Below are positions 1 to 64,000 of a stretch of DNA of 64,000 nt, in pieces. The DNA is from Patescibacteria group bacterium. GTDB taxonomy: Bacteria > Patescibacteriota > Patescibacteriia > UBA1558 > GWA2-36-10. The stretch covers positions 18,132 through 82,131 of the forward strand of contig JBAYIQ010000004.1 in assembly GCA_041665545.1 (NCBI GenBank), in the 5' to 3' direction. The first letter of the stretch is position 1; each line of letters starts with the position of its first letter. Below the pieces are notes generated by a model, which saw nothing but the letters and a program-made list of their open reading frames with translations, did not search any database and had not been told where the DNA came from. The translations under genes were made by a program, and so were the position numbers.

Positions 1-1410
1 TAAATCACCCGCCTTAAAATCTATTGGTTTAATGTCGGTCAACTTCAAATCAACTGTTTTATTTTCTACCACAATATTTTTGGTGACTTCGTTGCTTAGA
101 CCAGCCGAATCGGTGACTTTTAATTTAATTAAATAATTACCAGCTTTTTCGTAAACATGATTTTCTTTAGCTTCATCACCATTTTGATTATCGCCAAAAT
201 CCCAAAAATATTTTAACTCCCCTTCTTCAGGGTCAATGGACTCACTGCCTGAAAAAATAATTTTTGTATTAGCAAAAAATTTATCACCTTCAATTTTTAA
301 CATTGCTTGCGGTGCTTGATTTTCAGGCAAAACATTGGCCTGTCCTGGTGTGGGACTTGGCGTCCAAGCAAACGAACCATTTATCAAGGCCAGACTTTTT
401 CCCTCTGGCGCCGAAGCATCATAAATAGCGCTGTCTAATAAATTATTGTCCGGCGAATAAACTTTCACACTATCACCGCCAGTATTATTCAGTGATATTT
501 TTGTTTGATTTTTGTAGAGTACTAAGTACGAATTGCCAGCCAAAAGCAAACCCTGCCCAATAGTATATTGTCCGGCCGAATTATCCTGCACTTTGAAGCC
601 AGACAAGTCAACGGTATTTTGTCCTTGATTAAATAACTCTATCCATTCAGCGTCGTCACTACCTACTGGATTGGGCAACAACTCTGATATTTTTATCTGC
701 GACCAATAATTGCTTGGCGCTCTGGTGCCACCGCCAACTGGTGTTTCGGGAGCTGGCGACTGTGGTTCTTCATCATCAGGAGGATCATCATCGCCGCTGT
801 CATCATCTGGTGGCAAGACAGAGCCTTGGCTTTTGACTACACTCGGAGTGCCACCCAATACAAAGCTCTCTTGCCAGTTACTCACCGCGCTTTCTTGGGT
901 CAAATTTATTTTTTCTAGTGTTTTGCCATTGCCATTTGCTCCCCAAGCAGAATCATAATCAGAACTAATACCTTGACTCTGTCCACCATCAAAACTCAGG
1001 GCAACAGTGCTACTAGAATTGCCTAAGCTCATGACTGTATCAAAAACCGCTAATGCAAATCCCGGATGCTCGGTCAAAAAATTTTGCGCATCAGAGGCAA
1101 TGATAAAATATTCGCTCACGGCAATAGTGCTAGTGCCATTGACCAAATTCAAAATGTGATTTGAGCCATCAAAAAAACGCCAAGTATTAGCGCCCGACCC
1201 AGCCAAAACTTCGACGGCTTCCGAACCAGCATTATAGACCTCAATCCACTCACGACCGCTATCTGATCCGTCCAAATCGTACATGATTTCAGAAATCACC
1301 AAATCGCCACTCCCTGCTTGACTAGCTTGCGGACAAATCAAAACAAATATTAAAATAACAAGCGCCCAAAGGGCGGTCGCCCTTTGGGCGGAAATCGCTT
1401 TTCTTTTCAT
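1..1410 (-). CDS. Large secreted surface protein with two lamin-tail-like (LTD) domains and a PKD-like repeat; C-terminal part lies outside the window
   Basis: Minus-strand reading frame is open from the window start up to an ATG at about 1408-1410, so it is absent from the ORF track. The N-terminus (MKRKAISAQRATALWALVILIFVLICPQASQA) looks like a signal peptide. The motifs LVISEIMYDLDGSDSGREWIEVYN and ISELLPNPVGSDDAEWIELFNQGQNTVDLSGFKV resemble lamin-tail domains. The motif GELKYFWDFGDNQNGDE...KVTDSAGLSNE resembles a PKD repeat. Confidence 0.55.
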   Translation of the reverse strand, partial: MKRKAISAQRATALWALVILIFVLICPQASQAGSGDLVISEIMYDLDGSDSGREWIEVYNAGSEAVEVLAGSGANTWRFFDGSNHILNLVNGTSTIAVSEYFIIASDAQNFLTEHPGFALAVFDTVMSLGNSSSTVALSFDGGQSQGISSDYDSAWGANGNGKTLEKINLTQESAVSNWQESFVLGGTPSVVKSQGSVLPPDDDSGDDDPPDDEEPQSPAPETPVGGGTRAPSNYWSQIKISELLPNPVGSDDAEWIELFNQGQNTVDLSGFKVQDNSAGQYTIGQGLLLAGNSYLVLYKNQTKISLNNTGGDSVKVYSPDNNLLDSAIYDASAPEGKSLALINGSFAWTPSPTPGQANVLPENQAPQAMLKIEGDKFFANTKIIFSGSESIDPEEGELKYFWDFGDNQNGDEAKENHVYEKAGNYLIKLKVTDSAGLSNEVTKNIVVENKTVDLKLTDIKPIDFKAGDL

Positions 1411-1429
1411 ATTTAATTGTTAATTATAA

Positions 1430-2083
1430 TTATTGACTAAACTCTAAGGTCTCCAACATATCATTAAAAATTTTTCTATTTTTTTCGTTATATTCTTTTT
1501 CATAATAACTAAAAGTCATGACCTGATTGGTAATATTATTTAATAAATAAACCGTGTCCGAATAAACCCAATCTCGCTGACTACTGTCTCTATAATTTCC
1601 TTTAATCCTATAATCCTCTAGGCTTCTAAAATGATCTATCTTTGGATCTTTCAATAATGCCACGTCAGCAACAAGACCAATTGGATAATCAATATAGCTG
1701 TTGATTACTATTTTATTTTTATCTTTAAAAAAATCATCTACAACTCCGTCATTAAAACCAATTGATAATAGACTAGTAGATTCTATTTGTTCATTATATT
1801 CTCTATAATTCCAGTCACTTGGATATTGCACTCTAAAACAGCCCGCTTTATTTACATAAATTTTCCAACTAGCTATTTTGGCATTGCTTTCAAATCTACA
1901 ATTACCCACTATTACCGGTCTAAAAATAAAATTACTAGCGTCCTCTTGTTTTTTTTCATCGAGGATAATAATATTTTTATTTACTTGATCATTTTTAATT
2001 TTTACTTGCCACATCAAAAATAAATTTAAAAACAAAATTGGAAGCAAAACGATTAACAAAAAATATTTTTTCATAATATTCAT
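1430..2083 (-). CDS. Hypothetical membrane-anchored or secreted protein
   Basis: ORF track 1430..2149. The likely true start is the internal Met MNIMKKYFLLIVLLPILFLNLFLMW (hydrophobic N-terminus), because the first 22 codons of the tracked ORF overlap a terminator hairpin. I recognise no conserved motifs. Confidence 0.4.
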   Translation of the reverse strand: MNIMKKYFLLIVLLPILFLNLFLMWQVKIKNDQVNKNIIILDEKKQEDASNFIFRPVIVGNCRFESNAKIASWKIYVNKAGCFRVQYPSDWNYREYNEQIESTSLLSIGFNDGVVDDFFKDKNKIVINSYIDYPIGLVADVALLKDPKIDHFRSLEDYRIKGNYRDSSQRDWVYSDTVYLLNNITNQVMTFSYYEKEYNEKNRKIFNDMLETLEFSQ

Positions 2084-2151
2084 ATTTAATCTAAAAATTA
2101 TAACAAAGTTTTGGGGAGCATGAAAGGTTTTCCTCTCATGCTCCTCCACGC

Positions 2152-2871
2152 CTACGCGCCGTAGACCAACAAAGAACGAATGGTGCCGTACAATGCCCTA
2201 CTGCTCTGACCCCAAGGATCGCGAACCAGGTAATTCGTGCCATCATAGGCATAAATCACCAAGTAATGACTGGGGGTAGTGCCAAAACTGACCCTTGCAA
2301 CGACTGGCCTACCAGTGGCCAGCTCTTTATAGATTTGGGTGTAAGCAATGTTGCGGTACGGCCTACTCACATAGCCATACTGCAGCGCTTCTGGCAAGCG
2401 AATAAGATCTCCGCATTCAGAGGTGGAAAAGGCATAGTGAGCCCTACCCTGGTAACTCCAGTTGTTAAGCACAACCGGCGTCATCGATGAGTAGCCCCAC
2501 CTCTTGTACAGCATGGCCAGGCAGGTGAGGTGACAGCCATACTTACCGATGGTCGAATTGCCGCAAGGGTAATTGAAACCAAGGGCAACATCCTTCCATG
2601 CCGGATCCAGCTGGCTGAAGTAAGGCACGTTCAGATAGATGCAGGCATTGGCCTTGTTCGGACTGACCTGCTCGGACGCCGCTCTGCCAGCAGCATTAAC
2701 CTCATCGGCAGAAATGTTGAGTTCGATGGGATCGTCGACCCCAGTATTCGGGTCAAAACTTCCGACTATCGGAGCCGTGACCATCGGCTCCTCCCTGTCA
2801 CAGCCCGCCATCCACGACAGCAGGCCCAGCGCCAGCAGTACGCTGACCAACAAACTCACTCGGCTCTTCAT
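2152..2871 (-). CDS. High-GC lipoprotein with a peptidase C39-like (papain-like cysteine peptidase) domain
   Basis: ORF track 2152..2904; the probable start is MKSRVSLL, with a GGAAGGA Shine-Dalgarno about 7 nt upstream. The signal peptide ends in LSWMAGC, a lipobox-like Cys. YFSQLDPAWKD...CGNSTIGKYGCHLTCLAMLY resembles the Peptidase_C39_2 (YvpB/BtrH-like) catalytic region. Local GC is about 50-60% against a roughly 37% background. Confidence 0.5.
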   Translation of the reverse strand: MKSRVSLLVSVLLALGLLSWMAGCDREEPMVTAPIVGSFDPNTGVDDPIELNISADEVNAAGRAASEQVSPNKANACIYLNVPYFSQLDPAWKDVALGFNYPCGNSTIGKYGCHLTCLAMLYKRWGYSSMTPVVLNNWSYQGRAHYAFSTSECGDLIRLPEALQYGYVSRPYRNIAYTQIYKELATGRPVVARVSFGTTPSHYLVIYAYDGTNYLVRDPWGQSSRALYGTIRSLLVYGA

Positions 2872-3104
2872 GACAAGTCCTTCCATGAAAAAGTCCAAGA
2901 ACAAACACGCGACTTGCTTTGAGGGTAATCCGCAAATAAACCTCCTTGGTTGTAAAGAACAAGTGCTCGTTCTTTTGCCCTCACAAAAGATTGAGCCAGC
3001 TAAAAATTTTCGCTTTTCTTAGCTTGGACAAGGCCCGAAAGATACAGGCAAACTTTTTAGGCCTTGCTCCAAGATAAAAAAATATCTTAAAAAATTATGA
3101 TAAA

Positions 3105-3518
3105 TTAATTATCTTCTTCAATTTGAATTTCCTCGATGTCAATTTCTTCCTCTTTGGCGTTTTCATCCCCTTTAGATTCCTTTTTTTGACTACCACCGAG
3201 CATGATCAAGTCAGAGGCCACAATCTCGGTCATATATTTTTTGACCTTATTCTTATCTTCCCAAGATCTGTTCTGCAAACGACCCTCGATAAAAACTTTG
3301 GAGCCCTTTTTCAAATAGACGGTGATGATTTCGGCCAAATGCCCCCAAGCCACCACCCGATGAAACTCAGCTCGATTCTTTTTTTCCTTGGTCTTGGCAT
3401 CGCGCCACACATAATTGGTAGCCAAAGTCATAGTGGCCACGGCTTGCCCGCTGGGCAAATTTTTACTGATCGGGTCTTTGGTAATGTTGCCGATCATACT
3501 AACCTTGTTTAGGTCCAT
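3105..3518 (-). CDS. ssb: Single-stranded DNA-binding protein
   Basis: OB-fold SSB signatures are present: MDLNKVSMIGNITKDP, EFHRVVAWG, KGSKVFIEGRLQNRSWEDKNKVKKYMTEIVA. The acidic C-terminal tail is EEIDIEEIQIEEDN. Confidence 0.9.
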   Translation of the reverse strand: MDLNKVSMIGNITKDPISKNLPSGQAVATMTLATNYVWRDAKTKEKKNRAEFHRVVAWGHLAEIITVYLKKGSKVFIEGRLQNRSWEDKNKVKKYMTEIVASDLIMLGGSQKKESKGDENAKEEEIDIEEIQIEEDN

Positions 3519-3582
3519 ATCGCTTTTCCTTTCTTTGTCTGCCGTTTTTCGACAGAATAATTATTAAGGCCAAACCAAAAAC

Positions 3583-3612
3583 CCCTATTTAACCCATGCC
3601 AAAATAGGGGTA
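3583..3612 (-). terminator. Rho-independent terminator-like hairpin, minus-strand orientation
   Basis: CCCCTATTT-12 nt loop-AAATAGGGG is a 9 bp stem. On the minus strand it is followed by TTTTTGGTTTGG. It lies just upstream of the ssb start, i.e. downstream of the rnhB transcription unit. Confidence 0.4.
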
Positions 3613-3919
3613 GTTGGATTGACAAAAATGATTATTTATTTTAGAATTCAAATTGAGGTTAACCATTCCTTCAGGGGATATGGCAATCTCAAAATCGCTT
3701 TTCTTAACAAAGTCCCGCCCATAAAGCGGGGTTTTGTTTTTTATGTAAAATAAATAATCGTAAAAAATGTTATTAATCCAAGTGGATTTAGCAGAAAAAT
3801 TTGTTTTATTGTTAAAAATATAAAACATCGCTTTTCTTTACCTTGTTTATAGCCGTCTATAAAAACAATGACGGCTTACCATGCCGTCATATTATCACCC
3901 GTTATTTTATTGTCAAGAC

Positions 3920-4522
3920 CTAGCCCAAATATCTTCCCAAAAAACTACGCCGATGCAGCGGACACAAGCCGTGCTCTTTTATTAATCGTAAATGTTCCTT
4001 GGTGCCATAGCCCTTATGTTGATAAAAATTATAAGCTGGAAACTCTTTGTGCCAATCTGTCATTAATTTGTCGCGATATACTTTGGCAATAATTGAGGCG
4101 GCGGCAATTTCTTCATGTCTGCTTTCACCGTGCTGGAAAAATTCAAGCTTAGTGTCGGGCCAATATTTTTTGGCCGCGCCCACATAGTCAGCCACCATGT
4201 TTATTTCTCCATGATTGATGTTAATAATTTTTTTTAATAAATCATTAAGCGCTTCTTGCATGACCAAAATATTAGCCACTTGGATACCGCGTTGATCAAT
4301 AATTTGATTATCAATTATTTTGATGCTAAACAAAAAATTTTCAACTATCAATTCGCTCAAAGCTTCTCTTTTTTTCTGAGACAACAATTTGGAATCACGA
4401 ACTTGTTTTAAAATATTTTTTTGCTCCTCCGAGCCCATAGAAAAAACTGCCGCGCCCACAATTGGCCCAGCCACTGGTCCTCTACCCACTTCGTCAATGC
4501 CAATTTTATATTTACTGATCAT
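3920..4522 (-). CDS. rnhB: Ribonuclease HII
   Basis: N-terminal MISKYKIGIDEVGRGPVAGPIVGAAV is the classic RNase HII catalytic motif (GIDEVGRGP). Confidence 0.9.
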   Translation of the reverse strand: MISKYKIGIDEVGRGPVAGPIVGAAVFSMGSEEQKNILKQVRDSKLLSQKKREALSELIVENFLFSIKIIDNQIIDQRGIQVANILVMQEALNDLLKKIININHGEINMVADYVGAAKKYWPDTKLEFFQHGESRHEEIAAASIIAKVYRDKLMTDWHKEFPAYNFYQHKGYGTKEHLRLIKEHGLCPLHRRSFLGRYLG

Positions 4523-4555
4523 TAAAATACTCTAAGTACCGTTGACGAGTTTTTG

Positions 4556-5779
4556 TTACTCTTTCATAGCTTCAGCTATTCGCTCAATAGCCAGTACAAA
4601 GGCCGCTGTTCGATAATCAATTCTTTTCTCTTTGGCTATATCAAAAACTTTTTGCCAAGCATCAATCATCTTGTCTTTAAGTTTGGTGCTTACTTCTTCT
4701 TCACTCCAATATTGATCAGCTTTGTTTTGCAACCACTCAAAGTATGAAACCGTCACACCACCCGCATTAGCCAAAACATCAGGTATTACCTCCACCCCTT
4801 TAGCAAAAAGTATTTCATCGGCTTCGGGTGTAGTTGGGCCATTGCCCATCTCCAAAATTACTTTGGCTTTGATACTTGGCGCGTTGTCGGCTGTAATTTG
4901 ATTTTCCAAGGCCGCTGGCACCAAAACATCAACTGGTAAGGCAAAAAATTCTTCCAAAGAAATTTCTTTAGTATCAGGTAAACCACTCAATGATTGTTTG
5001 TTTTCTTTGCGTGTCAAAATTTCATTGATGTTTAGTCCGCCTTCTTTATAGATAACATTTTTGGAATCAGCCACGGCTACTACTTTGTAGCCCCCATCAA
5101 ATAAAAACTTGGCCATGCCACCACCGACATTGCCTAGACCTTGGATAGCCACGGACATGTTTTTTGGATTCCAAGATCTTTTGGCCACCAAGTCAGACAA
5201 GACAAACATGCCACCTTTGGCCGTGGCTGGACCCCTTCCTTTTGAGCCACCCATATCTAGGGGCTTGCCAGTGACCACTCCTAACTGTTTTTCACCAACT
5301 AATTTTGAATATTCGTCAGCCATCCAAGCCATAGTTTGAGGATTGGTGTAGACATCTGGCGCTGGGATATCTTTGTCTGGTCCGATTAAGTCTTTGAAAG
5401 CCCCAACCCAAGCGCGAGAAATTTTTTCCAACTCATTGGCGGACAGCGTTTTGGTGTCTATTACCACCCCACCCTTGGCTCCGCCCATAGGTATGTCAAC
5501 CACCGCTGTTTTGATGCTCATCCAAAAAGCCAAGGCCTTGACCTCGGCAATGTCCACCTGCGGATGAAAGCGAATGCCTCCCTTGTATGGACCGCGAGCA
5601 TTGTTGTACTGCACGCGATAGCCCTCGTATATTTCCAAAGTATTGTCGTCTTTTTTTATTGCTAAATTAGCCGTGATTATTTTGTCAGGCACGCTTAATT
5701 TTTTCAATATTTCCGGACTCAATTTAATTATAGCAGCTGCTTTTGTCAGCTGTTGTAAAGCATTGTCAAATGGATTCAT
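4556..5779 (-). CDS. gdhA: NAD(P)-dependent glutamate dehydrogenase (Glu/Leu/Phe/Val dehydrogenase family)
   Basis: ORF track 4556..5938; the probable start is the internal Met MNPFDNALQQ. YKGGIRFHPQVDIAEVKALAFWMSIKTAVVDIPMGGAKGG is the GDH catalytic and dimerisation signature, with the Rossmann motif GLGNVGG. Confidence 0.85.
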   Translation of the reverse strand: MNPFDNALQQLTKAAAIIKLSPEILKKLSVPDKIITANLAIKKDDNTLEIYEGYRVQYNNARGPYKGGIRFHPQVDIAEVKALAFWMSIKTAVVDIPMGGAKGGVVIDTKTLSANELEKISRAWVGAFKDLIGPDKDIPAPDVYTNPQTMAWMADEYSKLVGEKQLGVVTGKPLDMGGSKGRGPATAKGGMFVLSDLVAKRSWNPKNMSVAIQGLGNVGGGMAKFLFDGGYKVVAVADSKNVIYKEGGLNINEILTRKENKQSLSGLPDTKEISLEEFFALPVDVLVPAALENQITADNAPSIKAKVILEMGNGPTTPEADEILFAKGVEVIPDVLANAGGVTVSYFEWLQNKADQYWSEEEVSTKLKDKMIDAWQKVFDIAKEKRIDYRTAAFVLAIERIAEAMKE

Positions 5780-5789
5780 TTTTTTTAGT

Positions 5790-6731
5790 TTATTTACTCC
5801 AGTCTGGACCAGATACCTGGCCCTTCTGAAGATATTTATAAGCTTGCAAGGCGGCCTTGGCTCCTTCGCCAGCCGAGATGACCACCTGCTTGTAGACAAT
5901 CTGAGAAATATCACCGGCCGCAAATATGCCGGGCACATTAGTTTCGCAATCGGCGTTAATTTTAATCTCGTGCAATTCGGTCAAGTCCAACAAATCTTTG
6001 ACCCAGTCGGTTTTGGCAATGTGGCCAATTTCTACAAATACACCGTCAACCTTTATTTCTTTATTCTCGCCCTTTGATTCGTAAATCAAGCTTTCTACTT
6101 TGGAACTGCCTTTAATTTCTTTGCTAACGGCCTCAAATAATATTTCTACCTTGGGATCATGGCTGACACGCTGAATCAAAACATCCTCACCCTTAAGTTG
6201 TGGCTGGCGTACCAAAAGATAAACCTTGGCCACAATTTTACTCAAATATTCAGCTGCATCCATAGCGGAATTTCCACCACCAACCACTACTACTGTTTTG
6301 CCTTTGTATAGCGGACCATCGCAAGTAGCGCAATAGGCCACCCCCCGACCAGTAAGCTCTTTTTCGCCAGGCACGTCTAGATTTCGAGGTGTCAGGCCAA
6401 AGGCCATGATTACTGCTTTGGTCTCAAATTTTTGATTATCGGCTGTCTGTAAAATAAAAAAATCATCTTTTTTTTCGACTCTACTTATTTCCGCTGTAAC
6501 TAGTGTGGCTCCGCTTTTTTCGGCCTGAGCCAACATCTTTTGACCCAAAACCGGTCCCTCTATTTCTTCGTAACCAGGATAATTTTCAATGCTGTTGGTC
6601 AAAGCCATTTGCCCGCCAATATCCATAGAAACTATCAGGGTTTTCAAAGCTCTTCGCGCCGCATAAATAGCGGCCGTAAGCCCTGCCGGTCCTCCGCCAA
6701 CAACCACCACGTCATATTTATTGTCCGTCAT
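5790..6731 (-). CDS. trxB: Thioredoxin-disulfide reductase
   Basis: FAD motif DVVVVGGGPAGLTAAIYAARR, redox-active CATCDG, and a second nucleotide-binding motif VVVGGGNSAMDAAEYL. Confidence 0.9.
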   Translation of the reverse strand: MTDNKYDVVVVGGGPAGLTAAIYAARRALKTLIVSMDIGGQMALTNSIENYPGYEEIEGPVLGQKMLAQAEKSGATLVTAEISRVEKKDDFFILQTADNQKFETKAVIMAFGLTPRNLDVPGEKELTGRGVAYCATCDGPLYKGKTVVVVGGGNSAMDAAEYLSKIVAKVYLLVRQPQLKGEDVLIQRVSHDPKVEILFEAVSKEIKGSSKVESLIYESKGENKEIKVDGVFVEIGHIAKTDWVKDLLDLTELHEIKINADCETNVPGIFAAGDISQIVYKQVVISAGEGAKAALQAYKYLQKGQVSGPDWSK

Positions 6732-6737
6732 AAAAAA

Positions 6738-7061
6738 TTATAATTGTTTATTAATTTTTTCTAACAAAACTTTTTTGGACTGCATACCCACCATATCCTC
6801 TACTACCTTTCCACCTTTAAAAATCTTTAAGGCCGGGATAGACATTATTTCAAACTCTTGGGACTTAAGTGGGTTTTCCTCAACATTAAATTTAGCAATT
6901 TTTATATTGCTTTTGTCTTTCAGCTCTTCGGCTAGCTGGTCAATGATTGGTCCTTGCATTTTGCAAGGCATACACCAAGAGGCCCAAAAATCCACCAAGG
7001 CCACTCCCTCAAAATTTTTTATTTCTTGATCAAAGTTTTGATCGTTTAATTCTAATGCCAT
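6738..7061 (-). CDS. trxA: Thioredoxin
   Basis: A 107 aa protein with active site WASWCMPCK, a variant of WCGPCK. It lies immediately upstream of trxB on the same strand. Confidence 0.85.
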   Translation of the reverse strand: MALELNDQNFDQEIKNFEGVALVDFWASWCMPCKMQGPIIDQLAEELKDKSNIKIAKFNVEENPLKSQEFEIMSIPALKIFKGGKVVEDMVGMQSKKVLLEKINKQL

Positions 7062-7078
7062 AAATTTGTTATTAATTA

Positions 7079-7342
7079 TTAACTAGTTTTAAATAATATT
7101 TCTATTAATTTATTTAATTCTTTTTTCTTATTTTTAGTTCCCGACTGATAACAGCCATTCACCTTGTCAGTAATTAGCAAACGAGTGACCGAGTCCAGTG
7201 AAGCGCGCGCAGCCATCACCACTCGCACCACTTCTTCCACTTCTCTTTTTTCGCCGTACATTTTTTCAATCGCGCGAATCTGACCCTCAATGCGATGAAG
7301 TTGAGAATAGATTTTTTGTGGATGACAGGATTGTTTGCTCAT
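7079..7342 (-). CDS. CsoR/RcnR/FrmR-family (DUF156) metal- or thiol-sensing transcriptional repressor, atypical ligand set
   Basis: QLHRIEGQIRAIEKM...ASL matches the CsoR-family helix alpha1/alpha2. The positions of the canonical Cu ligands (first Cys and His of the C-H-C set) are replaced (REVEEVV ... KVNGC). Only one Cys is retained, plus an N-terminal Cys-His (SCHP). Confidence 0.6.
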   Translation of the reverse strand: MSKQSCHPQKIYSQLHRIEGQIRAIEKMYGEKREVEEVVRVVMAARASLDSVTRLLITDKVNGCYQSGTKNKKKELNKLIEILFKTS

Positions 7343-7351
7343 ATACCCTCT

Positions 7352-7375
7352 GGGGGTATTATATCAAACCAGTAA
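7352..7375. promoter_or_regulatory. Putative CsoR-type operator overlapping the csoR-like start
   Basis: ATATACCCTCTGGGGGTATTATAT is a pseudo-palindrome ATACCC-N5-GGGTAT with a G-tract. It resembles, from memory, described CsoR operators of the TACCC...GGGGTA type. Confidence 0.35.
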
Positions 7376-7713
7376 AAACACGTCAAGTGTGGTGGTGGAA
7401 AATCACTAACCCCTCCAACCTCCCCTTAACAGGGGAGGAACATTTAAGCCCCCCTTGTCTCGCCCACAGGGCGATCACCCTCTGGGTGAAAAGGGGGTTC
7501 CTGCCTGCCGGTAGGCAGGAAGCAATCTACAAGCTTGTGGATTGCCACGCCCCGTCGCGTCAGACGCGACGGGGCTCGCAATGACGAACCGAAAAACTAA
7601 CTTCGGATCAACAAACTTCTCGACTCCCCCTCGACCTGGCTCGGGGTCGCTCGGGATTTCGCGAGACAAACAGGAGGATACTTTTTGTTTGAAGTCATTG
7701 TTAATATTTCAGT

Positions 7714-7780
7714 GTCATTCCTGCGAAGGCAGGAATCTAGCCAGATCCCGCAACAAGTGCGGCAAGTGCGGGATAACAAC
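7714..7780. mobile_element. MITE-like palindromic element, family A, compact copy
   Basis: TGTCATTCCTGCGAAGGCAGGAATCTA ... CAGATCCCGCAACAAGTGCGGCAAGTGCGGGATAACA. Each arm is itself a hairpin. It is homologous to the copy at 9385-9468 (TGTCATTCCCGCGAAAGCGGGAATCTA ... TAGATCCTGGATCAAGTCCGGGATGACA), with terminal inverted repeats TGTCAT/ATGACA. Confidence 0.5.
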
Positions 7781-7864
7781 ATGGTTGGGGGGTTTGTTTT
7801 AAATCCTCCTTGTCAAACGGCCCTGCCCGAGCTTGCTCGAAGAAATAGACCCTTGTGCGATATT

Positions 7865-7893
7865 TGACAATAATCTTAATAGGTGATATAATA
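7865..7893 (+). promoter_or_regulatory. Exact consensus sigma70 promoter (TTGACA-17-TATAAT) for the 7923 gene
   Basis: TTGACAATAATCTTAATAGGTGATATAAT sits about 30 nt upstream of a GGGAGG Shine-Dalgarno and the ATG. Confidence 0.6.
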
Positions 7894-7922
7894 TAGTGTT
7901 TCCATAACCGGGAGGTTCTTTC

Positions 7923-8183
7923 ATGGCAGACCGTAAGGGTCCTTCGGCTGTAAGCTCGGTCTTCATCTGGCTGGCGTATTTGTCGGCAATTGCCGGCGAA
8001 TCCCTTCTTCTCTGCAAGACTTGGTGGGAGTTTGCGGCGCTTGTGGGCATTGGCGTCGCTGTTTTCTTCCTCGTCGCGTTCTTCATTGGCCTATTTAGCA
8101 TCAAGCGCCACGGCGCCGTCCATGTCCTGCTGATAGCAGTACTCGTGCTTTCGGCAATGACTCACCTGGCCATCTTCGCGTGA
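7923..8183 (+). CDS. Small high-GC membrane protein (two predicted TM helices), unknown function
   Basis: An 86 aa ORF with its own consensus promoter, Shine-Dalgarno and terminator. It has two hydrophobic segments (VSSVFIWLAYLSAIAG, VGIGVAVFFLVAFFIGLF...VLLIAVLVLSAM). GC is well above the flanking DNA. Confidence 0.5.
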   Translation: MADRKGPSAVSSVFIWLAYLSAIAGESLLLCKTWWEFAALVGIGVAVFFLVAFFIGLFSIKRHGAVHVLLIAVLVLSAMTHLAIFA

Positions 8184-8211
8184 CAACACATCACCCAGAA
8201 TGGAGAATCGG

Positions 8212-8257
8212 CCCCGTAAGTGTACGCAACGCTACGGGGTCTTAATTTTGTTTAATT
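8212..8257 (+). terminator. Rho-independent terminator of the 7923 gene
   Basis: CCCCGTAAGTGTACGCAACGCTACGGGG hairpin followed by TCTTAATTTTGTTTAATTT. Confidence 0.6.
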
Positions 8258-8274
8258 TATCATGAGTTAGCTAA

Positions 8275-8385
8275 CCCAGTTAGAAATTTACCTTAGTTGG
8301 CATATGAGATAAACTTATATAAGCAACTAAGTGACAATTTTACTAATAATACGGCATAAAATATTCAAAATAATTTCTAACTGGG
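8275..8385. repeat. Inverted-repeat element of the CCCGTTAGAAATT family (copy E1)
   Basis: CCCAGTTAGAAATT at 8275-8288 and its reverse complement AATTTCTAACTGGG at 8372-8385 flank a 83 bp AT-rich interior. The arms match copies E2-E5 at 34666-34745, 46548-46626, 47786-47889 and 47896-48044. Confidence 0.5.
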
Positions 8386-8439
8386 CTAATATTAGCCAAA
8401 AGTATTGCTTCTGTAAAGAAATGGCAGTAAATATAGGGA

Positions 8440-8468
8440 TTGACAAAATTTGATAAAGGGTGTATAAT
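8440..8468 (+). promoter_or_regulatory. Exact consensus sigma70 promoter with extended -10 (TTGACA-17-TGTATAAT) for the 8652 gene
   Basis: TTGACAAAATTTGATAAAGGGTGTATAAT. It is followed by a leader of about 180 nt containing the palindromes TATCTATTATATAGATAG and CTTTACATGGTGTAAAG, then the Shine-Dalgarno AAAAGGAGAG and the ATG. Confidence 0.6.
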
Positions 8469-8651
8469 TTTATGTTACTTTAAGTACCTTAATATTTACT
8501 TGCAAACAGCCATAATAGCCCCAGCGTTTAGATTATCTATTATATAGATAGTTTAACCGCTGCGGCTATTCGATAGTCGCTTCTACTGGTGTGCCTTGTG
8601 TCTTTACATGGTGTAAAGATAAGAGGTGTACCGAAAAAAGGAGAGAAAACC

Positions 8652-9242
8652 ATGGCTCGTCAGAAGAGTGAGTTCGTGAGTGCCCTGGGCACGGCCTTCG
8701 AGATGATCAAGCTGATCGCCGAGGAGGTCTACTTCCTGGGTGGTAACGACAACAACATGCGGACGATCCTCAAGGATCGCAAGCTGCGTCAGCAGATCGC
8801 CAAGTTGTTGGTCGCCAACACCGGTGATGTCTGCGCGTTGGACATCTTCGGCAAGAGCATCGATGAGCTGGTAAGGCAGGGTAACTACGACTGGGCCAAC
8901 AACAGCATCAACGACCACAACTTCAAGGCGGACGAGATGCACCAGACCGAAGTCTTTCTCAAGCACTTCGGCCAGAACATGAGTATGGAGGCCGTGCTCA
9001 ATGCTCTGGATGCCGACGGCCTGCGTCCGGCGACCATGTCCGAGCTGCTCGGGTTCGGCATTCGCTATCCCGAACTGCAGCGGCAGTTCCCCATCGTGGC
9101 CCTCGGCTCTGTCTTGCAGTTTACCGGTGGTGGACGTCGTGCCGGTTGCCTCTACGGCAGTGCTGACGAGCGCAGGCTCGGTCTGAACTGGGTCGACGGT
9201 GACTTGAGCGGTGCCTATCGCGTCGCTGCTGTTCGCAAGTAA
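8652..9242 (+). CDS. High-GC hypothetical cytoplasmic protein (197 aa), unknown function
   Basis: ORF track 8589..9242; the start is set at MARQKSEF, directly after a strong Shine-Dalgarno. There is no TM segment and I recognise no motifs. The clearly elevated GC gives the codon usage of a high-GC organism. Confidence 0.5.
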   Translation: MARQKSEFVSALGTAFEMIKLIAEEVYFLGGNDNNMRTILKDRKLRQQIAKLLVANTGDVCALDIFGKSIDELVRQGNYDWANNSINDHNFKADEMHQTEVFLKHFGQNMSMEAVLNALDADGLRPATMSELLGFGIRYPELQRQFPIVALGSVLQFTGGGRRAGCLYGSADERRLGLNWVDGDLSGAYRVAAVRK

Positions 9243-9313
9243 CTGGCACTTGGCCACTTGTGTCCTCGGGACTTGATTGTCCCTTTGACACTTGGCCTCG
9301 GCCAAATCGCAAG

Positions 9314-9359
9314 ACTCCGCTTTAATCGCTTCAGTGTGATGGGCGGAGTTTTCTTTTTT
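9314..9359 (+). terminator. Rho-independent terminator of the 8652 gene
   Basis: ACTCCGC...GCGGAGT hairpin followed by TTTCTTTTTT. Confidence 0.55.
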
Positions 9360-9384
9360 AAATAAAAAAACGCCAACCCCATAC

Positions 9385-9468
9385 TGTCATTCCCGCGAAA
9401 GCGGGAATCTACTATTATTATACCAATGGCAAATCAATGGTAGATCCTGGATCAAGTCCGGGATGACA
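9385..9468. mobile_element. MITE-like palindromic element, family A, full copy
   Basis: An 84 bp element with terminal inverted repeats TGTCATTCCCGCGAAAGCGGGAATCTAC / GTAGATCCTGGATCAAGTCCGGGATGACA. Each arm is a GC-rich hairpin. A second copy lies at 7714-7780. Confidence 0.5.
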
Positions 9469-9528
9469 ATGAAAAACGGCGAATTAAAAGTCTAGTATTC
9501 TTGCGAGAAACCAAAACCCCGCACCAAC

Positions 9529-9603
9529 TGGTCCCCTCACCAGGAATCGAACCTGGATCTAGAGCTTAGGAGTCTCTTGTTCTATCCATTGAACTATGAG
9601 AGG
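9529..9603 (-). tRNA. tRNA-Arg (anticodon CCU)
   Basis: A manual cloverleaf fits. The acceptor stem is CCTCTCA/TGAGGGG, followed by T8 A9. The D-stem is GTTC/GAAC. The anticodon loop CTCCTAA gives anticodon CCT. The T-arm is CCAGG-TTCGATT-CCTGG, and the discriminator A and CCA are encoded. The plus strand shows the diagnostic GGAATCGAACC. Confidence 0.8.
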
Positions 9604-9722
9604 GTCAAGTGGTGCGGGGCAAACTCCAATCCAATCTACAAAGCACACGAGTGCCCTGTTTATTAAAAATAAGGGCTAGTTGTTTGTCCCTAATATTAGC
9701 TAATAGTTTGAGTCGTAATATA

Positions 9723-9851
9723 TTACTGAAGCATTTTGGTCAAAAACTGAGTACGGCTCTCAATCATATAAACTACCAAATAAATTACTAGGATTGCTCC
9801 AACAATAATTCCCAACCTTTTTAGTTCTGCTTTAATATTTTTGTCAGTCAT
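9723..9851 (-). CDS. Possible small single-TM protein (42 aa)
   Basis: ATG...TAA ORF MTDKNIKAELKRLGIIVGAILVIYLVVYMIESRTQFLTKMLQ on the minus strand, not in the track because it is under 60 aa. It has a hydrophobic core and no obvious Shine-Dalgarno. Confidence 0.2.
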   Translation of the reverse strand: MTDKNIKAELKRLGIIVGAILVIYLVVYMIESRTQFLTKMLQ

Positions 9852-9985
9852 AATAGTGTTTATTAATTAATGCCGTGTAATTTTAGTATATACGGCTGTT
9901 TTTGTCCATGGTTTTTTGTATTTCTTTGACAATTTTGGCTCCTTAAACTAAAATTAAGGTCGTTAATTTATAATAAAAAAATAAT

Positions 9986-10429
9986 ATGTTTGGTAAAAAA
10001 GAAGCAGTAGTAAGCACAAAAAATATTGAAACAATAATCGGCCCCTCGGTAAAAGTAGAGGGTAATTTTGCGGGTGAAGGAGATTTGGTCATTGAAGGTA
10101 TGCTGGTTGGCACCCTAAACACCAAAAATAACCTCAAAATCGGCTCTAGTGCCGTAGTAGAGGCCACTGTCCGGGCCAATAACGCCTTTATTGCTGGCCG
10201 AGTCAAGGGCAATATCACTATCAAAGGGCGACTAGAAATCACTAGCTCAGCCGTAATTGTCGGCGACATCAAGGCCGCGGTTCTGTCCATAGAGAGTGGC
10301 GCCTTGATTCAGGGCAATGTGGCTATGCCTTTCGGCGAAGCAAAACACGAGGAACACCGCCCTAATCCCAAAAAAGAAGTGAAGCGAGCTGAAAATGAGT
10401 TGCCCGAAGAAAAACCTTTGGAGTCATAA
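9986..10429 (+). CDS. Bactofilin (polymer-forming cytoskeletal protein)
   Basis: Repetitive beta-helical bactofilin (DUF583) core GNFAGEGDLVIEGMLVGTLNTKNNLKIGSSAVVEATVRANNAFIAGRVKGNITIKGRLEITSSAVIVGDI, with a charged C-terminal tail. Confidence 0.7.
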   Translation: MFGKKEAVVSTKNIETIIGPSVKVEGNFAGEGDLVIEGMLVGTLNTKNNLKIGSSAVVEATVRANNAFIAGRVKGNITIKGRLEITSSAVIVGDIKAAVLSIESGALIQGNVAMPFGEAKHEEHRPNPKKEVKRAENELPEEKPLES

Positions 10430-10437
10430 ATTTTGTT

Positions 10438-11184
10438 ATGTATCTTTACATATACGATTCATTTTTGAGTGACAAAAAATATTCTGACCTCTTAGCCCAA
10501 ATTGAAAAACGCGTTACTGACTTGGGCATCAAGGGAAGAATTGCGCGTCTTTCGATTCTAAAAAATATGAAGGAGTTGATCACCGACGGAATCAAGTCTG
10601 GTGTTCAGACTGTGGTGGTCATTGGCAATGTTCAAACTTTTGCCAAAGTTATTAATATTGTGGCTGGCTTGGAAGTGGTGCTTGGTTTGATACCAGTGGA
10701 GAACGACAACAAGATTGCTAAGATGCTGGGCATACCACCAAAACTTTTGGCCTGCGATGTTATTGCTTCGCGCATTATAAAAAAAATTGACCTCGGTCTA
10801 ATCAATGGTCATTTTTTTGTGGGGCAAGCAGAAATTAATGATGCCAATGTTTTGATTGAGTATGACGGCTACAATGTGCGACCAACTACGGCTAATAATA
10901 ATATTACTATTTATAATTTTGCCGAGCGTTGTATAATACCAAATTCAACACCAGTTGATGGCGTGCTGGAGGTAGTGATCACACCAATGAAGTCTGGCGT
11001 CTTTGGTAAAAAAAATATTACTGGCACTATTTTACCTTTTTCCAAAATTAAAATAAGCACCGAGGGCGAGGAGCAGGTCTCCATCTTGACTGACGAACAG
11101 GTGATCATGAAGACGCCGGCTGAGATAAGTGTGGCGCCCCAAAAACTCCGAGTGATAGTGGGTCCAGAAAGATGTTTTGAATAA
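10438..11184 (+). CDS. Diacylglycerol-kinase catalytic-domain (DAGK_cat/YegS-like) family protein, divergent
   Basis: N-terminal fold pattern ...GVQTVVVIGNVQTFAKVINIVAG... resembles the DAGK_cat GGDGT region, with the motif degenerate. Confidence 0.4.
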   Translation: MYLYIYDSFLSDKKYSDLLAQIEKRVTDLGIKGRIARLSILKNMKELITDGIKSGVQTVVVIGNVQTFAKVINIVAGLEVVLGLIPVENDNKIAKMLGIPPKLLACDVIASRIIKKIDLGLINGHFFVGQAEINDANVLIEYDGYNVRPTTANNNITIYNFAERCIIPNSTPVDGVLEVVITPMKSGVFGKKNITGTILPFSKIKISTEGEEQVSILTDEQVIMKTPAEISVAPQKLRVIVGPERCFE

Positions 11185-11211
11185 AACCTAGTTTAGATAA
11201 CTAGTTTAGAT

Positions 11212-11251
11212 GTGCAAAAAAACCGCCTAAATTGAGGCGGTCTTTTTTTTG
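11212..11251. terminator. Bidirectional rho-independent terminator between convergent genes
   Basis: A-run, hairpin ACCGCC-TAAATTG-AGGCGGT, then TCTTTTTTTTG. It serves the plus-strand gene ending at 11184 and minus-strand yidC, whose stop lies within the stem. Confidence 0.7.
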
Positions 11252-11922
11252 AAACCCAGCACCATATATTGCTGGAGTATTGAGAAAAGTGTAGTAAATA
11301 GCCAATAAAGCGTCAAGCCAGCCGGCAAATTGCCACCGATGACGATCGTAAAAATCGGCATAAAATAAATCATCTGATTGGTCATTATTTTGGACATGCC
11401 GGTTTGTTGTGATTTGCCCATCAACATCTTGGACTGCCAAAATTGAGCCACTCCGGCTAATATAGCAATGATCCAATTCTTGCTAGCCAAATTAATAAAG
11501 CCAAAAGCAATTATGTTTAGTTGGCCGGGATTTTGAACAAAAGAATACAAGGCGCCATTGCTGTTGTCTTTGGTCAAGCCGTTTAAAAAAACTTGGTACA
11601 GGGCAATCAAAAATGGTAATTGTATTAAGGTTGGCAAACAAGAAGAAAAGGGATTTATTTTTCTTTCTTTGTAGAGGGCCATAAGCTCAGGCGCCATCTT
11701 TTCTTTGTCATCTTTGTATTTTTCTTTGATCTTTTCTATTTCCGGTTGAATGGTTTGCAATTCTTTTTGCGACTTGATGGCTTTTTGAGAAAAGGGATAT
11801 AAGGCCAATCTAATAACCAAAGTGATTAGAATGATGGCCACGCCCAAATCCTTACCAGGAACCAGGTTGTACAAAAAAATCAGTAAGTTGTAAATTGGTT
11901 GATAAAAAATTGTGTAAAACAT
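11227..11922 (-). CDS. yidC: Membrane protein insertase YidC (short form)
   Basis: AIILITLVIRLALYPFSQKAIKSQKELQTIQPEIEKIKEKYKDDKEKMAPELMALYKERKINPFSSCLPTLIQLPFLIALY matches the YidC/Oxa1 conserved core. Genomic context is rpmH-rnpA-yidD-yidC. Confidence 0.85.
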   Translation of the reverse strand: MFYTIFYQPIYNLLIFLYNLVPGKDLGVAIILITLVIRLALYPFSQKAIKSQKELQTIQPEIEKIKEKYKDDKEKMAPELMALYKERKINPFSSCLPTLIQLPFLIALYQVFLNGLTKDNSNGALYSFVQNPGQLNIIAFGFINLASKNWIIAILAGVAQFWQSKMLMGKSQQTGMSKIMTNQMIYFMPIFTIVIGGNLPAGLTLYWLFTTLFSILQQYMVLGFKKKTASI

Positions 11923-11925
11923 ATT

Positions 11926-12201
11926 TTATTTGATTGGATCAATTCCGCCCTTTGACCAGGGGTTACAGCGCGCTATGCGCCAAAGCGATAAATAAATTCC
12001 TTTTATGGTTCCGTGTTTTTCAAACGCCTGTCGACTATATTCCGAACAATGCGGATGAAAGCGACAAAAACCATGGGGGAAAAATATTTTTAAGTATCCT
12101 TGGTCTGGCGAAAATATTTTTTGATAAATTTTAATTAAAAAAATAAATATACTAGCCAACAAGTGGTCGATTATCTTTATTGCTCTTAACATTGCTTTCA
12201 A
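11926..12201 (-). CDS. yidD: Membrane protein insertion efficiency factor YidD
   Basis: A 91 aa protein with FCRFHPHCSEYSRQAFEKHG...RCNPWSKGGIDP (YidD signature). It overlaps the rnpA 3' end. Confidence 0.8.
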   Translation of the reverse strand: MKAMLRAIKIIDHLLASIFIFLIKIYQKIFSPDQGYLKIFFPHGFCRFHPHCSEYSRQAFEKHGTIKGIYLSLWRIARCNPWSKGGIDPIK

Positions 12202-12538
12202 TATACAGGCGAGTTGTTTTTAAAGCAAATTGGAATTGCTTCTGCAAATCTGGCAGAGTAAGCCCAACACAGCTTTTTTTGGCTATAAACAAAATGTCTA
12301 CTCCGACTTTAATTTTGCTTAGTTCTGGTCTAATGGCCTCCCGCATACGACGCTTGGTCTTGTTTCTAACAACGGCCCGCTTATCCACCTTAGTAGAAAC
12401 AACAAAGCCCAGACGTAGCAAATTTTGGTTATTATATTGATATTTGAGGGTTAATTGGGGTAAAAAAAAAGTTTTGCCCCCACGGACCAAGTTTTTGATA
12501 TCCTTATCTGCGTGTAGCCTAAATTTTTTAGGCAACAT
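12152..12538 (-). CDS. rnpA: Ribonuclease P protein component
   Basis: KRAVVRNKTKRRMREAI matches the RnpA RNR motif. It is positioned between rpmH and yidD. Confidence 0.85.
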   Translation of the reverse strand: MLPKKFRLHADKDIKNLVRGGKTFFLPQLTLKYQYNNQNLLRLGFVVSTKVDKRAVVRNKTKRRMREAIRPELSKIKVGVDILFIAKKSCVGLTLPDLQKQFQFALKTTRLYIESNVKSNKDNRPLVG

Positions 12539-12541
12539 AAT

Positions 12542-12682
12542 TTAGAGACTTATTTTCTTTCGGCCCCTGGCTTTTCGTCTTTTCAAGACTTTTCGACCAT
12601 CTTTGGTGGCCATGCGCTTCATAAAGCCGTGCTTTCTGGCTCTTTTTCTTTTTTTTGGTTGGTATGTCCTTTTTGTTGCCAT
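12542..12682 (-). CDS. rpmH: 50S ribosomal protein L34
   Basis: A 46 aa ORF missed by the 60 aa track cutoff: [46 protein letters not shown], near-consensus L34. It is immediately upstream of rnpA. Confidence 0.85.
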
Positions 12683-12841
12683 ATAAAATTAAATTACCTA
12701 AATAAAATAACATATTTACTTAATTTAATCAAGGGGAGTCACCAACTTGATTATACCCACATTTTATTAACAATTTATGCACTCTCGGTCTTATTTGAGC
12801 ATTTAAAAATATGTGGTATATTTACTGCAGTTTGTAAAAAC

Positions 12842-14212
12842 ATGGATAATTACGAAAAAATTTGGCAAAGTGTCCTGGGTCAACTGGAGTTATTGATCAG
12901 TAGGGCTAATTTTACCACCTGGTTCAAAAATACCTTTTTGGCCGAGTTTGATAACCAGCAAGTTGTGGTTGGGGTACCCAATTCCTTTACCAAGGTTTGG
13001 TTAGAAAAGAAGTATCACGATCACATTACTAAGGCCCTGGAAGACACCTTATCAAAAAGTAATCTACAAGTTATCTACAGGGTGGAAAATAGGGAAAGTT
13101 TAGCTAATATTAGCAAAAATGTTGAGATTGTTGACAAGCCAAGCGAGGAGCTTGTGCACAACCAAAGCCCACAGCCAAAGGCAAGTAATAAGTATGGTTT
13201 AAACCAAAATTATACCTTTAATTCCTTTGTTGTTGGCCCAGGCAATGAGCTGGCCCAGGCAGCAGCTATGGCCGCAGCCCAAAAACCCGGCGAAATGTAT
13301 AACCCTTTGTTTATATACGGGGGTGTGGGTTTGGGCAAAACCCATCTAGCCCAGGCCGTTGGTAACTATATTTTGGCTAAAAATCCACAAAAAAAGGTCC
13401 TTTATATCAATAGCGAAAAATTCACTAATGACTTTATTTTTGCTATAAAAAGGGGCCAAACAGATGAATTTAAGAACATTTATCGCAATGTGGATGTCTT
13501 ATTGATAGATGATATTCAGTTTATTGCTGGAAAAGAGCAGACCCAAGAGGAGTTTTTTCACACCTTCAACGCTCTACACCAAAATAACAAGCAAATTGTG
13601 CTTTCTTCTGATCGACCACCCAAAGCGCTGGGTGGGGTGGAAAATCGTTTGATTTCCCGTTTTGAGTGGGGCATGATTGCTGATATTTCTTTTCCTGACT
13701 TAGAAACCAGGGTGGCTATTTTGGAAATAAAATGCCAACAAAAAAATTATCATTTAGAAAAAGCCCTAGTACAACTGGTGGCCGAAAGTATTCAAGAAAA
13801 TATCCGCGAGCTAGAAGGAGCACTAAACAGGATTATTGCTTTTCATCAACTGAACAATACGCGACCTTCTTTGGAAAGTGTGCGCTCACTTTTGGGTGGC
13901 ATTTCCGCCAATCCAAAAAAAGCCGGACTAACTACTAAAAAATTATTAAAAACTGTTATTGAATTTTTTGATATTAGTATGGATGAGTTGCTTGGTGCCA
14001 GTCGCAAAAAAGAATTGGTCATGCCGCGACAAATTGCCATGTACTTGATGCGCGAACAACTAAAATCATCCTTCCCAAACATTGGACACGAAATTGGTAG
14101 TCGCGATCACACCACAGCCATGCATGCTTGTGTGAAAATATCTGAATTAGTAGCGACTGATGAACGCGTAAAAAATGATATTGCTGTACTCAAACAAAAG
14201 CTCTATGAATAA
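12842..14212 (+). CDS. dnaA: Chromosomal replication initiator protein DnaA
   Basis: ORF track 12629..14212; the start is set at MDNYEKIWQ, because the upstream part overlaps rpmH. AAA+ Walker A GVGLGKTHLAQA, sensor motifs, and a C-terminal DNA-binding domain (IAMYLMREQLKSSFPNIGHEIGSRDHTTAMHACVKI). Confidence 0.9.
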   Translation: MDNYEKIWQSVLGQLELLISRANFTTWFKNTFLAEFDNQQVVVGVPNSFTKVWLEKKYHDHITKALEDTLSKSNLQVIYRVENRESLANISKNVEIVDKPSEELVHNQSPQPKASNKYGLNQNYTFNSFVVGPGNELAQAAAMAAAQKPGEMYNPLFIYGGVGLGKTHLAQAVGNYILAKNPQKKVLYINSEKFTNDFIFAIKRGQTDEFKNIYRNVDVLLIDDIQFIAGKEQTQEEFFHTFNALHQNNKQIVLSSDRPPKALGGVENRLISRFEWGMIADISFPDLETRVAILEIKCQQKNYHLEKALVQLVAESIQENIRELEGALNRIIAFHQLNNTRPSLESVRSLLGGISANPKKAGLTTKKLLKTVIEFFDISMDELLGASRKKELVMPRQIAMYLMREQLKSSFPNIGHEIGSRDHTTAMHACVKISELVATDERVKNDIAVLKQKLYE

Positions 14213-14445
14213 ACTGTTGACTAGTTGGTGGGCGCTTGTGTAAATCTCCTGGAAAATAATTTTTTTTAAAAGACAAGATTAAAATCGCGACTTTCTGCAC
14301 AGAGTTATCAGGTGGTCGTGCACAAGACAAATAGATAAATAAACACAAAATCACTGAACAAATACTTTATACAGCTCAAACTTATCAACATATGCACCGC
14401 GCCTACTACGGCTATATAATATATATATAAATTAATAATAAGTAT

Positions 14446-15552
14446 ATGAAAATTATTTGCACGCAAGAAAATTTAAATTACGGATTGGGATTAGTTTCAC
14501 ATATCGCCAATAAAAACAGTAATTTGCCCATATTAAACAATGTTTTGATTAAAGCGGAGAAAGAGGGCATTACTCTAATAACCACTGATCTAGAAATCGG
14601 CGTAAAGGTTTTTGTGCGTAGCAAAGTAGAGGAGGAAGGCGCCTTTACCGTGGATGCTAAACTGTTAAATAGTTTTATTAATTTATTACCAAAAGAAAAC
14701 ATTACCCTGACCTTGGGCGAGGATAATAGTTTGGAAGTGAAAAGTAAAAATCAAGACACGGCCATTCGCGGCATGGAAGCCGAAGACTTTCCACTCATAC
14801 CAGAAATTTCTAAAGACAATGAAATTGAAGTGTCGTCTTTGGATCTCAAAAAAAGCTTGAGCCAAGTAATATTTGCCGCTTCACTGGACAACACTAGAAT
14901 AGAAATAAACGCGGTCAATTTTAATTTCAAGGGAGAGCAATTAACCTTGGCCGCCACTGATAGTTATCGTCTAGCCGAAAAGAAAATAAAAATTGCCAAC
15001 CAAAGTAAAGAAAGCAATTTAATAATCCCCCTAAAAACCCTACAAGAATTATTGCGCATTTTAAATGAAAATTCTGAAAAAAATCTAAAAATATATTTTA
15101 ACGAAAATCAAATAATGTTTTCACTGGATGGTGTGGAGCTAGTCTCCAGAGTAATTGACGGCAACTATCCAGACTACAAGCAAATTATTCCCGACAAATT
15201 TAATACCAACATCAAGTGCGATGCTGATAAATTATTGCCAGCCATCAAAGCAGTTTCTCTTTTTTGTAAGCAGGGGATTAACGACATTAGGGTAAGCTTC
15301 GACAACGCTACCAATGAAATTGTTATTACCACCGCCTCATCGCACGCTGGAAAAAGTCTGGCCAAGGTGCCAGCCGAAATAAGCGGAGAAAACAACGACA
15401 TTGTTTTCAATTATCGTTATATTATAGACGGATTAAACAATATTGATCAAAAAGAGGTGTTTATTAATATAAACAACAACACTTCGCCGGGATTGATAGG
15501 GCCAGTGGGCCATGACGACTATATTTACCTGGTTATGCCGATTAGACAATAG
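14446..15552 (+). CDS. dnaN: DNA polymerase III beta subunit (sliding clamp)
   Basis: N-terminal MKIICTQENLNYGLGLVSHIANKNSNLPILNNVLIKAEKEGITLITTDLEIG is the typical DnaN domain I. It follows dnaA. Confidence 0.85.
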   Translation: MKIICTQENLNYGLGLVSHIANKNSNLPILNNVLIKAEKEGITLITTDLEIGVKVFVRSKVEEEGAFTVDAKLLNSFINLLPKENITLTLGEDNSLEVKSKNQDTAIRGMEAEDFPLIPEISKDNEIEVSSLDLKKSLSQVIFAASLDNTRIEINAVNFNFKGEQLTLAATDSYRLAEKKIKIANQSKESNLIIPLKTLQELLRILNENSEKNLKIYFNENQIMFSLDGVELVSRVIDGNYPDYKQIIPDKFNTNIKCDADKLLPAIKAVSLFCKQGINDIRVSFDNATNEIVITTASSHAGKSLAKVPAEISGENNDIVFNYRYIIDGLNNIDQKEVFININNNTSPGLIGPVGHDDYIYLVMPIRQ

Positions 15553-15721
15553 CTTGTGGAAATGTTTTTTGGCAAATTATTATAAATTTGCTATAATATA
15601 TTGACACTCGAAAATACCTGCGTCGAACAGGGATTTGTCGGGCGCTATAGAGATATGTAATTTCAGAAATGAAGCAAGAAACATCCGTGCGCGATCTAGG
15701 GTGTTTTTTGTTTTATATAAA

Positions 15722-15756
15722 TGAAACCCGCCCACAGAACCGTAGTTCTGGGGCGG
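15722..15756 (-). terminator. Rho-independent terminator of the 15778..16248 gene
   Basis: ACCCGCCCACAGAAC-CGTA-GTTCTGGGGCGGGT hairpin. On the minus strand it is followed by TTTCATTTATATAAAACAAAA (T-rich). Confidence 0.55.
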
Positions 15757-15777
15757 GTGAGGGGTGGAAGTGGGGTC

Positions 15778-16248
15778 CTACTTCTTGGGCTTGATCTTGG
15801 CCAGGCTGGCGGTCTTGAAGCGCCCGAAGGCGCGCTTGACCTGGCGCTTGTAGTCCAGGCCATAGTGGACGGCCAACCACTGTCCCTGAAGCGCGAGCAC
15901 TTCGGGGTCGAGATGGAATTTCTTCCAATCCCTGAGAAGGTGGGCGGTCATGGCCGGCTTGATCCGAGTCACGCGGCGTCGGTTCTTGCTAGCGTCAGGC
16001 TTGACGCGGGCCAGCCGTTTGCGCAGCTTGCCCTGCCTGGAATGCAAGCCGCGAACCTCTTGTCGCAGACGAGAGCGCTGGGCGGATTGACGTCTGTTGG
16101 CCAACTCCAGGCGCGAGATCCTGGCCTGAGACGCTGCCAAACCGGCGGCCAGGTCTTTGAGCGCTTTGTCCACACGGCGCTCGAAGCGGGTCTGTGCTGC
16201 TGCTGTTGAGCGACGCAACGCTGGTAAGGATTGTTTTCGACGGGTCAC
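15778..16248 (-). CDS. High-GC basic coiled-coil-like hypothetical protein (156 aa), GTG start
   Basis: A strong Shine-Dalgarno (AAGGAGGA) lies 7 nt upstream of the GTG, with its own terminator and its own TTGACA-17-TATAAA promoter. GC is about 60%. The protein is very basic (RRKQSLPALRRS...RRQSAQRSRLRQEVRGLHSRQGKLRKRLARVKP). Confidence 0.5.
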   Translation of the reverse strand: MTRRKQSLPALRRSTAAAQTRFERRVDKALKDLAAGLAASQARISRLELANRRQSAQRSRLRQEVRGLHSRQGKLRKRLARVKPDASKNRRRVTRIKPAMTAHLLRDWKKFHLDPEVLALQGQWLAVHYGLDYKRQVKRAFGRFKTASLAKIKPKK

Positions 16249-16301
16249 GTAAGGTCCTCCTTGTGTTTGGGCGGAACAGCGGCTGAATTGCCGAACACTA
16301 T

Positions 16302-16330
16302 TTTATACACCATAATCACATTTTTGTCAA
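16302..16330 (-). promoter_or_regulatory. Near-consensus sigma70 promoter (TTGACA-17-TATAAA) for the 15778..16248 gene
   Basis: Minus-strand reading TTGACAAAAATGTGATTATGGTGTATAAA. Confidence 0.5.
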
Positions 16331-16372
16331 CAGTAAATTGCCCAGATATTTTAAATTTGTTATTATAAGGGC

Positions 16373-16939
16373 ATGATAGCTTATCTGAAGGGTAGTGTAT
16401 TAAAAAAAGACCAAAAAGCCACCATTATAAACGTTAATGGCGTTGGCTATGAGGTTTTTTTGAAAAATAAGGACATTGCCAATCTCCAAATCAACGAATT
16501 TGTGGAGTTTTTCATTCATTCTTATATAAAAGAAGACGCCTTAGACCTATACGGCTTTGTTAATCCAGAAGAATTAGCTTTTTTCAAGCAACTACTTCAG
16601 GTGTCTGGTGTTGGCCCAAGGACGGCCATGAGCGTCATGTCTTTGGCTGAAGTGTTGGATTTGAAGAGGGCCATTACCAGTGGCAATCCCAGCTTCTTAC
16701 AACAAGTCTCTGGTATTGGCAAAAAAACAGCCGAGCGCCTGGTGGTGGAGCTGAAGGAAAAATTTATTGATGAGGTGTCGGCCGACGGTGCTCTTATCAA
16801 CACGGACCAGCAAGTAATATCGGCCCTAGTCTCCTTGGGCTACAAAGAGCGCGAGGTCATGGACATGACCAGGGGCCTGGAACTAGAAGGCGATTTGTCA
16901 GACAAAATAAAACAAGTTTTAAAAAATACCAAAAAATAA
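16373..16939 (+). CDS. ruvA: Holliday junction DNA helicase RuvA
   Basis: MIAYLKGSVLKKDQKATIINVNGVGYEVFL (domain I), followed by the helix-hairpin-helix motifs LLQVSGVGPRTAMSVMS and VSGIGKKTAERLVVEL. Confidence 0.85.
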   Translation: MIAYLKGSVLKKDQKATIINVNGVGYEVFLKNKDIANLQINEFVEFFIHSYIKEDALDLYGFVNPEELAFFKQLLQVSGVGPRTAMSVMSLAEVLDLKRAITSGNPSFLQQVSGIGKKTAERLVVELKEKFIDEVSADGALINTDQQVISALVSLGYKEREVMDMTRGLELEGDLSDKIKQVLKNTKK

Positions 16940-16941
16940 TT

Positions 16942-17961
16942 ATGAACATAGTTGTTGACCAAGAAAAAAACTATGATAATTTGTTGTATCGAAATTTTAT
17001 TTCGAGCAACTTTTTGCAGAGCAGTATTTGGAAAGATTTTTTAAAAAGACAGAATAAAAAATATTGGCCACTAGTAGCCACAGATGACGGTGTTGTTTTA
17101 GCCCTGTGCTTAATGTATGAGACCGACCTACCATTGGGCTTGAGTTATTTGACAGCCCCCAAGGGCCCAATTTTTTTAAAAAAAATAAGTGAAGAAAAAA
17201 AACAAGAATTAAGTAAACTACTTTTATCAAAGGCCAGAGACATTTGTTTGTCAACAAAAAAAAGAGAAGAAATATTTTGTCGTTTGGAGCCAAATACGGA
17301 TATCAAAATTCCTAAATTAAGAAAAAGCAGAGACATTCACCCGCGTGATACTTGGATTTTAGACTTGCAACAAAGTGAAGAAGAAATTTTGAACAAGATG
17401 CATCCCAAAGCCAGATACAATATTTCTTTGGCCAAAAAAAATGGTGTCCAAATAAAATTTAGTAAAGAAAAAAATGATCTTAACGAATTTTTGCGCTTGA
17501 TAAAACTAACTGCGACGCGCAATCAGATTTCTGTACACAGCGAGGAGTATTATAAATTACTATGGGAAACATTGGTGGACAATCGGGCCGGCGTTTTGGC
17601 TGTGGCCGAATACCATAGCGAGGTAATTGCCGCCAACCTTTTGGTAAATTTTGGTCAGAGTTGCACCTATTTGCATGGCGGTTCAGATTATAAACACAGA
17701 CACTTGATGGCCCCACACCTTTTGCAGTGGGAGAGTATTAGGCAAGCCAAGCAGGCCGGCTTTCTGGTTTATGATTTTTGGGGTATTGCGCCCAAGGATT
17801 CAAGCCAACCTCGCTGGGAAGGCATTACGCGCTTTAAGAAGGGCTTTGGTGGGCAACGCGTAGCTTCGCCGGGGGCTTACGATTTTATTTATCATCCCAC
17901 CTGGTATCAGGTCTATCATCATGGTCGAATGTTAGCTAATAAAATAAGAAATTTCCGATGA
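16942..17961 (+). CDS. FemAB-family peptidoglycan aminoacyltransferase (FemX-like)
   Basis: C-terminal YDFWGIAP...RFKKGFGG matches the FemAB (PF02388) catalytic region. The length is about 340 aa. Confidence 0.55.
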   Translation: MNIVVDQEKNYDNLLYRNFISSNFLQSSIWKDFLKRQNKKYWPLVATDDGVVLALCLMYETDLPLGLSYLTAPKGPIFLKKISEEKKQELSKLLLSKARDICLSTKKREEIFCRLEPNTDIKIPKLRKSRDIHPRDTWILDLQQSEEEILNKMHPKARYNISLAKKNGVQIKFSKEKNDLNEFLRLIKLTATRNQISVHSEEYYKLLWETLVDNRAGVLAVAEYHSEVIAANLLVNFGQSCTYLHGGSDYKHRHLMAPHLLQWESIRQAKQAGFLVYDFWGIAPKDSSQPRWEGITRFKKGFGGQRVASPGAYDFIYHPTWYQVYHHGRMLANKIRNFR

Positions 17962-18680
17962 TCAAAAAAGTTTTGATTTCCGCCGCTGGTCGTGGCACCC
18001 GCATGCTTGATTTAGGTAAAGACAAACCCAAGCACTTAATTGAGGTTAATAATAAGCCCTTTTTGTATTATTTATTAAGTAATTTGAAAAAGGCTGGTTT
18101 TACCGACATAACCATGGTGGTTGGCTACAAGAAAGAATTTATGGAAAAATTTTTTAGTCAGCACCAGGATGAGTTTAACATTACTCTAGTGAATCAGTTT
18201 GAAATTTTGGGAGACCAGCGCTATGGTACGGCCTGTCCACTAGAGTGCGTTCGCCAACTGATGAGCGCGGACAATTTTTTGTCAGTGAATGGTGACAATA
18301 TTTATGCGGTGGAAGATTTGGCCAATCTAAACACAGACGACGGCTTTTCTTATGTGGCTGGTTTCCCGCACCCTGAGCCCCAAAATTACGGCGTCTTACA
18401 AGTAGATGAAAATGGTTTGTTAAAAAATATTATTGAAAAGCCAAAAGAATTTGTTGGCAACTTGATTAACACCGGTCTTTACAAATTTAGCTACGAGGTA
18501 TTTAATTATTTAGATAAAATTGGTTTGTCACCGCGCGGTGAGTATGAGCTGACCGACGTCGTCAATCTGATGGCCAAAGACGGCAAGGTTAAGGCAATGA
18601 GCGTCAAGGGAATTTGGTTAGATTTTGGAAAACCAACCGACATACCAAAAGTGGAAAACTATTTGAACGGGCATGATTAA
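17958..18680 (+). CDS. Sugar-phosphate nucleotidyltransferase (NTP_transferase family)
   Basis: N-terminal LISAAGRGTRMLDLGKDKPKHLIEVNNKPFLYYLL carries the G-x-G-T-R-M nucleotide-binding signature of sugar-1-phosphate nucleotidylyltransferases. It is translationally coupled to its neighbours. Confidence 0.6.
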   Translation: MIKKVLISAAGRGTRMLDLGKDKPKHLIEVNNKPFLYYLLSNLKKAGFTDITMVVGYKKEFMEKFFSQHQDEFNITLVNQFEILGDQRYGTACPLECVRQLMSADNFLSVNGDNIYAVEDLANLNTDDGFSYVAGFPHPEPQNYGVLQVDENGLLKNIIEKPKEFVGNLINTGLYKFSYEVFNYLDKIGLSPRGEYELTDVVNLMAKDGKVKAMSVKGIWLDFGKPTDIPKVENYLNGHD

Positions 18681-19983
18681 AAAAATAATAAAAAAATTAA
18701 TCGGAAAAAAAACATTGTCACGTTACCATTATTTTTTGGCGCGAACCGCCTCTTTTGTTTATGGATCGCCGAGCGAAAAAATGATTGTTATTGGTGTGAC
18801 GGGTACCAACGGCAAAACCACCACTGTAAATATTATTTCTCAATATTTGGATTGTCTGAATAAGAAAAATGGTTTGGCCTCAACGGTAAATTTTAAAATC
18901 AACGACAAGAAGTGGCTCAATAAAAAAAAGATGACCATGCTCGGTCGTTTTCAAACCCAGAGATTACTCAGACAAATGTTAAAAGCTGGTTGTGAATATG
19001 CCATCATTGAAACCTCTTCACAAGGTATTGAACAACACCGTCAGATTGGTATCAATTACGATGTGTTACTTTTTACTAATTTAAGTCCCGAGCACATTGA
19101 GGCACACGGCAGTTTTGAAAATTATCGAGCAGCCAAAGAAAAACTTTTTTCAGAATTTGCTTCCTTGCCAAAGAAAAATATCAATGGCCAGGAAATAAAA
19201 AAAATTATAATCAGCAATATTGATGATCCAGAAACAGCTCGTTTGAAAAAATATCAGGCGGACAAATTTTTAACCTATGGATTTGAAAATAGCGGTGATT
19301 ATCAGGGGAAGGATTTGCAAGCAGGAGAAGGCAGGATTTCTTTCAAGTTGGGTGGTCAGGAAATTAGTGCTAGATATTTGGGTAAATTCAATGGCTATAA
19401 TATTTTGGCTGCCCTAGCCTGTTTGGATGCCCTGGGATTAAACACCAAACAAGCAATTTCTTGTGGCCTGCGCAACATACCTGGTCGCCAAGAGTGGATT
19501 AAATTGGGGCAAAATTTCAAAATAATGGTTGATTATGCTCCAGAGCCAGAGAGCTTAAAACAACTTTATGAGGCCATCAAAGAGGTAAAGAGAAACAAAC
19601 TTATTCATGTTTTGGGCTCTTGTGGTGGTGGTCGGGATCAAGCTAGGCGCCCGATTTTGGGTAAAATGGCCGGCGAAACAGCTGATTTAGTGATAGTGAC
19701 CAATGAGGATCCCTATGACGAAGATCCGCAAATGATTATTGATAATGTGGCCCAAGGAGCATTGGAGGCTGGAAAAGAGCTTAATAAGACACTGTTAAAA
19801 TACTTAGATCGTAGAAAAGCCATTAAAAAAGCCCTGTCAGAGGCCAAGGAAAATGACCTGGTTCTAATAACTGGCAAGGGTGCCGAGCAGTTTATTTGTG
19901 TGGCCAATGAAAAAAAGATTCCCTGGGACGATAGGACAGTTGTCAAGGAAGAGCTGAAAAACCTTGATTCATCAATAAAATAG
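18673..19983 (+). CDS. Mur ligase family protein lacking the usual N-terminal domain
   Basis: The P-loop VIGVTGTNGKTTT sits at residue ~40, and MVDYAPEPESL matches the Mur ligase DYAHNP motif. The early P-loop position resembles FolC or CapB-like short forms rather than MurE. Confidence 0.55.
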   Translation: MIKKIIKKLIGKKTLSRYHYFLARTASFVYGSPSEKMIVIGVTGTNGKTTTVNIISQYLDCLNKKNGLASTVNFKINDKKWLNKKKMTMLGRFQTQRLLRQMLKAGCEYAIIETSSQGIEQHRQIGINYDVLLFTNLSPEHIEAHGSFENYRAAKEKLFSEFASLPKKNINGQEIKKIIISNIDDPETARLKKYQADKFLTYGFENSGDYQGKDLQAGEGRISFKLGGQEISARYLGKFNGYNILAALACLDALGLNTKQAISCGLRNIPGRQEWIKLGQNFKIMVDYAPEPESLKQLYEAIKEVKRNKLIHVLGSCGGGRDQARRPILGKMAGETADLVIVTNEDPYDEDPQMIIDNVAQGALEAGKELNKTLLKYLDRRKAIKKALSEAKENDLVLITGKGAEQFICVANEKKIPWDDRTVVKEELKNLDSSIK

Positions 19984-20016
19984 GGGTTTTTTAGTAAAAT
20001 AAAGTTTTTAAAGCAC

Positions 20017-20056
20017 GTGGCGGTGCTTGCACCGTTAGACGCAAGGCGTCTAACGG
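20017..20056 (+). terminator. Rho-independent terminator after the Mur-ligase operon
   Basis: GCACCGTTAGACGC-AAGG-CGTCTAACGGTGTG is a strong hairpin. A T-run (GGTTTTTGTGG) lies slightly downstream. Confidence 0.5.
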
Positions 20057-20215
20057 TGTGGATAAAGTGTGTGCAAAGAGTGGTTTTTGTGGATATTTTA
20101 GCAAAAACTAGTTAAAATTTGACAAACGTAAAAAATTGTATATACAGTATTTTTAGCTAATATTGGCGATTTATTTACAAAAAAAATATTTATAGCAAAA
20201 AAATGGGTTAAATCC

Positions 20216-20244
20216 TTGACATGGACCCTAAATTTTGTTATCAT
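20216..20244 (+). promoter_or_regulatory. Putative rpoB promoter (TTGACA-17-TATCAT)
   Basis: TTGACATGGACCCTAAATTTTGTTATCAT lies about 150 nt upstream of the rpoB ATG. Confidence 0.4.
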
Positions 20245-20395
20245 CCAGACATGAATTTTTTCGCGACTAATATAGATTAGTCAATTTGTAATCAAAGACT
20301 GACCCAAAATATATGGGTGAGCTTCTTTTTTTATGCTACAAAATAAGCAATTTTGTGACTGTTAGCTAAATATTTATTACTAAATATAAAGGTTT

Positions 20396-23300
20396 ATGTC
20401 CCAAACCAAGCTTGCGACCTCTCGTAAATATTTCACACCATTACGCGAGGCCATTCCCTTGCCCGACTTGATAGAAATCCAAAAAAAATCATATCATTGG
20501 TTTTTTCAAGATGGCTTAAAAGAATTATTTGATGAGATTTCGCCCATTAAAGATTTTATTGGTCGAGATTTAGAATTGTTCTTTTTAGAATATTATTTAG
20601 ATGAGCCGAAGTTTGATGAGGTGACTGCTAAAAGCAAGAACCTTACTTTTGAGGCGCCACTGAGGGTTAATGTTCGTTTATCAAACAAGCGCACCAATGA
20701 GGTCAAGGAGCAAGAGATTTATTTGGGAGATTTTCCTCTAATGACTGACCGAGGCACCTTCATAGTTAATGGTGTAGAAAGAGTAGTGGTGTCTCAATTG
20801 ATTCGCAGCGCTGGAGTTTTCTTTTCTTCAGAAGTACATCGTGGTCGTCGTTACTATGGCGCCAAAATTATTCCTAATCGTGGAGCTTGGTTAGAAATAG
20901 AGACCGATGCTAGCAATGTTATTTATGTAAAAATTGATCGCAAGCGCAAAGTACCAGTTACTTCGCTGTTGCGAGCTTTTGGTGTTTCTAGTGACGAAGA
21001 AATATTAAAATTATTTTCTGATGTCGATACTCACCCAGAAGTGAAGTTTATCAAAGCAACTGTTGCCAAAGATATTGCGCACAATGAAGCTGATGGTTTG
21101 CGGGAAGTATATCGTCGTATTAGACCGGGCGATCTAGCCACGGTTGATAACGCGCGCAGTTTGATCCGCTCCATATTTTTTAATTTTGATCGTTATGATT
21201 TTGGACGCGTGGGTCGCTACAAAATAAACGCCCGTTTTAGTTTGGATATTCCTAACAACAAAGAAACCAGAGTATTGCGCGTGGAAGATTTGGTTTTGGT
21301 TATTAAAGAAATTATTAGATTAAACCTGACCCAAGACGAAGCTGATGACATTGATCATTTGGGAAATCGTCGTGTCAGAGCAGTTGGCGAGTTGGTGCAA
21401 AACAGATTCCGCATTGGTTTGGCTCGTATGGAGCGCATTGTCAAAGACCGCATGAGTACTTTGGACATCAATAATTTGACACCCAGTCAATTGATTAATG
21501 CTCGACCGGTTATTGGTGTGATAAAGGAGTTTTTTATGAGCTCCCAACTTTCACAATTCATGGATCAAGTTAATCCTTTGGCCGAGCTAGAACACAAGCG
21601 CCGACTGTCAGCCATGGGACCAGGGGGCCTTTCTCGCGAAAGAGCGGGCTTTGAAGTCCGTGATGTGCACCGCACACACTATGGTCGCATTTGTCCAATT
21701 GCCACACCCGAAGGACCAAACATTGGTTTGGTGGGACACTTGGCCTCTTATGCCAGAGTCAATGATTTTGGTTTTATTGAAACACCATTTAGAAAAGTTT
21801 TGCACGACATTGAAAATGATCCAAAAATTACCGAAGGCAAGATTGCCAGAGTAGACATCAAGGATCCCAAGGGCAAAAAAGTTTTAATAAGTGCCAACGA
21901 AGTTATTAGCGCCAGCCAAGCCAGGGAACTAGCCAAAATAAAAGAGATAGAACTAGTGCCGATTAAACCACTGGTTACCAAAGAAATTGTTTATTTGGAC
22001 GCCTTTGAAGAAGAGAAATACAATACCTGCGCCTCAACCGCGGCTATAGATGAAAATGGTTATTTTGAAAATGGGTTTGCCGAAATAAGAATAAAAGGCA
22101 ACCCAACTTTTGATACAGTTGATAAAATAGACTTGATGGATGTGGCACCACATCAGATTATTAGTATTGCCACAGCATTGATTCCATTCCTAGAAAATGA
22201 CGATGCTACTCGCGCTTTGATGGGCACCAATATGCAACGTCAGTCTGTTTCCTTGATTAAGCCCGAAGCGCCAATTGTGGGCACCGGCGTTGAAGCCAAG
22301 GCCGCCATTGACTCAGGACAAGTAGTGGTGACCAAAGAGGATGGTGAAATTACCATGGTTGATGGACGTCGTATTGAGGTGACCAATAAAGATAAAGTTT
22401 CTACTATTTATCACTTGAATAAATTTGCTCGTTCCAATACCTCAACCAGCATGAATCAGCACCCTATAGTCAACAAGGGTGAGCATGTTAAAAAAGGCCA
22501 AGCCATTGCCGATGGCGCCGCCACTGATCAGGGCGAGCTAGCCCTAGGTCGCAATGTTTTGGTGGCCTACATGACTTGGGATGGTGGAAATTATGAAGAT
22601 GCTATTTTAATTTCGGAGCGAGTGGTCAAGGAAGATTTTTATACTTCAATTAGTATTGAAGATTATTCTATTGATGTGCGCGACACCAAATTGGGGCCAG
22701 AAATGGTTACCAGAGATATTCCGAACGTTAGTGAAGAAAAATTGAAAGATTTAGATCGCGAGGGGGTGGTCCGCATTGGCGCCAACGTTTCTTCCGGAGA
22801 TATTTTGGTTGGCAAGATTACGCCTAAAGGCGAGACCGAGCTTTCGGCTGAAGAAAAATTGTTACGCGCTATTTTTGGAGAAAAAGCCAAAGACGTTCGC
22901 GACACTTCATTGTATATAAAACATGGTGAGCGCGGAAAAGTAATTGATATAAAAATATTTTCCAGAGACAAGGGCGATAAGTTACCAGCTGGTGTTATTA
23001 AAACAATTCAGATTACCATTGCTCAACTTAGAAAAATTCAGGTTGGCGATAAAATGGCTGGTCGTCATGGTAACAAAGGAGTTATTTCTAGAGTAGTGGC
23101 TGATGCCGATATGCCTTTCTTGGCTGACGGTACTCCGGTGGATATTATTTTAAACCCCCTAGGTGTTATTTCTCGTATGAACCTAGGCCAGCTACTGGAA
23201 ACCCATCTTGGCTTGGCGGCTAGAACACTGGGCTACAAGGTGGCCAGCCCATCTTTAAATAGCGTGCCCGAAGAAATAATTCGCACCGAACTGAAGCGTG

Positions 23301-23833
23301 CTGGTTTACCAGAAAGCGGTAAATTACAACTTTATGATGGTCGTAATGGTCGGGCTTTTGAACACCAAACAACTATTGGTGTGGCCTACATGATGAAGTT
23401 GAATCACTTAGTAGAAGACAAGATTCACCAAAGATCAATTGGACCATACTCCTTGGTCACTCAGCAACCTTTGGGTGGTAAAGCTCAATTTGGTGGACAG
23501 CGTTTTGGTGAAATGGAAGTTTGGGCTCTTGAGGCCTATGGTGCTTCCAATACTTTGCAAGAAATGATTACCATCAAATCCGATGATGTACCTGGTCGCT
23601 CCAAGGCCTATGAATCAATTATTAAGGGTGAACCTATAACTCGTTTGAATATACCAGAGTCGTTCAATGTCTTGGTCAGGGAGTTAAAAGGCCTAGGTCT
23701 TGAAGTTGAGTTGATTGGTCAGCGAGAAAGAAAGATTGAGGAAGTAGACTACGAGACTAGAGAAATTTTGGATGAGCAGGCCCCAATCATTTTGGATGCG
23801 CCAGCTAGTGGTCCGGTTGAGAGCGAAGAATAA
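20396..23833 (+). CDS. rpoB: DNA-directed RNA polymerase subunit beta
   Basis: A 1145 aa protein with conserved RpoB blocks (GFEVRDVHRTHYGRICPIATPEGPNIGL, NMQRQSVSLI, KLNHLVEDKIHQRSIGPYSLVTQQPLGGKAQFGGQRFGEMEVWALEAYGA). Confidence 0.95.
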   Translation: MSQTKLATSRKYFTPLREAIPLPDLIEIQKKSYHWFFQDGLKELFDEISPIKDFIGRDLELFFLEYYLDEPKFDEVTAKSKNLTFEAPLRVNVRLSNKRTNEVKEQEIYLGDFPLMTDRGTFIVNGVERVVVSQLIRSAGVFFSSEVHRGRRYYGAKIIPNRGAWLEIETDASNVIYVKIDRKRKVPVTSLLRAFGVSSDEEILKLFSDVDTHPEVKFIKATVAKDIAHNEADGLREVYRRIRPGDLATVDNARSLIRSIFFNFDRYDFGRVGRYKINARFSLDIPNNKETRVLRVEDLVLVIKEIIRLNLTQDEADDIDHLGNRRVRAVGELVQNRFRIGLARMERIVKDRMSTLDINNLTPSQLINARPVIGVIKEFFMSSQLSQFMDQVNPLAELEHKRRLSAMGPGGLSRERAGFEVRDVHRTHYGRICPIATPEGPNIGLVGHLASYARVNDFGFIETPFRKVLHDIENDPKITEGKIARVDIKDPKGKKVLISANEVISASQARELAKIKEIELVPIKPLVTKEIVYLDAFEEEKYNTCASTAAIDENGYFENGFAEIRIKGNPTFDTVDKIDLMDVAPHQIISIATALIPFLENDDATRALMGTNMQRQSVSLIKPEAPIVGTGVEAKAAIDSGQVVVTKEDGEITMVDGRRIEVTNKDKVSTIYHLNKFARSNTSTSMNQHPIVNKGEHVKKGQAIADGAATDQGELALGRNVLVAYMTWDGGNYEDAILISERVVKEDFYTSISIEDYSIDVRDTKLGPEMVTRDIPNVSEEKLKDLDREGVVRIGANVSSGDILVGKITPKGETELSAEEKLLRAIFGEKAKDVRDTSLYIKHGERGKVIDIKIFSRDKGDKLPAGVIKTIQITIAQLRKIQVGDKMAGRHGNKGVISRVVADADMPFLADGTPVDIILNPLGVISRMNLGQLLETHLGLAARTLGYKVASPSLNSVPEEIIRTELKRAGLPESGKLQLYDGRNGRAFEHQTTIGVAYMMKLNHLVEDKIHQRSIGPYSLVTQQPLGGKAQFGGQRFGEMEVWALEAYGASNTLQEMITIKSDDVPGRSKAYESIIKGEPITRLNIPESFNVLVRELKGLGLEVELIGQRERKIEEVDYETREILDEQAPIILDAPASGPVESEE

Positions 23834-23854
23834 ATAAATTAGAGAATAAAATAT

Positions 23855-26800
23855 ATGCCAACTCCATCGTCAACCAAAACAACCTTTGTCGGTAATGACA
23901 AAAATACGGTTTTGGAATTTGATGCCATAAAATTACGCCTGGCCTCACCAGAAGATATTCATGGCTGGTCACATGGCGAAGTTTTAAAACCAGAGACACT
24001 GAATTATCGCACCCAAAAGCCGGAAAAAGACGGGTTGTTTTGCGAAAAAATATTTGGACCCACCAAAGATTGGGAGTGTTATTGTGGCAAATACAAGCGC
24101 ATCAGATACAAGGGCATTGTTTGCGACAAATGCGGAGTGGAAGTTACCAGAGCCGTAGTTCGTCGTGAGCGCATGGGTCACATTGATTTGGCTGCCCCAG
24201 TGTCTCACATTTGGTTTTTACGAGGCATCCCCTCAAAAATTGGTTTGGTGCTTGATTTGAGCATTCAGTCATTGGAAAAAATAATTTATTTTGCTTCTTT
24301 TATTGTGATCAAAATTGATGAGCCAGCTCGTCAAGAAACGCTAGAGCAAATAAAAACCGAATTAAAAAGTAAGCGCAAACAAATTGATAATGAGTTCAAT
24401 CAGCGCTCTCAGGAAATAAATAAAAGTAAAGTAAAAATGTTGGCCGACGGTGAAGCCAAAGAAAAAGTAGATAAAAAAACTGAACAGGAATTGTTAGCCC
24501 TAAATGTTGCTAAAATTGATAAAATTAAAACTCTAGAAGAAGCCGCTGAAACCGCCATTAAGGAGCTGAAAGATCTGCACGAATTACAAATTGTTTCTGA
24601 AAATAAATATCAAGAACTTTCTTTGCGCTATGGGCATGTTTTTGAGGCAGGCATTGGCGCGGAAGCAATTTTTGATTTACTCAAAAAAATTAGCTTGCCA
24701 AAATTGTTGAGCGACCTAGAAGAAGAAATCAAAACAGCTCTACCATCTAAGACAAAAAAACTCATTAGACGCTCACGCCTGATTAAGAGTTTGATCATCA
24801 ACAAAATCAGACCAGAGTGGATGATAATGTCAGCCATACCAGTCATACCTCCGGATTTGCGTCCTATGGTTCAGTTGGACGGCGGACGCTTTGCTTCCTC
24901 CGATCTTAATGATTTGTATCGTCGAGTAATCAATCGCAACAATCGTTTGAAGAGATTGAAGGAATTGAATGCCCCAGAAGTTATACAGCGCAATGAAAAA
25001 AGAATGTTGCAAGAGGCTGTTGACGCCTTGATAGATAATAATGCCAGACACGGCAAAACAGTTACGGCCTCAACTGGTCAAAAACGCATGCTCAAGAGCA
25101 TTGCCGACATGTTGAAGGGTAAGCAGGGTCGTTTTCGACAGAACTTACTTGGCAAAAGGGTTGACTACTCTGGTCGCTCAGTCATTGTTGTTGGTCCGCA
25201 TTTAAAATTGCACCAATGCGGTTTGCCAAAAATAATGGCCTTGGAACTATTCAGACCATTTGTAATTTCCAAATTAATCAAAGCCGAACTAGTGCATAAT
25301 GTGCGTAGCGCTAACAAATATATTGAAGCCGGACATCCAGAGGTTTGGGCCATCTTGGAAGATATTATTAAAGACGCCCACGTGCTACTTAACCGCGCTC
25401 CAACTTTGCATCGTTTGGGCATTCAAGCTTTTCGGCCAATATTAATTGAGGGCAAAGCCATACAACTGCACCCACTTGTCTGCACAGCTTTCAACGCTGA
25501 CTTTGATGGCGACCAAATGGCCGTACACGTGCCTTTGACTGAAGAAGCCAAGGCCGAAGCATCAAGCTTAATGCTTTCATCTAACAACTTATTAAAACCA
25601 GCTACTGGTGAACCAGTAACCATGCCAACACAAGACATGGTCTGGGGTGGCTACTATATGACCTATATTCGTAAAGACGCTAAGGTAGTTAAGGTATTTA
25701 CCGATGAAGATGAGGCCGAGAAAGTTTTTACCCTGGGTTTGATAAAATTGCAAGATTTGATAAAGGTAAGAGTTGAAAAGATAAATGATCAAATTATAGA
25801 AACCTCAATTGGTCGTATTTTATTTAATAAAATTTTGCCAAAAGAAATTTCTTTTGTGAATCACGCTGTGGACAAGAAAGCTATGAAAAATATTGTGGCC
25901 GAAGCTTTCCGCATTTTGCCACACGACAGAACCGTTCGCTTGTTAGACGACATTAAAGATTTGGCCTTCCGCTATATTACTGATTCTGGTATGTCCTGGG
26001 GCATGGATGATATACCGCGGGTAGAAGCCAAAGCGGCCCTGATCAAGGAAGCGGAAAAACAGGTGGAAGAAATAAAGGAACAATATAATAATGGTTTGTT
26101 GACTAACCACGAGCGTTATATAAAAGTAATTGAAGTTTGGAATGAAATTAAAAATCGTATTAGTGAACAGTGCAAATTAGTGTTTAACCAAGAAAATTCC
26201 ATTGCTTCAATCATTAACTCTGGTGCCCGCGGTACTTGGTCACAGATGTTGCAGATCATGGGTTTGAAGGGCACGGTTATTAATCCAGCTGGTGAGGTTA
26301 TCGAATTACCCATCAAGGCCAGTTTCCGAGAAGGTTTGGACGTTTTGGAATATTTTATTTCCACTCACGGCACTAGAAAAGGACTTTCTGATACGGCCTT
26401 GCGTACGGCCAGCGCTGGTTATTTGACCAGACGCTTGGTTGATGTTTCTCAAGACGTGGTGGTTTTGGAAGAAGACTGTGGAGACAAGGAGGGTTTACTT
26501 ATCGACAGAGAGGAGAGTGCCAATTTTAATGAGCCGTTGCATGAGCGCATTATTGGTCGTACTTTGGTGAATGATATCAAGGATCCAAATAGCAAAAAAG
26601 TTTTAATTAAAAAAGGAATATTAGTTACCAAAGAATTGGCCGATCATGTTGCCAAAGTCGACTTAGAATCTATCCGTATTCGTTCTGTCTTAACTTGTAA
26701 AGCCATACGTGGCGTGTGTCAAAAGTGCTATGGTTATGACCTGGGTTACAATCGTTTGGTAGAAAAAGGCACGGCCGTTGGTATCGTGGCCGCTCAAAGT

Positions 26801-27745
26801 ATTGGTGAGCCCGGTACGCAGTTGACTATGCGCACCTTCCACACTGGCGGTGTGTCCGAAGGTGACATCACCCAAGGTTTGCCTAGGGTTGAAGAATTAT
26901 TTGAAGCCCGCTTACCAAAGAAGCCGGCTATCATTGCTCCAGTCAATGGTGTGGTTTTGATTACGGAAACAAACAAATTGATTAGCAAGGATAATCAAGT
27001 TATTAAAATAGAACCACAGGGTGCGCGTATTGCTAGGTATGATTTGGACAAGTCCACAGAGCTCAAAGTCAAAGACGGAGAAGAAGTGGCCAAAGAACAA
27101 TTATTAATCATCAATGAAGAGCAAGAAATAAGAGCCACCTTTGCTGGTGTTGCCAAATTGACAGACGATCAATTACAAATAATCAGTCACAAAAATGAAG
27201 TGATTGACGTTATTATACCAGCCGGCTACAAACTTTATGTAAAAAATAAAGACATAGTAGTTGAGGGTCAATCCATGACCGAGGGTAGTGTTGATTTGCA
27301 CGAATTGTATCAGATCAAGGGCCAGTTGGCAGTGCAAAAATATATTATTAAAGAGATTAAAAGTATTTATTCTTTGCAAGGTCAAAATTTAAATGATAAG
27401 CACGTCGAGCTTATTGTTAAACAAATGTTTTCTCGAATTTTTATCAAGGATATTGGTGATACCGATTTATTACCCGGAGAAATTATTACCAGTACGCAGT
27501 TTAGTGAGGCCAATCTCAAGACCAAGGGCCAAGAGGCCAAGGGAGAGGTTTTATTGATGGGTATTACTAAGGCCGCCTTGACCTCAGATTCATTTTTGTC
27601 AGCGGCCTCGTTTCAAGAAACAGCCAGGGTCTTAATTGATGCCGCTATTTCTGGTCGCGTTGATCATCTCAAGGGATTGAAAGAGAATGTGATTATTGGT
27701 CGTAAAATACCAGCTGGCACAGGATTTATAGATAAGACTAAATAA
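23855..27745 (+). CDS. rpoC: DNA-directed RNA polymerase subunit beta'
   Basis: A 1296 aa protein with zinc motif [23 protein letters not shown], catalytic [15 protein letters not shown], and trigger-loop regions. Confidence 0.95.
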
Positions 27746-27747
27746 AA

Positions 27748-27777
27748 AAAGCCCCCAATATTGGGGGCTTTTTTGTT
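27748..27777 (+). terminator. Rho-independent terminator after rpoC
   Basis: AAAAAAAGCCCCCAATATTGGGGGCTTTTTTGTT. Confidence 0.8.
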
Positions 27778-27852
27778 AGGGATGGGTTTTATTTTTATAC
27801 TAGATTGTGATAAAATACACTGATAAGATAGCTGTATAATAAGCTTTTTATT

Positions 27853-30084
27853 ATGTCTAGAAAAAACAAGCGAAAGCAGGAGGAAAAATTGAACCAAGAT
27901 CTGGCCGCGGGCTTTAGTATGTCGCCAGATACCAAGGGCGCCATAATTACTATTGTGGTATTTTTGGTGGCTTTTTTGTCCATCTTGTCATTTTTTAATT
28001 TAGCCGGACCATTTGGCCGAGCGCTAAATTATGGTCTGGGGTTTTTATTTGGTTGGGCCGATTGGTTGTTTATTATCATTCTATTGTTAGTTGGTTATTT
28101 TCTTTTGCGTAGCCAAAGCCATCGCCTGAAGTTTGTAACCTACTTAGGTTTATTTTTATTGATATTGGCTCTCACTGGTTTACTTAATTTTCTGGTGCCA
28201 GATTATACCTTTTCTGAAATCAGCAAAACTGGGATTGGCGGCGGTTCTTTGGGCTTTGGGGTTGCTTATCTTTTTTCTACTTTTTTAGGTTTTTGGGGGT
28301 CGTTGGCAGTCTTGGTGGCCATGATGATTATTGGTTTGTTTATTAGTTTCAATACCTCATTCAAGGATATTAGCGCCAGAGCCAGATCCTTTGGTTTGTT
28401 GAAAGAAAAAATAATTCCCCCCACTCCTCAAGAAGAGGAAGACGAGGAAGAATTTGTGCCCGAAGAAATATTGAACACAGAAAAAGAAGCGTCTCTTGAG
28501 CCCGAAGAAATAATTAGAGCTGATAGTGGTGGCGAGACAAACGTTGAACCAAATGAGCCCAGTCGTAGGCCTAGGAAAAAGATTGTGATACCCATGGACC
28601 TACTGACCAGGTCAAATACCAAACCAGACTCCGGAGACATCGACGCTAACACTCAAAAAATAAAAAAAACATTTGAGAATTTTGGTATTGAAGTCACTAT
28701 GGGCGAAGTCAATGTTGGTCCAACCGTCACTCAATATACTTTGCGCCCAGCTGAGGGGGTGCGCTTGGCTCAAGTTTTGACCTTACAAAATGATTTGGCC
28801 TTGGCTTTGGCCGCGCATCCTATCAGAATGGAAGCCCCTATCCCCGGAAAATCTTTGGTGGGCATAGAGGTACCAAACCAGAGTATTTCTATAGTTAAGG
28901 TTAGAGATGTGTTGGAAAGTCCAGCCTACACTAGGCGCAAGAGCAACCTGAGCATTGTCTTGGGTAAGGATGTTTCTGGTACAGCCGTAATGGCTAATTT
29001 GGCTAGCATGCCCCATCTTTTGATAGCTGGTTCCACTGGCTCAGGAAAATCTATTTGCATCAACAGCATTATTTTGAGTTTGATGTATCAAAACTCACCC
29101 GATGATTTGCGTTTTATTTTGATTGATCCCAAGCGAGTGGAGCTTTCAATTTACAATGACATTATTTATTTGGAGTCGCCAGTTATTACTGATACTGATA
29201 AAATTATTAATGCTTTGCGTTTTGTGGTTAATGAAATGCATGAGCGTTATAAATTATTACAGGCGGCCAACAAAAAAAATATTGACTCTTATAACAAAGC
29301 AGTGATCGTCAATCGTTTGCCATATTACGTGGTAATAGTTGATGAATTTGCCGCTCTGATGTCACTGGCCTCCAAAGAAGTAGAGGCAGCCGTAGTCAGT
29401 CTGGCTCAATTAGGTCGAGCCGCTGGTATTCATTTAATTTTGGCCACCCAGCGTCCTTCGGTTGATGTTATTACCGGCTTAATTAAGGCCAACATCACTT
29501 CACGCATTGCTTTTGCGGTGGCCTCGGCCATGGATTCGCGAACCATCTTAGACTCATCGGGTGCTGACAAATTACTTGGCAAGGGAGACATGTTGTTCAT
29601 GACTTCGGATTCATCAAAATTAAAACGCATCCAAGGCGCTTATGTTACTGATGAGGAAATTTCTGATGTGGTGGCCTTCTTAAAAGAACAGGGCGAGCCA
29701 CAATACAATCCCAAAGTTACTGAGCACCAAGGCGGAGCAACTATTGTTGGTGGGGGATACAACAACCAAGACGACACTCTTTCCCAAGAAGCCAAGGAAG
29801 TAGTAATCAGGGCTGGCAAGGCCTCGGCCACTCTATTACAGCGTCGTTTGAGAGTCGGCTATGCACGAGCCGCTAGGTTGCTAGATATTTTGGAAGAAAT
29901 GGGAGTGGTGGGTCCGGCTGATGGCTCCAAGGCCAGAGACGTTTTGATCAAACAAAGTGATTTGGAAGAAAATTTTTCATCGGCCTTGGACGAAGAAGTG
30001 GTGGCCGATGATGAAATAAGTGAAGATGAAAAAGAGGATGGCGGAGAAGATTATTTGGCCAGCCAAGATCATAAAAATTATTAA
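27853..30084 (+). CDS. ftsK: DNA translocase FtsK/SpoIIIE
   Basis: N-terminal TM helices, a long acidic linker, the motor domain (Walker A GSTGSGKS, ILATQRPSVDVITG), and a C-terminal gamma winged-helix (LLQRRLRVGYARAARLLDILEEMGVVGP). Confidence 0.9.
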   Translation: MSRKNKRKQEEKLNQDLAAGFSMSPDTKGAIITIVVFLVAFLSILSFFNLAGPFGRALNYGLGFLFGWADWLFIIILLLVGYFLLRSQSHRLKFVTYLGLFLLILALTGLLNFLVPDYTFSEISKTGIGGGSLGFGVAYLFSTFLGFWGSLAVLVAMMIIGLFISFNTSFKDISARARSFGLLKEKIIPPTPQEEEDEEEFVPEEILNTEKEASLEPEEIIRADSGGETNVEPNEPSRRPRKKIVIPMDLLTRSNTKPDSGDIDANTQKIKKTFENFGIEVTMGEVNVGPTVTQYTLRPAEGVRLAQVLTLQNDLALALAAHPIRMEAPIPGKSLVGIEVPNQSISIVKVRDVLESPAYTRRKSNLSIVLGKDVSGTAVMANLASMPHLLIAGSTGSGKSICINSIILSLMYQNSPDDLRFILIDPKRVELSIYNDIIYLESPVITDTDKIINALRFVVNEMHERYKLLQAANKKNIDSYNKAVIVNRLPYYVVIVDEFAALMSLASKEVEAAVVSLAQLGRAAGIHLILATQRPSVDVITGLIKANITSRIAFAVASAMDSRTILDSSGADKLLGKGDMLFMTSDSSKLKRIQGAYVTDEEISDVVAFLKEQGEPQYNPKVTEHQGGATIVGGGYNNQDDTLSQEAKEVVIRAGKASATLLQRRLRVGYARAARLLDILEEMGVVGPADGSKARDVLIKQSDLEENFSSALDEEVVADDEISEDEKEDGGEDYLASQDHKNY

Positions 30085-30087
30085 GCC

Positions 30088-30765
30088 ATGTCAAACTTTG
30101 AACGCAAAGAACTTCGGCGCACACACACCATGGCTGACAAGCTAAAAAATTTGCGGCTAAACAAGGAAATCACCGTAGAAGCTTTAGCCAAAAAAATAAA
30201 CATTCCGACTAAATATATTGTCAGTTTGGAAAATGGTCAGCACGATAATTTGCCGGGAGATATTTATGTGCGCGCTTGGCTAAAAAAAATAGCTAGTTTT
30301 TATGAAGTTGATGCTAATGGTTTGCTAGTGGACTATCATTTAGAAAAAAAGATAAATCACAAGATCAACAAAGACATAAAAACAGAAAACAAGAAGGCGG
30401 TCAAAAGCAGTCGATTTTTAAGGCCAAGAACTTTGCGTTGGTTAGTAGTCGGAGGAGTAGTTTTATCTTTGTTAGTCTATTTGGCTTTTGAAATAGTTAA
30501 TATTATTTTTCCACCATATTTAAACATCACTCAACCCAGTAACAATTTCAGAACCAAAGAAGCCAGCGTAGAAATAATCGGTCAAACAAAAAAAGAGGCC
30601 CAATTAATGATCAATGGAGAGTTGATAGCCCTAGATCAAGAAGGAAAGTTCAAAAAAGCGGTTAATTTGACGATTGGCTTGAATAATTTACAGATTAGTG
30701 CTAAAAAGAAGCATAGTCGAACCAAATATTTAGAATTATTAATTTTAAGAGAATCATTAGAATAA
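30088..30765 (+). CDS. rodZ: RodZ-like cytoskeleton-associated protein (N-terminal XRE-type HTH, single TM)
   Basis: LRLNKEITVEALAKKINIPTKYIVSLENGQHDNLPGDIYVRAWLKKIASFYEVDANGLL matches the RodZ HTH_25 region. The TM segment is LRWLVVGGVVLSLLVYLAFEI. Confidence 0.6.
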   Translation: MSNFERKELRRTHTMADKLKNLRLNKEITVEALAKKINIPTKYIVSLENGQHDNLPGDIYVRAWLKKIASFYEVDANGLLVDYHLEKKINHKINKDIKTENKKAVKSSRFLRPRTLRWLVVGGVVLSLLVYLAFEIVNIIFPPYLNITQPSNNFRTKEASVEIIGQTKKEAQLMINGELIALDQEGKFKKAVNLTIGLNNLQISAKKKHSRTKYLELLILRESLE

Positions 30766-30814
30766 TTAATAGCAAGCTTTCGCAGGCAGGTTTGCAGAAA
30801 GGAGCTATTTGTAT

Positions 30815-31840
30815 ATGGCGCAAGAGAAAGAGAAAAAAGTAAAGAATAACTTTGATCAGGCCACCAAGACGGCTATTGATCAGATACGGGAGCGTTTTGG
30901 TGAGGGCGCGATCATGAGTTTGGGTGATGCTAAAGCCATGAATGTTGACACCATTAGCACGGGTTGTTTGTCTTTGGATTTGGCCTTGGGTGTAGGTGGT
31001 GTGCCAAAGGGTAGGATTATTGAAATATATGGTCCAGAGGCCTCAGGTAAGACCACCTTAGCCCAACACATTGTGTCTGAAGCCCAAAAAGCTGGCATAG
31101 TAGCCGCCTTTATTGACGCTGAACATGCCCTAGACCCAGATTACGCTAAGCGCATTGGAGTAAATGTCAACGAGTTGTTGATTTCCCAGCCCGATACTGG
31201 TGAGCAGGCCTTGGAAATAGTAGAGGCCCTGGTCAGATCCGGAGGCGTAGGGGTCATTGTGGTTGACTCAGTGGCTGCTCTAGTGCCTAAGGCAGAGATA
31301 GAGGGTGAGATGGGCGCCCAACACATGGGTTTGCAAGCCAGATTGATGAGCCAGGCTTTGCGTAAATTAGCCGGCATAGTTAGCAAGAGCAATACTTTGG
31401 TAATTTTTATCAATCAAATTAGGATGAAAATTGGAGTATTTTTTGGCAACCCCGAAACCACTACCGGCGGTAATGCTTTAAAATTTTATTCTTCAGTCAG
31501 GATAGAAGTCAGGCGTTCGGCTCAAATCAAGCAGGGTGAGAAGATTATTGGCAATCAAGTCAAGGCCAAGGTAGTAAAAAATAAAGTAGCCGCTCCATTT
31601 AAGGCCTGTACTTTTGACATCATGTATAATGAGGGTATTTCTGTAGCTGGCGATGTCTTGGATATGGGCTTGGAATATCACATTATTAATAAGAGTGGCA
31701 ATTCTTATTCTTACGGGGAGACCAAGCTAGGAGTCGGTCGTGAAAATGCTAAGAGCTACTTGAAAGAAAATCCCGATTTGATGGCCACTATAAAAAAAGA
31801 AGTTTGGAAAGTGCATAAGGCCGCAGAAACAGAAGTTTAA
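30815..31840 (+). CDS. recA: Recombinase RecA
   Basis: Walker [10 protein letters not shown], with the L1 and L2 loops and other conserved blocks ([42 protein letters not shown]). The ORF track starts at 30809 (MYMAQ); MAQEKEK is the more likely start. Confidence 0.95.
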
Positions 31841-31867
31841 ATTTTTTTACAAAACATTCCCGCCGTA

Positions 31868-31915
31868 GTTGATCGTGCTTGACGCGATGACGCGGCGGGT
31901 TTGTTTTATTCGCGA
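31868..31915 (+). terminator. Rho-independent terminator after recA
   Basis: CCCGCCG...CGCGGCGGG is a long GC stem, followed by TTTGTTTTATT. Confidence 0.6.
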
Positions 31916-31935
31916 CAAATTAGTATAATAGACTC

Positions 31936-33357
31936 ATGTCTGTAATGAGTAAAATATTTACCAATACTATTTGGCAGATAGTAATAAGGTTTTTTGATGT
32001 TATTGTTGGGGTTGTAAACATCGGCATAATTACCCGTGTTTTGGGTCAAACACAATTTGGATTTTATACCACAATTTTTGTGTTCTTGCAGACAGTAATG
32101 ACCATAGGCGATTTTGGCCTGTATTTGACCCTATTGAACGAAGTGTCGGCTACTCAAGACAAAAAAGAGGAGAAAAAAAGGATTGATAATATTTTTACCA
32201 TTCGCTTGGTTTCATCGCTGATAATTTTTGCTCTAGCGCCACTGTTGATAAAATTTTTCCCCTACGATCAAGCAGTAAAGGTCGGGGTTATTTTTTTGGC
32301 CGGCGCATTTTTTTGGCAAAGCTTGGTTTCTACTTTGACAGCGGTGTTTGCCAAATATTTGGACATGGCCAAGGCAACGCTAGTTTATCTGATTGCAAGA
32401 TTGGTTTATTTGTGGCCCCTCATATATATTTATCAACACAGCGGTACCTTAAATCAAGTACTTTTTTGGAATACACTTAGCACCGCCGTTGGTTTTTTTG
32501 CTTTATTGATTTTTATACAAAAGCACCAGCGCTTAGGGATGGGCTGGAATTTTGCCTATTGGAAAAAAGTTTTTAAAATTGCTTGGCCATTGTCTTTGGG
32601 TGTAGTACTTAATCTGGTTTATTTCAAGGCCGACACTCTTATTTTGTCGGCCTATCATTCAGCGGAAAAAGTCGGTCTCTATGGCGCGGCCTACAAAGTA
32701 TTGGAGGTTTTGGTGACCTTCCCACACATGTTTATGGGTTTGATTTTACCCCTTTTTGTAGCCTCTTGGGTGAAAAAAGATTTTGAAAAGTTGAGAGTAA
32801 TTCAACAGAGTACTTTTAACTTTTTTTCTATCATCAATATTTGGATGATTTTGATTGTTTGGTTGATGAGCAGAAAAATAATGTTGTTAATCACTGGACC
32901 AGAGTTTGTCCAGTCAGCGCCGATTCTAAATATTTTGGTTTTGGCTGTGGTGGCCATATTTTTTGGCACCATGTTCACCTACTTAGTCGTGGCCATGGGT
33001 TTGCAGAAAAAAATGCTTAAATTTTATTTTTTGACAGCTGTTTTTGGTCTGACCGCTTATTTTTTATTTATTCCCGAATATGGCTATTGGGCCGCGGCTA
33101 TTATTACGGTGCTAGCCGAAGTTTTTGTTTGGGTAGCCGCTTACTTTTTGGTCAAAAAAAGTGCCAATTTTAGCTTAAAAACAGGAATTATGTGGCGTTC
33201 TGTGCTGGCGGCGATATTAAGTTTTGTTTTGTTTTGGCCACTGCGTGGTTGGCCAGTTATATTTTTGGGACTTGGCGTTTCAGTCTTTTATTTCTTGATG
33301 CTTTTTGTTTTGCGGGCCATCAAAAAAGATGAGCTAAAAATTATATTAAATAAGTAA
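31936..33357 (+). CDS. Polysaccharide-biosynthesis or flippase family membrane protein (Wzx/MurJ-like MOP superfamily)
   Basis: A 473 aa polytopic protein (about 12-14 TM). The N-terminus (IWQIVIRFFDVIVGVVNIGIITRVLGQTQFGFY) and overall pattern are typical of Wzx-type oligosaccharide flippases. Confidence 0.5.
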   Translation: MSVMSKIFTNTIWQIVIRFFDVIVGVVNIGIITRVLGQTQFGFYTTIFVFLQTVMTIGDFGLYLTLLNEVSATQDKKEEKKRIDNIFTIRLVSSLIIFALAPLLIKFFPYDQAVKVGVIFLAGAFFWQSLVSTLTAVFAKYLDMAKATLVYLIARLVYLWPLIYIYQHSGTLNQVLFWNTLSTAVGFFALLIFIQKHQRLGMGWNFAYWKKVFKIAWPLSLGVVLNLVYFKADTLILSAYHSAEKVGLYGAAYKVLEVLVTFPHMFMGLILPLFVASWVKKDFEKLRVIQQSTFNFFSIINIWMILIVWLMSRKIMLLITGPEFVQSAPILNILVLAVVAIFFGTMFTYLVVAMGLQKKMLKFYFLTAVFGLTAYFLFIPEYGYWAAAIITVLAEVFVWVAAYFLVKKSANFSLKTGIMWRSVLAAILSFVLFWPLRGWPVIFLGLGVSVFYFLMLFVLRAIKKDELKIILNK

Positions 33358-33358
33358 A

Positions 33359-34648
33359 ATGTTGAATTTATTTTTTATTTTAATCGCTGGATTTATCTTC
33401 GCTTACGTCGCTAAAAAAAATATTTTGTGGGGCCTGTCATTAATTATTATTTTTTTGCCAAGTTATCTTTGGCGTTTCCAGATATTGTCCTTGCCCTCAA
33501 CTTTTTTAGAGCTGATGATTTTGATATTATTTTTTATTTGGCTGATTTATTCTAAGCCCTATAAAAAAGAATTTTGGTTGGCACAAAAAATAGAAAAAAA
33601 ATGGTTTTATTTATCAATACTTTGGCTAATAGTTAGCTTTGTAGCTTGGCTGTATAATCCAACCATAAAATCTTTGGGTCTTTGGCGCGCTTATTTCTTG
33701 GAGCCGTTGTTATTTTTTGCGGTGCTTATCACCAGCTTGAAAAATGCCAAAGATTACCAGATAATAATAAAATCAACAGCCATTTTAATTTTCTGGTTGG
33801 CTATTTTTGCTATCATCCAAAATTTTACCGGCGCTAATTTACCAGCAGCCTTCGATTTCCCGAAAACCAAGAGATTAACCAGTGTCTTTTTGTATCCCAA
33901 CTCTTTGAGCCTGTTGACGGCCGGTATTAGCGGATTTTTGGTGGCCTATTATATTTATGTTCAGCGGAGGTGGGAATATTTAGCTATTGGGATCTTAGGA
34001 ATTTTTTTATCTTGGTGGGCAGTGAGCCAAGGGGCTCTAATGGCAATATTTTTCGCTTTTATTTTATTTGGGGCAGTGAAATTATATAAAAGATTAAAAA
34101 ATAAAAAACAAAAATATTTATTTTTTTTAATAATCATTTCTTTGCTGTTAATATTTTTTAATAGTCGCTTATGGACTGATGTTAATCAACAGCTTTTTCA
34201 TCCAACTCTTGATTTGCAGGCTACTTCATTAGAAATACGCAGTAGCCAGTGGCAAGAAACTTATGTTTTGCTTAAAGACAATTGGTTTAAGGGCGCAGGA
34301 CTCAATGCTTATCAAATCAAATTTATACCGTATCACAAAATAGCTTGGTTAGAAATATTTTTATATCCACATGATATATTTTTAAATTTTTGGGTTGAGT
34401 TGGGACTCCTTGGCTTGTTGACTTTTTTACTTATTTTGTATTTTATTGGTCAGGAAATAAAAAAATTGTTTTTTGAAAAAAATAATTTAGCTTGGCCACT
34501 GCTTATTTTCTGGCTTATCTGGCTGATTCAGGGTTTAGTAGATGCACCTTATTTTAAAAACGATTTGAGTTTATTGTTTTTTATATTTTTGGCTCTGACC
34601 ACGCAAGCTAGAAACATAAAAACAATTTACAAGGAAGCTGAATTTTAG
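33359..34648 (+). CDS. O-antigen ligase / O-oligosaccharyltransferase family (Wzy_C, WaaL/PglL-like) membrane protein
   Basis: A polytopic protein with a periplasmic-loop region resembling the Wzy_C domain (AYYIYVQRRWEYLAIGILGIFLSWWAVSQGALMAIFFAFILFGA). It is translationally coupled to the upstream flippase gene. Confidence 0.45.
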   Translation: MLNLFFILIAGFIFAYVAKKNILWGLSLIIIFLPSYLWRFQILSLPSTFLELMILILFFIWLIYSKPYKKEFWLAQKIEKKWFYLSILWLIVSFVAWLYNPTIKSLGLWRAYFLEPLLFFAVLITSLKNAKDYQIIIKSTAILIFWLAIFAIIQNFTGANLPAAFDFPKTKRLTSVFLYPNSLSLLTAGISGFLVAYYIYVQRRWEYLAIGILGIFLSWWAVSQGALMAIFFAFILFGAVKLYKRLKNKKQKYLFFLIIISLLLIFFNSRLWTDVNQQLFHPTLDLQATSLEIRSSQWQETYVLLKDNWFKGAGLNAYQIKFIPYHKIAWLEIFLYPHDIFLNFWVELGLLGLLTFLLILYFIGQEIKKLFFEKNNLAWPLLIFWLIWLIQGLVDAPYFKNDLSLLFFIFLALTTQARNIKTIYKEAEF

Positions 34649-34665
34649 TATAATATACACATGTA

Positions 34666-34745
34666 CCCCGTTAGAAATTCACGGGGATTAAATAATTGCC
34701 AAGCAAGTAGTATATTAGCTTATTATAATGATGATTTCTAACGGG
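34666..34745. repeat. Inverted-repeat element of the CCCGTTAGAAATT family (copy E2), ending at the galU start
   Basis: CCCCGTTAGAAATT at 34666-34679 is itself a local hairpin (CCCCG-TTAGAAATTCA-CGGGG). Its partner ATTTCTAACGGG at 34734-34745 is followed immediately by GTGAAAAAGAT. The 25-mer ATTTCTAACGGG[G/A]TGAAAAAGAT is nearly identical to the one at 46615-46639. Confidence 0.5.
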
Positions 34746-35612
34746 GTGAAAAAGATTAGGAAGGCAGTAATTCCGGTGGCGGGATTTGGCACTAGATTTT
34801 TACCAGCCACCAAGGCTCAGCCCAAGGAAATGTTGACCGTGGTTGACAAGCCGATCATCCAATATATTGTGGAAGAAGCCGTGCAATCGGGCATTGAAGA
34901 GATAATTTTTGTTACTTCAGCTAATAAACGCGCTATTGAAGATCACTTTGATCGCAATTTCGAGCTAGAATACCGCTTGCGACAAAAAGGGAAAAAAACC
35001 GAGCTGGCCGAGATGCTGAAAATTTCGGACATGGCCAAATTTATTTATGTCCGCCAAAAAACACCAAAGGGCTTGGGGCATGCCGTACTGACTGCTCGAG
35101 AGCTGATCGGCGATGAGCCGTTTGTGGTGATTGCTGGTGATGACATTATTGACTCTAAGGTGCCGGCCATAAAACAACTAATGCGGGTTTATGAAAGGTA
35201 TGAAGATATAGTTTTGGGCGTCACCAAAGTAGATAAAAAAGAAACTTACAAATACGGCATTATTGATCCTATAAAAATTGACGAGCGCACAGTCGAGATA
35301 AGAAGGCTGGTCGAAAAACCCGCTTCCAACAAAGCGCCTTCTAACTTGGCAGTCACTGGTCGCTATATATTGACCCCAGAAATATTTGATTTTTTAGCCA
35401 AACAAAAGCCCGGTGCTGGTGGTGAAATACAATTGACTGACGCCATTGCCCGCTATATCAAAGAACGGGCTGGCTACGCCTGTCTTTATGAGGGAGATTA
35501 TTATGACTGTGGTAACAAACTAGAGTTTATGAAGGCCATTATAAATTTTGGTCTAAAAAGATCGGCCTTTAAGAAAGAGTTAAAAAAATATTTACGTCAA
35601 ATAGTAAATTAA
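34728..35612 (+). CDS. galU: UTP--glucose-1-phosphate uridylyltransferase
   Basis: KAVIPVAGFGTRFLPATKAQPKEMLTVVDKPIIQYIVEEA is the GalU N-terminal signature. An alternative in-frame GTG start at 34746 directly follows the repeat element. Confidence 0.85.
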   Translation: MMISNGVKKIRKAVIPVAGFGTRFLPATKAQPKEMLTVVDKPIIQYIVEEAVQSGIEEIIFVTSANKRAIEDHFDRNFELEYRLRQKGKKTELAEMLKISDMAKFIYVRQKTPKGLGHAVLTARELIGDEPFVVIAGDDIIDSKVPAIKQLMRVYERYEDIVLGVTKVDKKETYKYGIIDPIKIDERTVEIRRLVEKPASNKAPSNLAVTGRYILTPEIFDFLAKQKPGAGGEIQLTDAIARYIKERAGYACLYEGDYYDCGNKLEFMKAIINFGLKRSAFKKELKKYLRQIVN

Positions 35613-35613
35613 T

Positions 35614-36978
35614 ATGCGTGGCTACAAAATAATTACATTATTATTAATCGGGGTGTTTGTCATTACCTCTGGTTTTGGTTGCAAGGGTTTGGGCTGTTCT
35701 ACAGATAGCGCTAGTCAGCCCGTAGCCCTTACTTACTGGGGAGTTTGGGACAGTCCCACGCAAGTTTCTGGTTTGATTCAAGAATATCAGTCCAGTCACC
35801 CGACCGTAAAAGTCATCTACAAACAACTTCGCTATGAAGAGTACGAAAGAAAACTATTGGAAGCCTGGGCTGATGATAGAGGGCCAGATATTTTTGCCAT
35901 TCCAGCCAGCTGGCTCAATAAATATCAAAACCGCATCGTGCCCATGCCCAGTGTTGTCCAAATTCCAGTGCAGGAAATAAAAGGCACATTAAAAAAAGAA
36001 ACAGTCGTGACCGTACAAACAGTAAAAGGGCTTAAGGCCGATGAGGTTAAGGACCAATACGTTGATGTGGTCTACAACAACGTTGTTAAGAACAACCAAA
36101 TATATGCCCTACCCTATTCGCTAGACACGCTAGTCACTTTTTACAATGAAGATTTACTTGATCAGGCCAGCTTGCCAGAAAAAATTGTTACCTTCAATGA
36201 TCTAGTGGATCAGACTAGCCAGCTGACCAAAGTGACTACGGACAACAAAATAGTTCAATCAGGCGTGGCCTTGGGTACGGCTGACAACATACCAAGATTT
36301 TTTGACATAGTTTCTAGTTTGATGCTTCAAACCGAGGTCAATCTGAAAGGGACAAAATTTAATCCAAGTAGTGGAGAGCAATCAGCTGCTCGTTTTCAGG
36401 AGGCCATAAATTTTTATATTAGTTTTGCTCGTCCGGGCTTGGCTTCGTATTCTTGGGACAAAAGTCTGCCCAATGCTTTTGATATGTTTAGCTCTGGTAA
36501 ATTAGCTTATTTTTTTGGCTATAGCTATCACGCGGATGCTTTGCGTAAAGCGGGCGTGCCATTTGAGTGGGGTATTACCAATTTCCCACAAACCGAAGGG
36601 TCGCAAGGCACAAAATACTACGCTGATTACTGGGTCAATGTTGTAGCCAAAAAATCCAAGAATCAAGGCGTGGCTTGGAACTTTGTGCAAAATACAGCCA
36701 GCGCCCAAAATGTCAAAAAATATTTGGATCAAAATAAAAAACCAACTGCCTTGCGCTCTTTGATTACTGGTCAAAAAAATGATCCTGACATTGCCCCTTT
36801 TGCCAATCAGGTTTTGACAGCCGACAACTGGTACACTGGCTATGATTACCCCAAAGCCGAGGCGTACATGGCCGAGTTTATCAATGGACTAGCTGACAAC
36901 AAGATTGACATCAACAACCAAGCTGATTTGAAATTATTTATTGATAGAATAAATCAAACCTATCAACCCAATCAATGA
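35614..36978 (+). CDS. Secreted or lipoprotein-like protein resembling family 1 extracellular solute-binding proteins
   Basis: Signal peptide with Cys residues (ITSGFGCKGLGCS). LTYWGVWDSP...YEEYERKLLEAWADDRGPDIFAIPASW is typical of ABC sugar-binding proteins, but no permease or ATPase genes are adjacent. The stop overlaps the next ATG (ATGA). Confidence 0.45.
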   Translation: MRGYKIITLLLIGVFVITSGFGCKGLGCSTDSASQPVALTYWGVWDSPTQVSGLIQEYQSSHPTVKVIYKQLRYEEYERKLLEAWADDRGPDIFAIPASWLNKYQNRIVPMPSVVQIPVQEIKGTLKKETVVTVQTVKGLKADEVKDQYVDVVYNNVVKNNQIYALPYSLDTLVTFYNEDLLDQASLPEKIVTFNDLVDQTSQLTKVTTDNKIVQSGVALGTADNIPRFFDIVSSLMLQTEVNLKGTKFNPSSGEQSAARFQEAINFYISFARPGLASYSWDKSLPNAFDMFSSGKLAYFFGYSYHADALRKAGVPFEWGITNFPQTEGSQGTKYYADYWVNVVAKKSKNQGVAWNFVQNTASAQNVKKYLDQNKKPTALRSLITGQKNDPDIAPFANQVLTADNWYTGYDYPKAEAYMAEFINGLADNKIDINNQADLKLFIDRINQTYQPNQ

Positions 36979-37667
36979 AATACTTTAAAATAATAATTTT
37001 AGTAGCCGTTACTTTGCCCTTGCTAGCTTTTGCCCAAACAACACCACCAGGGTTTTTGGACACCTTGGGGGGAGATTGTATGAAAAACGGCGACTGTCAA
37101 CTAGCCGACGTAGCCACTGGTTTTATTTTGTTGACCAAGTTACTGCTCGGGGCTATGGGAGCCGTGGCTTTGCTGTATTTTGTAATTGGTGGCTTCCAGT
37201 GGATGACTTCCCAAGGCAACCAGGAAAGAGTGCGTAAGGGCCAGCAGACCATGACCAACACTGTTATTGCTTTGTGTATTGCCTTTACTAGTTATTTACT
37301 ATTGAACTTTTTTGTTAATGATATTTTGGGAGTAAAAAGTGATTACATGATTGGCGATGCTCCAACTCAGTGTGAAGGTAAGTCAGATGGGACGGCTTGT
37401 AATGTGGTTGCTGGTAGCACATATATAAACCCCTATGAATGTTTTTCGGGAGAGTGCGTCACTAAGTGTAAAGTAAAAGCCAACATGACCAGTTTGAATT
37501 GGCAGTGCTATACTGTGCCAAATCCAGAATTAATATCAACAGACACTACTTATTATGAAAGAAATTTGTGCCCCGGTGATGAATACACTGTTTGCACCTT
37601 GTTAAATGCCAGTGGAGAACCAGCTGATCCAGCTTATCAAGCGTTCCTACATCGTTTTGTTCCTTGA
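36975..37667 (+). CDS. TrbC/VirB2-like T4SS-pilin-family paralog 1, with Cys-rich C-terminal extension
   Basis: Signal peptide, then the conserved core GAMGAVALLYFVIGGFQWMTSQGNQERVRKGQQTMTNTVIALCIAFTSYLLLNFF (two TM helices around a GGFxWxTSxGN loop). A roughly 110 aa tail carries 10 Cys (QCEGKSDGTACN...ECFSGECVTKCK...WQCY...NLCPGDEYTVCTLL). Confidence 0.55.
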   Translation: MKYFKIIILVAVTLPLLAFAQTTPPGFLDTLGGDCMKNGDCQLADVATGFILLTKLLLGAMGAVALLYFVIGGFQWMTSQGNQERVRKGQQTMTNTVIALCIAFTSYLLLNFFVNDILGVKSDYMIGDAPTQCEGKSDGTACNVVAGSTYINPYECFSGECVTKCKVKANMTSLNWQCYTVPNPELISTDTTYYERNLCPGDEYTVCTLLNASGEPADPAYQAFLHRFVP

Positions 37668-37785
37668 TTATAAAATTATGCACATTCACTCCGTTAAATA
37701 AAATTTAAACACAGTTTAAATTTTAAATTTGCTACATGACCACATATAAATTATACGCCAATGAAAAATATAAAAAATAAATCTG

Positions 37786-37866
37786 TCATTGCGAGTCCCG
37801 TCGAGCTGAGCTCGACGGGATGTGGCAATCCCGATGAGATTGCTTCGCTCCGCTCGCAATGACAAT
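37786..37866. mobile_element. MITE-like palindromic element, family B
   Basis: An 81 bp element with perfect 12 bp terminal inverted repeats TGTCATTGCGAG / CTCGCAATGACA. It contains an 11 bp-stem hairpin TCCCGTCGAGC-TGA-GCTCGACGGGA. A related fragment (CCCCGTCGCG-TCAGA-CGCGACGGGG followed by CTCGCAATGAC) is at 7551-7583. It lies 10 bp upstream of the pilin paralog 2 start. Confidence 0.5.
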
Positions 37867-37875
37867 CATAAATAT

Positions 37876-38205
37876 ATGAAAAAAATAATAAATTTATTTT
37901 GGTTAGCCACTCTTCCTCTATCTGCTTGGTCGGCAACAGACGGGAAAATTGAGCTTGAAAACCCCGTATCAGCAGATAGTGTGCCAGAACTTATCAATAC
38001 TGTAATTAAAGCAATTTTAGGCATAGTCGGCGCCGTAGCTTTGTTGTATTTGGTGTTGGGTGGTTTCACTTGGCTGACTTCCCAAGGCAATCCGGAAAAA
38101 GTAAAAAAAGGCCGAGAGACATTGGTTTGGGCGATCTTTGGTCTAGCTATGATTTTCTTTAGCTACGTGATATTGAATTATGTCTTTACCGAATTTTTAA
38201 AATAA
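37876..38205 (+). CDS. TrbC/VirB2-like T4SS-pilin-family paralog 2
   Basis: ORF track 37822..38205; the true start is MKKIINLF, because the upstream part is the MITE. Signal peptide LATLPLSAWSA, then the core ILGIVGAVALLYLVLGGFTWLTSQGNPEKVKKGRETLVWAIFGLAMIFFSYVILNYVF. Confidence 0.55.
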   Translation: MKKIINLFWLATLPLSAWSATDGKIELENPVSADSVPELINTVIKAILGIVGAVALLYLVLGGFTWLTSQGNPEKVKKGRETLVWAIFGLAMIFFSYVILNYVFTEFLK

Positions 38206-38223
38206 ATATAATTTTTTTGGTTC

Positions 38224-38252
38224 TTGATGTTTTGTGGTTTTTAGACTATAAT
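38224..38252 (+). promoter_or_regulatory. Putative promoter for pilin paralog 3 (TTGATG-17-TATAAT)
   Basis: TTGATGTTTTGTGGTTTTTAGACTATAAT lies about 65 nt upstream of a strong Shine-Dalgarno (AGGGGGTGA) and the ATG at 38317. Confidence 0.4.
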
Positions 38253-38316
38253 ATTATTAGTAAAAAGTACCTTGTTATTAATTATTAAAATCCTAAAAAT
38301 GAAAGGGGGTGAAGAA

Positions 38317-38682
38317 ATGAAAAAATTATTAGTTTCATTAATGCTTTTAGCGCCATCAATGGCCATGGCTCAAGCTCCTGTTGTGGAAGATGACCCATTT
38401 GGTCGAAACACCTTACAAGAGCTTTCAACAGCTGGTGAAAGTAAAGATATATTTGTGGTTATTTCAAACATTGTTAATATTATCTTGACTTTCTTAGGCG
38501 CTATTGCTGTGTTGTTATTCCTTTATGGTGGATTCAAGTGGTTCACCTCTCAAGGTAATAGTGAGCAAATTGAAGCTGCCAAGAAAATCATGGGCGCTGC
38601 CGTTGTTGGCTTGGCCATTATTTTCGCTTCATACGCCGCCGCTCAATACATCTTCGATCAGTTGTCGAATCAACTTTTATAG
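38317..38682 (+). CDS. TrbC/VirB2-like T4SS-pilin-family paralog 3
   Basis: Start MKKLLVSLMLLAPSMAMAQA (signal peptide) after the Shine-Dalgarno. Core LTFLGAIAVLLFLYGGFKWFTSQGNSEQIEAAKKIMGAAVVGLAIIFASYAAAQYIF. Confidence 0.55.
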   Translation: MKKLLVSLMLLAPSMAMAQAPVVEDDPFGRNTLQELSTAGESKDIFVVISNIVNIILTFLGAIAVLLFLYGGFKWFTSQGNSEQIEAAKKIMGAAVVGLAIIFASYAAAQYIFDQLSNQLL

Positions 38683-38756
38683 TGGTATATTTGGATTCAA
38701 GACATATAGTCTAGACTATAGTAGGCAAGCTTTTTGCCTACTAAGGTGTGAATTAT

Positions 38757-39146
38757 ATGTATAAATATATTATTTCATTATTTCTATTGTTGCCCTTTAC
38801 TGTCCTAGCAGTGAATCCTTTGGATTCTTTGAATGAGGCAGCCGGAGGCACTGGCTTGGTGAGTAATAAAACTCCGATTCAGATTGTTACTAGCATCATC
38901 AACACCATCCTTTATTTTGTGGGGGCTATAGTTATTGTCCTGATGCTTTGGGCGGGCTTCAAGTGGATGACTTCAGCTGGCAACACTGAAGCCATCAAAA
39001 AATCTAGAGAAACTATTATCAATGCCGTGATTGGCTTGGTAATTATTTTTGCGTCTTATGTGATAGTCAATTTTGTGATGTTAAGACTTATTGAGGGTAT
39101 TGGTGTTGGTGGCACTGGAGGTTCTCCGGCGACAGTTGCTGATTAA
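38757..39146 (+). CDS. TrbC/VirB2-like T4SS-pilin-family paralog 4, Gly/Thr/Ser/Pro-rich C-terminal tail
   Basis: ORF track 38748 (GTG); the ATG at 38757 has the better Shine-Dalgarno (AAGGTG). Signal peptide ISLFLLLPFTVLA. Core LYFVGAIVIVLMLWAGFKWMTSAGNTEAIKKSRETIINAVIGLVIIFASYVIVNFV. Tail GIGVGGTGGSPATVAD. Confidence 0.55.
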   Translation: MYKYIISLFLLLPFTVLAVNPLDSLNEAAGGTGLVSNKTPIQIVTSIINTILYFVGAIVIVLMLWAGFKWMTSAGNTEAIKKSRETIINAVIGLVIIFASYVIVNFVMLRLIEGIGVGGTGGSPATVAD

Positions 39147-39169
39147 GGGTTCTAGTTAAATTTTTATAA

Positions 39170-39215
39170 AATAAAGCGGCTCCAGTCCATTGCGACTAGA
39201 GCCGTTTTTTCGATG
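39170..39215. terminator. Bidirectional terminator between pilin paralog 4 (+) and the 39230 lipoprotein (-)
   Basis: CGGCTCCAGTCCATTGCGACTAGAGCCG hairpin with an A/T-run on the upstream side and GTTTTTTCG on the downstream side. Confidence 0.5.
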
Positions 39216-39229
39216 AGGTGTGTGTTTTT

Positions 39230-39913
39230 TTATAGCCTGATACAGCCACCCCTGTCCAGCAGCATACCCTGATTGTTGTTGGGGATAAAGTCATTGATCA
39301 AGAAGACAGCGTCAACTGACCGACCCTGCCACGGCACCTTGTGTCCGGGCGCAAGATTTCGACAGCCACGGATGACTCGTCCTCTGTCTTCCCAAACCAG
39401 TACGAAGTCGCCAGCTGCGATGAAGATGATTTTCTCTTCGTGGGGACGAAGAGTAAACACCGGCCCTTGTATGTTTTGGAAGGTTTTGGTCTGAGAGCTG
39501 ATGTTTTTTACCACTACCTCTAGCCGCGCCCAGCCTTGCACGAGGAATTCATCAACGATAATTGGCTCGCCAGTGTACAGACCGACTACGTGGTTTTCTT
39601 CCCCGTGTAGCACCTGGTCATTTCCTACCCATGGAGCCGTCCAGATTTCGTAACGTATGTATTTTTGTGCTCTCGTTTCTACAGGGAAGTCCCTTCCGTA
39701 GGGGAGTGGGATCTTGGGTCCACCGTTGACTGACACAACGGCCCAGCCAATGTAGTGCCGTTGGAAGGTCAATGTGACGGTGGGTGGGTTATCGCCGTAG
39801 GGATGATCGAGAGCGCGACCCTGTTCGTCGCGGAACTCGGTGCCGAGGCCCAAGCAGCCACAAAGGGGCAACAGGGCCATCAGGCACAGGGAGATAAGCA
39901 CATAGCGACGCAT
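39230..39913 (-). CDS. High-GC lipoprotein, unknown function
   Basis: ORF track 39230..39925 (GTG); the ATG at 39913 (MRRYVLISLCLMALLPLCGC lipobox-like) is preceded by Shine-Dalgarno GTGAGGTG. GC is about 53%. It has its own exact TTGACA-17-TATAAT promoter. I recognise no domain. Confidence 0.5.
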   Translation of the reverse strand: MRRYVLISLCLMALLPLCGCLGLGTEFRDEQGRALDHPYGDNPPTVTLTFQRHYIGWAVVSVNGGPKIPLPYGRDFPVETRAQKYIRYEIWTAPWVGNDQVLHGEENHVVGLYTGEPIIVDEFLVQGWARLEVVVKNISSQTKTFQNIQGPVFTLRPHEEKIIFIAAGDFVLVWEDRGRVIRGCRNLAPGHKVPWQGRSVDAVFLINDFIPNNNQGMLLDRGGCIRL

Positions 39914-39976
39914 ATAGCACCTCACTTGTTGAATGTTCTTTTTTTAGGCCCAAAATAGGGCTTTTACTAACACTAT

Positions 39977-40005
39977 ATTATACACCACATAGCCAAAATT
40001 GTCAA
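39977..40005 (-). promoter_or_regulatory. Exact consensus sigma70 promoter (TTGACA-17-TATAAT) for the 39230..39913 lipoprotein gene
   Basis: Minus-strand reading TTGACAATTTTGGCTATGTGGTGTATAAT. Confidence 0.6.
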
Positions 40006-40042
40006 TGTCTAGTTTTGAAAACAACCCGTCGGGTTGAATTAG

Positions 40043-41950
40043 TTGTGCTATAATTATTGTATGAATTTTGTTAGTAAAATAAAATTGGCTATAGCCAAAC
40101 ATAGCCAAAGATATTTGTGGGTTAGCATTTTAGCTTTTATTTTGCTATTTACTTTTTTGGTTCTTAAGAAATATTATTATTTTGGCTACAATATTTCTGA
40201 TTTGGGAATTTTTAATCAAACCTTTTTTAATACTTTGCAGGGGCGCTGGTTTGCTGAAACTATTACTTTGAACAATTATCTAGCTGATCATTTTTCACCT
40301 GGCTTGATTTTTTTATTGCCATTTTACGCTATCAAGCCATCAGCTATTACTCTGTTAATTATTCAGGTAGTGATTACCGCCCTATGCGCTTGGCCAATTT
40401 ATCTTATTGCCAAAAAATATTCCAGCAATGTTATTTTCGCTTATGGTGCAGCTTTTTTGTGGCTGATTAATCCTTTTGTTCATCGTCAGGTGTTATTTGA
40501 GTTTCACATGTTGCACCTGATGGTCTTTTTATTTTTTTGGGCTTTTTATTTTTATCAACAAAAAAAGATTAAGTGGTTTGTATTATTTTTTATTCTTACC
40601 CTACTTACTCGTGAAGATGCTGTTTTTTTATTTTTGGGTCTGGCCCTGTTTAATGTGCTAGAAAAAAGATCACTAAAGTTTAGTGTTAATATTTTTACTT
40701 GTTCACTAATATATTTTTTTGTGGCCACTTATATTATTCATTTGATTTCGCCAGCTGGTAGTTTCAAATTTTTGGTATATTATGATTGGCTAGGAGGCAA
40801 TAGTTTTGTTAGCATTATTTTTAATTGGTTAAAGCACCCTCTGGCCGTGCTTGGCCATATTTTTACCATAAATAATATTATTCTTATTTTTTATTATTTT
40901 TTGCCATTTCTTTTTATTCCTTTTTTAGCCAAGAAATATTTACTTTTGTCATTAGTTCCATTTTCGCTATATCTGATGAAGAACGGCGGTATCAATGGTG
41001 TCCAGTTACAAACGCATTATGTCATGTTTTTGATGCCCGGAATTTTCTTGGCCTATATTTTTGGGCTTTGGGGTATATTTAGTAAAAAAAATGATCGAAA
41101 ATTAAGATTGGTTTATAAGCACCAGCCGTTTTTTATTGCTTTATTTATTTTTTCGATTTTATTTTTTTTGATATTTGACACACCCATTCCTTCATTATTT
41201 AGCAAGAAATTTTTACCAAATTATCACCAAGATCGGCAAAAAATAATTGACTTGATTCCACCCCAGTCAGCAGTATGCGCCGATTCATCATTTTTGCCGG
41301 CCCTGAGCTTACGCGAGAAGCTTTATAATATTGATTATGCTTATTATGGCAAAACAATATTTGCGGAAAGAGATTTTAGCTTGCCAAAAGTAGACTATAT
41401 ATTGATGGACATGAGCCAGTTTATTTCCACCAAAAATGACAGTAATGGTCCACTGTATTGGAAGCACGGTGATCCGCTGACTATGCCGGATCGTTGGGGG
41501 GCTGTTTTGGCAGATTATGATTTGACTTATGCTCAAGACAATATTTTTTTGTGGCAGAGCAAAGATGCTTTTGTTAGAAAAAGCTTGCCGTATTTTGAGC
41601 TTAGACCAGTGGAGGGCGGAGAAGGTGATCTGCTCACAAATTGGTCATTGACCCAGTCGGCTGAGGCGCAGATATTGAAAATAAATTACAACAAGTTGGA
41701 CACCAATTATTATTTAGTTAGATTTTATCAGAATGATCAATACTGGGAAACACTTTTTGATTATGGGCTTTACTCAAAAGCGCAAAATGAAGCTGGTCAA
41801 ACAGCAACAGTTTATTATTATTTAAACAGTGCAGTGGATTCTTTTGAGATTTATCATTATGAAAGTCGCAATGTTTTGGGTGACTGGAGTAATCTTGGTC
41901 TGCTTATCAAAAGAGAAAAAGTATTTGATAGGACTTATTTTAGTAAATAA
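40043..41950 (+). CDS. Large polytopic membrane protein (about 14 TM), DUF2079-like; possible GT-C-fold glycosyltransferase
   Basis: A 635 aa protein with N-terminal FGYNISDLGIFNQTFFNTLQGRWF, then many TM helices and a about 250 aa extracytoplasmic C-terminal domain. The family assignment is from memory of DUF2079-type N-termini. Confidence 0.35.
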   Translation: MCYNYCMNFVSKIKLAIAKHSQRYLWVSILAFILLFTFLVLKKYYYFGYNISDLGIFNQTFFNTLQGRWFAETITLNNYLADHFSPGLIFLLPFYAIKPSAITLLIIQVVITALCAWPIYLIAKKYSSNVIFAYGAAFLWLINPFVHRQVLFEFHMLHLMVFLFFWAFYFYQQKKIKWFVLFFILTLLTREDAVFLFLGLALFNVLEKRSLKFSVNIFTCSLIYFFVATYIIHLISPAGSFKFLVYYDWLGGNSFVSIIFNWLKHPLAVLGHIFTINNIILIFYYFLPFLFIPFLAKKYLLLSLVPFSLYLMKNGGINGVQLQTHYVMFLMPGIFLAYIFGLWGIFSKKNDRKLRLVYKHQPFFIALFIFSILFFLIFDTPIPSLFSKKFLPNYHQDRQKIIDLIPPQSAVCADSSFLPALSLREKLYNIDYAYYGKTIFAERDFSLPKVDYILMDMSQFISTKNDSNGPLYWKHGDPLTMPDRWGAVLADYDLTYAQDNIFLWQSKDAFVRKSLPYFELRPVEGGEGDLLTNWSLTQSAEAQILKINYNKLDTNYYLVRFYQNDQYWETLFDYGLYSKAQNEAGQTATVYYYLNSAVDSFEIYHYESRNVLGDWSNLGLLIKREKVFDRTYFSK

Positions 41951-41954
41951 TCAA

Positions 41955-43556
41955 CTAGTAAGTTATTTTATAAATTAGAAAATATTTATCTTCATAAGAC
42001 AGGGAAATATTCCGGTCTTTTTTTATATTGGCAATCAGGTTTTCGTGTCGATTTTTTTCCACGAAAATATAGCTACTCTTGAAATTACTTTTAATTTCCC
42101 AAGCCAAGTTGTCTTTTAGGTCACCCCTGGCGATATCAATGTATTTTTTTTGTAAATCAGGATGCGAAAAATACATAAAAGAAAAGTCTAAACCAACAAT
42201 GTAATAATTGTGGTCGTTATAATAAAAAAGCATTGGCCACTCATCCCAATCTTCGTGAAAGACTATACTATTTTTGGGGGTATTATTTTTTAACCAATTA
42301 GCGCTTGGCTGATAGCGATCAATTGGGAGATCTTTAGGCGTTTTGGTATCCAAGATTTTTTTGTAAATATTTGGTTGCGCAAGAATACAAAAAATAGCTA
42401 AATAAATTAGCAAGAAAGTTTTTTGCCACCTCAGTAGAGATTTGAAATACTTAGTAATTGTTTTAAGGCCAATTTTTTTTATAATATCGGTCCAAGCGCT
42501 GGCTGTAAAAATTAATAAAAAAGGCAGATAATATTCAATAAAACGATATGATTTTATGGTCAATAACAAAAATAAAAAACTTAGTAAAAAACTGAACCAG
42601 CTCAAATGGCTTATTTTTTTGTAGTTGAAAAACAAAATTATTATAGCAATTACCCCTAGGATAAAAAAATAGTCTCCCGCAGAGATTACTTGCGGAATTG
42701 AGCGACCATACCACTCACCGCCAACGGAAAAAAGATAGCCATAGTTGATGACGCCAATTAGAAAAAATTGCTCGTAATAAAACTTTAAATTGTGGGGGAA
42801 ATAGGGGTTGATTATTACTCCTGCTAATAAACCACCCACCAAGAATAGCAAGGTTTTTTTATCAGCAATGAATTTATTTTTATCATCCCAAGATATGAGC
42901 AGGCGTTGGTGAAAAAGCTTGATTTTTTTGTGGTGTATAAAATCATAAATAGCCGTAGCCAGCAAAAAAATAAGGCCTATTAACATGGCGATTGGCCAGC
43001 CACCATATAGCCAGACAAAAAGAAAACACAGAATGAAAATTAGCCAGCGTTTTTTGTAATATAAGGCATAAATTAAAAAACAGACAAATATTAAAGACAA
43101 GCTATTTACCTTGATTAAGGTCAGGCGAAAAGTAAGGTCAGGCAAGCTGATGAGTAAAAAAGTCCACAGCCATGGCCAGATAATACTTAGCTTTTTAAAC
43201 AGCCAGTAGAAAGTGAGTCCCATTAAAGCGGCAAAAAATATTGTGGCCACCTTGACTCCGATTAGCGGTGATTGGATATAAGTAAAAGGCACTAATAATA
43301 AGTGATAAAGCAGGTGATGGTCAGTAAAGTGCTCAGTAATTGAGCTGTATTGCATCCACGGCAAGCTTTTGAGTAATATACCGTGTCTTAGGAAATCAGC
43401 CACCTTGGCGTGGTAAAAGCCGTCAGGATCGCCTATATAGCCACCCCACTGCAAACAAGCATAATAAAACGCTAAAACCAAAAAAATCAGCCAATAATCT
43501 AATTTGAGCTGGAAGAATATTTTTTTAAATTTTAGCCATTTTTCTTCAGCTGTCAT
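41955..43556 (-). CDS. Large polytopic membrane protein, GT-C-like (PMT/ArnT-type) candidate glycosyltransferase
   Basis: A 533 aa protein. The first extracytoplasmic loop carries a GDPDGFYHAKVA acidic motif reminiscent of the GT-C DxD/DE...Y motif. It has many TM helices and a C-terminal soluble domain. Confidence 0.35.
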   Translation of the reverse strand: MTAEEKWLKFKKIFFQLKLDYWLIFLVLAFYYACLQWGGYIGDPDGFYHAKVADFLRHGILLKSLPWMQYSSITEHFTDHHLLYHLLLVPFTYIQSPLIGVKVATIFFAALMGLTFYWLFKKLSIIWPWLWTFLLISLPDLTFRLTLIKVNSLSLIFVCFLIYALYYKKRWLIFILCFLFVWLYGGWPIAMLIGLIFLLATAIYDFIHHKKIKLFHQRLLISWDDKNKFIADKKTLLFLVGGLLAGVIINPYFPHNLKFYYEQFFLIGVINYGYLFSVGGEWYGRSIPQVISAGDYFFILGVIAIIILFFNYKKISHLSWFSFLLSFLFLLLTIKSYRFIEYYLPFLLIFTASAWTDIIKKIGLKTITKYFKSLLRWQKTFLLIYLAIFCILAQPNIYKKILDTKTPKDLPIDRYQPSANWLKNNTPKNSIVFHEDWDEWPMLFYYNDHNYYIVGLDFSFMYFSHPDLQKKYIDIARGDLKDNLAWEIKSNFKSSYIFVEKNRHENLIANIKKDRNISLSYEDKYFLIYKITY

Positions 43557-43859
43557 GGGTCAATTCTAGCAGAAAAAAAATAAACAATAAAGAAAAAATA
43601 TCTCCGCCCATTCGATCTGGTTCGACTTCGCTCACCACAAGCCACTCAGGGCGTCGATAACAAAATATCTCCGCCAGGCATGGGCGCGGAGATATGGTAG
43701 TTTTGGGATATGGGCGTTTTGCTCAAGAGCAAGGAGTTTGTAACTGCTTCTAGTTTATTATTATTCAAAAGCGAAGTCAAGTGCATAAGTAAAAATGGTT
43801 GATTTTTTACCCCAATATTGTTAAGATACCTACATAAATTAAGATTATATTTTTCTTTT

Positions 43860-44564
43860 ATGAGCGGACATTCCAAGTGGGCAACAACCAAAAGAGCCAA
43901 ATCAGCCATTGACGCTAAGCGGGGCAATATTTTTACTAAATTGTCCAAAAATATCACCATTGCTGCCAGGAGCGGTGTTGATCCGGAAACAAATTTTAAA
44001 TTGCGCATTGCCATTGATAAGGCCAGGGGTTTTAATATGCCCAAAGACAATATTGAGCGGGCTGTCAAAAGAGCCACCGGAATAGGTGGTGATAGCAATA
44101 TTGAAAATTTATTGTACGAAGCTTATGGTCCAGAGGGAGTCGCTATATTGATAGAAGCCATTACTGATAATAAAAACCGAGCCGTGGCTACTCTCAAGCA
44201 GTCATTGGGAAAACACGACGGTAGCTTGGCCGGCAGTGGTAGCGTGTTGTGGATGTTTGATATGAGAGGCGAGATAATTTTGAATAAAAAAAACCTCAAT
44301 GAGCAAGAGGAACTGCAAGTCATTGAAATGGGTATTATTGATGTTGTCAATGAAGAACCAGTCAAGCTGATTACAGAAATAAATGACTTAGAAAAAATAA
44401 AAAATAATTTGCAAGCCAAGGGTTTTGAAATCAGTTCTTCGGAAATGGTTTATTTATCAAAAAATAAAGTAGAAGTAAAGGATAGTGAAAAATTGATAAA
44501 ATTATTGGATGAATTAGACGAGCTGGATGATGTCAACAACATCTACACCAACGCCAATATATAA
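43860..44564 (+). CDS. yebC: YebC/PmpR-family transcriptional regulator
   Basis: MSGHSKWATTKRAKSAIDAKRGNIFTKLSKNITIAARSGVDPETNFKLRIAIDKARGFNMPKDNIERAVKRATG is a near-consensus YebC N-terminus. The ORF track starts at 43818. Confidence 0.85.
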   Translation: MSGHSKWATTKRAKSAIDAKRGNIFTKLSKNITIAARSGVDPETNFKLRIAIDKARGFNMPKDNIERAVKRATGIGGDSNIENLLYEAYGPEGVAILIEAITDNKNRAVATLKQSLGKHDGSLAGSGSVLWMFDMRGEIILNKKNLNEQEELQVIEMGIIDVVNEEPVKLITEINDLEKIKNNLQAKGFEISSSEMVYLSKNKVEVKDSEKLIKLLDELDELDDVNNIYTNANI

Positions 44565-44567
44565 ATC

Positions 44568-45062
44568 ATGACAAAAAAATTTACTATTTTAGGATTTGAT
44601 CCGGGTCTGGCTGATACTGGTTTTGGTGTGATTTGTCGGGAAAACAATAAATTGCAGTATTTGACCTGTGGTAGTATAAAAACCAGAGCTGGGGAAAGTT
44701 TTTCTAGCCGAATATTGGAGATATATCAAGAAGTGAGTGGATTGCTTGGGGAATATAAACCAGATTTGGTGGCTGTAGAAAAGCTTTTTTTTGCCAAAAA
44801 CACTAAGACAGCCATTGATGTCAGTCAGGCCAGAGGAGTGCTGTTGCTAGCCATCGTTGAGCAGAAAAAAACTTTGGTAGAACTGACGCCTTTGCAGGTG
44901 AAGCAGGCAGTGACTGGCTCGGGGCAGGCCAGTAAACGGCAGATTGGTGTCATGGTCAAGACTTTGCTACAGTTATCAGCCGTGCCAAAGTCCGATGATG
45001 CGGCCGATGCTTTGGCCATTGCTATTGCTGGCGCTTCGTTTAATACATTGTTAAGAAAATAA
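44568..45062 (+). CDS. ruvC: Crossover junction endodeoxyribonuclease RuvC
   Basis: ILGFDPGLADTGFGVI (catalytic Asp), and C-terminal DDAADALAIAIAG. Confidence 0.85.
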   Translation: MTKKFTILGFDPGLADTGFGVICRENNKLQYLTCGSIKTRAGESFSSRILEIYQEVSGLLGEYKPDLVAVEKLFFAKNTKTAIDVSQARGVLLLAIVEQKKTLVELTPLQVKQAVTGSGQASKRQIGVMVKTLLQLSAVPKSDDAADALAIAIAGASFNTLLRK

Positions 45063-45076
45063 TTTATCCTATTAGG

Positions 45077-46555
45077 ATGAAAAAATTAAAAATAGTTTCA
45101 ATTTCAGCCGAGGTCCATCCCTATTCCAAGACCGGTGGTTTGGGTGATGTAGCTAGATCACTGCCCAAGGCCTTTCATCGTTTGGGGCACGAGGTTATTA
45201 TTATCACTCCGTTTTATGCTAAGGTCATAGATCAGGGAAAGTTTAAGATTGAAAAAATTTTTAGCGATGTCAAATTAAGTATTGATGCCGAAAATGAAGA
45301 ATCGGTCAGCTACTATCGCACCGAATTATTGTCCGGATTGAAAGTATATCTTATTGGTAATGAAAAATATTTTTCTCGTCACAAAAAATTATATGGTTCG
45401 GAGCACGAAAATGCCCGTTTTTATCTTTTTGACATAGCGGCTCTCAAGTTGATATCGTTGTTAAAATTTAAAGCGGACATTATTCATTGTCACGACTGGC
45501 ACTCAGGACTAGTGCCCTATTTGAAACAAAATCGTTTCAAAAAAAGCGAAACACTGTCTAAGGCGGCCACGGTTTATACTATTCATAATTTAGTATTTCA
45601 GCTGGGGCACAATTGGTGGGAAGTGCCAGAGAAATATAAGGACAAAGGAGTCAAATCTTTGCCACTATTTGATGATAAAAAAATTGAGTATATCAATTTT
45701 GCTAAGCGGGGCATTCTCAATGCCGATGTTATCAACACGGTTTCCGAAACTTACGCCGAAGAAATATTGCGACCAAGTTTTGGACAGGATTTACATCGTA
45801 TTTTGAGGAACAGAAAAGAAAATTTATTTGGCATCGTCAATGGTATTGATTACAAGGATTATAATCCCATCAACGATCCTAATTTGGTGCTGAATTATGA
45901 TCACAAAAAAATTCAACGAAAAAAAGTGAACAAAGAGCACATCCAAAAATTATTTAATCTTAAAGTTGATCAAGATGCGCCAGTGTTGTGCACCACTTCG
46001 CGAGTCACTTACCAGAAGGGTTTTGAATTAATATTGAATACCATCAATAATATCATGGATATGGGTGCTCAGCTGATTGTCATCGGCGCTGGTGATAAAA
46101 GCTACATCAATGAATTCATGAAGCTGGCCAAAAAGTATCCCAAACAATTGGCAGTCATACCCTCACACAAGGAAAACCAAAAATATGAGACTTTAGTTTA
46201 TGCTGGCTCAGATATGTTTTTATTGCCTTCACACCATGAGCCCTGTGGCATCAACCAGCTTATTAGTTTTCGTTATGGTTGCGTACCCATTGTCAGGCAA
46301 ACTGGTGGCTTGAATGACACGGTAGAAAATTTTGAACCAAACAATGAAGCCAGTAATGGTTTTACTTTCAAAAATTACGATCAAAAAGAATTTTTGATTG
46401 CCTTGACTAGGGCCTTGGAAACCTACAAACATAAGAAGGTCTGGCGCGACTTGGCTTGTCGTGGCATGAAGGCCTCCTATTCCTGGGAAATACCAGCCAA
46501 AGAATATTTAGAACTTTATCAGCACGCCATTAAGATAAAAAATGATTCCCGTTAG
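45077..46555 (+). CDS. glgA: Glycogen/starch synthase (GT5), paralog 1
   Basis: KIVSISAEVHPYSKTGGLGDVARSLPKAFHRLGHEVIIITPFY is the GlgA N-terminal ADP-glucose-binding signature, with the C-terminal GT-B domain. Confidence 0.8.
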   Translation: MKKLKIVSISAEVHPYSKTGGLGDVARSLPKAFHRLGHEVIIITPFYAKVIDQGKFKIEKIFSDVKLSIDAENEESVSYYRTELLSGLKVYLIGNEKYFSRHKKLYGSEHENARFYLFDIAALKLISLLKFKADIIHCHDWHSGLVPYLKQNRFKKSETLSKAATVYTIHNLVFQLGHNWWEVPEKYKDKGVKSLPLFDDKKIEYINFAKRGILNADVINTVSETYAEEILRPSFGQDLHRILRNRKENLFGIVNGIDYKDYNPINDPNLVLNYDHKKIQRKKVNKEHIQKLFNLKVDQDAPVLCTTSRVTYQKGFELILNTINNIMDMGAQLIVIGAGDKSYINEFMKLAKKYPKQLAVIPSHKENQKYETLVYAGSDMFLLPSHHEPCGINQLISFRYGCVPIVRQTGGLNDTVENFEPNNEASNGFTFKNYDQKEFLIALTRALETYKHKKVWRDLACRGMKASYSWEIPAKEYLELYQHAIKIKNDSR

Positions 46556-46626
46556 AAATTTTCGATATCTAGCGGGTAGATAGGCATATTTTTTAATGAA
46601 TAAATTTTACGATAATTTCTAACGGG
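46548..46626. repeat. Inverted-repeat element of the CCCGTTAGAAATT family (copy E3), ending at the ATG of the GH57-like gene
   Basis: CCCGTTAGAAATT at 46548-46560 overlaps the last codons and stop of glgA. Its partner AATTTCTAACGGG at 46614-46626 is followed directly by the ATG at 46627. Confidence 0.5.
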
Positions 46627-47778
46627 ATGAAAAAGATAACTTGGGTTAATTTTTTACACATCTACCAGCCACCATGGCAGACAGTCGGAGTGGTACAGCA
46701 GATAGCTAGTCAGAGCTACGAGTACTTGGTTTATCTTTTTAAAAAATATTCAAAATATCGAGCCACTATAAATATTAGTGGGTGTTTGCTGGACATGCTT
46801 TTCGAAATTCGACCAGACTTGGTCAAAGAATTGCAAAAATTGGTGAGTAATAAACAAATTGAATTAACAGCCACAGCTAAATTTCATCCGCTTTTGCCAC
46901 TGCTTGAGCAAGAAGAAGTAATTAGGCAAATACAATTGAACGCCGAGACCTTAAAAAAGTTTTTTCCCAATTTGAAGCCAAGTGGTTTTTATTTGCCGGA
47001 AATGGCTTACAGCTTAGGGGTGGCAAAGATTATTAAACAATTAGGTTATAAATGGATAATATTAGACCCAATATGCGCTAATGAAAAAATTGATAATAAT
47101 ACACATTACAGTATTAAAAATATTGGGTTGACAGTTGTTTTTCGCGATAGAATAATATCAAAAAAATATCCAGCTGAAGAAATTTATAATAAACTAGAGA
47201 AACTAACAGCCAATGAAACAATAATTACAGCTACTGATGGTGAAATATACGGTCATCACCATGAAGATTGGCAAGGACATATTGAAAAAGTGATTTCTCA
47301 TAAAGATTTGGAAAGCAAAACAGTGTCTCAATATATACTTGGGTTAGTCAAGAAAAAAACCATTGCCTTGCGCTCCGGAACTTGGGAGTCGACCTTACAG
47401 GAGATAAAAGCTGATAAGCCATTTGTCATGTGGGCGGATCCGCATAATAAAATTCAGCAAGATTTGTGGGCCTTAGTTAATTTGGCCAGTAAATTGCTAA
47501 AAAAATACAAAAAAGATCCAAATTTTCAATGGGCCAGAATGCACCTTGATCAGGGTTTGATTTCTTGTACTTTTTGGTGGGCTTCGGCTCGTAAACCATC
47601 AGACTTTTCACCGCTGACTTGGCATCCGGACATGATTGACAATGGCGTGGAAGAGTTGGTGCGTAGTGTGCGCTCTTTACAACGAGCAACAACTAAAGAA
47701 AAAATGCAGGCCGAGAAGTTATATCTAGAAGTTAAAAAAAATACCTGGATGACTCATTGGAAAAAATATAGCAAATAA
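46627..47778 (+). CDS. Glycoside hydrolase family 57-like alpha-glucan-active enzyme
   Basis: N-terminal FLHIYQPPWQ (GH57 H-x-HQP region), TATAKFHPLLPLL (region II-like), and EMAYS. The size is 383 aa. Confidence 0.5.
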   Translation: MKKITWVNFLHIYQPPWQTVGVVQQIASQSYEYLVYLFKKYSKYRATINISGCLLDMLFEIRPDLVKELQKLVSNKQIELTATAKFHPLLPLLEQEEVIRQIQLNAETLKKFFPNLKPSGFYLPEMAYSLGVAKIIKQLGYKWIILDPICANEKIDNNTHYSIKNIGLTVVFRDRIISKKYPAEEIYNKLEKLTANETIITATDGEIYGHHHEDWQGHIEKVISHKDLESKTVSQYILGLVKKKTIALRSGTWESTLQEIKADKPFVMWADPHNKIQQDLWALVNLASKLLKKYKKDPNFQWARMHLDQGLISCTFWWASARKPSDFSPLTWHPDMIDNGVEELVRSVRSLQRATTKEKMQAEKLYLEVKKNTWMTHWKKYSK

Positions 47779-47785
47779 TATTTAT

Positions 47786-47889
47786 CCCGTTGCAAATTCA
47801 CTACACAATGTAACGGGCAAAAATAGGAATTAGAAATAATTGTTTTACCTTTATTTTTTTAAACATTTTATCAAATAATTTGCAACGGG
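47786..47889. repeat. Inverted-repeat element of the CCCGTTAGAAATT family (copy E4), with compensatory G/C variants
   Basis: CCCGTTGCAAATT at 47786-47798 pairs with AATTTGCAACGGG at 47877-47889, both carrying the same two-base variant. An internal hairpin CCCGTT-20 nt-AACGGG is present. An ATG follows at 47890, opening a 21-codon ORF. Confidence 0.5.
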
Positions 47890-47895
47890 ATGGAT

Positions 47896-48044
47896 CCAGT
47901 TAGAAATTCACGATATTTAGCCATTGTGGTAAGGTGTAGTGGTATAAGATAAATTTACATTACCACATAAGAGACAAGCTAATGCTTAGAAACAATTATT
48001 TTACTTTAATTTTTTAAATATTTTATTAGATAATTTGTAACTGG
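47896..48044. repeat. Inverted-repeat element of the CCCGTTAGAAATT family (copy E5), ending at the ATG of the kinase-like gene
   Basis: CCAGTTAGAAATT at 47896-47908 pairs with AATTTGTAACTGG at 48032-48044, with a compensatory CCAG/CTGG change. It is followed directly by the ATG at 48045. Confidence 0.5.
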
Positions 48045-49106
48045 ATGGAAATCACAAGCATCAAACGATACATGGACAAATTGCTGAACTTGGATTTTAT
48101 TACTACTTTGTTTAATCAAGGTCTTAATAAATTTTATCCAGATTTCAAGCAAGTGGATGGTCTGGTTTTTCACCCCTACAAGCGCCATGTTGGCAAAACC
48201 AGCATGATAATGGTGGTGGAATATGTCTTGAGTTATTTAACAATTGATGAAAAAATAAAAACAATCAGTCTATTTTCTTCAGCGCACTCGGACGGCTCTA
48301 GAACTAGGTCTTTTTATGGTCAAAGTTATTTATATGATCACGGTTTTGGTCAAGGCAATTTCTTAGTTGGTCGACCCCTGTTTTATCTTGATGAGCAGTT
48401 TGCCTTTTTTTATGAAGCAGTGCTGGGTCGTACTTTTCGTAAAGTTATGCAGGAAAAACCAAATGAAGATTTTTCCGTTATTTTGGATTTGGCAGCTAAG
48501 TGGATAAAAAAAATGCACGATTGTCCCATTGATAAAGAAAATAAATTTGTCTCTTTTGATTTCAGTGAAATGTCGCCCAAGCCACAAAGATTTTTGGATG
48601 ATATGACCAAAGTTTATCCAGAATTAGGTCAGCGTCTGGACAGCACCTTTCATCGTTTAGCTGATTTGAAGAAAAAAAATTTCAATACCTTTCCGGTGTC
48701 GATTATACACGGCGATTATCATCCAGAAAATATTATTGTAAAGAGCGCGGAGCCAGATAAAATAAAAGTTATTGACTTTACTGATTTATCTTTGGGTGAT
48801 CCTATGGTGGACTTGGGGTCATTCATCCAGCAGATAGATTTTATGGGCTTTGAGTGTTTGAGTAGAGGTAATATAAATAAGTATAAAACTATTTTTTTGG
48901 AATATTATTTTAATAAAAAATTTGAGGACATTGATATTAACGATTTAAACAGAATAAATTTGTATCAAGCTTGGGTAGTTTTGCGCACTACTTTGTTGCT
49001 TTTTTATGCTAAGTCAGCCAGTCACCCGCTTGGCGAGTTGATTGAAGAGATAGATCGCTACTTGAGCTTGGCGGAGGGCAGTCAAAGAAAAATAAACTTG
49101 TATTAA
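48045..49106 (+). CDS. Protein-kinase-like (APH/maltokinase-type) phosphotransferase
   Basis: Catalytic loop IIHGDYHPENIIV (HGDxHxxN) and activation motif VIDFTDLSLGDPMVDLG (DFxxxxxGDPxxDL), as in aminoglycoside phosphotransferase and maltokinase-fold enzymes. Confidence 0.5.
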   Translation: MEITSIKRYMDKLLNLDFITTLFNQGLNKFYPDFKQVDGLVFHPYKRHVGKTSMIMVVEYVLSYLTIDEKIKTISLFSSAHSDGSRTRSFYGQSYLYDHGFGQGNFLVGRPLFYLDEQFAFFYEAVLGRTFRKVMQEKPNEDFSVILDLAAKWIKKMHDCPIDKENKFVSFDFSEMSPKPQRFLDDMTKVYPELGQRLDSTFHRLADLKKKNFNTFPVSIIHGDYHPENIIVKSAEPDKIKVIDFTDLSLGDPMVDLGSFIQQIDFMGFECLSRGNINKYKTIFLEYYFNKKFEDIDINDLNRINLYQAWVVLRTTLLLFYAKSASHPLGELIEEIDRYLSLAEGSQRKINLY

Positions 49107-49115
49107 TTTTTAGCT

Positions 49116-50612
49116 ATGCCAAACAAAAATAAAACTAATACTACCAGCCAAGTGAAGCGAATAAAAATACTATTTTGCGCTGCCGAAGCCAACCCTCTAG
49201 CCAAGGTGGGTGGTTTGGCAGACGTGGTTGGTTCTCTGCCCAAAGCGCTCAATAAGATCGGCCTAGAAGTGCGCTTGATTTTGCCATATTATGCTGTCAT
49301 CAGAGGAAAATATAAAACCAAGTTAGTAAAAAAAGATTTGCCCATTAGCTTGGATGGTCAGCAACAGCGTTTTGATCTTTATCAAACTACATTGCCAAAT
49401 AGCAAAGTACCAGTGTATTTAGTCAAACACAAATTTTTTGATTATCCAGAAATATATTTTGGCACTAAAAAAATTAGTTTAAATAAAAGATTAATAGGCG
49501 ACGTCGAGCGCTATACTTTTTTTTCTAAGGCCGTGGTTGAGGTTATGAAAGCGCTCAATTGGCAAATAGACATAGTTCACTGCCATGATTGGCACACTGC
49601 TTTAGTGCCAACTTTCATTGATGAATACTCGGTGAAATATAGTAGTTTTCCCAATACCAAGACACTGCTGACTATACACAATTTAGCTAATCAAGGTCTT
49701 AGCCCTTTGGACATATTAGACTACGCTGGTTTGCATCACGATCTGACTCCGGCCGTGATGGAAGATTATTATGATCAAGATGGTCAGATTTTGGATTTGA
49801 TGAAAATCGGCATTTTGTCGGCTGACCACATAAATACGGTCAGTCCCAGCTATGCCCAAGAAATATTGACCAAGCAATATGGCGAGCATTTGGAAAAGTA
49901 TTTACTGAGGCGCCATAAAAATCTTAGTGGTATAGTCAATGGTATTGATGTTGATTTTTTTGATCCCAATAAAGACAAATTAATTTATCAAAAATATAAT
50001 TACAAAAATTTTGGAACTGGCAAGAAAACAAATAAACAAAAATTACAAAAATCTCTGGACTTAAGCCCTGATCAGAGCGTACCGCTATTTGGTCTGGTGA
50101 CACGCCTATTTAAGCAAAAGGGTTTGGACATTATACTTCCGGCCATTGAAGAGCTTTTGAAAAAAACCAAGTTTCAACTAGTGGTCTTAGGTTCTGGCCA
50201 AGCAGAGTATGAAAAAGCTTTGCAAAATTTGCAAATCAAATACCCAAAAACAGTGGCTGTCAAAATTGGCTTTGATGCTCGTTTGGCGCAAAAAATTTAC
50301 GCAGCTTCGGATTTTTTCTTAATGCCTTCTTTTTTTGAGCCCTGTGGCTTGGGACAGATGATTGCCATGCGCTATGGCTCTATACCCATTGTCAGGGCAA
50401 CTGGCGGTCTCAAAGACACAGTCACCAGCCAGAGCGGTTTGGTTTTCAAAAATTATAGCCAAAGCGAATTACAAAGAATGATTAAAAAAGCCCTAAGACT
50501 ATATAGCGCCCCTCGGATGTTTAATGGTATGGTAAAATACGATATGCAGTTGGATTTTTCTTGGAAAAAATCAGCCCTCGCTTACCAAAAACTTTATCAA
50601 AAATTAATTTAG
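49116..50612 (+). CDS. Glycogen/starch synthase (GT5), paralog 2
   Basis: ILFCAAEANPLAKVGGLADVVGSLPKALNKIGLEVRLILPYY is the GT5 signature. About 25-30% identity to paralog 1 by eye. Confidence 0.75.
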   Translation: MPNKNKTNTTSQVKRIKILFCAAEANPLAKVGGLADVVGSLPKALNKIGLEVRLILPYYAVIRGKYKTKLVKKDLPISLDGQQQRFDLYQTTLPNSKVPVYLVKHKFFDYPEIYFGTKKISLNKRLIGDVERYTFFSKAVVEVMKALNWQIDIVHCHDWHTALVPTFIDEYSVKYSSFPNTKTLLTIHNLANQGLSPLDILDYAGLHHDLTPAVMEDYYDQDGQILDLMKIGILSADHINTVSPSYAQEILTKQYGEHLEKYLLRRHKNLSGIVNGIDVDFFDPNKDKLIYQKYNYKNFGTGKKTNKQKLQKSLDLSPDQSVPLFGLVTRLFKQKGLDIILPAIEELLKKTKFQLVVLGSGQAEYEKALQNLQIKYPKTVAVKIGFDARLAQKIYAASDFFLMPSFFEPCGLGQMIAMRYGSIPIVRATGGLKDTVTSQSGLVFKNYSQSELQRMIKKALRLYSAPRMFNGMVKYDMQLDFSWKKSALAYQKLYQKLI

Positions 50613-50624
50613 CCGGATACAAAT

Positions 50625-51113
50625 ATGGATCAAAATTTGATTGTTGTAAATGAAAATAACGAAGTTGTTAAAATAGTTGATTCAGTTGAAGTACATCATA
50701 GCAATTTATTACATCGCTCAGTACACGTTATTGTTGTTGGCAAAGGAGAAAAATTTTTTTGTCGGCAAATTAGTTCCACCAGTTCCCTTTATGCAAATTA
50801 TTGGTCAACGGCCACAGGTGCTCATATATTGGCTAATCATGAGCCACTTGAGACAGCGCAGTATTCTTTAAAAGATTTATTGGGCATATCTATGGATTTA
50901 GAATTTATTGGAGATGTACGCATTAACGATGGTGTTGAAAATGAAATAAGTTCAACATACGTGGGTTATTACGATGGGATATTTAATTTAAATAAGAGTA
51001 AGTTGACCGACGGCAAATTTTTTACCGATGAAGAATTAAGTATTCTTTTTGAGTCAGAAAAAGTTACACCACACTTAGTTAAATCAATTGAATTATATAG
51101 AAAAATTAAATAA
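50625..51113 (+). CDS. NUDIX-fold protein (IPP-isomerase-like), Nudix box degenerate
   Basis: LHRSVHVIVVGKGEKFFCRQIS...YANYWSTATGAHILANHEPLETAQYSLKDLLGI matches the Nudix-fold topology. The catalytic REx2EE positions are not conserved. Confidence 0.4.
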   Translation: MDQNLIVVNENNEVVKIVDSVEVHHSNLLHRSVHVIVVGKGEKFFCRQISSTSSLYANYWSTATGAHILANHEPLETAQYSLKDLLGISMDLEFIGDVRINDGVENEISSTYVGYYDGIFNLNKSKLTDGKFFTDEELSILFESEKVTPHLVKSIELYRKIK

Positions 51114-51121
51114 ACAAAAAT

Positions 51122-52054
51122 ATGCGTTCAGAATTTAGAAAAGATTATATTCAAGAAAAATATGTAATCATTGCTCCACGGCGGATAAGGCGCCCCAATG
51201 ATGTCAGGGTACCAGTCGATCAAACTACCAAGCAATTTGATGATGCTTGTCAGTTTTGCCCTGATCATCTGAAAGGCGAAAAACTTCTCTATCATCTTGG
51301 ACCAGCCAAAAATTGGCGCATTGCCACCAAGGCCAACAAATATCCAGTAGTGACTCTCAATAACCCCTTGGCCTATGGTCAGCAGGAAGTGGTTATAGAA
51401 ACACCAGATCATCTTAGGGAGCTTGAAGACTTGCCAGTGGAGCATTTGGCCGAGTTGCTGACAACTTATGCGGAAAGAACCAAGGCCATTACCAAAAATA
51501 AAAAAATTGAATATATTTTGATATTCAAAAATAATGGTGGCACAGCTGGCGCCTCTCTACAACACTCGCATTCGCAAATTTTTGCTACTAATTTTCTACC
51601 GCCACATTTGGCTGACAAATCACAGCGCCAGCAAGCTTATAAATTGCAAAAAGGTACTTGTGTTTATTGCGATGTAATAAAAAAAGAAAAAAAGGGTCCG
51701 CGCTTTGTCTGGCAGGACAAAAATATTATTGCCTTCACGCCTTATGCTTCGATGTTTAATTATGAAATATGGATTATGCCCAAAAGGCACATTGATAATA
51801 TTACTTTACTTACTGCCGAGGAAAAGTTATCTTGGGCTAAGATTTTAAAACACAGCTTGAAAAAAATCAGTTTGCTCAACCTGCCTTACAATTATTATTT
51901 TCATCAGGTGATTCACGATGAGGACCAGCATTTATATATGAAGATAGTGCCTCGTGGCTCGGTCTGGGCGGGAGTAGAGATTGGTTCAGGATTGATAATC
52001 AATCCAATTGCTCCAGAGGAAGCGGCTAAGTTTTATAGATTGGGATTGAAATAA
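51122..52054 (+). CDS. Galactose-1-phosphate uridylyltransferase family (GalT-like, HIT superfamily) protein
   Basis: Zinc-knuckle CQFCPDH, and the histidine motif LQHSHSQIFA (HxHxQ) as in GalT-type nucleotidyltransferases. Confidence 0.55.
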   Translation: MRSEFRKDYIQEKYVIIAPRRIRRPNDVRVPVDQTTKQFDDACQFCPDHLKGEKLLYHLGPAKNWRIATKANKYPVVTLNNPLAYGQQEVVIETPDHLRELEDLPVEHLAELLTTYAERTKAITKNKKIEYILIFKNNGGTAGASLQHSHSQIFATNFLPPHLADKSQRQQAYKLQKGTCVYCDVIKKEKKGPRFVWQDKNIIAFTPYASMFNYEIWIMPKRHIDNITLLTAEEKLSWAKILKHSLKKISLLNLPYNYYFHQVIHDEDQHLYMKIVPRGSVWAGVEIGSGLIINPIAPEEAAKFYRLGLK

Positions 52055-52221
52055 TACCGCCCATAGGGCGACCGTCCTTTGGACGGGAAAGTTGAAAGTA
52101 AAAAGTAGAAAGTTAATAGCTTTCTACTTTTTTTGGCTAATATTAGGTAAATATTTATTTAATATTATCAATAGTTATTATATAATCCTTAAAATCTATA
52201 TAATTATTTTTTTGGTATTTT

Positions 52222-52650
52222 TTATTGGTTAATATTTTGAGCAATAAATTGATAAAGCGCCATTGCAGCGTATTCTGCATAGGTATTGTTGGTGCAACTG
52301 AAGCGATAGTAATCATCGATTGATCGTATAATATTATCGGGAGCAGTAGACCCTATTCTTTTGGTCCGCTCTAAAATATAATTAAGCTTTTCAATGATTT
52401 TTTCTATAGTCGTGCCAGAGTCTTTTTCTTTTTGTAATTCAGCAGTAACTTCTTGAATAATGTTTAGATATTTTTGGTAAATTGGTTTTAAATGTTTTTC
52501 TATTAGCAAGTCTTTTTCACTCGCCTGAATCCACCCGATATCTAGAGCATAAGTAAGGCATTCTTCGTAATATGTATTTTCATCCAGGATTTTTCCCCTG
52601 TCTTCATTTTGTATTTCTGGCCATTGTCCTGGTAATCTTGTTTTTTCCAT
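52222..52650 (-). CDS. Hypothetical cytoplasmic protein (142 aa)
   Basis: The ORF is preceded by a 104 bp sequence identical to the one upstream of the 52745..53308 gene. I recognise no motifs. Confidence 0.4.
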   Translation of the reverse strand: MEKTRLPGQWPEIQNEDRGKILDENTYYEECLTYALDIGWIQASEKDLLIEKHLKPIYQKYLNIIQEVTAELQKEKDSGTTIEKIIEKLNYILERTKRIGSTAPDNIIRSIDDYYRFSCTNNTYAEYAAMALYQFIAQNINQ

Positions 52651-52745
52651 ATTTTATTATTTCACTTTTCCAAATTTCCTTTTTCCAGCTTGCACCACAT
52701 CGCCGGATTTGATGATGATATCTTTGTCCCAAGCTGATATTTTTT
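52642..52745. repeat. 104 bp perfect direct repeat, copy 1 (contains a duplicated fragment of the tyrS 3' end)
   Basis: Identical to 53300-53403. It comprises the last ~29 codons of tyrS (...SGDVVQAGKRKFGKVK*), plus the intergenic ATAAAAT and a start codon. Confidence 0.8.
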
Positions 52746-53308
52746 TATATTACCATTGCTATCCCCATAGCCATTAGAGTATTCCACCATATATATAAAT
52801 AAGCAAATCCTATTTCAGGATGCAATTCCTTATATTCTAAAAAATCATTAATAGTACTTGTATAGATGGGGTTCTGTAGAGGGGTTGTGTTATATTCAGC
52901 TAGTAGCCACACAAAAGCAATTACCCCAGCCAATAAAGATAAAAATATTATACTGTTTTTTGAAATTTTGGTTATAGATCCTAAGCCAATAAGCATAATC
53001 AATCCACCCACAAAACCAGCTACTAGGAAAGAAAAAGGTGGTTTTATAATAGCTTCAGCTATGACCACCCAAAAAGATGCATGATAAGCAATAGCGCAAC
53101 AGGCGAGCCATATTAAGGTATTCTCAGGATTCTTTTTTTCTTTTTTAATAATAAATATGGCCGGAAATATAAAAATCCCAAAAATTAATCCTGGCAATAG
53201 AGATAAGGCATAAAAGTTATGGGTAACATCAAAGAGCAGAATATAGTTAACTACTAGTGCGGACATAAGGCCAAACAGTGGCAAAATAATAAATTTTAAT
53301 TTTTCCAT
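52745..53308 (-). CDS. Hypothetical polytopic membrane protein (187 aa, about 6 TM)
   Basis: The gene is flanked by the two copies of the 104 bp direct repeat. It has a hydrophobic profile throughout. Confidence 0.45.
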   Translation of the reverse strand: MEKLKFIILPLFGLMSALVVNYILLFDVTHNFYALSLLPGLIFGIFIFPAIFIIKKEKKNPENTLIWLACCAIAYHASFWVVIAEAIIKPPFSFLVAGFVGGLIMLIGLGSITKISKNSIIFLSLLAGVIAFVWLLAEYNTTPLQNPIYTSTINDFLEYKELHPEIGFAYLYIWWNTLMAMGIAMVI

Positions 53309-53403
53309 ATTTTATTATTTCACTTTTCCAAATTTCCTTTTTCCAGCTTGCACCACATCGCCGGATTTGATGATGATATCTTTGTCCCAAGCTGATATTT
53401 TTT
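53300..53403. repeat. 104 bp perfect direct repeat, copy 2 (authentic tyrS 3' end plus downstream start region)
   Basis: Identical to 52642-52745. Confidence 0.8.
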
Positions 53404-54523
53404 CGTGGTTTAATTTAAAACCACCACCATCAATCAGGCGCCTGGCTTCACCTTTTGAATTTACTAATTTCATTTGTAATAGCAAATCAATAGGATTTAT
53501 TTTATTTTTGCCAATAATAAATTCAGGCATTTCGTCAGGATTGGCTTTTTTAGCAAAAATGTTGGTGAATTCTTGGCCAGCTTTTGTAGCCACATTTTCA
53601 CCAAAATAAATTTTTACAACTTCATTGGCTAGCTGGAATTTTATGTCGCGGGGATTTTTGCCAGCCCGCAAATCTTTAGCAAGCTGTTTTATTTCATTCA
53701 GCGGCACTCTAGTACAGAGCTCAAAGCCGGAAATAATCATACCGTCAGTCCAAGACATAATTTTGCCAAACATATCTTGAGCTGTATCTGATAGGGCGAC
53801 CATGTTGCCCTCGGATTTACCCATTTTTTTGCCACTGGTGTCAGTCAGTAGGCGCATGGTAATGACAAACTTTTCCTTGTGTTTCAGTTCTTTCATAAGA
53901 TCGCGGCCAGCCAACATATTGAAAGTCTGGTCATTGCCACCTATTTCGCCATCAACATCCATAGCCACGCAGTCATAGGCCTGCAGGACTGGATACATGA
54001 ATTCGTGTAAGTAGATCGGCTTAGCTGATTTGATGCGCTCTTGGAACATATCTCGCTCTAGCAAGCGCTGGACAGTAAAGTGTTTGGCCAAATCCATGAC
54101 TTGATTAAAATTCATTTTGCTCTGCCACTGGCTATTGAATTTTATTTCCGCCTTATTACTGCCCGAAAAGTTTATTAGTTTGCTAGCTTGATTTTTGTAG
54201 CTTTTGGCATTTGTCAAAACCTGCTCCCTAGTCAAGGCTTGGCGGGCGGCTGTTTTATCTGTCGGGTCACCAACCATGCCAGTAAAATCGCCAATCAATA
54301 ATATTATTTTATGACCCAATTCTTGGAATTGTCGGAGCTTCTCTATGGTTATGGCATGACCCAAATGCAGTGTCGGGCCAGTAGGATCAACACCCAAATA
54401 CAAGGTTAGCTGTTTGCCAGAGGACAACTGTTTTTTTAGGTATTCCTTATTAGGGTAGACATTTTCCATACCCCTTTCCAATAGTTCTTGAATTTTTGCT
54501 TGATCCGTGCTAATTTTAGCCAT
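53315..54523 (-). CDS. tyrS: Tyrosine--tRNA ligase
   Basis: Class I motifs HLGH (HIGH) and KMGKSEGN (KMSKS), and a C-terminal S4-like domain. Confidence 0.9.
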   Translation of the reverse strand: MAKISTDQAKIQELLERGMENVYPNKEYLKKQLSSGKQLTLYLGVDPTGPTLHLGHAITIEKLRQFQELGHKIILLIGDFTGMVGDPTDKTAARQALTREQVLTNAKSYKNQASKLINFSGSNKAEIKFNSQWQSKMNFNQVMDLAKHFTVQRLLERDMFQERIKSAKPIYLHEFMYPVLQAYDCVAMDVDGEIGGNDQTFNMLAGRDLMKELKHKEKFVITMRLLTDTSGKKMGKSEGNMVALSDTAQDMFGKIMSWTDGMIISGFELCTRVPLNEIKQLAKDLRAGKNPRDIKFQLANEVVKIYFGENVATKAGQEFTNIFAKKANPDEMPEFIIGKNKINPIDLLLQMKLVNSKGEARRLIDGGGFKLNHEKISAWDKDIIIKSGDVVQAGKRKFGKVK

Positions 54524-54680
54524 AGTTTCGATTTTTCTTAATTTCAGCCCGTGGAATAATCCCGCCTAAGCGGGATTAGTGCCACGTTATGATTATTAAT
54601 TATATTTTATTTTACATTACTATAAAACCCAAATTTAGCAAAATAGTGTTCAGTGGCACTATTCCACGGGCTAAAGTATA

Positions 54681-54714
54681 TTCAAATTATAGCTTATTTT
54701 TGCTATAATTCAAA
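54681..54714. promoter_or_regulatory. Overlapping divergent promoters for tyrS (-) and the PBP gene (+)
   Basis: Plus strand reads TTCAAA-17-TATAAT (54681-54709), with a about 13 nt leader to the ATG at 54729. Minus strand reads TTGAAT-16-TATAAT (54687-54714). Confidence 0.4.
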
Positions 54715-54728
54715 TACTAATTACAAAT

Positions 54729-57611
54729 ATGCCTATCCCCCAATTAGAACCAACTTTTCAACATAAAAAAATAGACCAAAAGCCAAGTTTTTTTTCCAAA
54801 GGACTGGTCGGCTCTGGTCACAGACAATCCAAGGCCCCGAAGAAGGGATTTTTTGGAAGATGGTTTAAAAAATATTGGCTACATATTGTTGCCCTGATTT
54901 TGTTACTGGGCATTGCTTTTATTGCTCTGGTGGCCTGGTATTCCAAGGACTTGCCAGATGTCAACAAATTGATTGACCGTAGCTCACCTTTGAGCACCAA
55001 GATTTATGACAGCAAGGGCGAGACACTGCTTTATGAAGTGCATGGACCAGAGCAAAGAACTTTGGTGACTATTAGCGAGTTGCCCGACTATATCAAACAA
55101 GCCACCATTGCTATTGAAGATAAAGATTTTTATAACCATAGCGGAATTTCTATCAAGGGGATTATTCGCGGGCAGATTGTACCCCGCTTAAGCGGACAAA
55201 GAGCGCAGGGTGGCTCGACCTTGACTCAGCAATTTGTAAAAAATGCTATTTTGACTAATGAGCGTCGCGTGTCCAGAAAAATAAAAGAATGGGTTTTGTC
55301 TTATCGCATTGAACAAAAATTTACCAAAGATGAAATCCTACAAATGTATTTGAATGAAATTCCTTATGGCGGATCAGCTTATGGCATTGAGTCTGCGGCG
55401 CATTATTATTTTGACAAGTCAGCCAAAGATTTGACCCTAGGCGAAGCCGCAGTGTTGGCTGCTCTACCGCAGTCACCAACATATTTGTCGCCATTTGGCA
55501 ACAACAAAGATAAATTAATTACTCGTCAGCACACAGTTTTGAATTTGATGGTTGATCAAGGATATATTACTAAAGAAAAAGCCGAAGAAGCCAAACAGCA
55601 AGAATTAAAATTTAAAAAAAGAGCGGAGAATATGCGCGCCCCGCATTTTGTCACCTATGTCAAACAGCAGTTAGAGGAAGAATATGGTACTACCATGGTT
55701 GAACAAAGCGGTTGGAAAATAACCACTTCGCTAGATTGGGAAATGCAACAAGCTGCCGAACGAGCTGTGGCTGAAGTGGCGCCAAAGAATAAAGAAAAAT
55801 ACGACGCTGATAATGCCGCTCTAGTGGCTATTGATGTGGCTACTGGTGATATCAAGGCCATGGTGGGCTCCAAAGACTTTTTTGATGATACGATTGATGG
55901 ACAGGTCAATGTGGCCATAGCCGATAGACAGCCCGGTAGCTCCATCAAACCAATTGTCTATTTAACAGCTTTTATCAAGGGTTATAGACCTGACACTATT
56001 CTTTTTGACTTGGCTACCAAGTTTGGCATCAAGGCCGATGGCACACCCTACAAGCCACTGGACTACGACGGCAAAGAAAGAGGCCCAGTTTCTATTAGGC
56101 AGGCCTTAGCCGGCTCATTGAATATTCCAGCAGTTAAAGTACTGTATCTAGCTGGAGTAAAAAGTGTCACTGATTTGGCTACTCAACTCGGCTATACTAC
56201 CCTGACCAATCCAGATCGTTATGGCTTGTCACTAGTCTTGGGAGGAGCAGAAGTGAAATTATTGGAGCACGTCAATGCTTATGCGGCTATTGCCAGAGAA
56301 GGAGTAGCTCAAGATTATCGCTCGGTATTGAAGATAGAAGACTCTAAGGGTGAGATAGTCAAAGAAAATAAAGAAAACAAAGGACGCCGAGTAGTTGATA
56401 AAAAATATACTAGAATTTTGTCTGATGTTATGTCAGACAATTCAGCTCGCGCCTTTATTTTTGGGGAAGCAAACTTTTTAACCTTGCCAGATAGACCAGT
56501 GGCGGCCAAGACTGGTACTACCAATGATTACCATGATGCTTGGACAGTGGGCTTTACGCCTGATATTGCGGCTGGCGTCTGGGTGGGCAACAGTAATAAT
56601 CGAGCTATGAAGCCAGGGGCTGATGGTTCGATTGTGGCGGCGCCAATTTGGAACAAATTTATGCGCGAGGTGACAGCCAAAATGCCGGTCAAGGGTTTTG
56701 AAAAAGAAGTTTTGGAGCCCTGTGACAAAACTATGCTTTGCGGTCAGCTAGCCAAAGAACAAATTGTAAAAATTGATAAAGTCACTGGCAAACTAGCTAC
56801 GGCCTATACGCCCTATGACCAAATTGAAGAAAAAAAATATTTGGAAGTGCATGAAATTTTACAATATGTAAATATCAACGATCCGTTTGGTCCACCACTT
56901 GATAATCCTAGCAACGATCCACAGTATATGGCTTGGGAAGAGCCAATCAAAAAATGGGCCACCGATAATGGGTACAATACTGATCCCGTGCCAACAGAAT
57001 TTGATGATACTCATAAGCCAGAGAATCAGCCGAGCATCAGCATCCTGTCCCCCAGCGAAAACCAAACCATCAATTCCACTAGTGTTAATATTTCCGTGCA
57101 AGTTAGCGCTCCACTTGGCGTAACAAAAGTAGAATACTTTTTGGACAATGATAAAGTTGGCGAAAGCATTAGCGCGCCGTTTGGTTTGAATTACAGTATC
57201 AATCCATTTGTCAGCAATGGCTCGCATCGTTTGCGGGCAATTGCTTCAGATGATATTGGTGATTACAAAGAAGTTAGTATCAATATCAATATCCAACTTG
57301 ACCCGTCATTAAGACAATTTAATTTGCAATGGGTTGATCCGCAAAATAATGCCAACATCTCTGCTACCAGTCTACCCTACAATCTGCGAGTCAGTTTAGA
57401 CAAGCCACAAAATATAAAAAAAATAGATTTTTATTATAAAGATCAGAGTAATAATTCTCAGTGGTTTGCTTATATTGAAAATCCAAGCAATTCACCGAGC
57501 ACGCTCTGGGGCAAGGGCTTGTTGCCTGGCACTTACCGGCTTTATATGGTGGTTCAGGATCAGGGTAATAGTTTAATGACTACACCGGAAATAAGCGTCA
57601 ATATACAATAA
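54729..57611 (+). CDS. Class A penicillin-binding protein (glycosyltransferase GT51 + transpeptidase) with a about 300 aa C-terminal extension
   Basis: N-terminal TM. GT51 motifs (EDKDFYNHSGISIKGI, QGGSTLTQQFVKN, RKIKEWVLSYRIE). Transpeptidase motifs SSIKP and KTGTT. The C-terminal about 300 residues are Ser/Asn-rich and Ig-like. Confidence 0.85.
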   Translation: MPIPQLEPTFQHKKIDQKPSFFSKGLVGSGHRQSKAPKKGFFGRWFKKYWLHIVALILLLGIAFIALVAWYSKDLPDVNKLIDRSSPLSTKIYDSKGETLLYEVHGPEQRTLVTISELPDYIKQATIAIEDKDFYNHSGISIKGIIRGQIVPRLSGQRAQGGSTLTQQFVKNAILTNERRVSRKIKEWVLSYRIEQKFTKDEILQMYLNEIPYGGSAYGIESAAHYYFDKSAKDLTLGEAAVLAALPQSPTYLSPFGNNKDKLITRQHTVLNLMVDQGYITKEKAEEAKQQELKFKKRAENMRAPHFVTYVKQQLEEEYGTTMVEQSGWKITTSLDWEMQQAAERAVAEVAPKNKEKYDADNAALVAIDVATGDIKAMVGSKDFFDDTIDGQVNVAIADRQPGSSIKPIVYLTAFIKGYRPDTILFDLATKFGIKADGTPYKPLDYDGKERGPVSIRQALAGSLNIPAVKVLYLAGVKSVTDLATQLGYTTLTNPDRYGLSLVLGGAEVKLLEHVNAYAAIAREGVAQDYRSVLKIEDSKGEIVKENKENKGRRVVDKKYTRILSDVMSDNSARAFIFGEANFLTLPDRPVAAKTGTTNDYHDAWTVGFTPDIAAGVWVGNSNNRAMKPGADGSIVAAPIWNKFMREVTAKMPVKGFEKEVLEPCDKTMLCGQLAKEQIVKIDKVTGKLATAYTPYDQIEEKKYLEVHEILQYVNINDPFGPPLDNPSNDPQYMAWEEPIKKWATDNGYNTDPVPTEFDDTHKPENQPSISILSPSENQTINSTSVNISVQVSAPLGVTKVEYFLDNDKVGESISAPFGLNYSINPFVSNGSHRLRAIASDDIGDYKEVSININIQLDPSLRQFNLQWVDPQNNANISATSLPYNLRVSLDKPQNIKKIDFYYKDQSNNSQWFAYIENPSNSPSTLWGKGLLPGTYRLYMVVQDQGNSLMTTPEISVNIQ

Positions 57612-57646
57612 TAAAAAACCCGCGTAAAAAGCGGGTTTTTTGACAA
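57612..57646 (+). terminator. Rho-independent terminator after the PBP gene
   Basis: AAAAAACCCGCGTAAAAAGCGGGTTTTTTG. Confidence 0.8.
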
Positions 57647-57738
57647 ATTTAATTTATAGATTTAAGATACTTTCGGTGTCTTGACGACTGGTTCTAGCGT
57701 CTTGACCGTTTGACCACCCATAACGCGGGAGAATAGAC

Positions 57739-58235
57739 ATGTTGGATTTGACTCGGCCCCGCACTTCGGATGAGGTCTATGTTTCTGGCGCATTGACCAA
57801 TGCCAAGTTGAAAGGAGGAGTCGATCCCAGGGAGCTTTATAAGCTGATCGGCGATCTCTGTCGGCGTAAGGGTCTCAATCCCTACGTACCGCATTTGCAC
57901 ACCGATCCGGTCTTGCACAAGGACATTCATCCCACGTACGTCTACGAAATGGACCATCAGAAGGTGCTGGATGCCTGCCTGCTCATTGCCTATGTGGGCC
58001 AGGCCAGTGGTGTGTTGGTATGGAGATGGAGATGGCCAGAGCCAATTTCACCCCGATCATCGTGCTGTACGAGGCCGATGTTCCGGTCACCAACATCTCA
58101 CGCATGTATCGGGGAAATCGGGCTGTGAAGGCAGTGGTCCGCTTCATGGACATGGATGACGCTTTGGCTAAGCTGGAGCTGGCCATTGAAGTGGTGCTGG
58201 CAAGGTGGGTTCGGTCTCAACCGCTGATCTTCTAG
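57739..58235 (+). pseudogene. High-GC nucleoside 2-deoxyribosyltransferase-family gene, interrupted by a -1 frameshift
   Basis: Two overlapping ORFs in different frames (57739..58128 and 58020..58235) together reconstitute an NDT-like protein. The N-terminus is VYVSGALTN, the catalytic region is ...YVGQASGV(L)GMEMEMARANFTPIIVLYEAD (compare GLGMELGYA...VLLVIPDED), and the frames join at GGTGTGTTGGTATGGAGATGG. GC is about 55-60%. Confidence 0.55.
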
Positions 58236-58282
58236 CGTTTTCTCGAACAAGTTCTTAACCACAGGACACAGTCCTGACCACA

Positions 58283-58322
58283 AGGAGCTCGTCCGCACGG
58301 GCTCCTTTGATTTTGTTTAACA
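58283..58322 (+). terminator. Rho-independent terminator after the NDT-like cassette
   Basis: GGAGCTCGTCCGCACGGGCTCC hairpin followed by TTTGATTTTGTTT. Confidence 0.55.
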
Positions 58323-58361
58323 CTTGCCACATAGCCCAAAAAACACTATTATATCTTAGAT

Positions 58362-60326
58362 ATGGACTTCAAATTGGTTTCACAATTTAAGCCAGCCGGC
58401 CACCAAGCTCCAGCTATCAAAAAGTTGATGCAAGGACTAAAAGCTGGCTATCAGGATCAAACATTGCTGGGAGTCACGGGCTCAGGCAAGACTTTTACTA
58501 TTGCCAATGTGGTAGCGCAAATCAACAAGCCGACTTTAGTAATTTCTCACAACAAGACTTTGGCCGCCCAGCTGGCTTCTGAGTTTCAGGATTTTTTTCC
58601 GGAGAACGCCGTTCATTATTTTGTTTCCTATTATGATTATTATCAACCCGAGGCCTACATACCATCTTCAGATACATATATAGAGAAAGAAACGCAAATC
58701 AATGAAGAAATTGATCGTCTGCGTCATGTCAGTACCCAGAGTTTGTTGACTAGACGCGATGTTTTGATTGTGGCTTCGGTTTCTTGTATTTATAATTTAG
58801 GCAATCCAGCCGAGTATCAGAATTTTAGGATAAATTTGAAAGTCGGTGAGAGCTACAATAGATTTAAGTTGCTCAAGAATTTGAATAATTTACAATATCA
58901 CCGCAATGATTTAGTTTTGACGCGTTCCAATTATACAGTCAAAGGTGAGATCATTGATATTTTTGCTTCCGGTCAAGAAAAAGAATTCTATCGACTAACT
59001 TTTTTTGCTGATGTCTTAGAAAGCATAGAAACAATCAATTTGTTGGGTCACAAAGTAATAGACAAGCCCCAAGAAATATTTATTTTTCCAGCCAAGCATT
59101 TTATGGTCAGTCCGGAAAATATAAAAGACATTGTAGCGGAGATAAGATATGATTTAGATTTGGAATTAGCCGAATTTCAAAAGCAGGGCAAAATTTTGGA
59201 AGCCGAAAGATTGAAAACCAGAGTCAACAATGATTTGGAAATGATTTTGGAAACTGGTTTTTGCAATGGCATTGAAAACTACTCTCGTTATTTTGATGGT
59301 CGGCAAAAAAATGATTCACCCAATAGTTTGATGGATTATTTTCCCGATGATTTTCTATTGATTGTTGATGAATCGCATATGACCTTGCCCCAAATTGGTG
59401 GCATGTATTTGGGAGATAGAGCCCGCAAGAAAAATTTGATTGACTTTGGCTTTCGTCTGCAAGCGGCTTATGACAATCGTCCTTTGAATTTTGAAGAATT
59501 TAATCAACAGTACAAGCAAGCCATATATATTTCCGCTACACCAGCCGAGTATGAATTAAATAAATCGCAAAGTATTGCCGAGCAATTAGTGCGACCGACT
59601 TTTATTTTGGATCCGACTATCGAAATTCGTCCCAGCAAAGATCAGCTGGATGATTTGATTAAAGAAATTAAAACCAGAGTGGCCAAAAAAGAAAGAGTTT
59701 TAGTAGCCACTATCACCAAGAGATTGTCAGAAGATTTGACTGAGATATTGTTGGAAAAAAACATTAAAGTTCAGTATTTGCATTCCGAGGTAAAGACCCT
59801 AGACCGCATTCAGATTTTACATGATTTACGCAGTGGCAAATATGATGTTTTGGTGGGTGTCAATTTATTGCGCGAGGGCTTGGATTTGCCTGAGGTTTCA
59901 CTGGTGGCTATTTTGGATGCGGATAAAGAGGGCTTTTTACGCTCGCGGATGTCATTGATACAGGTAATGGGTCGCGCCGCTAGACACAAAGATGGGCGAG
60001 TGATTATGTATGCTGATAACATTACTGGCTCCATGCAAGCAGCTATTGATGAGACTAATCGCCGAAGAAAAGTGCAGGAGCAATACAATAAAGATAATAA
60101 AGTAGAGCCACAGTCTATCTCCAAGTTGCTTAAGGAAGTTGGCTTGAAAGAACTAGATACCAAAACCAGTTTTGCGGAAAGCATCAAACTGATGTCCAAA
60201 CAGGAAAAACAAGCTCTGTTAGAAACTTTGCGTCAGGAAATGGAGTTGTCAGCCGACAATTGGGACTTTGAAAAAGCTATAATTTTGAGAGACCAGATAG
60301 ACATACTGGCCAATAATAAAAAATAA
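58362..60326 (+). CDS. uvrB: Excinuclease ABC subunit B
   Basis: Walker A GVTGSGKTFT, helicase motifs, and the C-terminal UvrB-UvrC interaction domain. Confidence 0.95.
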   Translation: MDFKLVSQFKPAGHQAPAIKKLMQGLKAGYQDQTLLGVTGSGKTFTIANVVAQINKPTLVISHNKTLAAQLASEFQDFFPENAVHYFVSYYDYYQPEAYIPSSDTYIEKETQINEEIDRLRHVSTQSLLTRRDVLIVASVSCIYNLGNPAEYQNFRINLKVGESYNRFKLLKNLNNLQYHRNDLVLTRSNYTVKGEIIDIFASGQEKEFYRLTFFADVLESIETINLLGHKVIDKPQEIFIFPAKHFMVSPENIKDIVAEIRYDLDLELAEFQKQGKILEAERLKTRVNNDLEMILETGFCNGIENYSRYFDGRQKNDSPNSLMDYFPDDFLLIVDESHMTLPQIGGMYLGDRARKKNLIDFGFRLQAAYDNRPLNFEEFNQQYKQAIYISATPAEYELNKSQSIAEQLVRPTFILDPTIEIRPSKDQLDDLIKEIKTRVAKKERVLVATITKRLSEDLTEILLEKNIKVQYLHSEVKTLDRIQILHDLRSGKYDVLVGVNLLREGLDLPEVSLVAILDADKEGFLRSRMSLIQVMGRAARHKDGRVIMYADNITGSMQAAIDETNRRRKVQEQYNKDNKVEPQSISKLLKEVGLKELDTKTSFAESIKLMSKQEKQALLETLRQEMELSADNWDFEKAIILRDQIDILANNKK

Positions 60327-61084
60327 TGTTAGCCCAAAAGACCAACCAGAAAAAAATTGAGGCAATATTGACTGACGAAAAGGCCGGCCTATATTTAGTC
60401 GATAAACCAAAAAGTTTGCAATCTTTTAGTATTGTGTCTAAAGTCAGAAAAATATTAAATACCAGTCAGGTGGGATTTTCTGGCACCTTAGATCCCTTGG
60501 CTTCTGGCTTGATGATAGTGGCTAGCGGACAAGCTACTAAGCTGTTGGATTTGTTCCACATTTTACCCAAAGAATACGAGGCCGATATTATTTTTGGTAA
60601 AAGTAGTCCTTCTTTTGATTTGGAGCTGGCTACTACCACAAATGAATCAGCCGAAAAATTCAATCAGGCACAACTCAAAGAATCAATAACAAAATTTACA
60701 GGTGAACAATGGCAACAAGTGCCAATATACTCGGCCATAAAAGTAGCTGGCCAAAAATTGCACGAGTCAGCACGACGTGGTAAAAAAGTCGTGGCGCCAA
60801 AAAAGAAAATAAATATTTACAAGATTGATATTTTACAGTTTGATTATCCCAAGGCCAAAATTTTAGTAACTTGTTCAGCTGGCACTTATATCAGAAGTTT
60901 GGTCAATGATTTGGGTCAGGATTTAAAAACCGGAGCGGTTTTGAGTGATCTGCGGCGTACAGCCATCGGCGATTTATCAATAAAAAAAGCCGCCAAATTT
61001 GACGACTTGGATAAAGATAAGCTACTCGGTAGTAGAGTGCCCGAAGAAAAGATTAGAGACTATCTAAGTGAATATTTTGTTTAG
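60326..61084 (+). CDS. truB: tRNA pseudouridine(55) synthase
   Basis: Catalytic motif GFSGTLDPLASGLMIVASGQATKL (TruB Asp). The start overlaps the uvrB stop. Confidence 0.85.
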   Translation: MLAQKTNQKKIEAILTDEKAGLYLVDKPKSLQSFSIVSKVRKILNTSQVGFSGTLDPLASGLMIVASGQATKLLDLFHILPKEYEADIIFGKSSPSFDLELATTTNESAEKFNQAQLKESITKFTGEQWQQVPIYSAIKVAGQKLHESARRGKKVVAPKKKINIYKIDILQFDYPKAKILVTCSAGTYIRSLVNDLGQDLKTGAVLSDLRRTAIGDLSIKKAAKFDDLDKDKLLGSRVPEEKIRDYLSEYFV

Positions 61085-61322
61085 TGACATCGTGGATATG
61101 CTGTTGAATTTGGTGGTGTTCGAAGTGGGGCTTTATGGTGCGAGCAAAATCATGAAGTGACATAGTAACCTTGCCTATGTGATCATTGCCAATTTTGGCT
61201 CTCAAATTGTGTATGGCACTAACGCCATCATCTGAATTATAAAGCATTTTTACGACTTTTTCTTGTTGATCTGGGCTTATTTCTTGGGTCGACATAGTAT
61301 TTTGGCCCGTAAAATCCCGCAA
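61053..61322 (-). CDS. Possible small His-rich hypothetical protein, convergent with and overlapping the truB 3' end
   Basis: An 89 aa ORF with no recognisable motifs. The C-terminal part is His-rich (HFEHHQIQQHIHD). It may be spurious. Confidence 0.2.
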   Translation of the reverse strand: MRDFTGQNTMSTQEISPDQQEKVVKMLYNSDDGVSAIHNLRAKIGNDHIGKVTMSLHDFARTIKPHFEHHQIQQHIHDVTKQNIHLDSL

Positions 61323-61478
61323 TGGATTTTTTCGGGCAAATTAATGATTAAATATTTAGATAATTGTTTATTTTTGTAAAATCTTATTTTCAGGCGGGTA
61401 TTACTGGGCTTGACTAAATTAATTAATTATGTTAATCTCTGGAGAGTCTTATTAATATTATAAGTTAAAAATCGAATT

Positions 61479-61751
61479 ATGCCAAATAAACAAGCTTCTA
61501 TCAAACACCTCAGACAGACTGTGAAACGCACCAAGAGCAATAACTTGGTTAAGCGTAATATTAAACAATTGATAAAATCTGGCCACAAAGCAATTATTGA
61601 GGGCTCAATCAAGGATCAGCATCAAGAAATGGCCAAAAAGCTCCAGAAAGCCGTTGATAAGGCCGTTAAAGCTGGTATTATTAAGAAAAATACCGGCAAT
61701 AGAAAGAAGGCCAGATTTATGAATAGTTTAAATAAAACGGTGGTTAAATAA
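61479..61751 (+). CDS. rpsT: 30S ribosomal protein S20
   Basis: MPNKQASIKHLRQTVKRTKSNNLVKRNIKQLIK... is the typical S20 basic N-terminus. The size is 90 aa. Confidence 0.8.
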   Translation: MPNKQASIKHLRQTVKRTKSNNLVKRNIKQLIKSGHKAIIEGSIKDQHQEMAKKLQKAVDKAVKAGIIKKNTGNRKKARFMNSLNKTVVK

Positions 61752-61769
61752 TAAATTTTTCTAAATAAA

Positions 61770-61803
61770 AATACCCCTTGAATAGTAGGGGGTATTTTTT
61801 TAT
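61770..61803. terminator. Bidirectional rho-independent terminator (rpsT + / holA -)
   Basis: AAAATACCCCTTGAATAGTAGGGGGTATTTTTTTA. Confidence 0.75.
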
Positions 61804-62750
61804 AAATTATTAATCAACTTAGTAAATAGTAGAGAATCGTTGACAGCTGATGATTTTAGTTGCTGATCAAGCTCTAATAATTCCGAATAGATTTTTTTTA
61901 GTTTATCCATGGTATAGAGCTGACTTTGCCGAAAGGCCTTGTCAGCTAGCCAAGGTGGTAATTTCAAGGCCTGGGCTATGGCGCCTGGGTAGCTGGCTTG
62001 TTTGGACAGAGCCTTGACTTTTATAAGCAGTCGATATTGCCTGACCACCATGCTCAAAAGATATTGAGCATTTGTGCCACTGTTAAATTTTTCATCCAAA
62101 AGTTTCAAAGCCAAAGCTTTGTTTTGTTGGCCCAAGGCCTCGACTAAATTAAATATATTATCATCGATTTTGGATACCACAATATTTTTAATATCTTCCA
62201 CGGTAATCTTTTCTTCAGCTAGATGCACCAACTTATCTAGTTCTTGGCTTAATGACCACATATCATTGCCAACATAAGCAATAAGCACATTGGCCGTTTC
62301 ATTATCAAGAGTTCTTTTTTTTAGTTGAGCTTGTTTTTTTAGCCAAGTGATTAGTTCGGCACTGGAAAAATTTTTGAACTCTTCTACAAAGCGAAATTTT
62401 TTTAAAGCTTTGTAGAGCTTAGTGCGTACATCGGGCTTGTCAGTCTGCCAAAAAATAATATAATTTTCATCAGCCGTATCTTTTTGTTGGCTCAAAAAAT
62501 TAAGCAAAGAATCTTGCCAAGCGCTGAGCTTTTTGTTATTAAAAATATTTTTGACAATGATTAGTTTTTTGCTAGCTAAAAATCCATTAGCCGAAGCGGC
62601 TTCAAAAAAATTAGCGGCGCTTATTTCTTCGCCGTCCATATTCAAAATATTGTGACCTTGGGGGTCAACATCTGTTTGGAATTTTTTTTTGATGGCTCGG
62701 ATTTTTTGTCGAGCCAGCCAAGAATTTTCGCCGTAGTAGAAAAAAATCAT
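61800..62750 (-). CDS. holA: DNA polymerase III delta subunit
   Basis: N-terminal MIFFYYGENSWLARQKIRAIKKKF with the HolA-like domain organisation; 316 aa. Confidence 0.65.
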   Translation of the reverse strand: MIFFYYGENSWLARQKIRAIKKKFQTDVDPQGHNILNMDGEEISAANFFEAASANGFLASKKLIIVKNIFNNKKLSAWQDSLLNFLSQQKDTADENYIIFWQTDKPDVRTKLYKALKKFRFVEEFKNFSSAELITWLKKQAQLKKRTLDNETANVLIAYVGNDMWSLSQELDKLVHLAEEKITVEDIKNIVVSKIDDNIFNLVEALGQQNKALALKLLDEKFNSGTNAQYLLSMVVRQYRLLIKVKALSKQASYPGAIAQALKLPPWLADKAFRQSQLYTMDKLKKIYSELLELDQQLKSSAVNDSLLFTKLINNL

Positions 62751-62751
62751 A

Positions 62752-64000
62752 CTATTTAATTTTTTCTAAATTACCCCAATTATCTCCAGTTTCTATATCA
62801 ACTACCAGTGGCACAGTCAAAGTATAAATATTTTCCATGCTGGTTTTGACAAAATTAGCCACTTTTTTTACGTCATTTTTTGGCACTTCCAAGACCAACT
62901 CATCATGAACTTGGAGTATTAGTCTACTTTGGGCACTAATTTTTGGCAAGCCAGCTTGGATGGCAATCATGGCCATTTTCATTAGATCGGCTGCTGTGCC
63001 TTGCAAAGGCATATTGATAGCCATGCGTTCGGCCGCTGATCGCAACATAGGCATAGAAGAGTGAATGTCTGGCAGGTAGCGACGTCGACCAAAGATGGTT
63101 TGAGCATAACCTTGCTGGTAGGCAATTTTTTTGCTGTCGTCAATGTAATCTTTAATTTTTTTGTAAATTGTAAAATATTTTTCTATAAATTCTTTGGCCT
63201 CAGTGCGACTCAAGCCCGTGCGCTGAGCCAGACCCAAAGAGCCCAAACCATAAAGAACACCAAAATTAACTTCTTTGGCTGTGCGGCGAATATCTTTGGT
63301 CACCGCAGTCAGTGGGATTTTGTGAATTTCAGCGGCAGTGCGAGCATGGATGTCTTCATTGTTTTGGAAACTGGCTAGCATTATCGGATCCTTGGACAAA
63401 GCAGCCGCCAAGCGCAGTTCTATTTGTGAATAATCAGCTGATAACAAAATAAAATTTTTGGGGGCCACAAAAGCTTTGCGAATTTCGCGTCCTAATTCGG
63501 TGCGAATAGGAATGTTTTGCAGATTAGGGTCAGAAGAAGATAAACGGCCAGTGGCTGTAATAGTCTGATTGAAGCTGGTATGCACGCGGTGAGTTTTTTG
63601 GTCAGCAATAGCTGGCAGGGCAATGATGTAGGTAGACTGGAGTTTAGTTAATTCACGGTATTCAATTATAAGTGGGATAATAGGGTGAGCGTCAAACATT
63701 TTATCCAATTCTTGGGCGGCAGTTGATAGGCCGGTTTTATTTTTTTTGATACCAACTATACTGATTTTCAAGTCCTCAAAAAGTATGGCTTTTAGTTGCA
63801 GGGGAGAAGAGATGTTAAACTCTTTACCGGCCAGATCATATATTTTTTGGCTGATTTTTTTTATTTCCGACTCAAATTTGACAGCCATTTTTTGTAAGAA
63901 AGGCACATCCAGTAAAATGCCATGTATTTCCATGTCAGCTAAGACTGGGATTAGAGGAATATCAATATTTTCTAGTAAATCAAAGTTTTTGTTGGTTTTG
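62752..64000 (-). CDS. polA: DNA polymerase I, C-terminal polymerase domain (N-terminal part outside window)
   Basis: Family A motifs: motif A region LLSADYSQIELRLAA, RRTAKEVNFGVLYG, and motif C VHDELVLEV. The reading frame continues open past 63933 to the window end. Confidence 0.85.
   Translation of the reverse strand, partial: KTNKNFDLLENIDIPLIPVLADMEIHGILLDVPFLQKMAVKFESEIKKISQKIYDLAGKEFNISSPLQLKAILFEDLKISIVGIKKNKTGLSTAAQELDKMFDAHPIIPLIIEYRELTKLQSTYIIALPAIADQKTHRVHTSFNQTITATGRLSSSDPNLQNIPIRTELGREIRKAFVAPKNFILLSADYSQIELRLAAALSKDPIMLASFQNNEDIHARTAAEIHKIPLTAVTKDIRRTAKEVNFGVLYGLGSLGLAQRTGLSRTEAKEFIEKYFTIYKKIKDYIDDSKKIAYQQGYAQTIFGRRRYLPDIHSSMPMLRSAAERMAINMPLQGTAADLMKMAMIAIQAGLPKISAQSRLILQVHDELVLEVPKNDVKKVANFVKTSMENIYTLTVPLVVDIETGDNWGNLEKIK

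Follow-up and report, generated by a model that had tools for sequence, protein, structure and literature searches.

In the window, the whole 64-kb stretch of Patescibacteria DNA analyzed here, the spacer between the genes for PBP1A and uvrB carries what is very probably a recent, strain-specific pseudogene of a horizontally acquired cassette gene, belonging to the nucleoside 2-deoxyribosyltransferase (NDT) superfamily and resembling the nucleotide N-glycosidases DNPH1 and MilB. On this reading the window holds a dead accessory gene whose annotation should read frameshifted pseudogene, and the locus offers a clean, datable case of a foreign gene gained and then lost in a reduced Patescibacteria genome. 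It is ordinary biology, a dead member of an uncharacterized branch of a known superfamily.

Table 1. Features of the PBP1A-uvrB spacer and its borders, in window positions
Feature	Position	Strand	Remarks
PBP1A gene, 960 aa	54729-57611 (stop 57609-57611)	+	Left neighbor of insert
PBP1A terminator hairpin	57613..57641	+	11-bp stem; left edge of insert
Cassette promoter, sigma-70-like, TTGACA-17 nt-TAAGAT	57640..57668	+	10/12 matches
Conserved 5' leader, 70 nt	57669..57738	+	Two GTCTTGAC boxes and SD
Shine-Dalgarno (SD) sequence GGGAGA	57727-57732	+	6 nt before ATG
ORF1 as it stands, 129 aa	57739..58128	+	91 native and 38 out-of-frame residues
5' coding part, codons 1-91, original frame	57739..58011	+	beta1-alpha1-beta2-alpha2-beta3
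1-nt deletion site	58011..58012	+	One G gone from ancestral GGT-GGT, codons 91-92
3' coding part, codons 93-165 and stop, now -1 frame	58014..58235	+	Still fully open
ORF2, 71 aa, ATG at 58020	58020..58235	+	-1 relative to ORF1
Cassette intrinsic terminator	58282..58317 (hairpin 58282-58307)	+	Right edge of insert
uvrB promoter TTGCCA-17 nt-TATTAT	58324..58352	+	Host sequence, present at empty sites too
uvrB start	58362	+	Right neighbor of insert

Layout and composition of the insert

The insert measures about 680 bp (approximately 57642-58320) and extends from the PBP1A terminator to the uvrB promoter (Table 1). Its GC content is 52-56% in 200-nt windows and that of the gene 54-55%, against a mean of 39.7% for the whole 64 kb (sd 5.3% for 500-nt windows), and GC3 of the gene is 0.65-0.72 versus 0.36-0.40 in PBP1A, uvrB and truB; GC3 is also raised relative to the flanking genes in the related loci L004 and L006. 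A reading made from the DNA letters before this analysis (the sequence-only reading) had described a GC-rich unit of about 0.6 kb with its own SD sequence and its own terminator, and had named the GC and codon profile as a check. The profile bears this description out (GC3 of about 0.40 in the flanking genes), and both signals are in place, the SD sequence 5' of the ATG and the hairpin followed by its T-rich tail; the GC content that had been given, 55-60%, needs lowering to about 54-55%.

The cassette terminator has the form AAGGAGCTCG-TCCG-CACGGGCTCCTT, then a T-rich tail, and is kept in L004, L006, L089 and L096, while L008 differs from it on both stem arms. Identity of the cassette promoter is 100% in L006, 97% in L004 and 79% in the distant L008. 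With a T-run on either side, the PBP1A terminator hairpin is symmetric, and the terminator prediction listed it on the - strand; L004 and L089 have an equivalent hairpin that is not the same as this one. Further copies of the leader, the tail or the gene were searched for within the 64-kb window, and none were found.

Broken reading frame and site of the lost base

The coding sequence occupies two frames, the second at -1 (ORF1 and ORF2), as had been read from the letters. The 5' coding part includes Tyr14, the PHLHTDP motif and Asp72; the 3' coding part encodes the catalytic-glutamate helix (GVGMEMEMA), beta4, the ISRMYRG motif, beta5 and the C-terminal helix. Followed over the whole domain, the frame breaks at 58011/58012, and ORF1 runs on through 38 foreign residues to a stop codon at 58126-58128, giving a product that lacks the catalytic Glu.

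The position of the lesion was fixed by DNA alignments. At the deletion the window has GGT-GTGTTGG and the four intact same-site orthologs have GG(C/T)GGTGTTGG; likewise, AGTGGT-GTGTTGGTATGG of the window stands against AGTGG(C/T)GGTGTTGGTATGG in these four loci. The deleted state is GGTGTGTTGG and the undeleted state GGTGGTGTTGG. The sequence-only reading had placed the lost G in a TTGGGT run. This placement does not hold, because every intact relative reads TTGGT as well; the orthologs put the loss at 58011/58012, within GGTGGT and just upstream of the string that had been quoted. Homolog-guided repair of the protein accordingly gives …SGGVGME… (QASGGVGMEMEMA) in place of the …SGVLGME… of the earlier repair. 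The latter was searched against Pfam, NCBIfam, PADLOC and PHROGs, matched nothing in these four databases even at E<=10, and was set aside in favor of the homolog-guided version. The coding sequence carries no second lesion, the downstream frame is open and the regulatory signals are intact; the deletion event is recent.

Family and fold

The gene is a member of the NDT superfamily by sequence profile and by fold. Searches of 5.8 billion protein clusters returned intact orthologs (P0001, P0002, P0003 and P0005) of 162-164 aa and 61-86% identity, and the motifs VYVSGALTN and GVGMEMEMA...VLYEAD, on which an assignment to the NDT family had been based, are present in the window sequence. A search against PF05014 had been suggested as a check: the earlier repair gives no match, and the homolog-guided repair gives 17.8 bits (E=0.0037), below the Pfam gathering threshold of 28.8 bits. 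Ortholog P0001 reaches 25.3 bits against the same threshold, and the more distant relatives P0006, P0007 and P0009 exceed it at 29.2, 34.4 and 29.6 bits, respectively; the model matches 53/53 aligned family members at E<=0.001 (best 9e-9). In a profile search of the PDB, Rcl/DNPH1 was the best match (E=7e-7); NDT entries matched at E=1.4e-5 (7m5h), E=0.006 (4hx9) and E=0.05 (Lactobacillus 1f8x), and MilB/BlsM at E of about 1e-3 to 1e-2.

Structure was predicted with AlphaFold for the 82%-identical ortholog P0001 (pLDDT 83.4, pTM 0.83). The model shows the expected beta-alpha-beta core and has the flavodoxin/Rossmann-like, five-stranded parallel sheet of the NDT-superfamily fold, and its best listed PDB matches in Foldseek are all MilB or DNPH1 (probability 1.0, TM 0.65-0.78). 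The closest characterized relatives are DNPH1/Rcl, MilB and BlsM, and the Lactobacillus-type NDTs are more distant. The earlier assignment thus stands at the level of the superfamily, and within it the gene lies nearer to DNPH1/MilB than to NDT itself.

Glu96, within GVGMEMEMA, does not vary across the family and aligns with the glutamate of GVGYELGRA in Rcl/DNPH1; the GxGxE nucleophile motif, at the N-terminus of the helix after beta3, is present in the DNA of the window, where it no longer shares the frame of the start codon. At the level of sequence, the counterpart in Rcl of the invariant Asp72 is the Asp of 'IHEQD', and Ser121, Arg122 and Gly126, likewise invariant, align with 'LSAMIRG' in the same protein. 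The hallmark of the subfamily is an invariant Y-[VI]-P-H-L-H-T-D-P motif. A literature search for a characterized member of this PHLHTDP subfamily returned none, and one on DUF4346, the cyanobacterial ThyA/DCD/NDT cluster (see below) and NDT in Patescibacteria returned nothing relevant. The clade has roughly 600 members, is uncharacterized, and is often named 'XRE family transcriptional regulator' at NCBI.

The aligned residues and the model suggest that the intact protein is more likely a nucleotide 5'-monophosphate N-glycosidase than a transferase, since the S-x3-RG phosphate-site motif points to nucleotide substrates and makes transfer less likely than hydrolysis. Patescibacteria generally do not make nucleotides de novo, and in such cells a (d)NMP N-glycosidase could plausibly pass scavenged nucleotides on to base salvage and sugar-phosphate catabolism.

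Host relatives, acquisition and selection history

The adjacent UvrB is 100% identical to NCBI proteins from MAGs labeled Patescibacteria group bacterium and 63-70% identical to proteins of Nomurabacteria and Komeilibacteria, which makes the host a member of the CPR. Sister loci L004 and L089 (96-97% UvrB identity; L089 is the same organism as L006/L007) and locus L096 carry an intact gene at the same spot and have promoter, leader and terminator in common with the window. One sister MAG (GCA_964540095.1, which encodes ortholog P0001) bears the title 'uncultured Gammaproteobacteria', which is probably a mislabel, and a 205-aa antisense ORF called in L089 was rejected as a gene-caller artifact over the intact NDT-like gene. 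In L090, L091 and L093 (UvrB identity 87%, 85% and 75%, respectively) the spacer is empty, 35-110 nt long, and holds the PBP1A terminator and the uvrB promoter. Because the spacer is empty in these relatives, the unit in the window is an insertion of about 680 bp, and the acquired high-GC cassette proposed from the letters is confirmed: its composition is foreign, and the site is occupied in the window, L004, L089, L096 and L008 and vacant in the other three.

Synonymous divergence of the gene (dS 0.32-0.62) is close to that of PBP1A and uvrB in the same genome pairs (0.39-0.64), so the cassette has been inherited with its flanking genes since the lineages split. Its acquisition is not recent in the window's strain and predates the split from three gene-intact sister lineages. 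The dN/dS of the gene is 0.26-0.27 versus 0.03-0.04 for its neighbors; as an accessory gene it was under weak constraint even in its intact form. The deletion is confined to the window's strain and is therefore derived and recent. Relaxed selection 3' of the lesion was considered and not adopted: dN/dS downstream of the lesion is 0.31 versus 0.18-0.21 in other pairs, a difference that comes from too few sites for a conclusion and is not significant, and the value is compatible with a recent event.

Locus L008 comes from a far more distant host, in which the cassette lies in apparently the same spacer and encodes a protein 61% identical. The C-terminus of the L008 PBP1A is 48% identical, versus 55% for the empty-site L093. 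GC3 of the L008 cassette gene is 0.39; the one host CDS on that contig, a fragment of PBP1A lying upstream, has 0.21, and the cassette gene is partly ameliorated. The occupancy of L008 reflects either an old gain and several later losses, or a cassette that moves laterally into a site it prefers. Close protein relatives were also sought in JGI metagenome contigs, with 0 confirmed.

Weighing of alternative explanations

A sequencing or assembly artifact, with an undamaged gene in the organism and a single G missed at base-calling or assembly, is improbable. In its favor, the window is MAG-derived, the single-base lesion lies inside a short GGTGGTG repeat, and no damage is apparent in the remainder of the gene or in any of its signals; homopolymers, however, are absent at the lesion, and the same 129-aa ORF is found on three contigs (ENA ERZ27249449 k141_380813, Logan SRR6484324 and Logan SRR18595301) that show 0 mismatches to the window over their common 5.2 kb. 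The first of these, a MEGAHIT-style contig of 113,935 bp, shows 0 mismatches over 12.3 kb and is presumably where the window comes from. Alleles were compared at assembly level, and the certainly independent read sets number two, because the ENA assembly may derive from either SRA run; with the same deletion in at least two separately assembled sequencing runs, it is almost certainly a real mutation. The searches of 5.8 billion protein clusters returned the truncated 129-aa product itself (P0004), and among intact proteins none exceeded 90% identity to the window allele. The sequence-only reading had left the choice between a decaying acquired gene and a sequencing error, and the identical allele in three assemblies strongly favors the former.

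If the lesion is real, the gene might still yield a functional product, through programmed -1 frameshifting, transcriptional slippage or the reassembly of two polypeptides (residues 1-91 with their tail, and the 71-aa fragment from ATG 58020). Promoter, SD sequence and terminator are all intact, the two frames overlap and are both open across 57870-58128, and ATG 58020 coincides with Met95-Glu96 and is preceded at a distance of 7 nt by a weak GGTG. Against this, the overlap contains neither an in-frame X_XXY_YYZ heptamer nor a homopolymer >=5, which makes recoding unlikely and agrees with the earlier remark that a slippery heptamer is missing; the relatives are single-frame at the lesion position (4/4 orthologs carry one unbroken frame), so that the shift is not a conserved feature; and the split would separate beta3 from the catalytic helix, inside the five-stranded Rossmann-like core. 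Functional expression of the broken gene is unlikely, and this whole class of explanations seems very improbable. Hardly any weight is given to a third explanation, in which the cassette would serve anti-phage defense or nucleotide modification, with the frameshift turning it on and off (phase variation). NDT-like domains serve as effectors in some conflict systems, the insertion site is patchily occupied and the lost base belonged to a short GGT-GGT repeat. Yet a two-unit trinucleotide repeat minus one base is no known phase-variation tract, the window's strain shows a single allele state, and the gene stands alone without a partner between housekeeping genes (the neighbors at the locus are PBP1A, uvrB and truB), with no defense-island context in the window or in relatives. 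With the earlier repair as the sole query, PADLOC-DB and PHROGs gave 0 matches at E<=10, and 2.9 million viral contigs held one weak relative (38% identity). The link to defense pathways hinted at in the sequence-only reading finds no backing in these results.

Proposed course of events

The favored reading, a recent pseudogene of an acquired gene, would have begun with horizontal gain, by an ancestor of this Patescibacteria lineage, of a single-gene cassette comprising promoter, conserved leader, SD sequence, a 165-codon gene and terminator, between the PBP1A terminator and the uvrB promoter. By analogy with its characterized relatives, the gene product would have been a dimeric N-glycosidase releasing the base from a (deoxy)nucleoside 5'-monophosphate, with Glu96 (GVGME) as the putative nucleophile, Asp72 and Tyr14 assisting it and Ser121 (ISRMYRG) holding the 5'-phosphate. 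In the window's strain, loss of one G of GGT-GGT (codons 91-92) would then have sent translation out of frame just 5' of the catalytic helix, to end after 38 unrelated residues. Since the frameshift falls in the loop before that helix, the product is predicted to keep beta1-beta3 and to lack the nucleophile, beta4, beta5 and the C-terminal helix; with 3/5 beta-strands left and no nucleophile, the gene is presumably inactive.

Conserved leader

The 70-nt leader contains two GTCTTGAC boxes, at 57678-57685 and 57699-57706, which are 21 nt apart and both invariant. Leader identity is 94% in L004, 84% in L006 and 74% in L008, the last being retained even though synonymous sites are saturated against L008. 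A known riboswitch in 57669-57738 was considered and rejected: no Rfam family matched the leader (all weak matches were driven by the PBP1A terminator), its predicted RNA fold was no better than that of shuffled sequences (z = 0.37), and the alignment fold, built from four sequences only, showed 0 compensatory pairs. A search for the leader pattern in JGI metagenome contigs gave 0 matches. The leader is a candidate regulatory element, and the simplest reading of its boxes is a candidate protein-binding DNA operator.

Gene neighborhoods of relatives in other phyla

Relatives at 40-47% identity lie in a conserved same-strand cluster in 65/80 genome loci of other phyla, mostly in Cyanobacteria and Anaerolineae. 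The cluster consists of a ThyA-like protein fused to the pterin-binding DUF4346, a dCTP-deaminase-like (DCD-like) protein and a second NDT-like paralog, to which the Anaerolineae add a canonical ThyA, a further DCD and a protein of ~780 aa that is taken, from its sequence, to be a class II ribonucleotide reductase. This pairing recalls MilA/MilB (hydroxymethylase and N-glycosidase) and by that analogy supports a role in pyrimidine-nucleotide metabolism; the ThyA-like/DCD-like neighborhood in Cyanobacteria and Anaerolineae hints at a pyrimidine-nucleotide pathway that has not been studied. A bolder proposal can be made tentatively, and we consider it rather doubtful: that the unit is a mobile, self-contained cassette moving among distant Patescibacteria into the same PBP1A-uvrB spacer, and that it carries a PHLHTDP nucleotide N-glycosidase of a kind that, in the operons of Cyanobacteria and Anaerolineae, may serve an undescribed pathway of pyrimidine-nucleotide modification or base release analogous to MilA/MilB.

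Comparison with known systems

DNPH1/Rcl (2'-deoxynucleoside 5'-phosphate N-hydrolase, 5-hydroxymethyl-dUMP N-hydrolase; PDB 2khz, 4fyh and 8qhq), the best PDB profile match, resembles the gene in fold (TM 0.55-0.78 with the P0001 model) and in size (about 150-165 aa). In the aligned pattern '…D…(hydrophobic beta-strand)…xSxGVGxE…A', Asp72 and Glu96 coincide with the catalytic Asp and Glu of DNPH1, and 'ISRMYRG' of the gene aligns with its phosphate-binding serine motif 'LSAMIRG'. The two differ in that identity is only about 22-24%, the Y-[VI]-P-H-L-H-T-D-P motif of the gene's subfamily is absent from DNPH1, and the gene here is bacterial and broken.

MilB and BlsM, the N-glycosidases that act on CMP and 5-hydroxymethyl-CMP in mildiomycin and blasticidin S biosynthesis (PDB 4jem, 4ohr and 5vto), supply the top Foldseek match (MilB, E=8e-8, TM 0.69/0.71 with the P0001 model), with weaker profile matches. 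MilB works with MilA, a thymidylate-synthase homolog, and the gene's relatives in Cyanobacteria and Anaerolineae likewise adjoin ThyA-like and dCTP-deaminase-like genes. Identity to MilB/BlsM is, however, about 21-22%, the window locus has no antibiotic gene cluster, and in the window's clade the gene stands alone, without a ThyA-like or DCD-like neighbor. NDT sensu stricto (Lactobacillus NDT/PTD, the PF05014 archetype; 1f8x, 4hx9 and 7m5h) has superfamily, Pfam model and fold in common with the gene and bears its glutamate nucleophile at the same helix N-terminus, but its PDB profile matches are weaker than those of DNPH1.

As a genomic event, the locus resembles other strain-specific pseudogenes of acquired genes in its foreign composition, in a dN/dS ~8-fold above that of its neighbors, and in a single recent disabling indel with orthologs intact in sister lineages. 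The sole extra feature here is that the same spacer is occupied in the distant L008 while the sites of intermediate relatives are empty.

Distribution of the cassette

The GC-rich cassette between PBP1A and uvrB was also found in a distant host, represented by positions 1-1582 of a Logan contig (SRR13959604; L008). Its encoded protein is 61% identical to that of the window, the leader and terminator are recognisable, and the cassette is again located downstream of PBP1A and before an apparent uvrB promoter and start, at the contig end. The PBP1A C-terminus of this host is just 48% identical to that of the window. The spacer is empty in three other relatives (L090, L091 and L093), though these are closer to the window (55-79% identity over the PBP1A C-terminus) than L008. 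Occupancy in L008 and vacancy in closer relatives therefore imply either repeated loss of the cassette or its lateral movement to a preferred site.

Among 2.9 million viral contigs, the sole one encoding a relative of the family was IMGVR_UViG_3300033146_004228 (positions 5001-5384; 38% identity).

Cassette leader and other GC-rich islands

The cassette leader was compared with the upstream regions of orthologues, giving identities of 94% (L004) and 84% (L006/L007/L089) in sister lineages with an intact gene, and 74% in L008. This conservation is well above that of synonymous sites; dS against L008 is saturated, yet the leader is 74% identical. Two GTCTTGAC boxes, 21 nt apart, are invariant in the window and all of these orthologues. 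The leader was searched for an Rfam match, a stable fold and covariation, and none was found; it may be the operator of some regulator.

Three further GC-rich islands in the window have a GC of 54-62% and a GC3 of 0.61-0.75, versus a host GC3 of ~0.40. One lies in the dnaN-ruvA interval, and the single ORF of each had no match in Pfam. It appears that isolated foreign genes accumulate between the native genes of this genome. A tRNA gene, the sole Rfam match above gathering score across the 64-kb window, adjoins the island at 8589-9305.

Coordinates of the cassette leader, GC-rich islands and tRNA gene in the window
Feature	Position	Strand	Remarks
Cassette 5' leader	57669-57738		Boxes at 57678-57685 and 57699-57706
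Small GC-rich island	8589-9242 (right edge also given as 9305)	+	Single ORF
Small GC-rich island	15778-16248	-	Single ORF
Small GC-rich island	39230-39925	-	Single ORF
tRNA gene	9532-9603	-	Rfam match above gathering score

Annotation of relatives

The GCA_964540095.1 contig CAZILH010000007.1 (L004/L009) is labelled "uncultured Gammaproteobacteria bacterium". This label is probably wrong: the UvrB of the contig shares 97% identity with the window UvrB, for which identical NCBI entries are assigned to "Patescibacteria group bacterium", and both contigs have the same gene order. In L089, the gene caller placed a 205-aa antisense ORF over the cassette (3860-4477, - strand), an artefact typical of GC-rich inserts; the NDT-like gene, intact and encoding 164 aa on the + strand, was missed. 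Many cyanobacterial NDT-like members (P0016-P0020, P0026, P0029, P0055 and others) are named "XRE family transcriptional regulator" by NCBI, which looks like a propagated misannotation; in JGI they are annotated as nucleoside 2-deoxyribosyltransferase or 2'-deoxynucleoside 5'-phosphate N-hydrolase.

Gene neighbourhood in other phyla

Relatives with 40-47% identity in Cyanobacteria, Anaerolineae and Clostridia (L010-L088) are, at 65 of 80 loci, part of a conserved cluster that comprises a ThyA-like+PterinBD-DUF4346 protein (~497 aa), a dCTP-deaminase-like protein of ~240 aa and a pair of NDT-like paralogues. Anaerolineae clusters additionally include a ~780-aa putative class II ribonucleotide reductase, an SDR, a dCTP deaminase (DCD), a canonical ThyA and another ThyA-like protein. 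No literature on a ThyA-like/DCD-like/NDT-like cluster was found. The cluster may be an undescribed pyrimidine pathway resembling MilA/MilB, the hydroxymethylase and N-glycosidase pair of mildiomycin.
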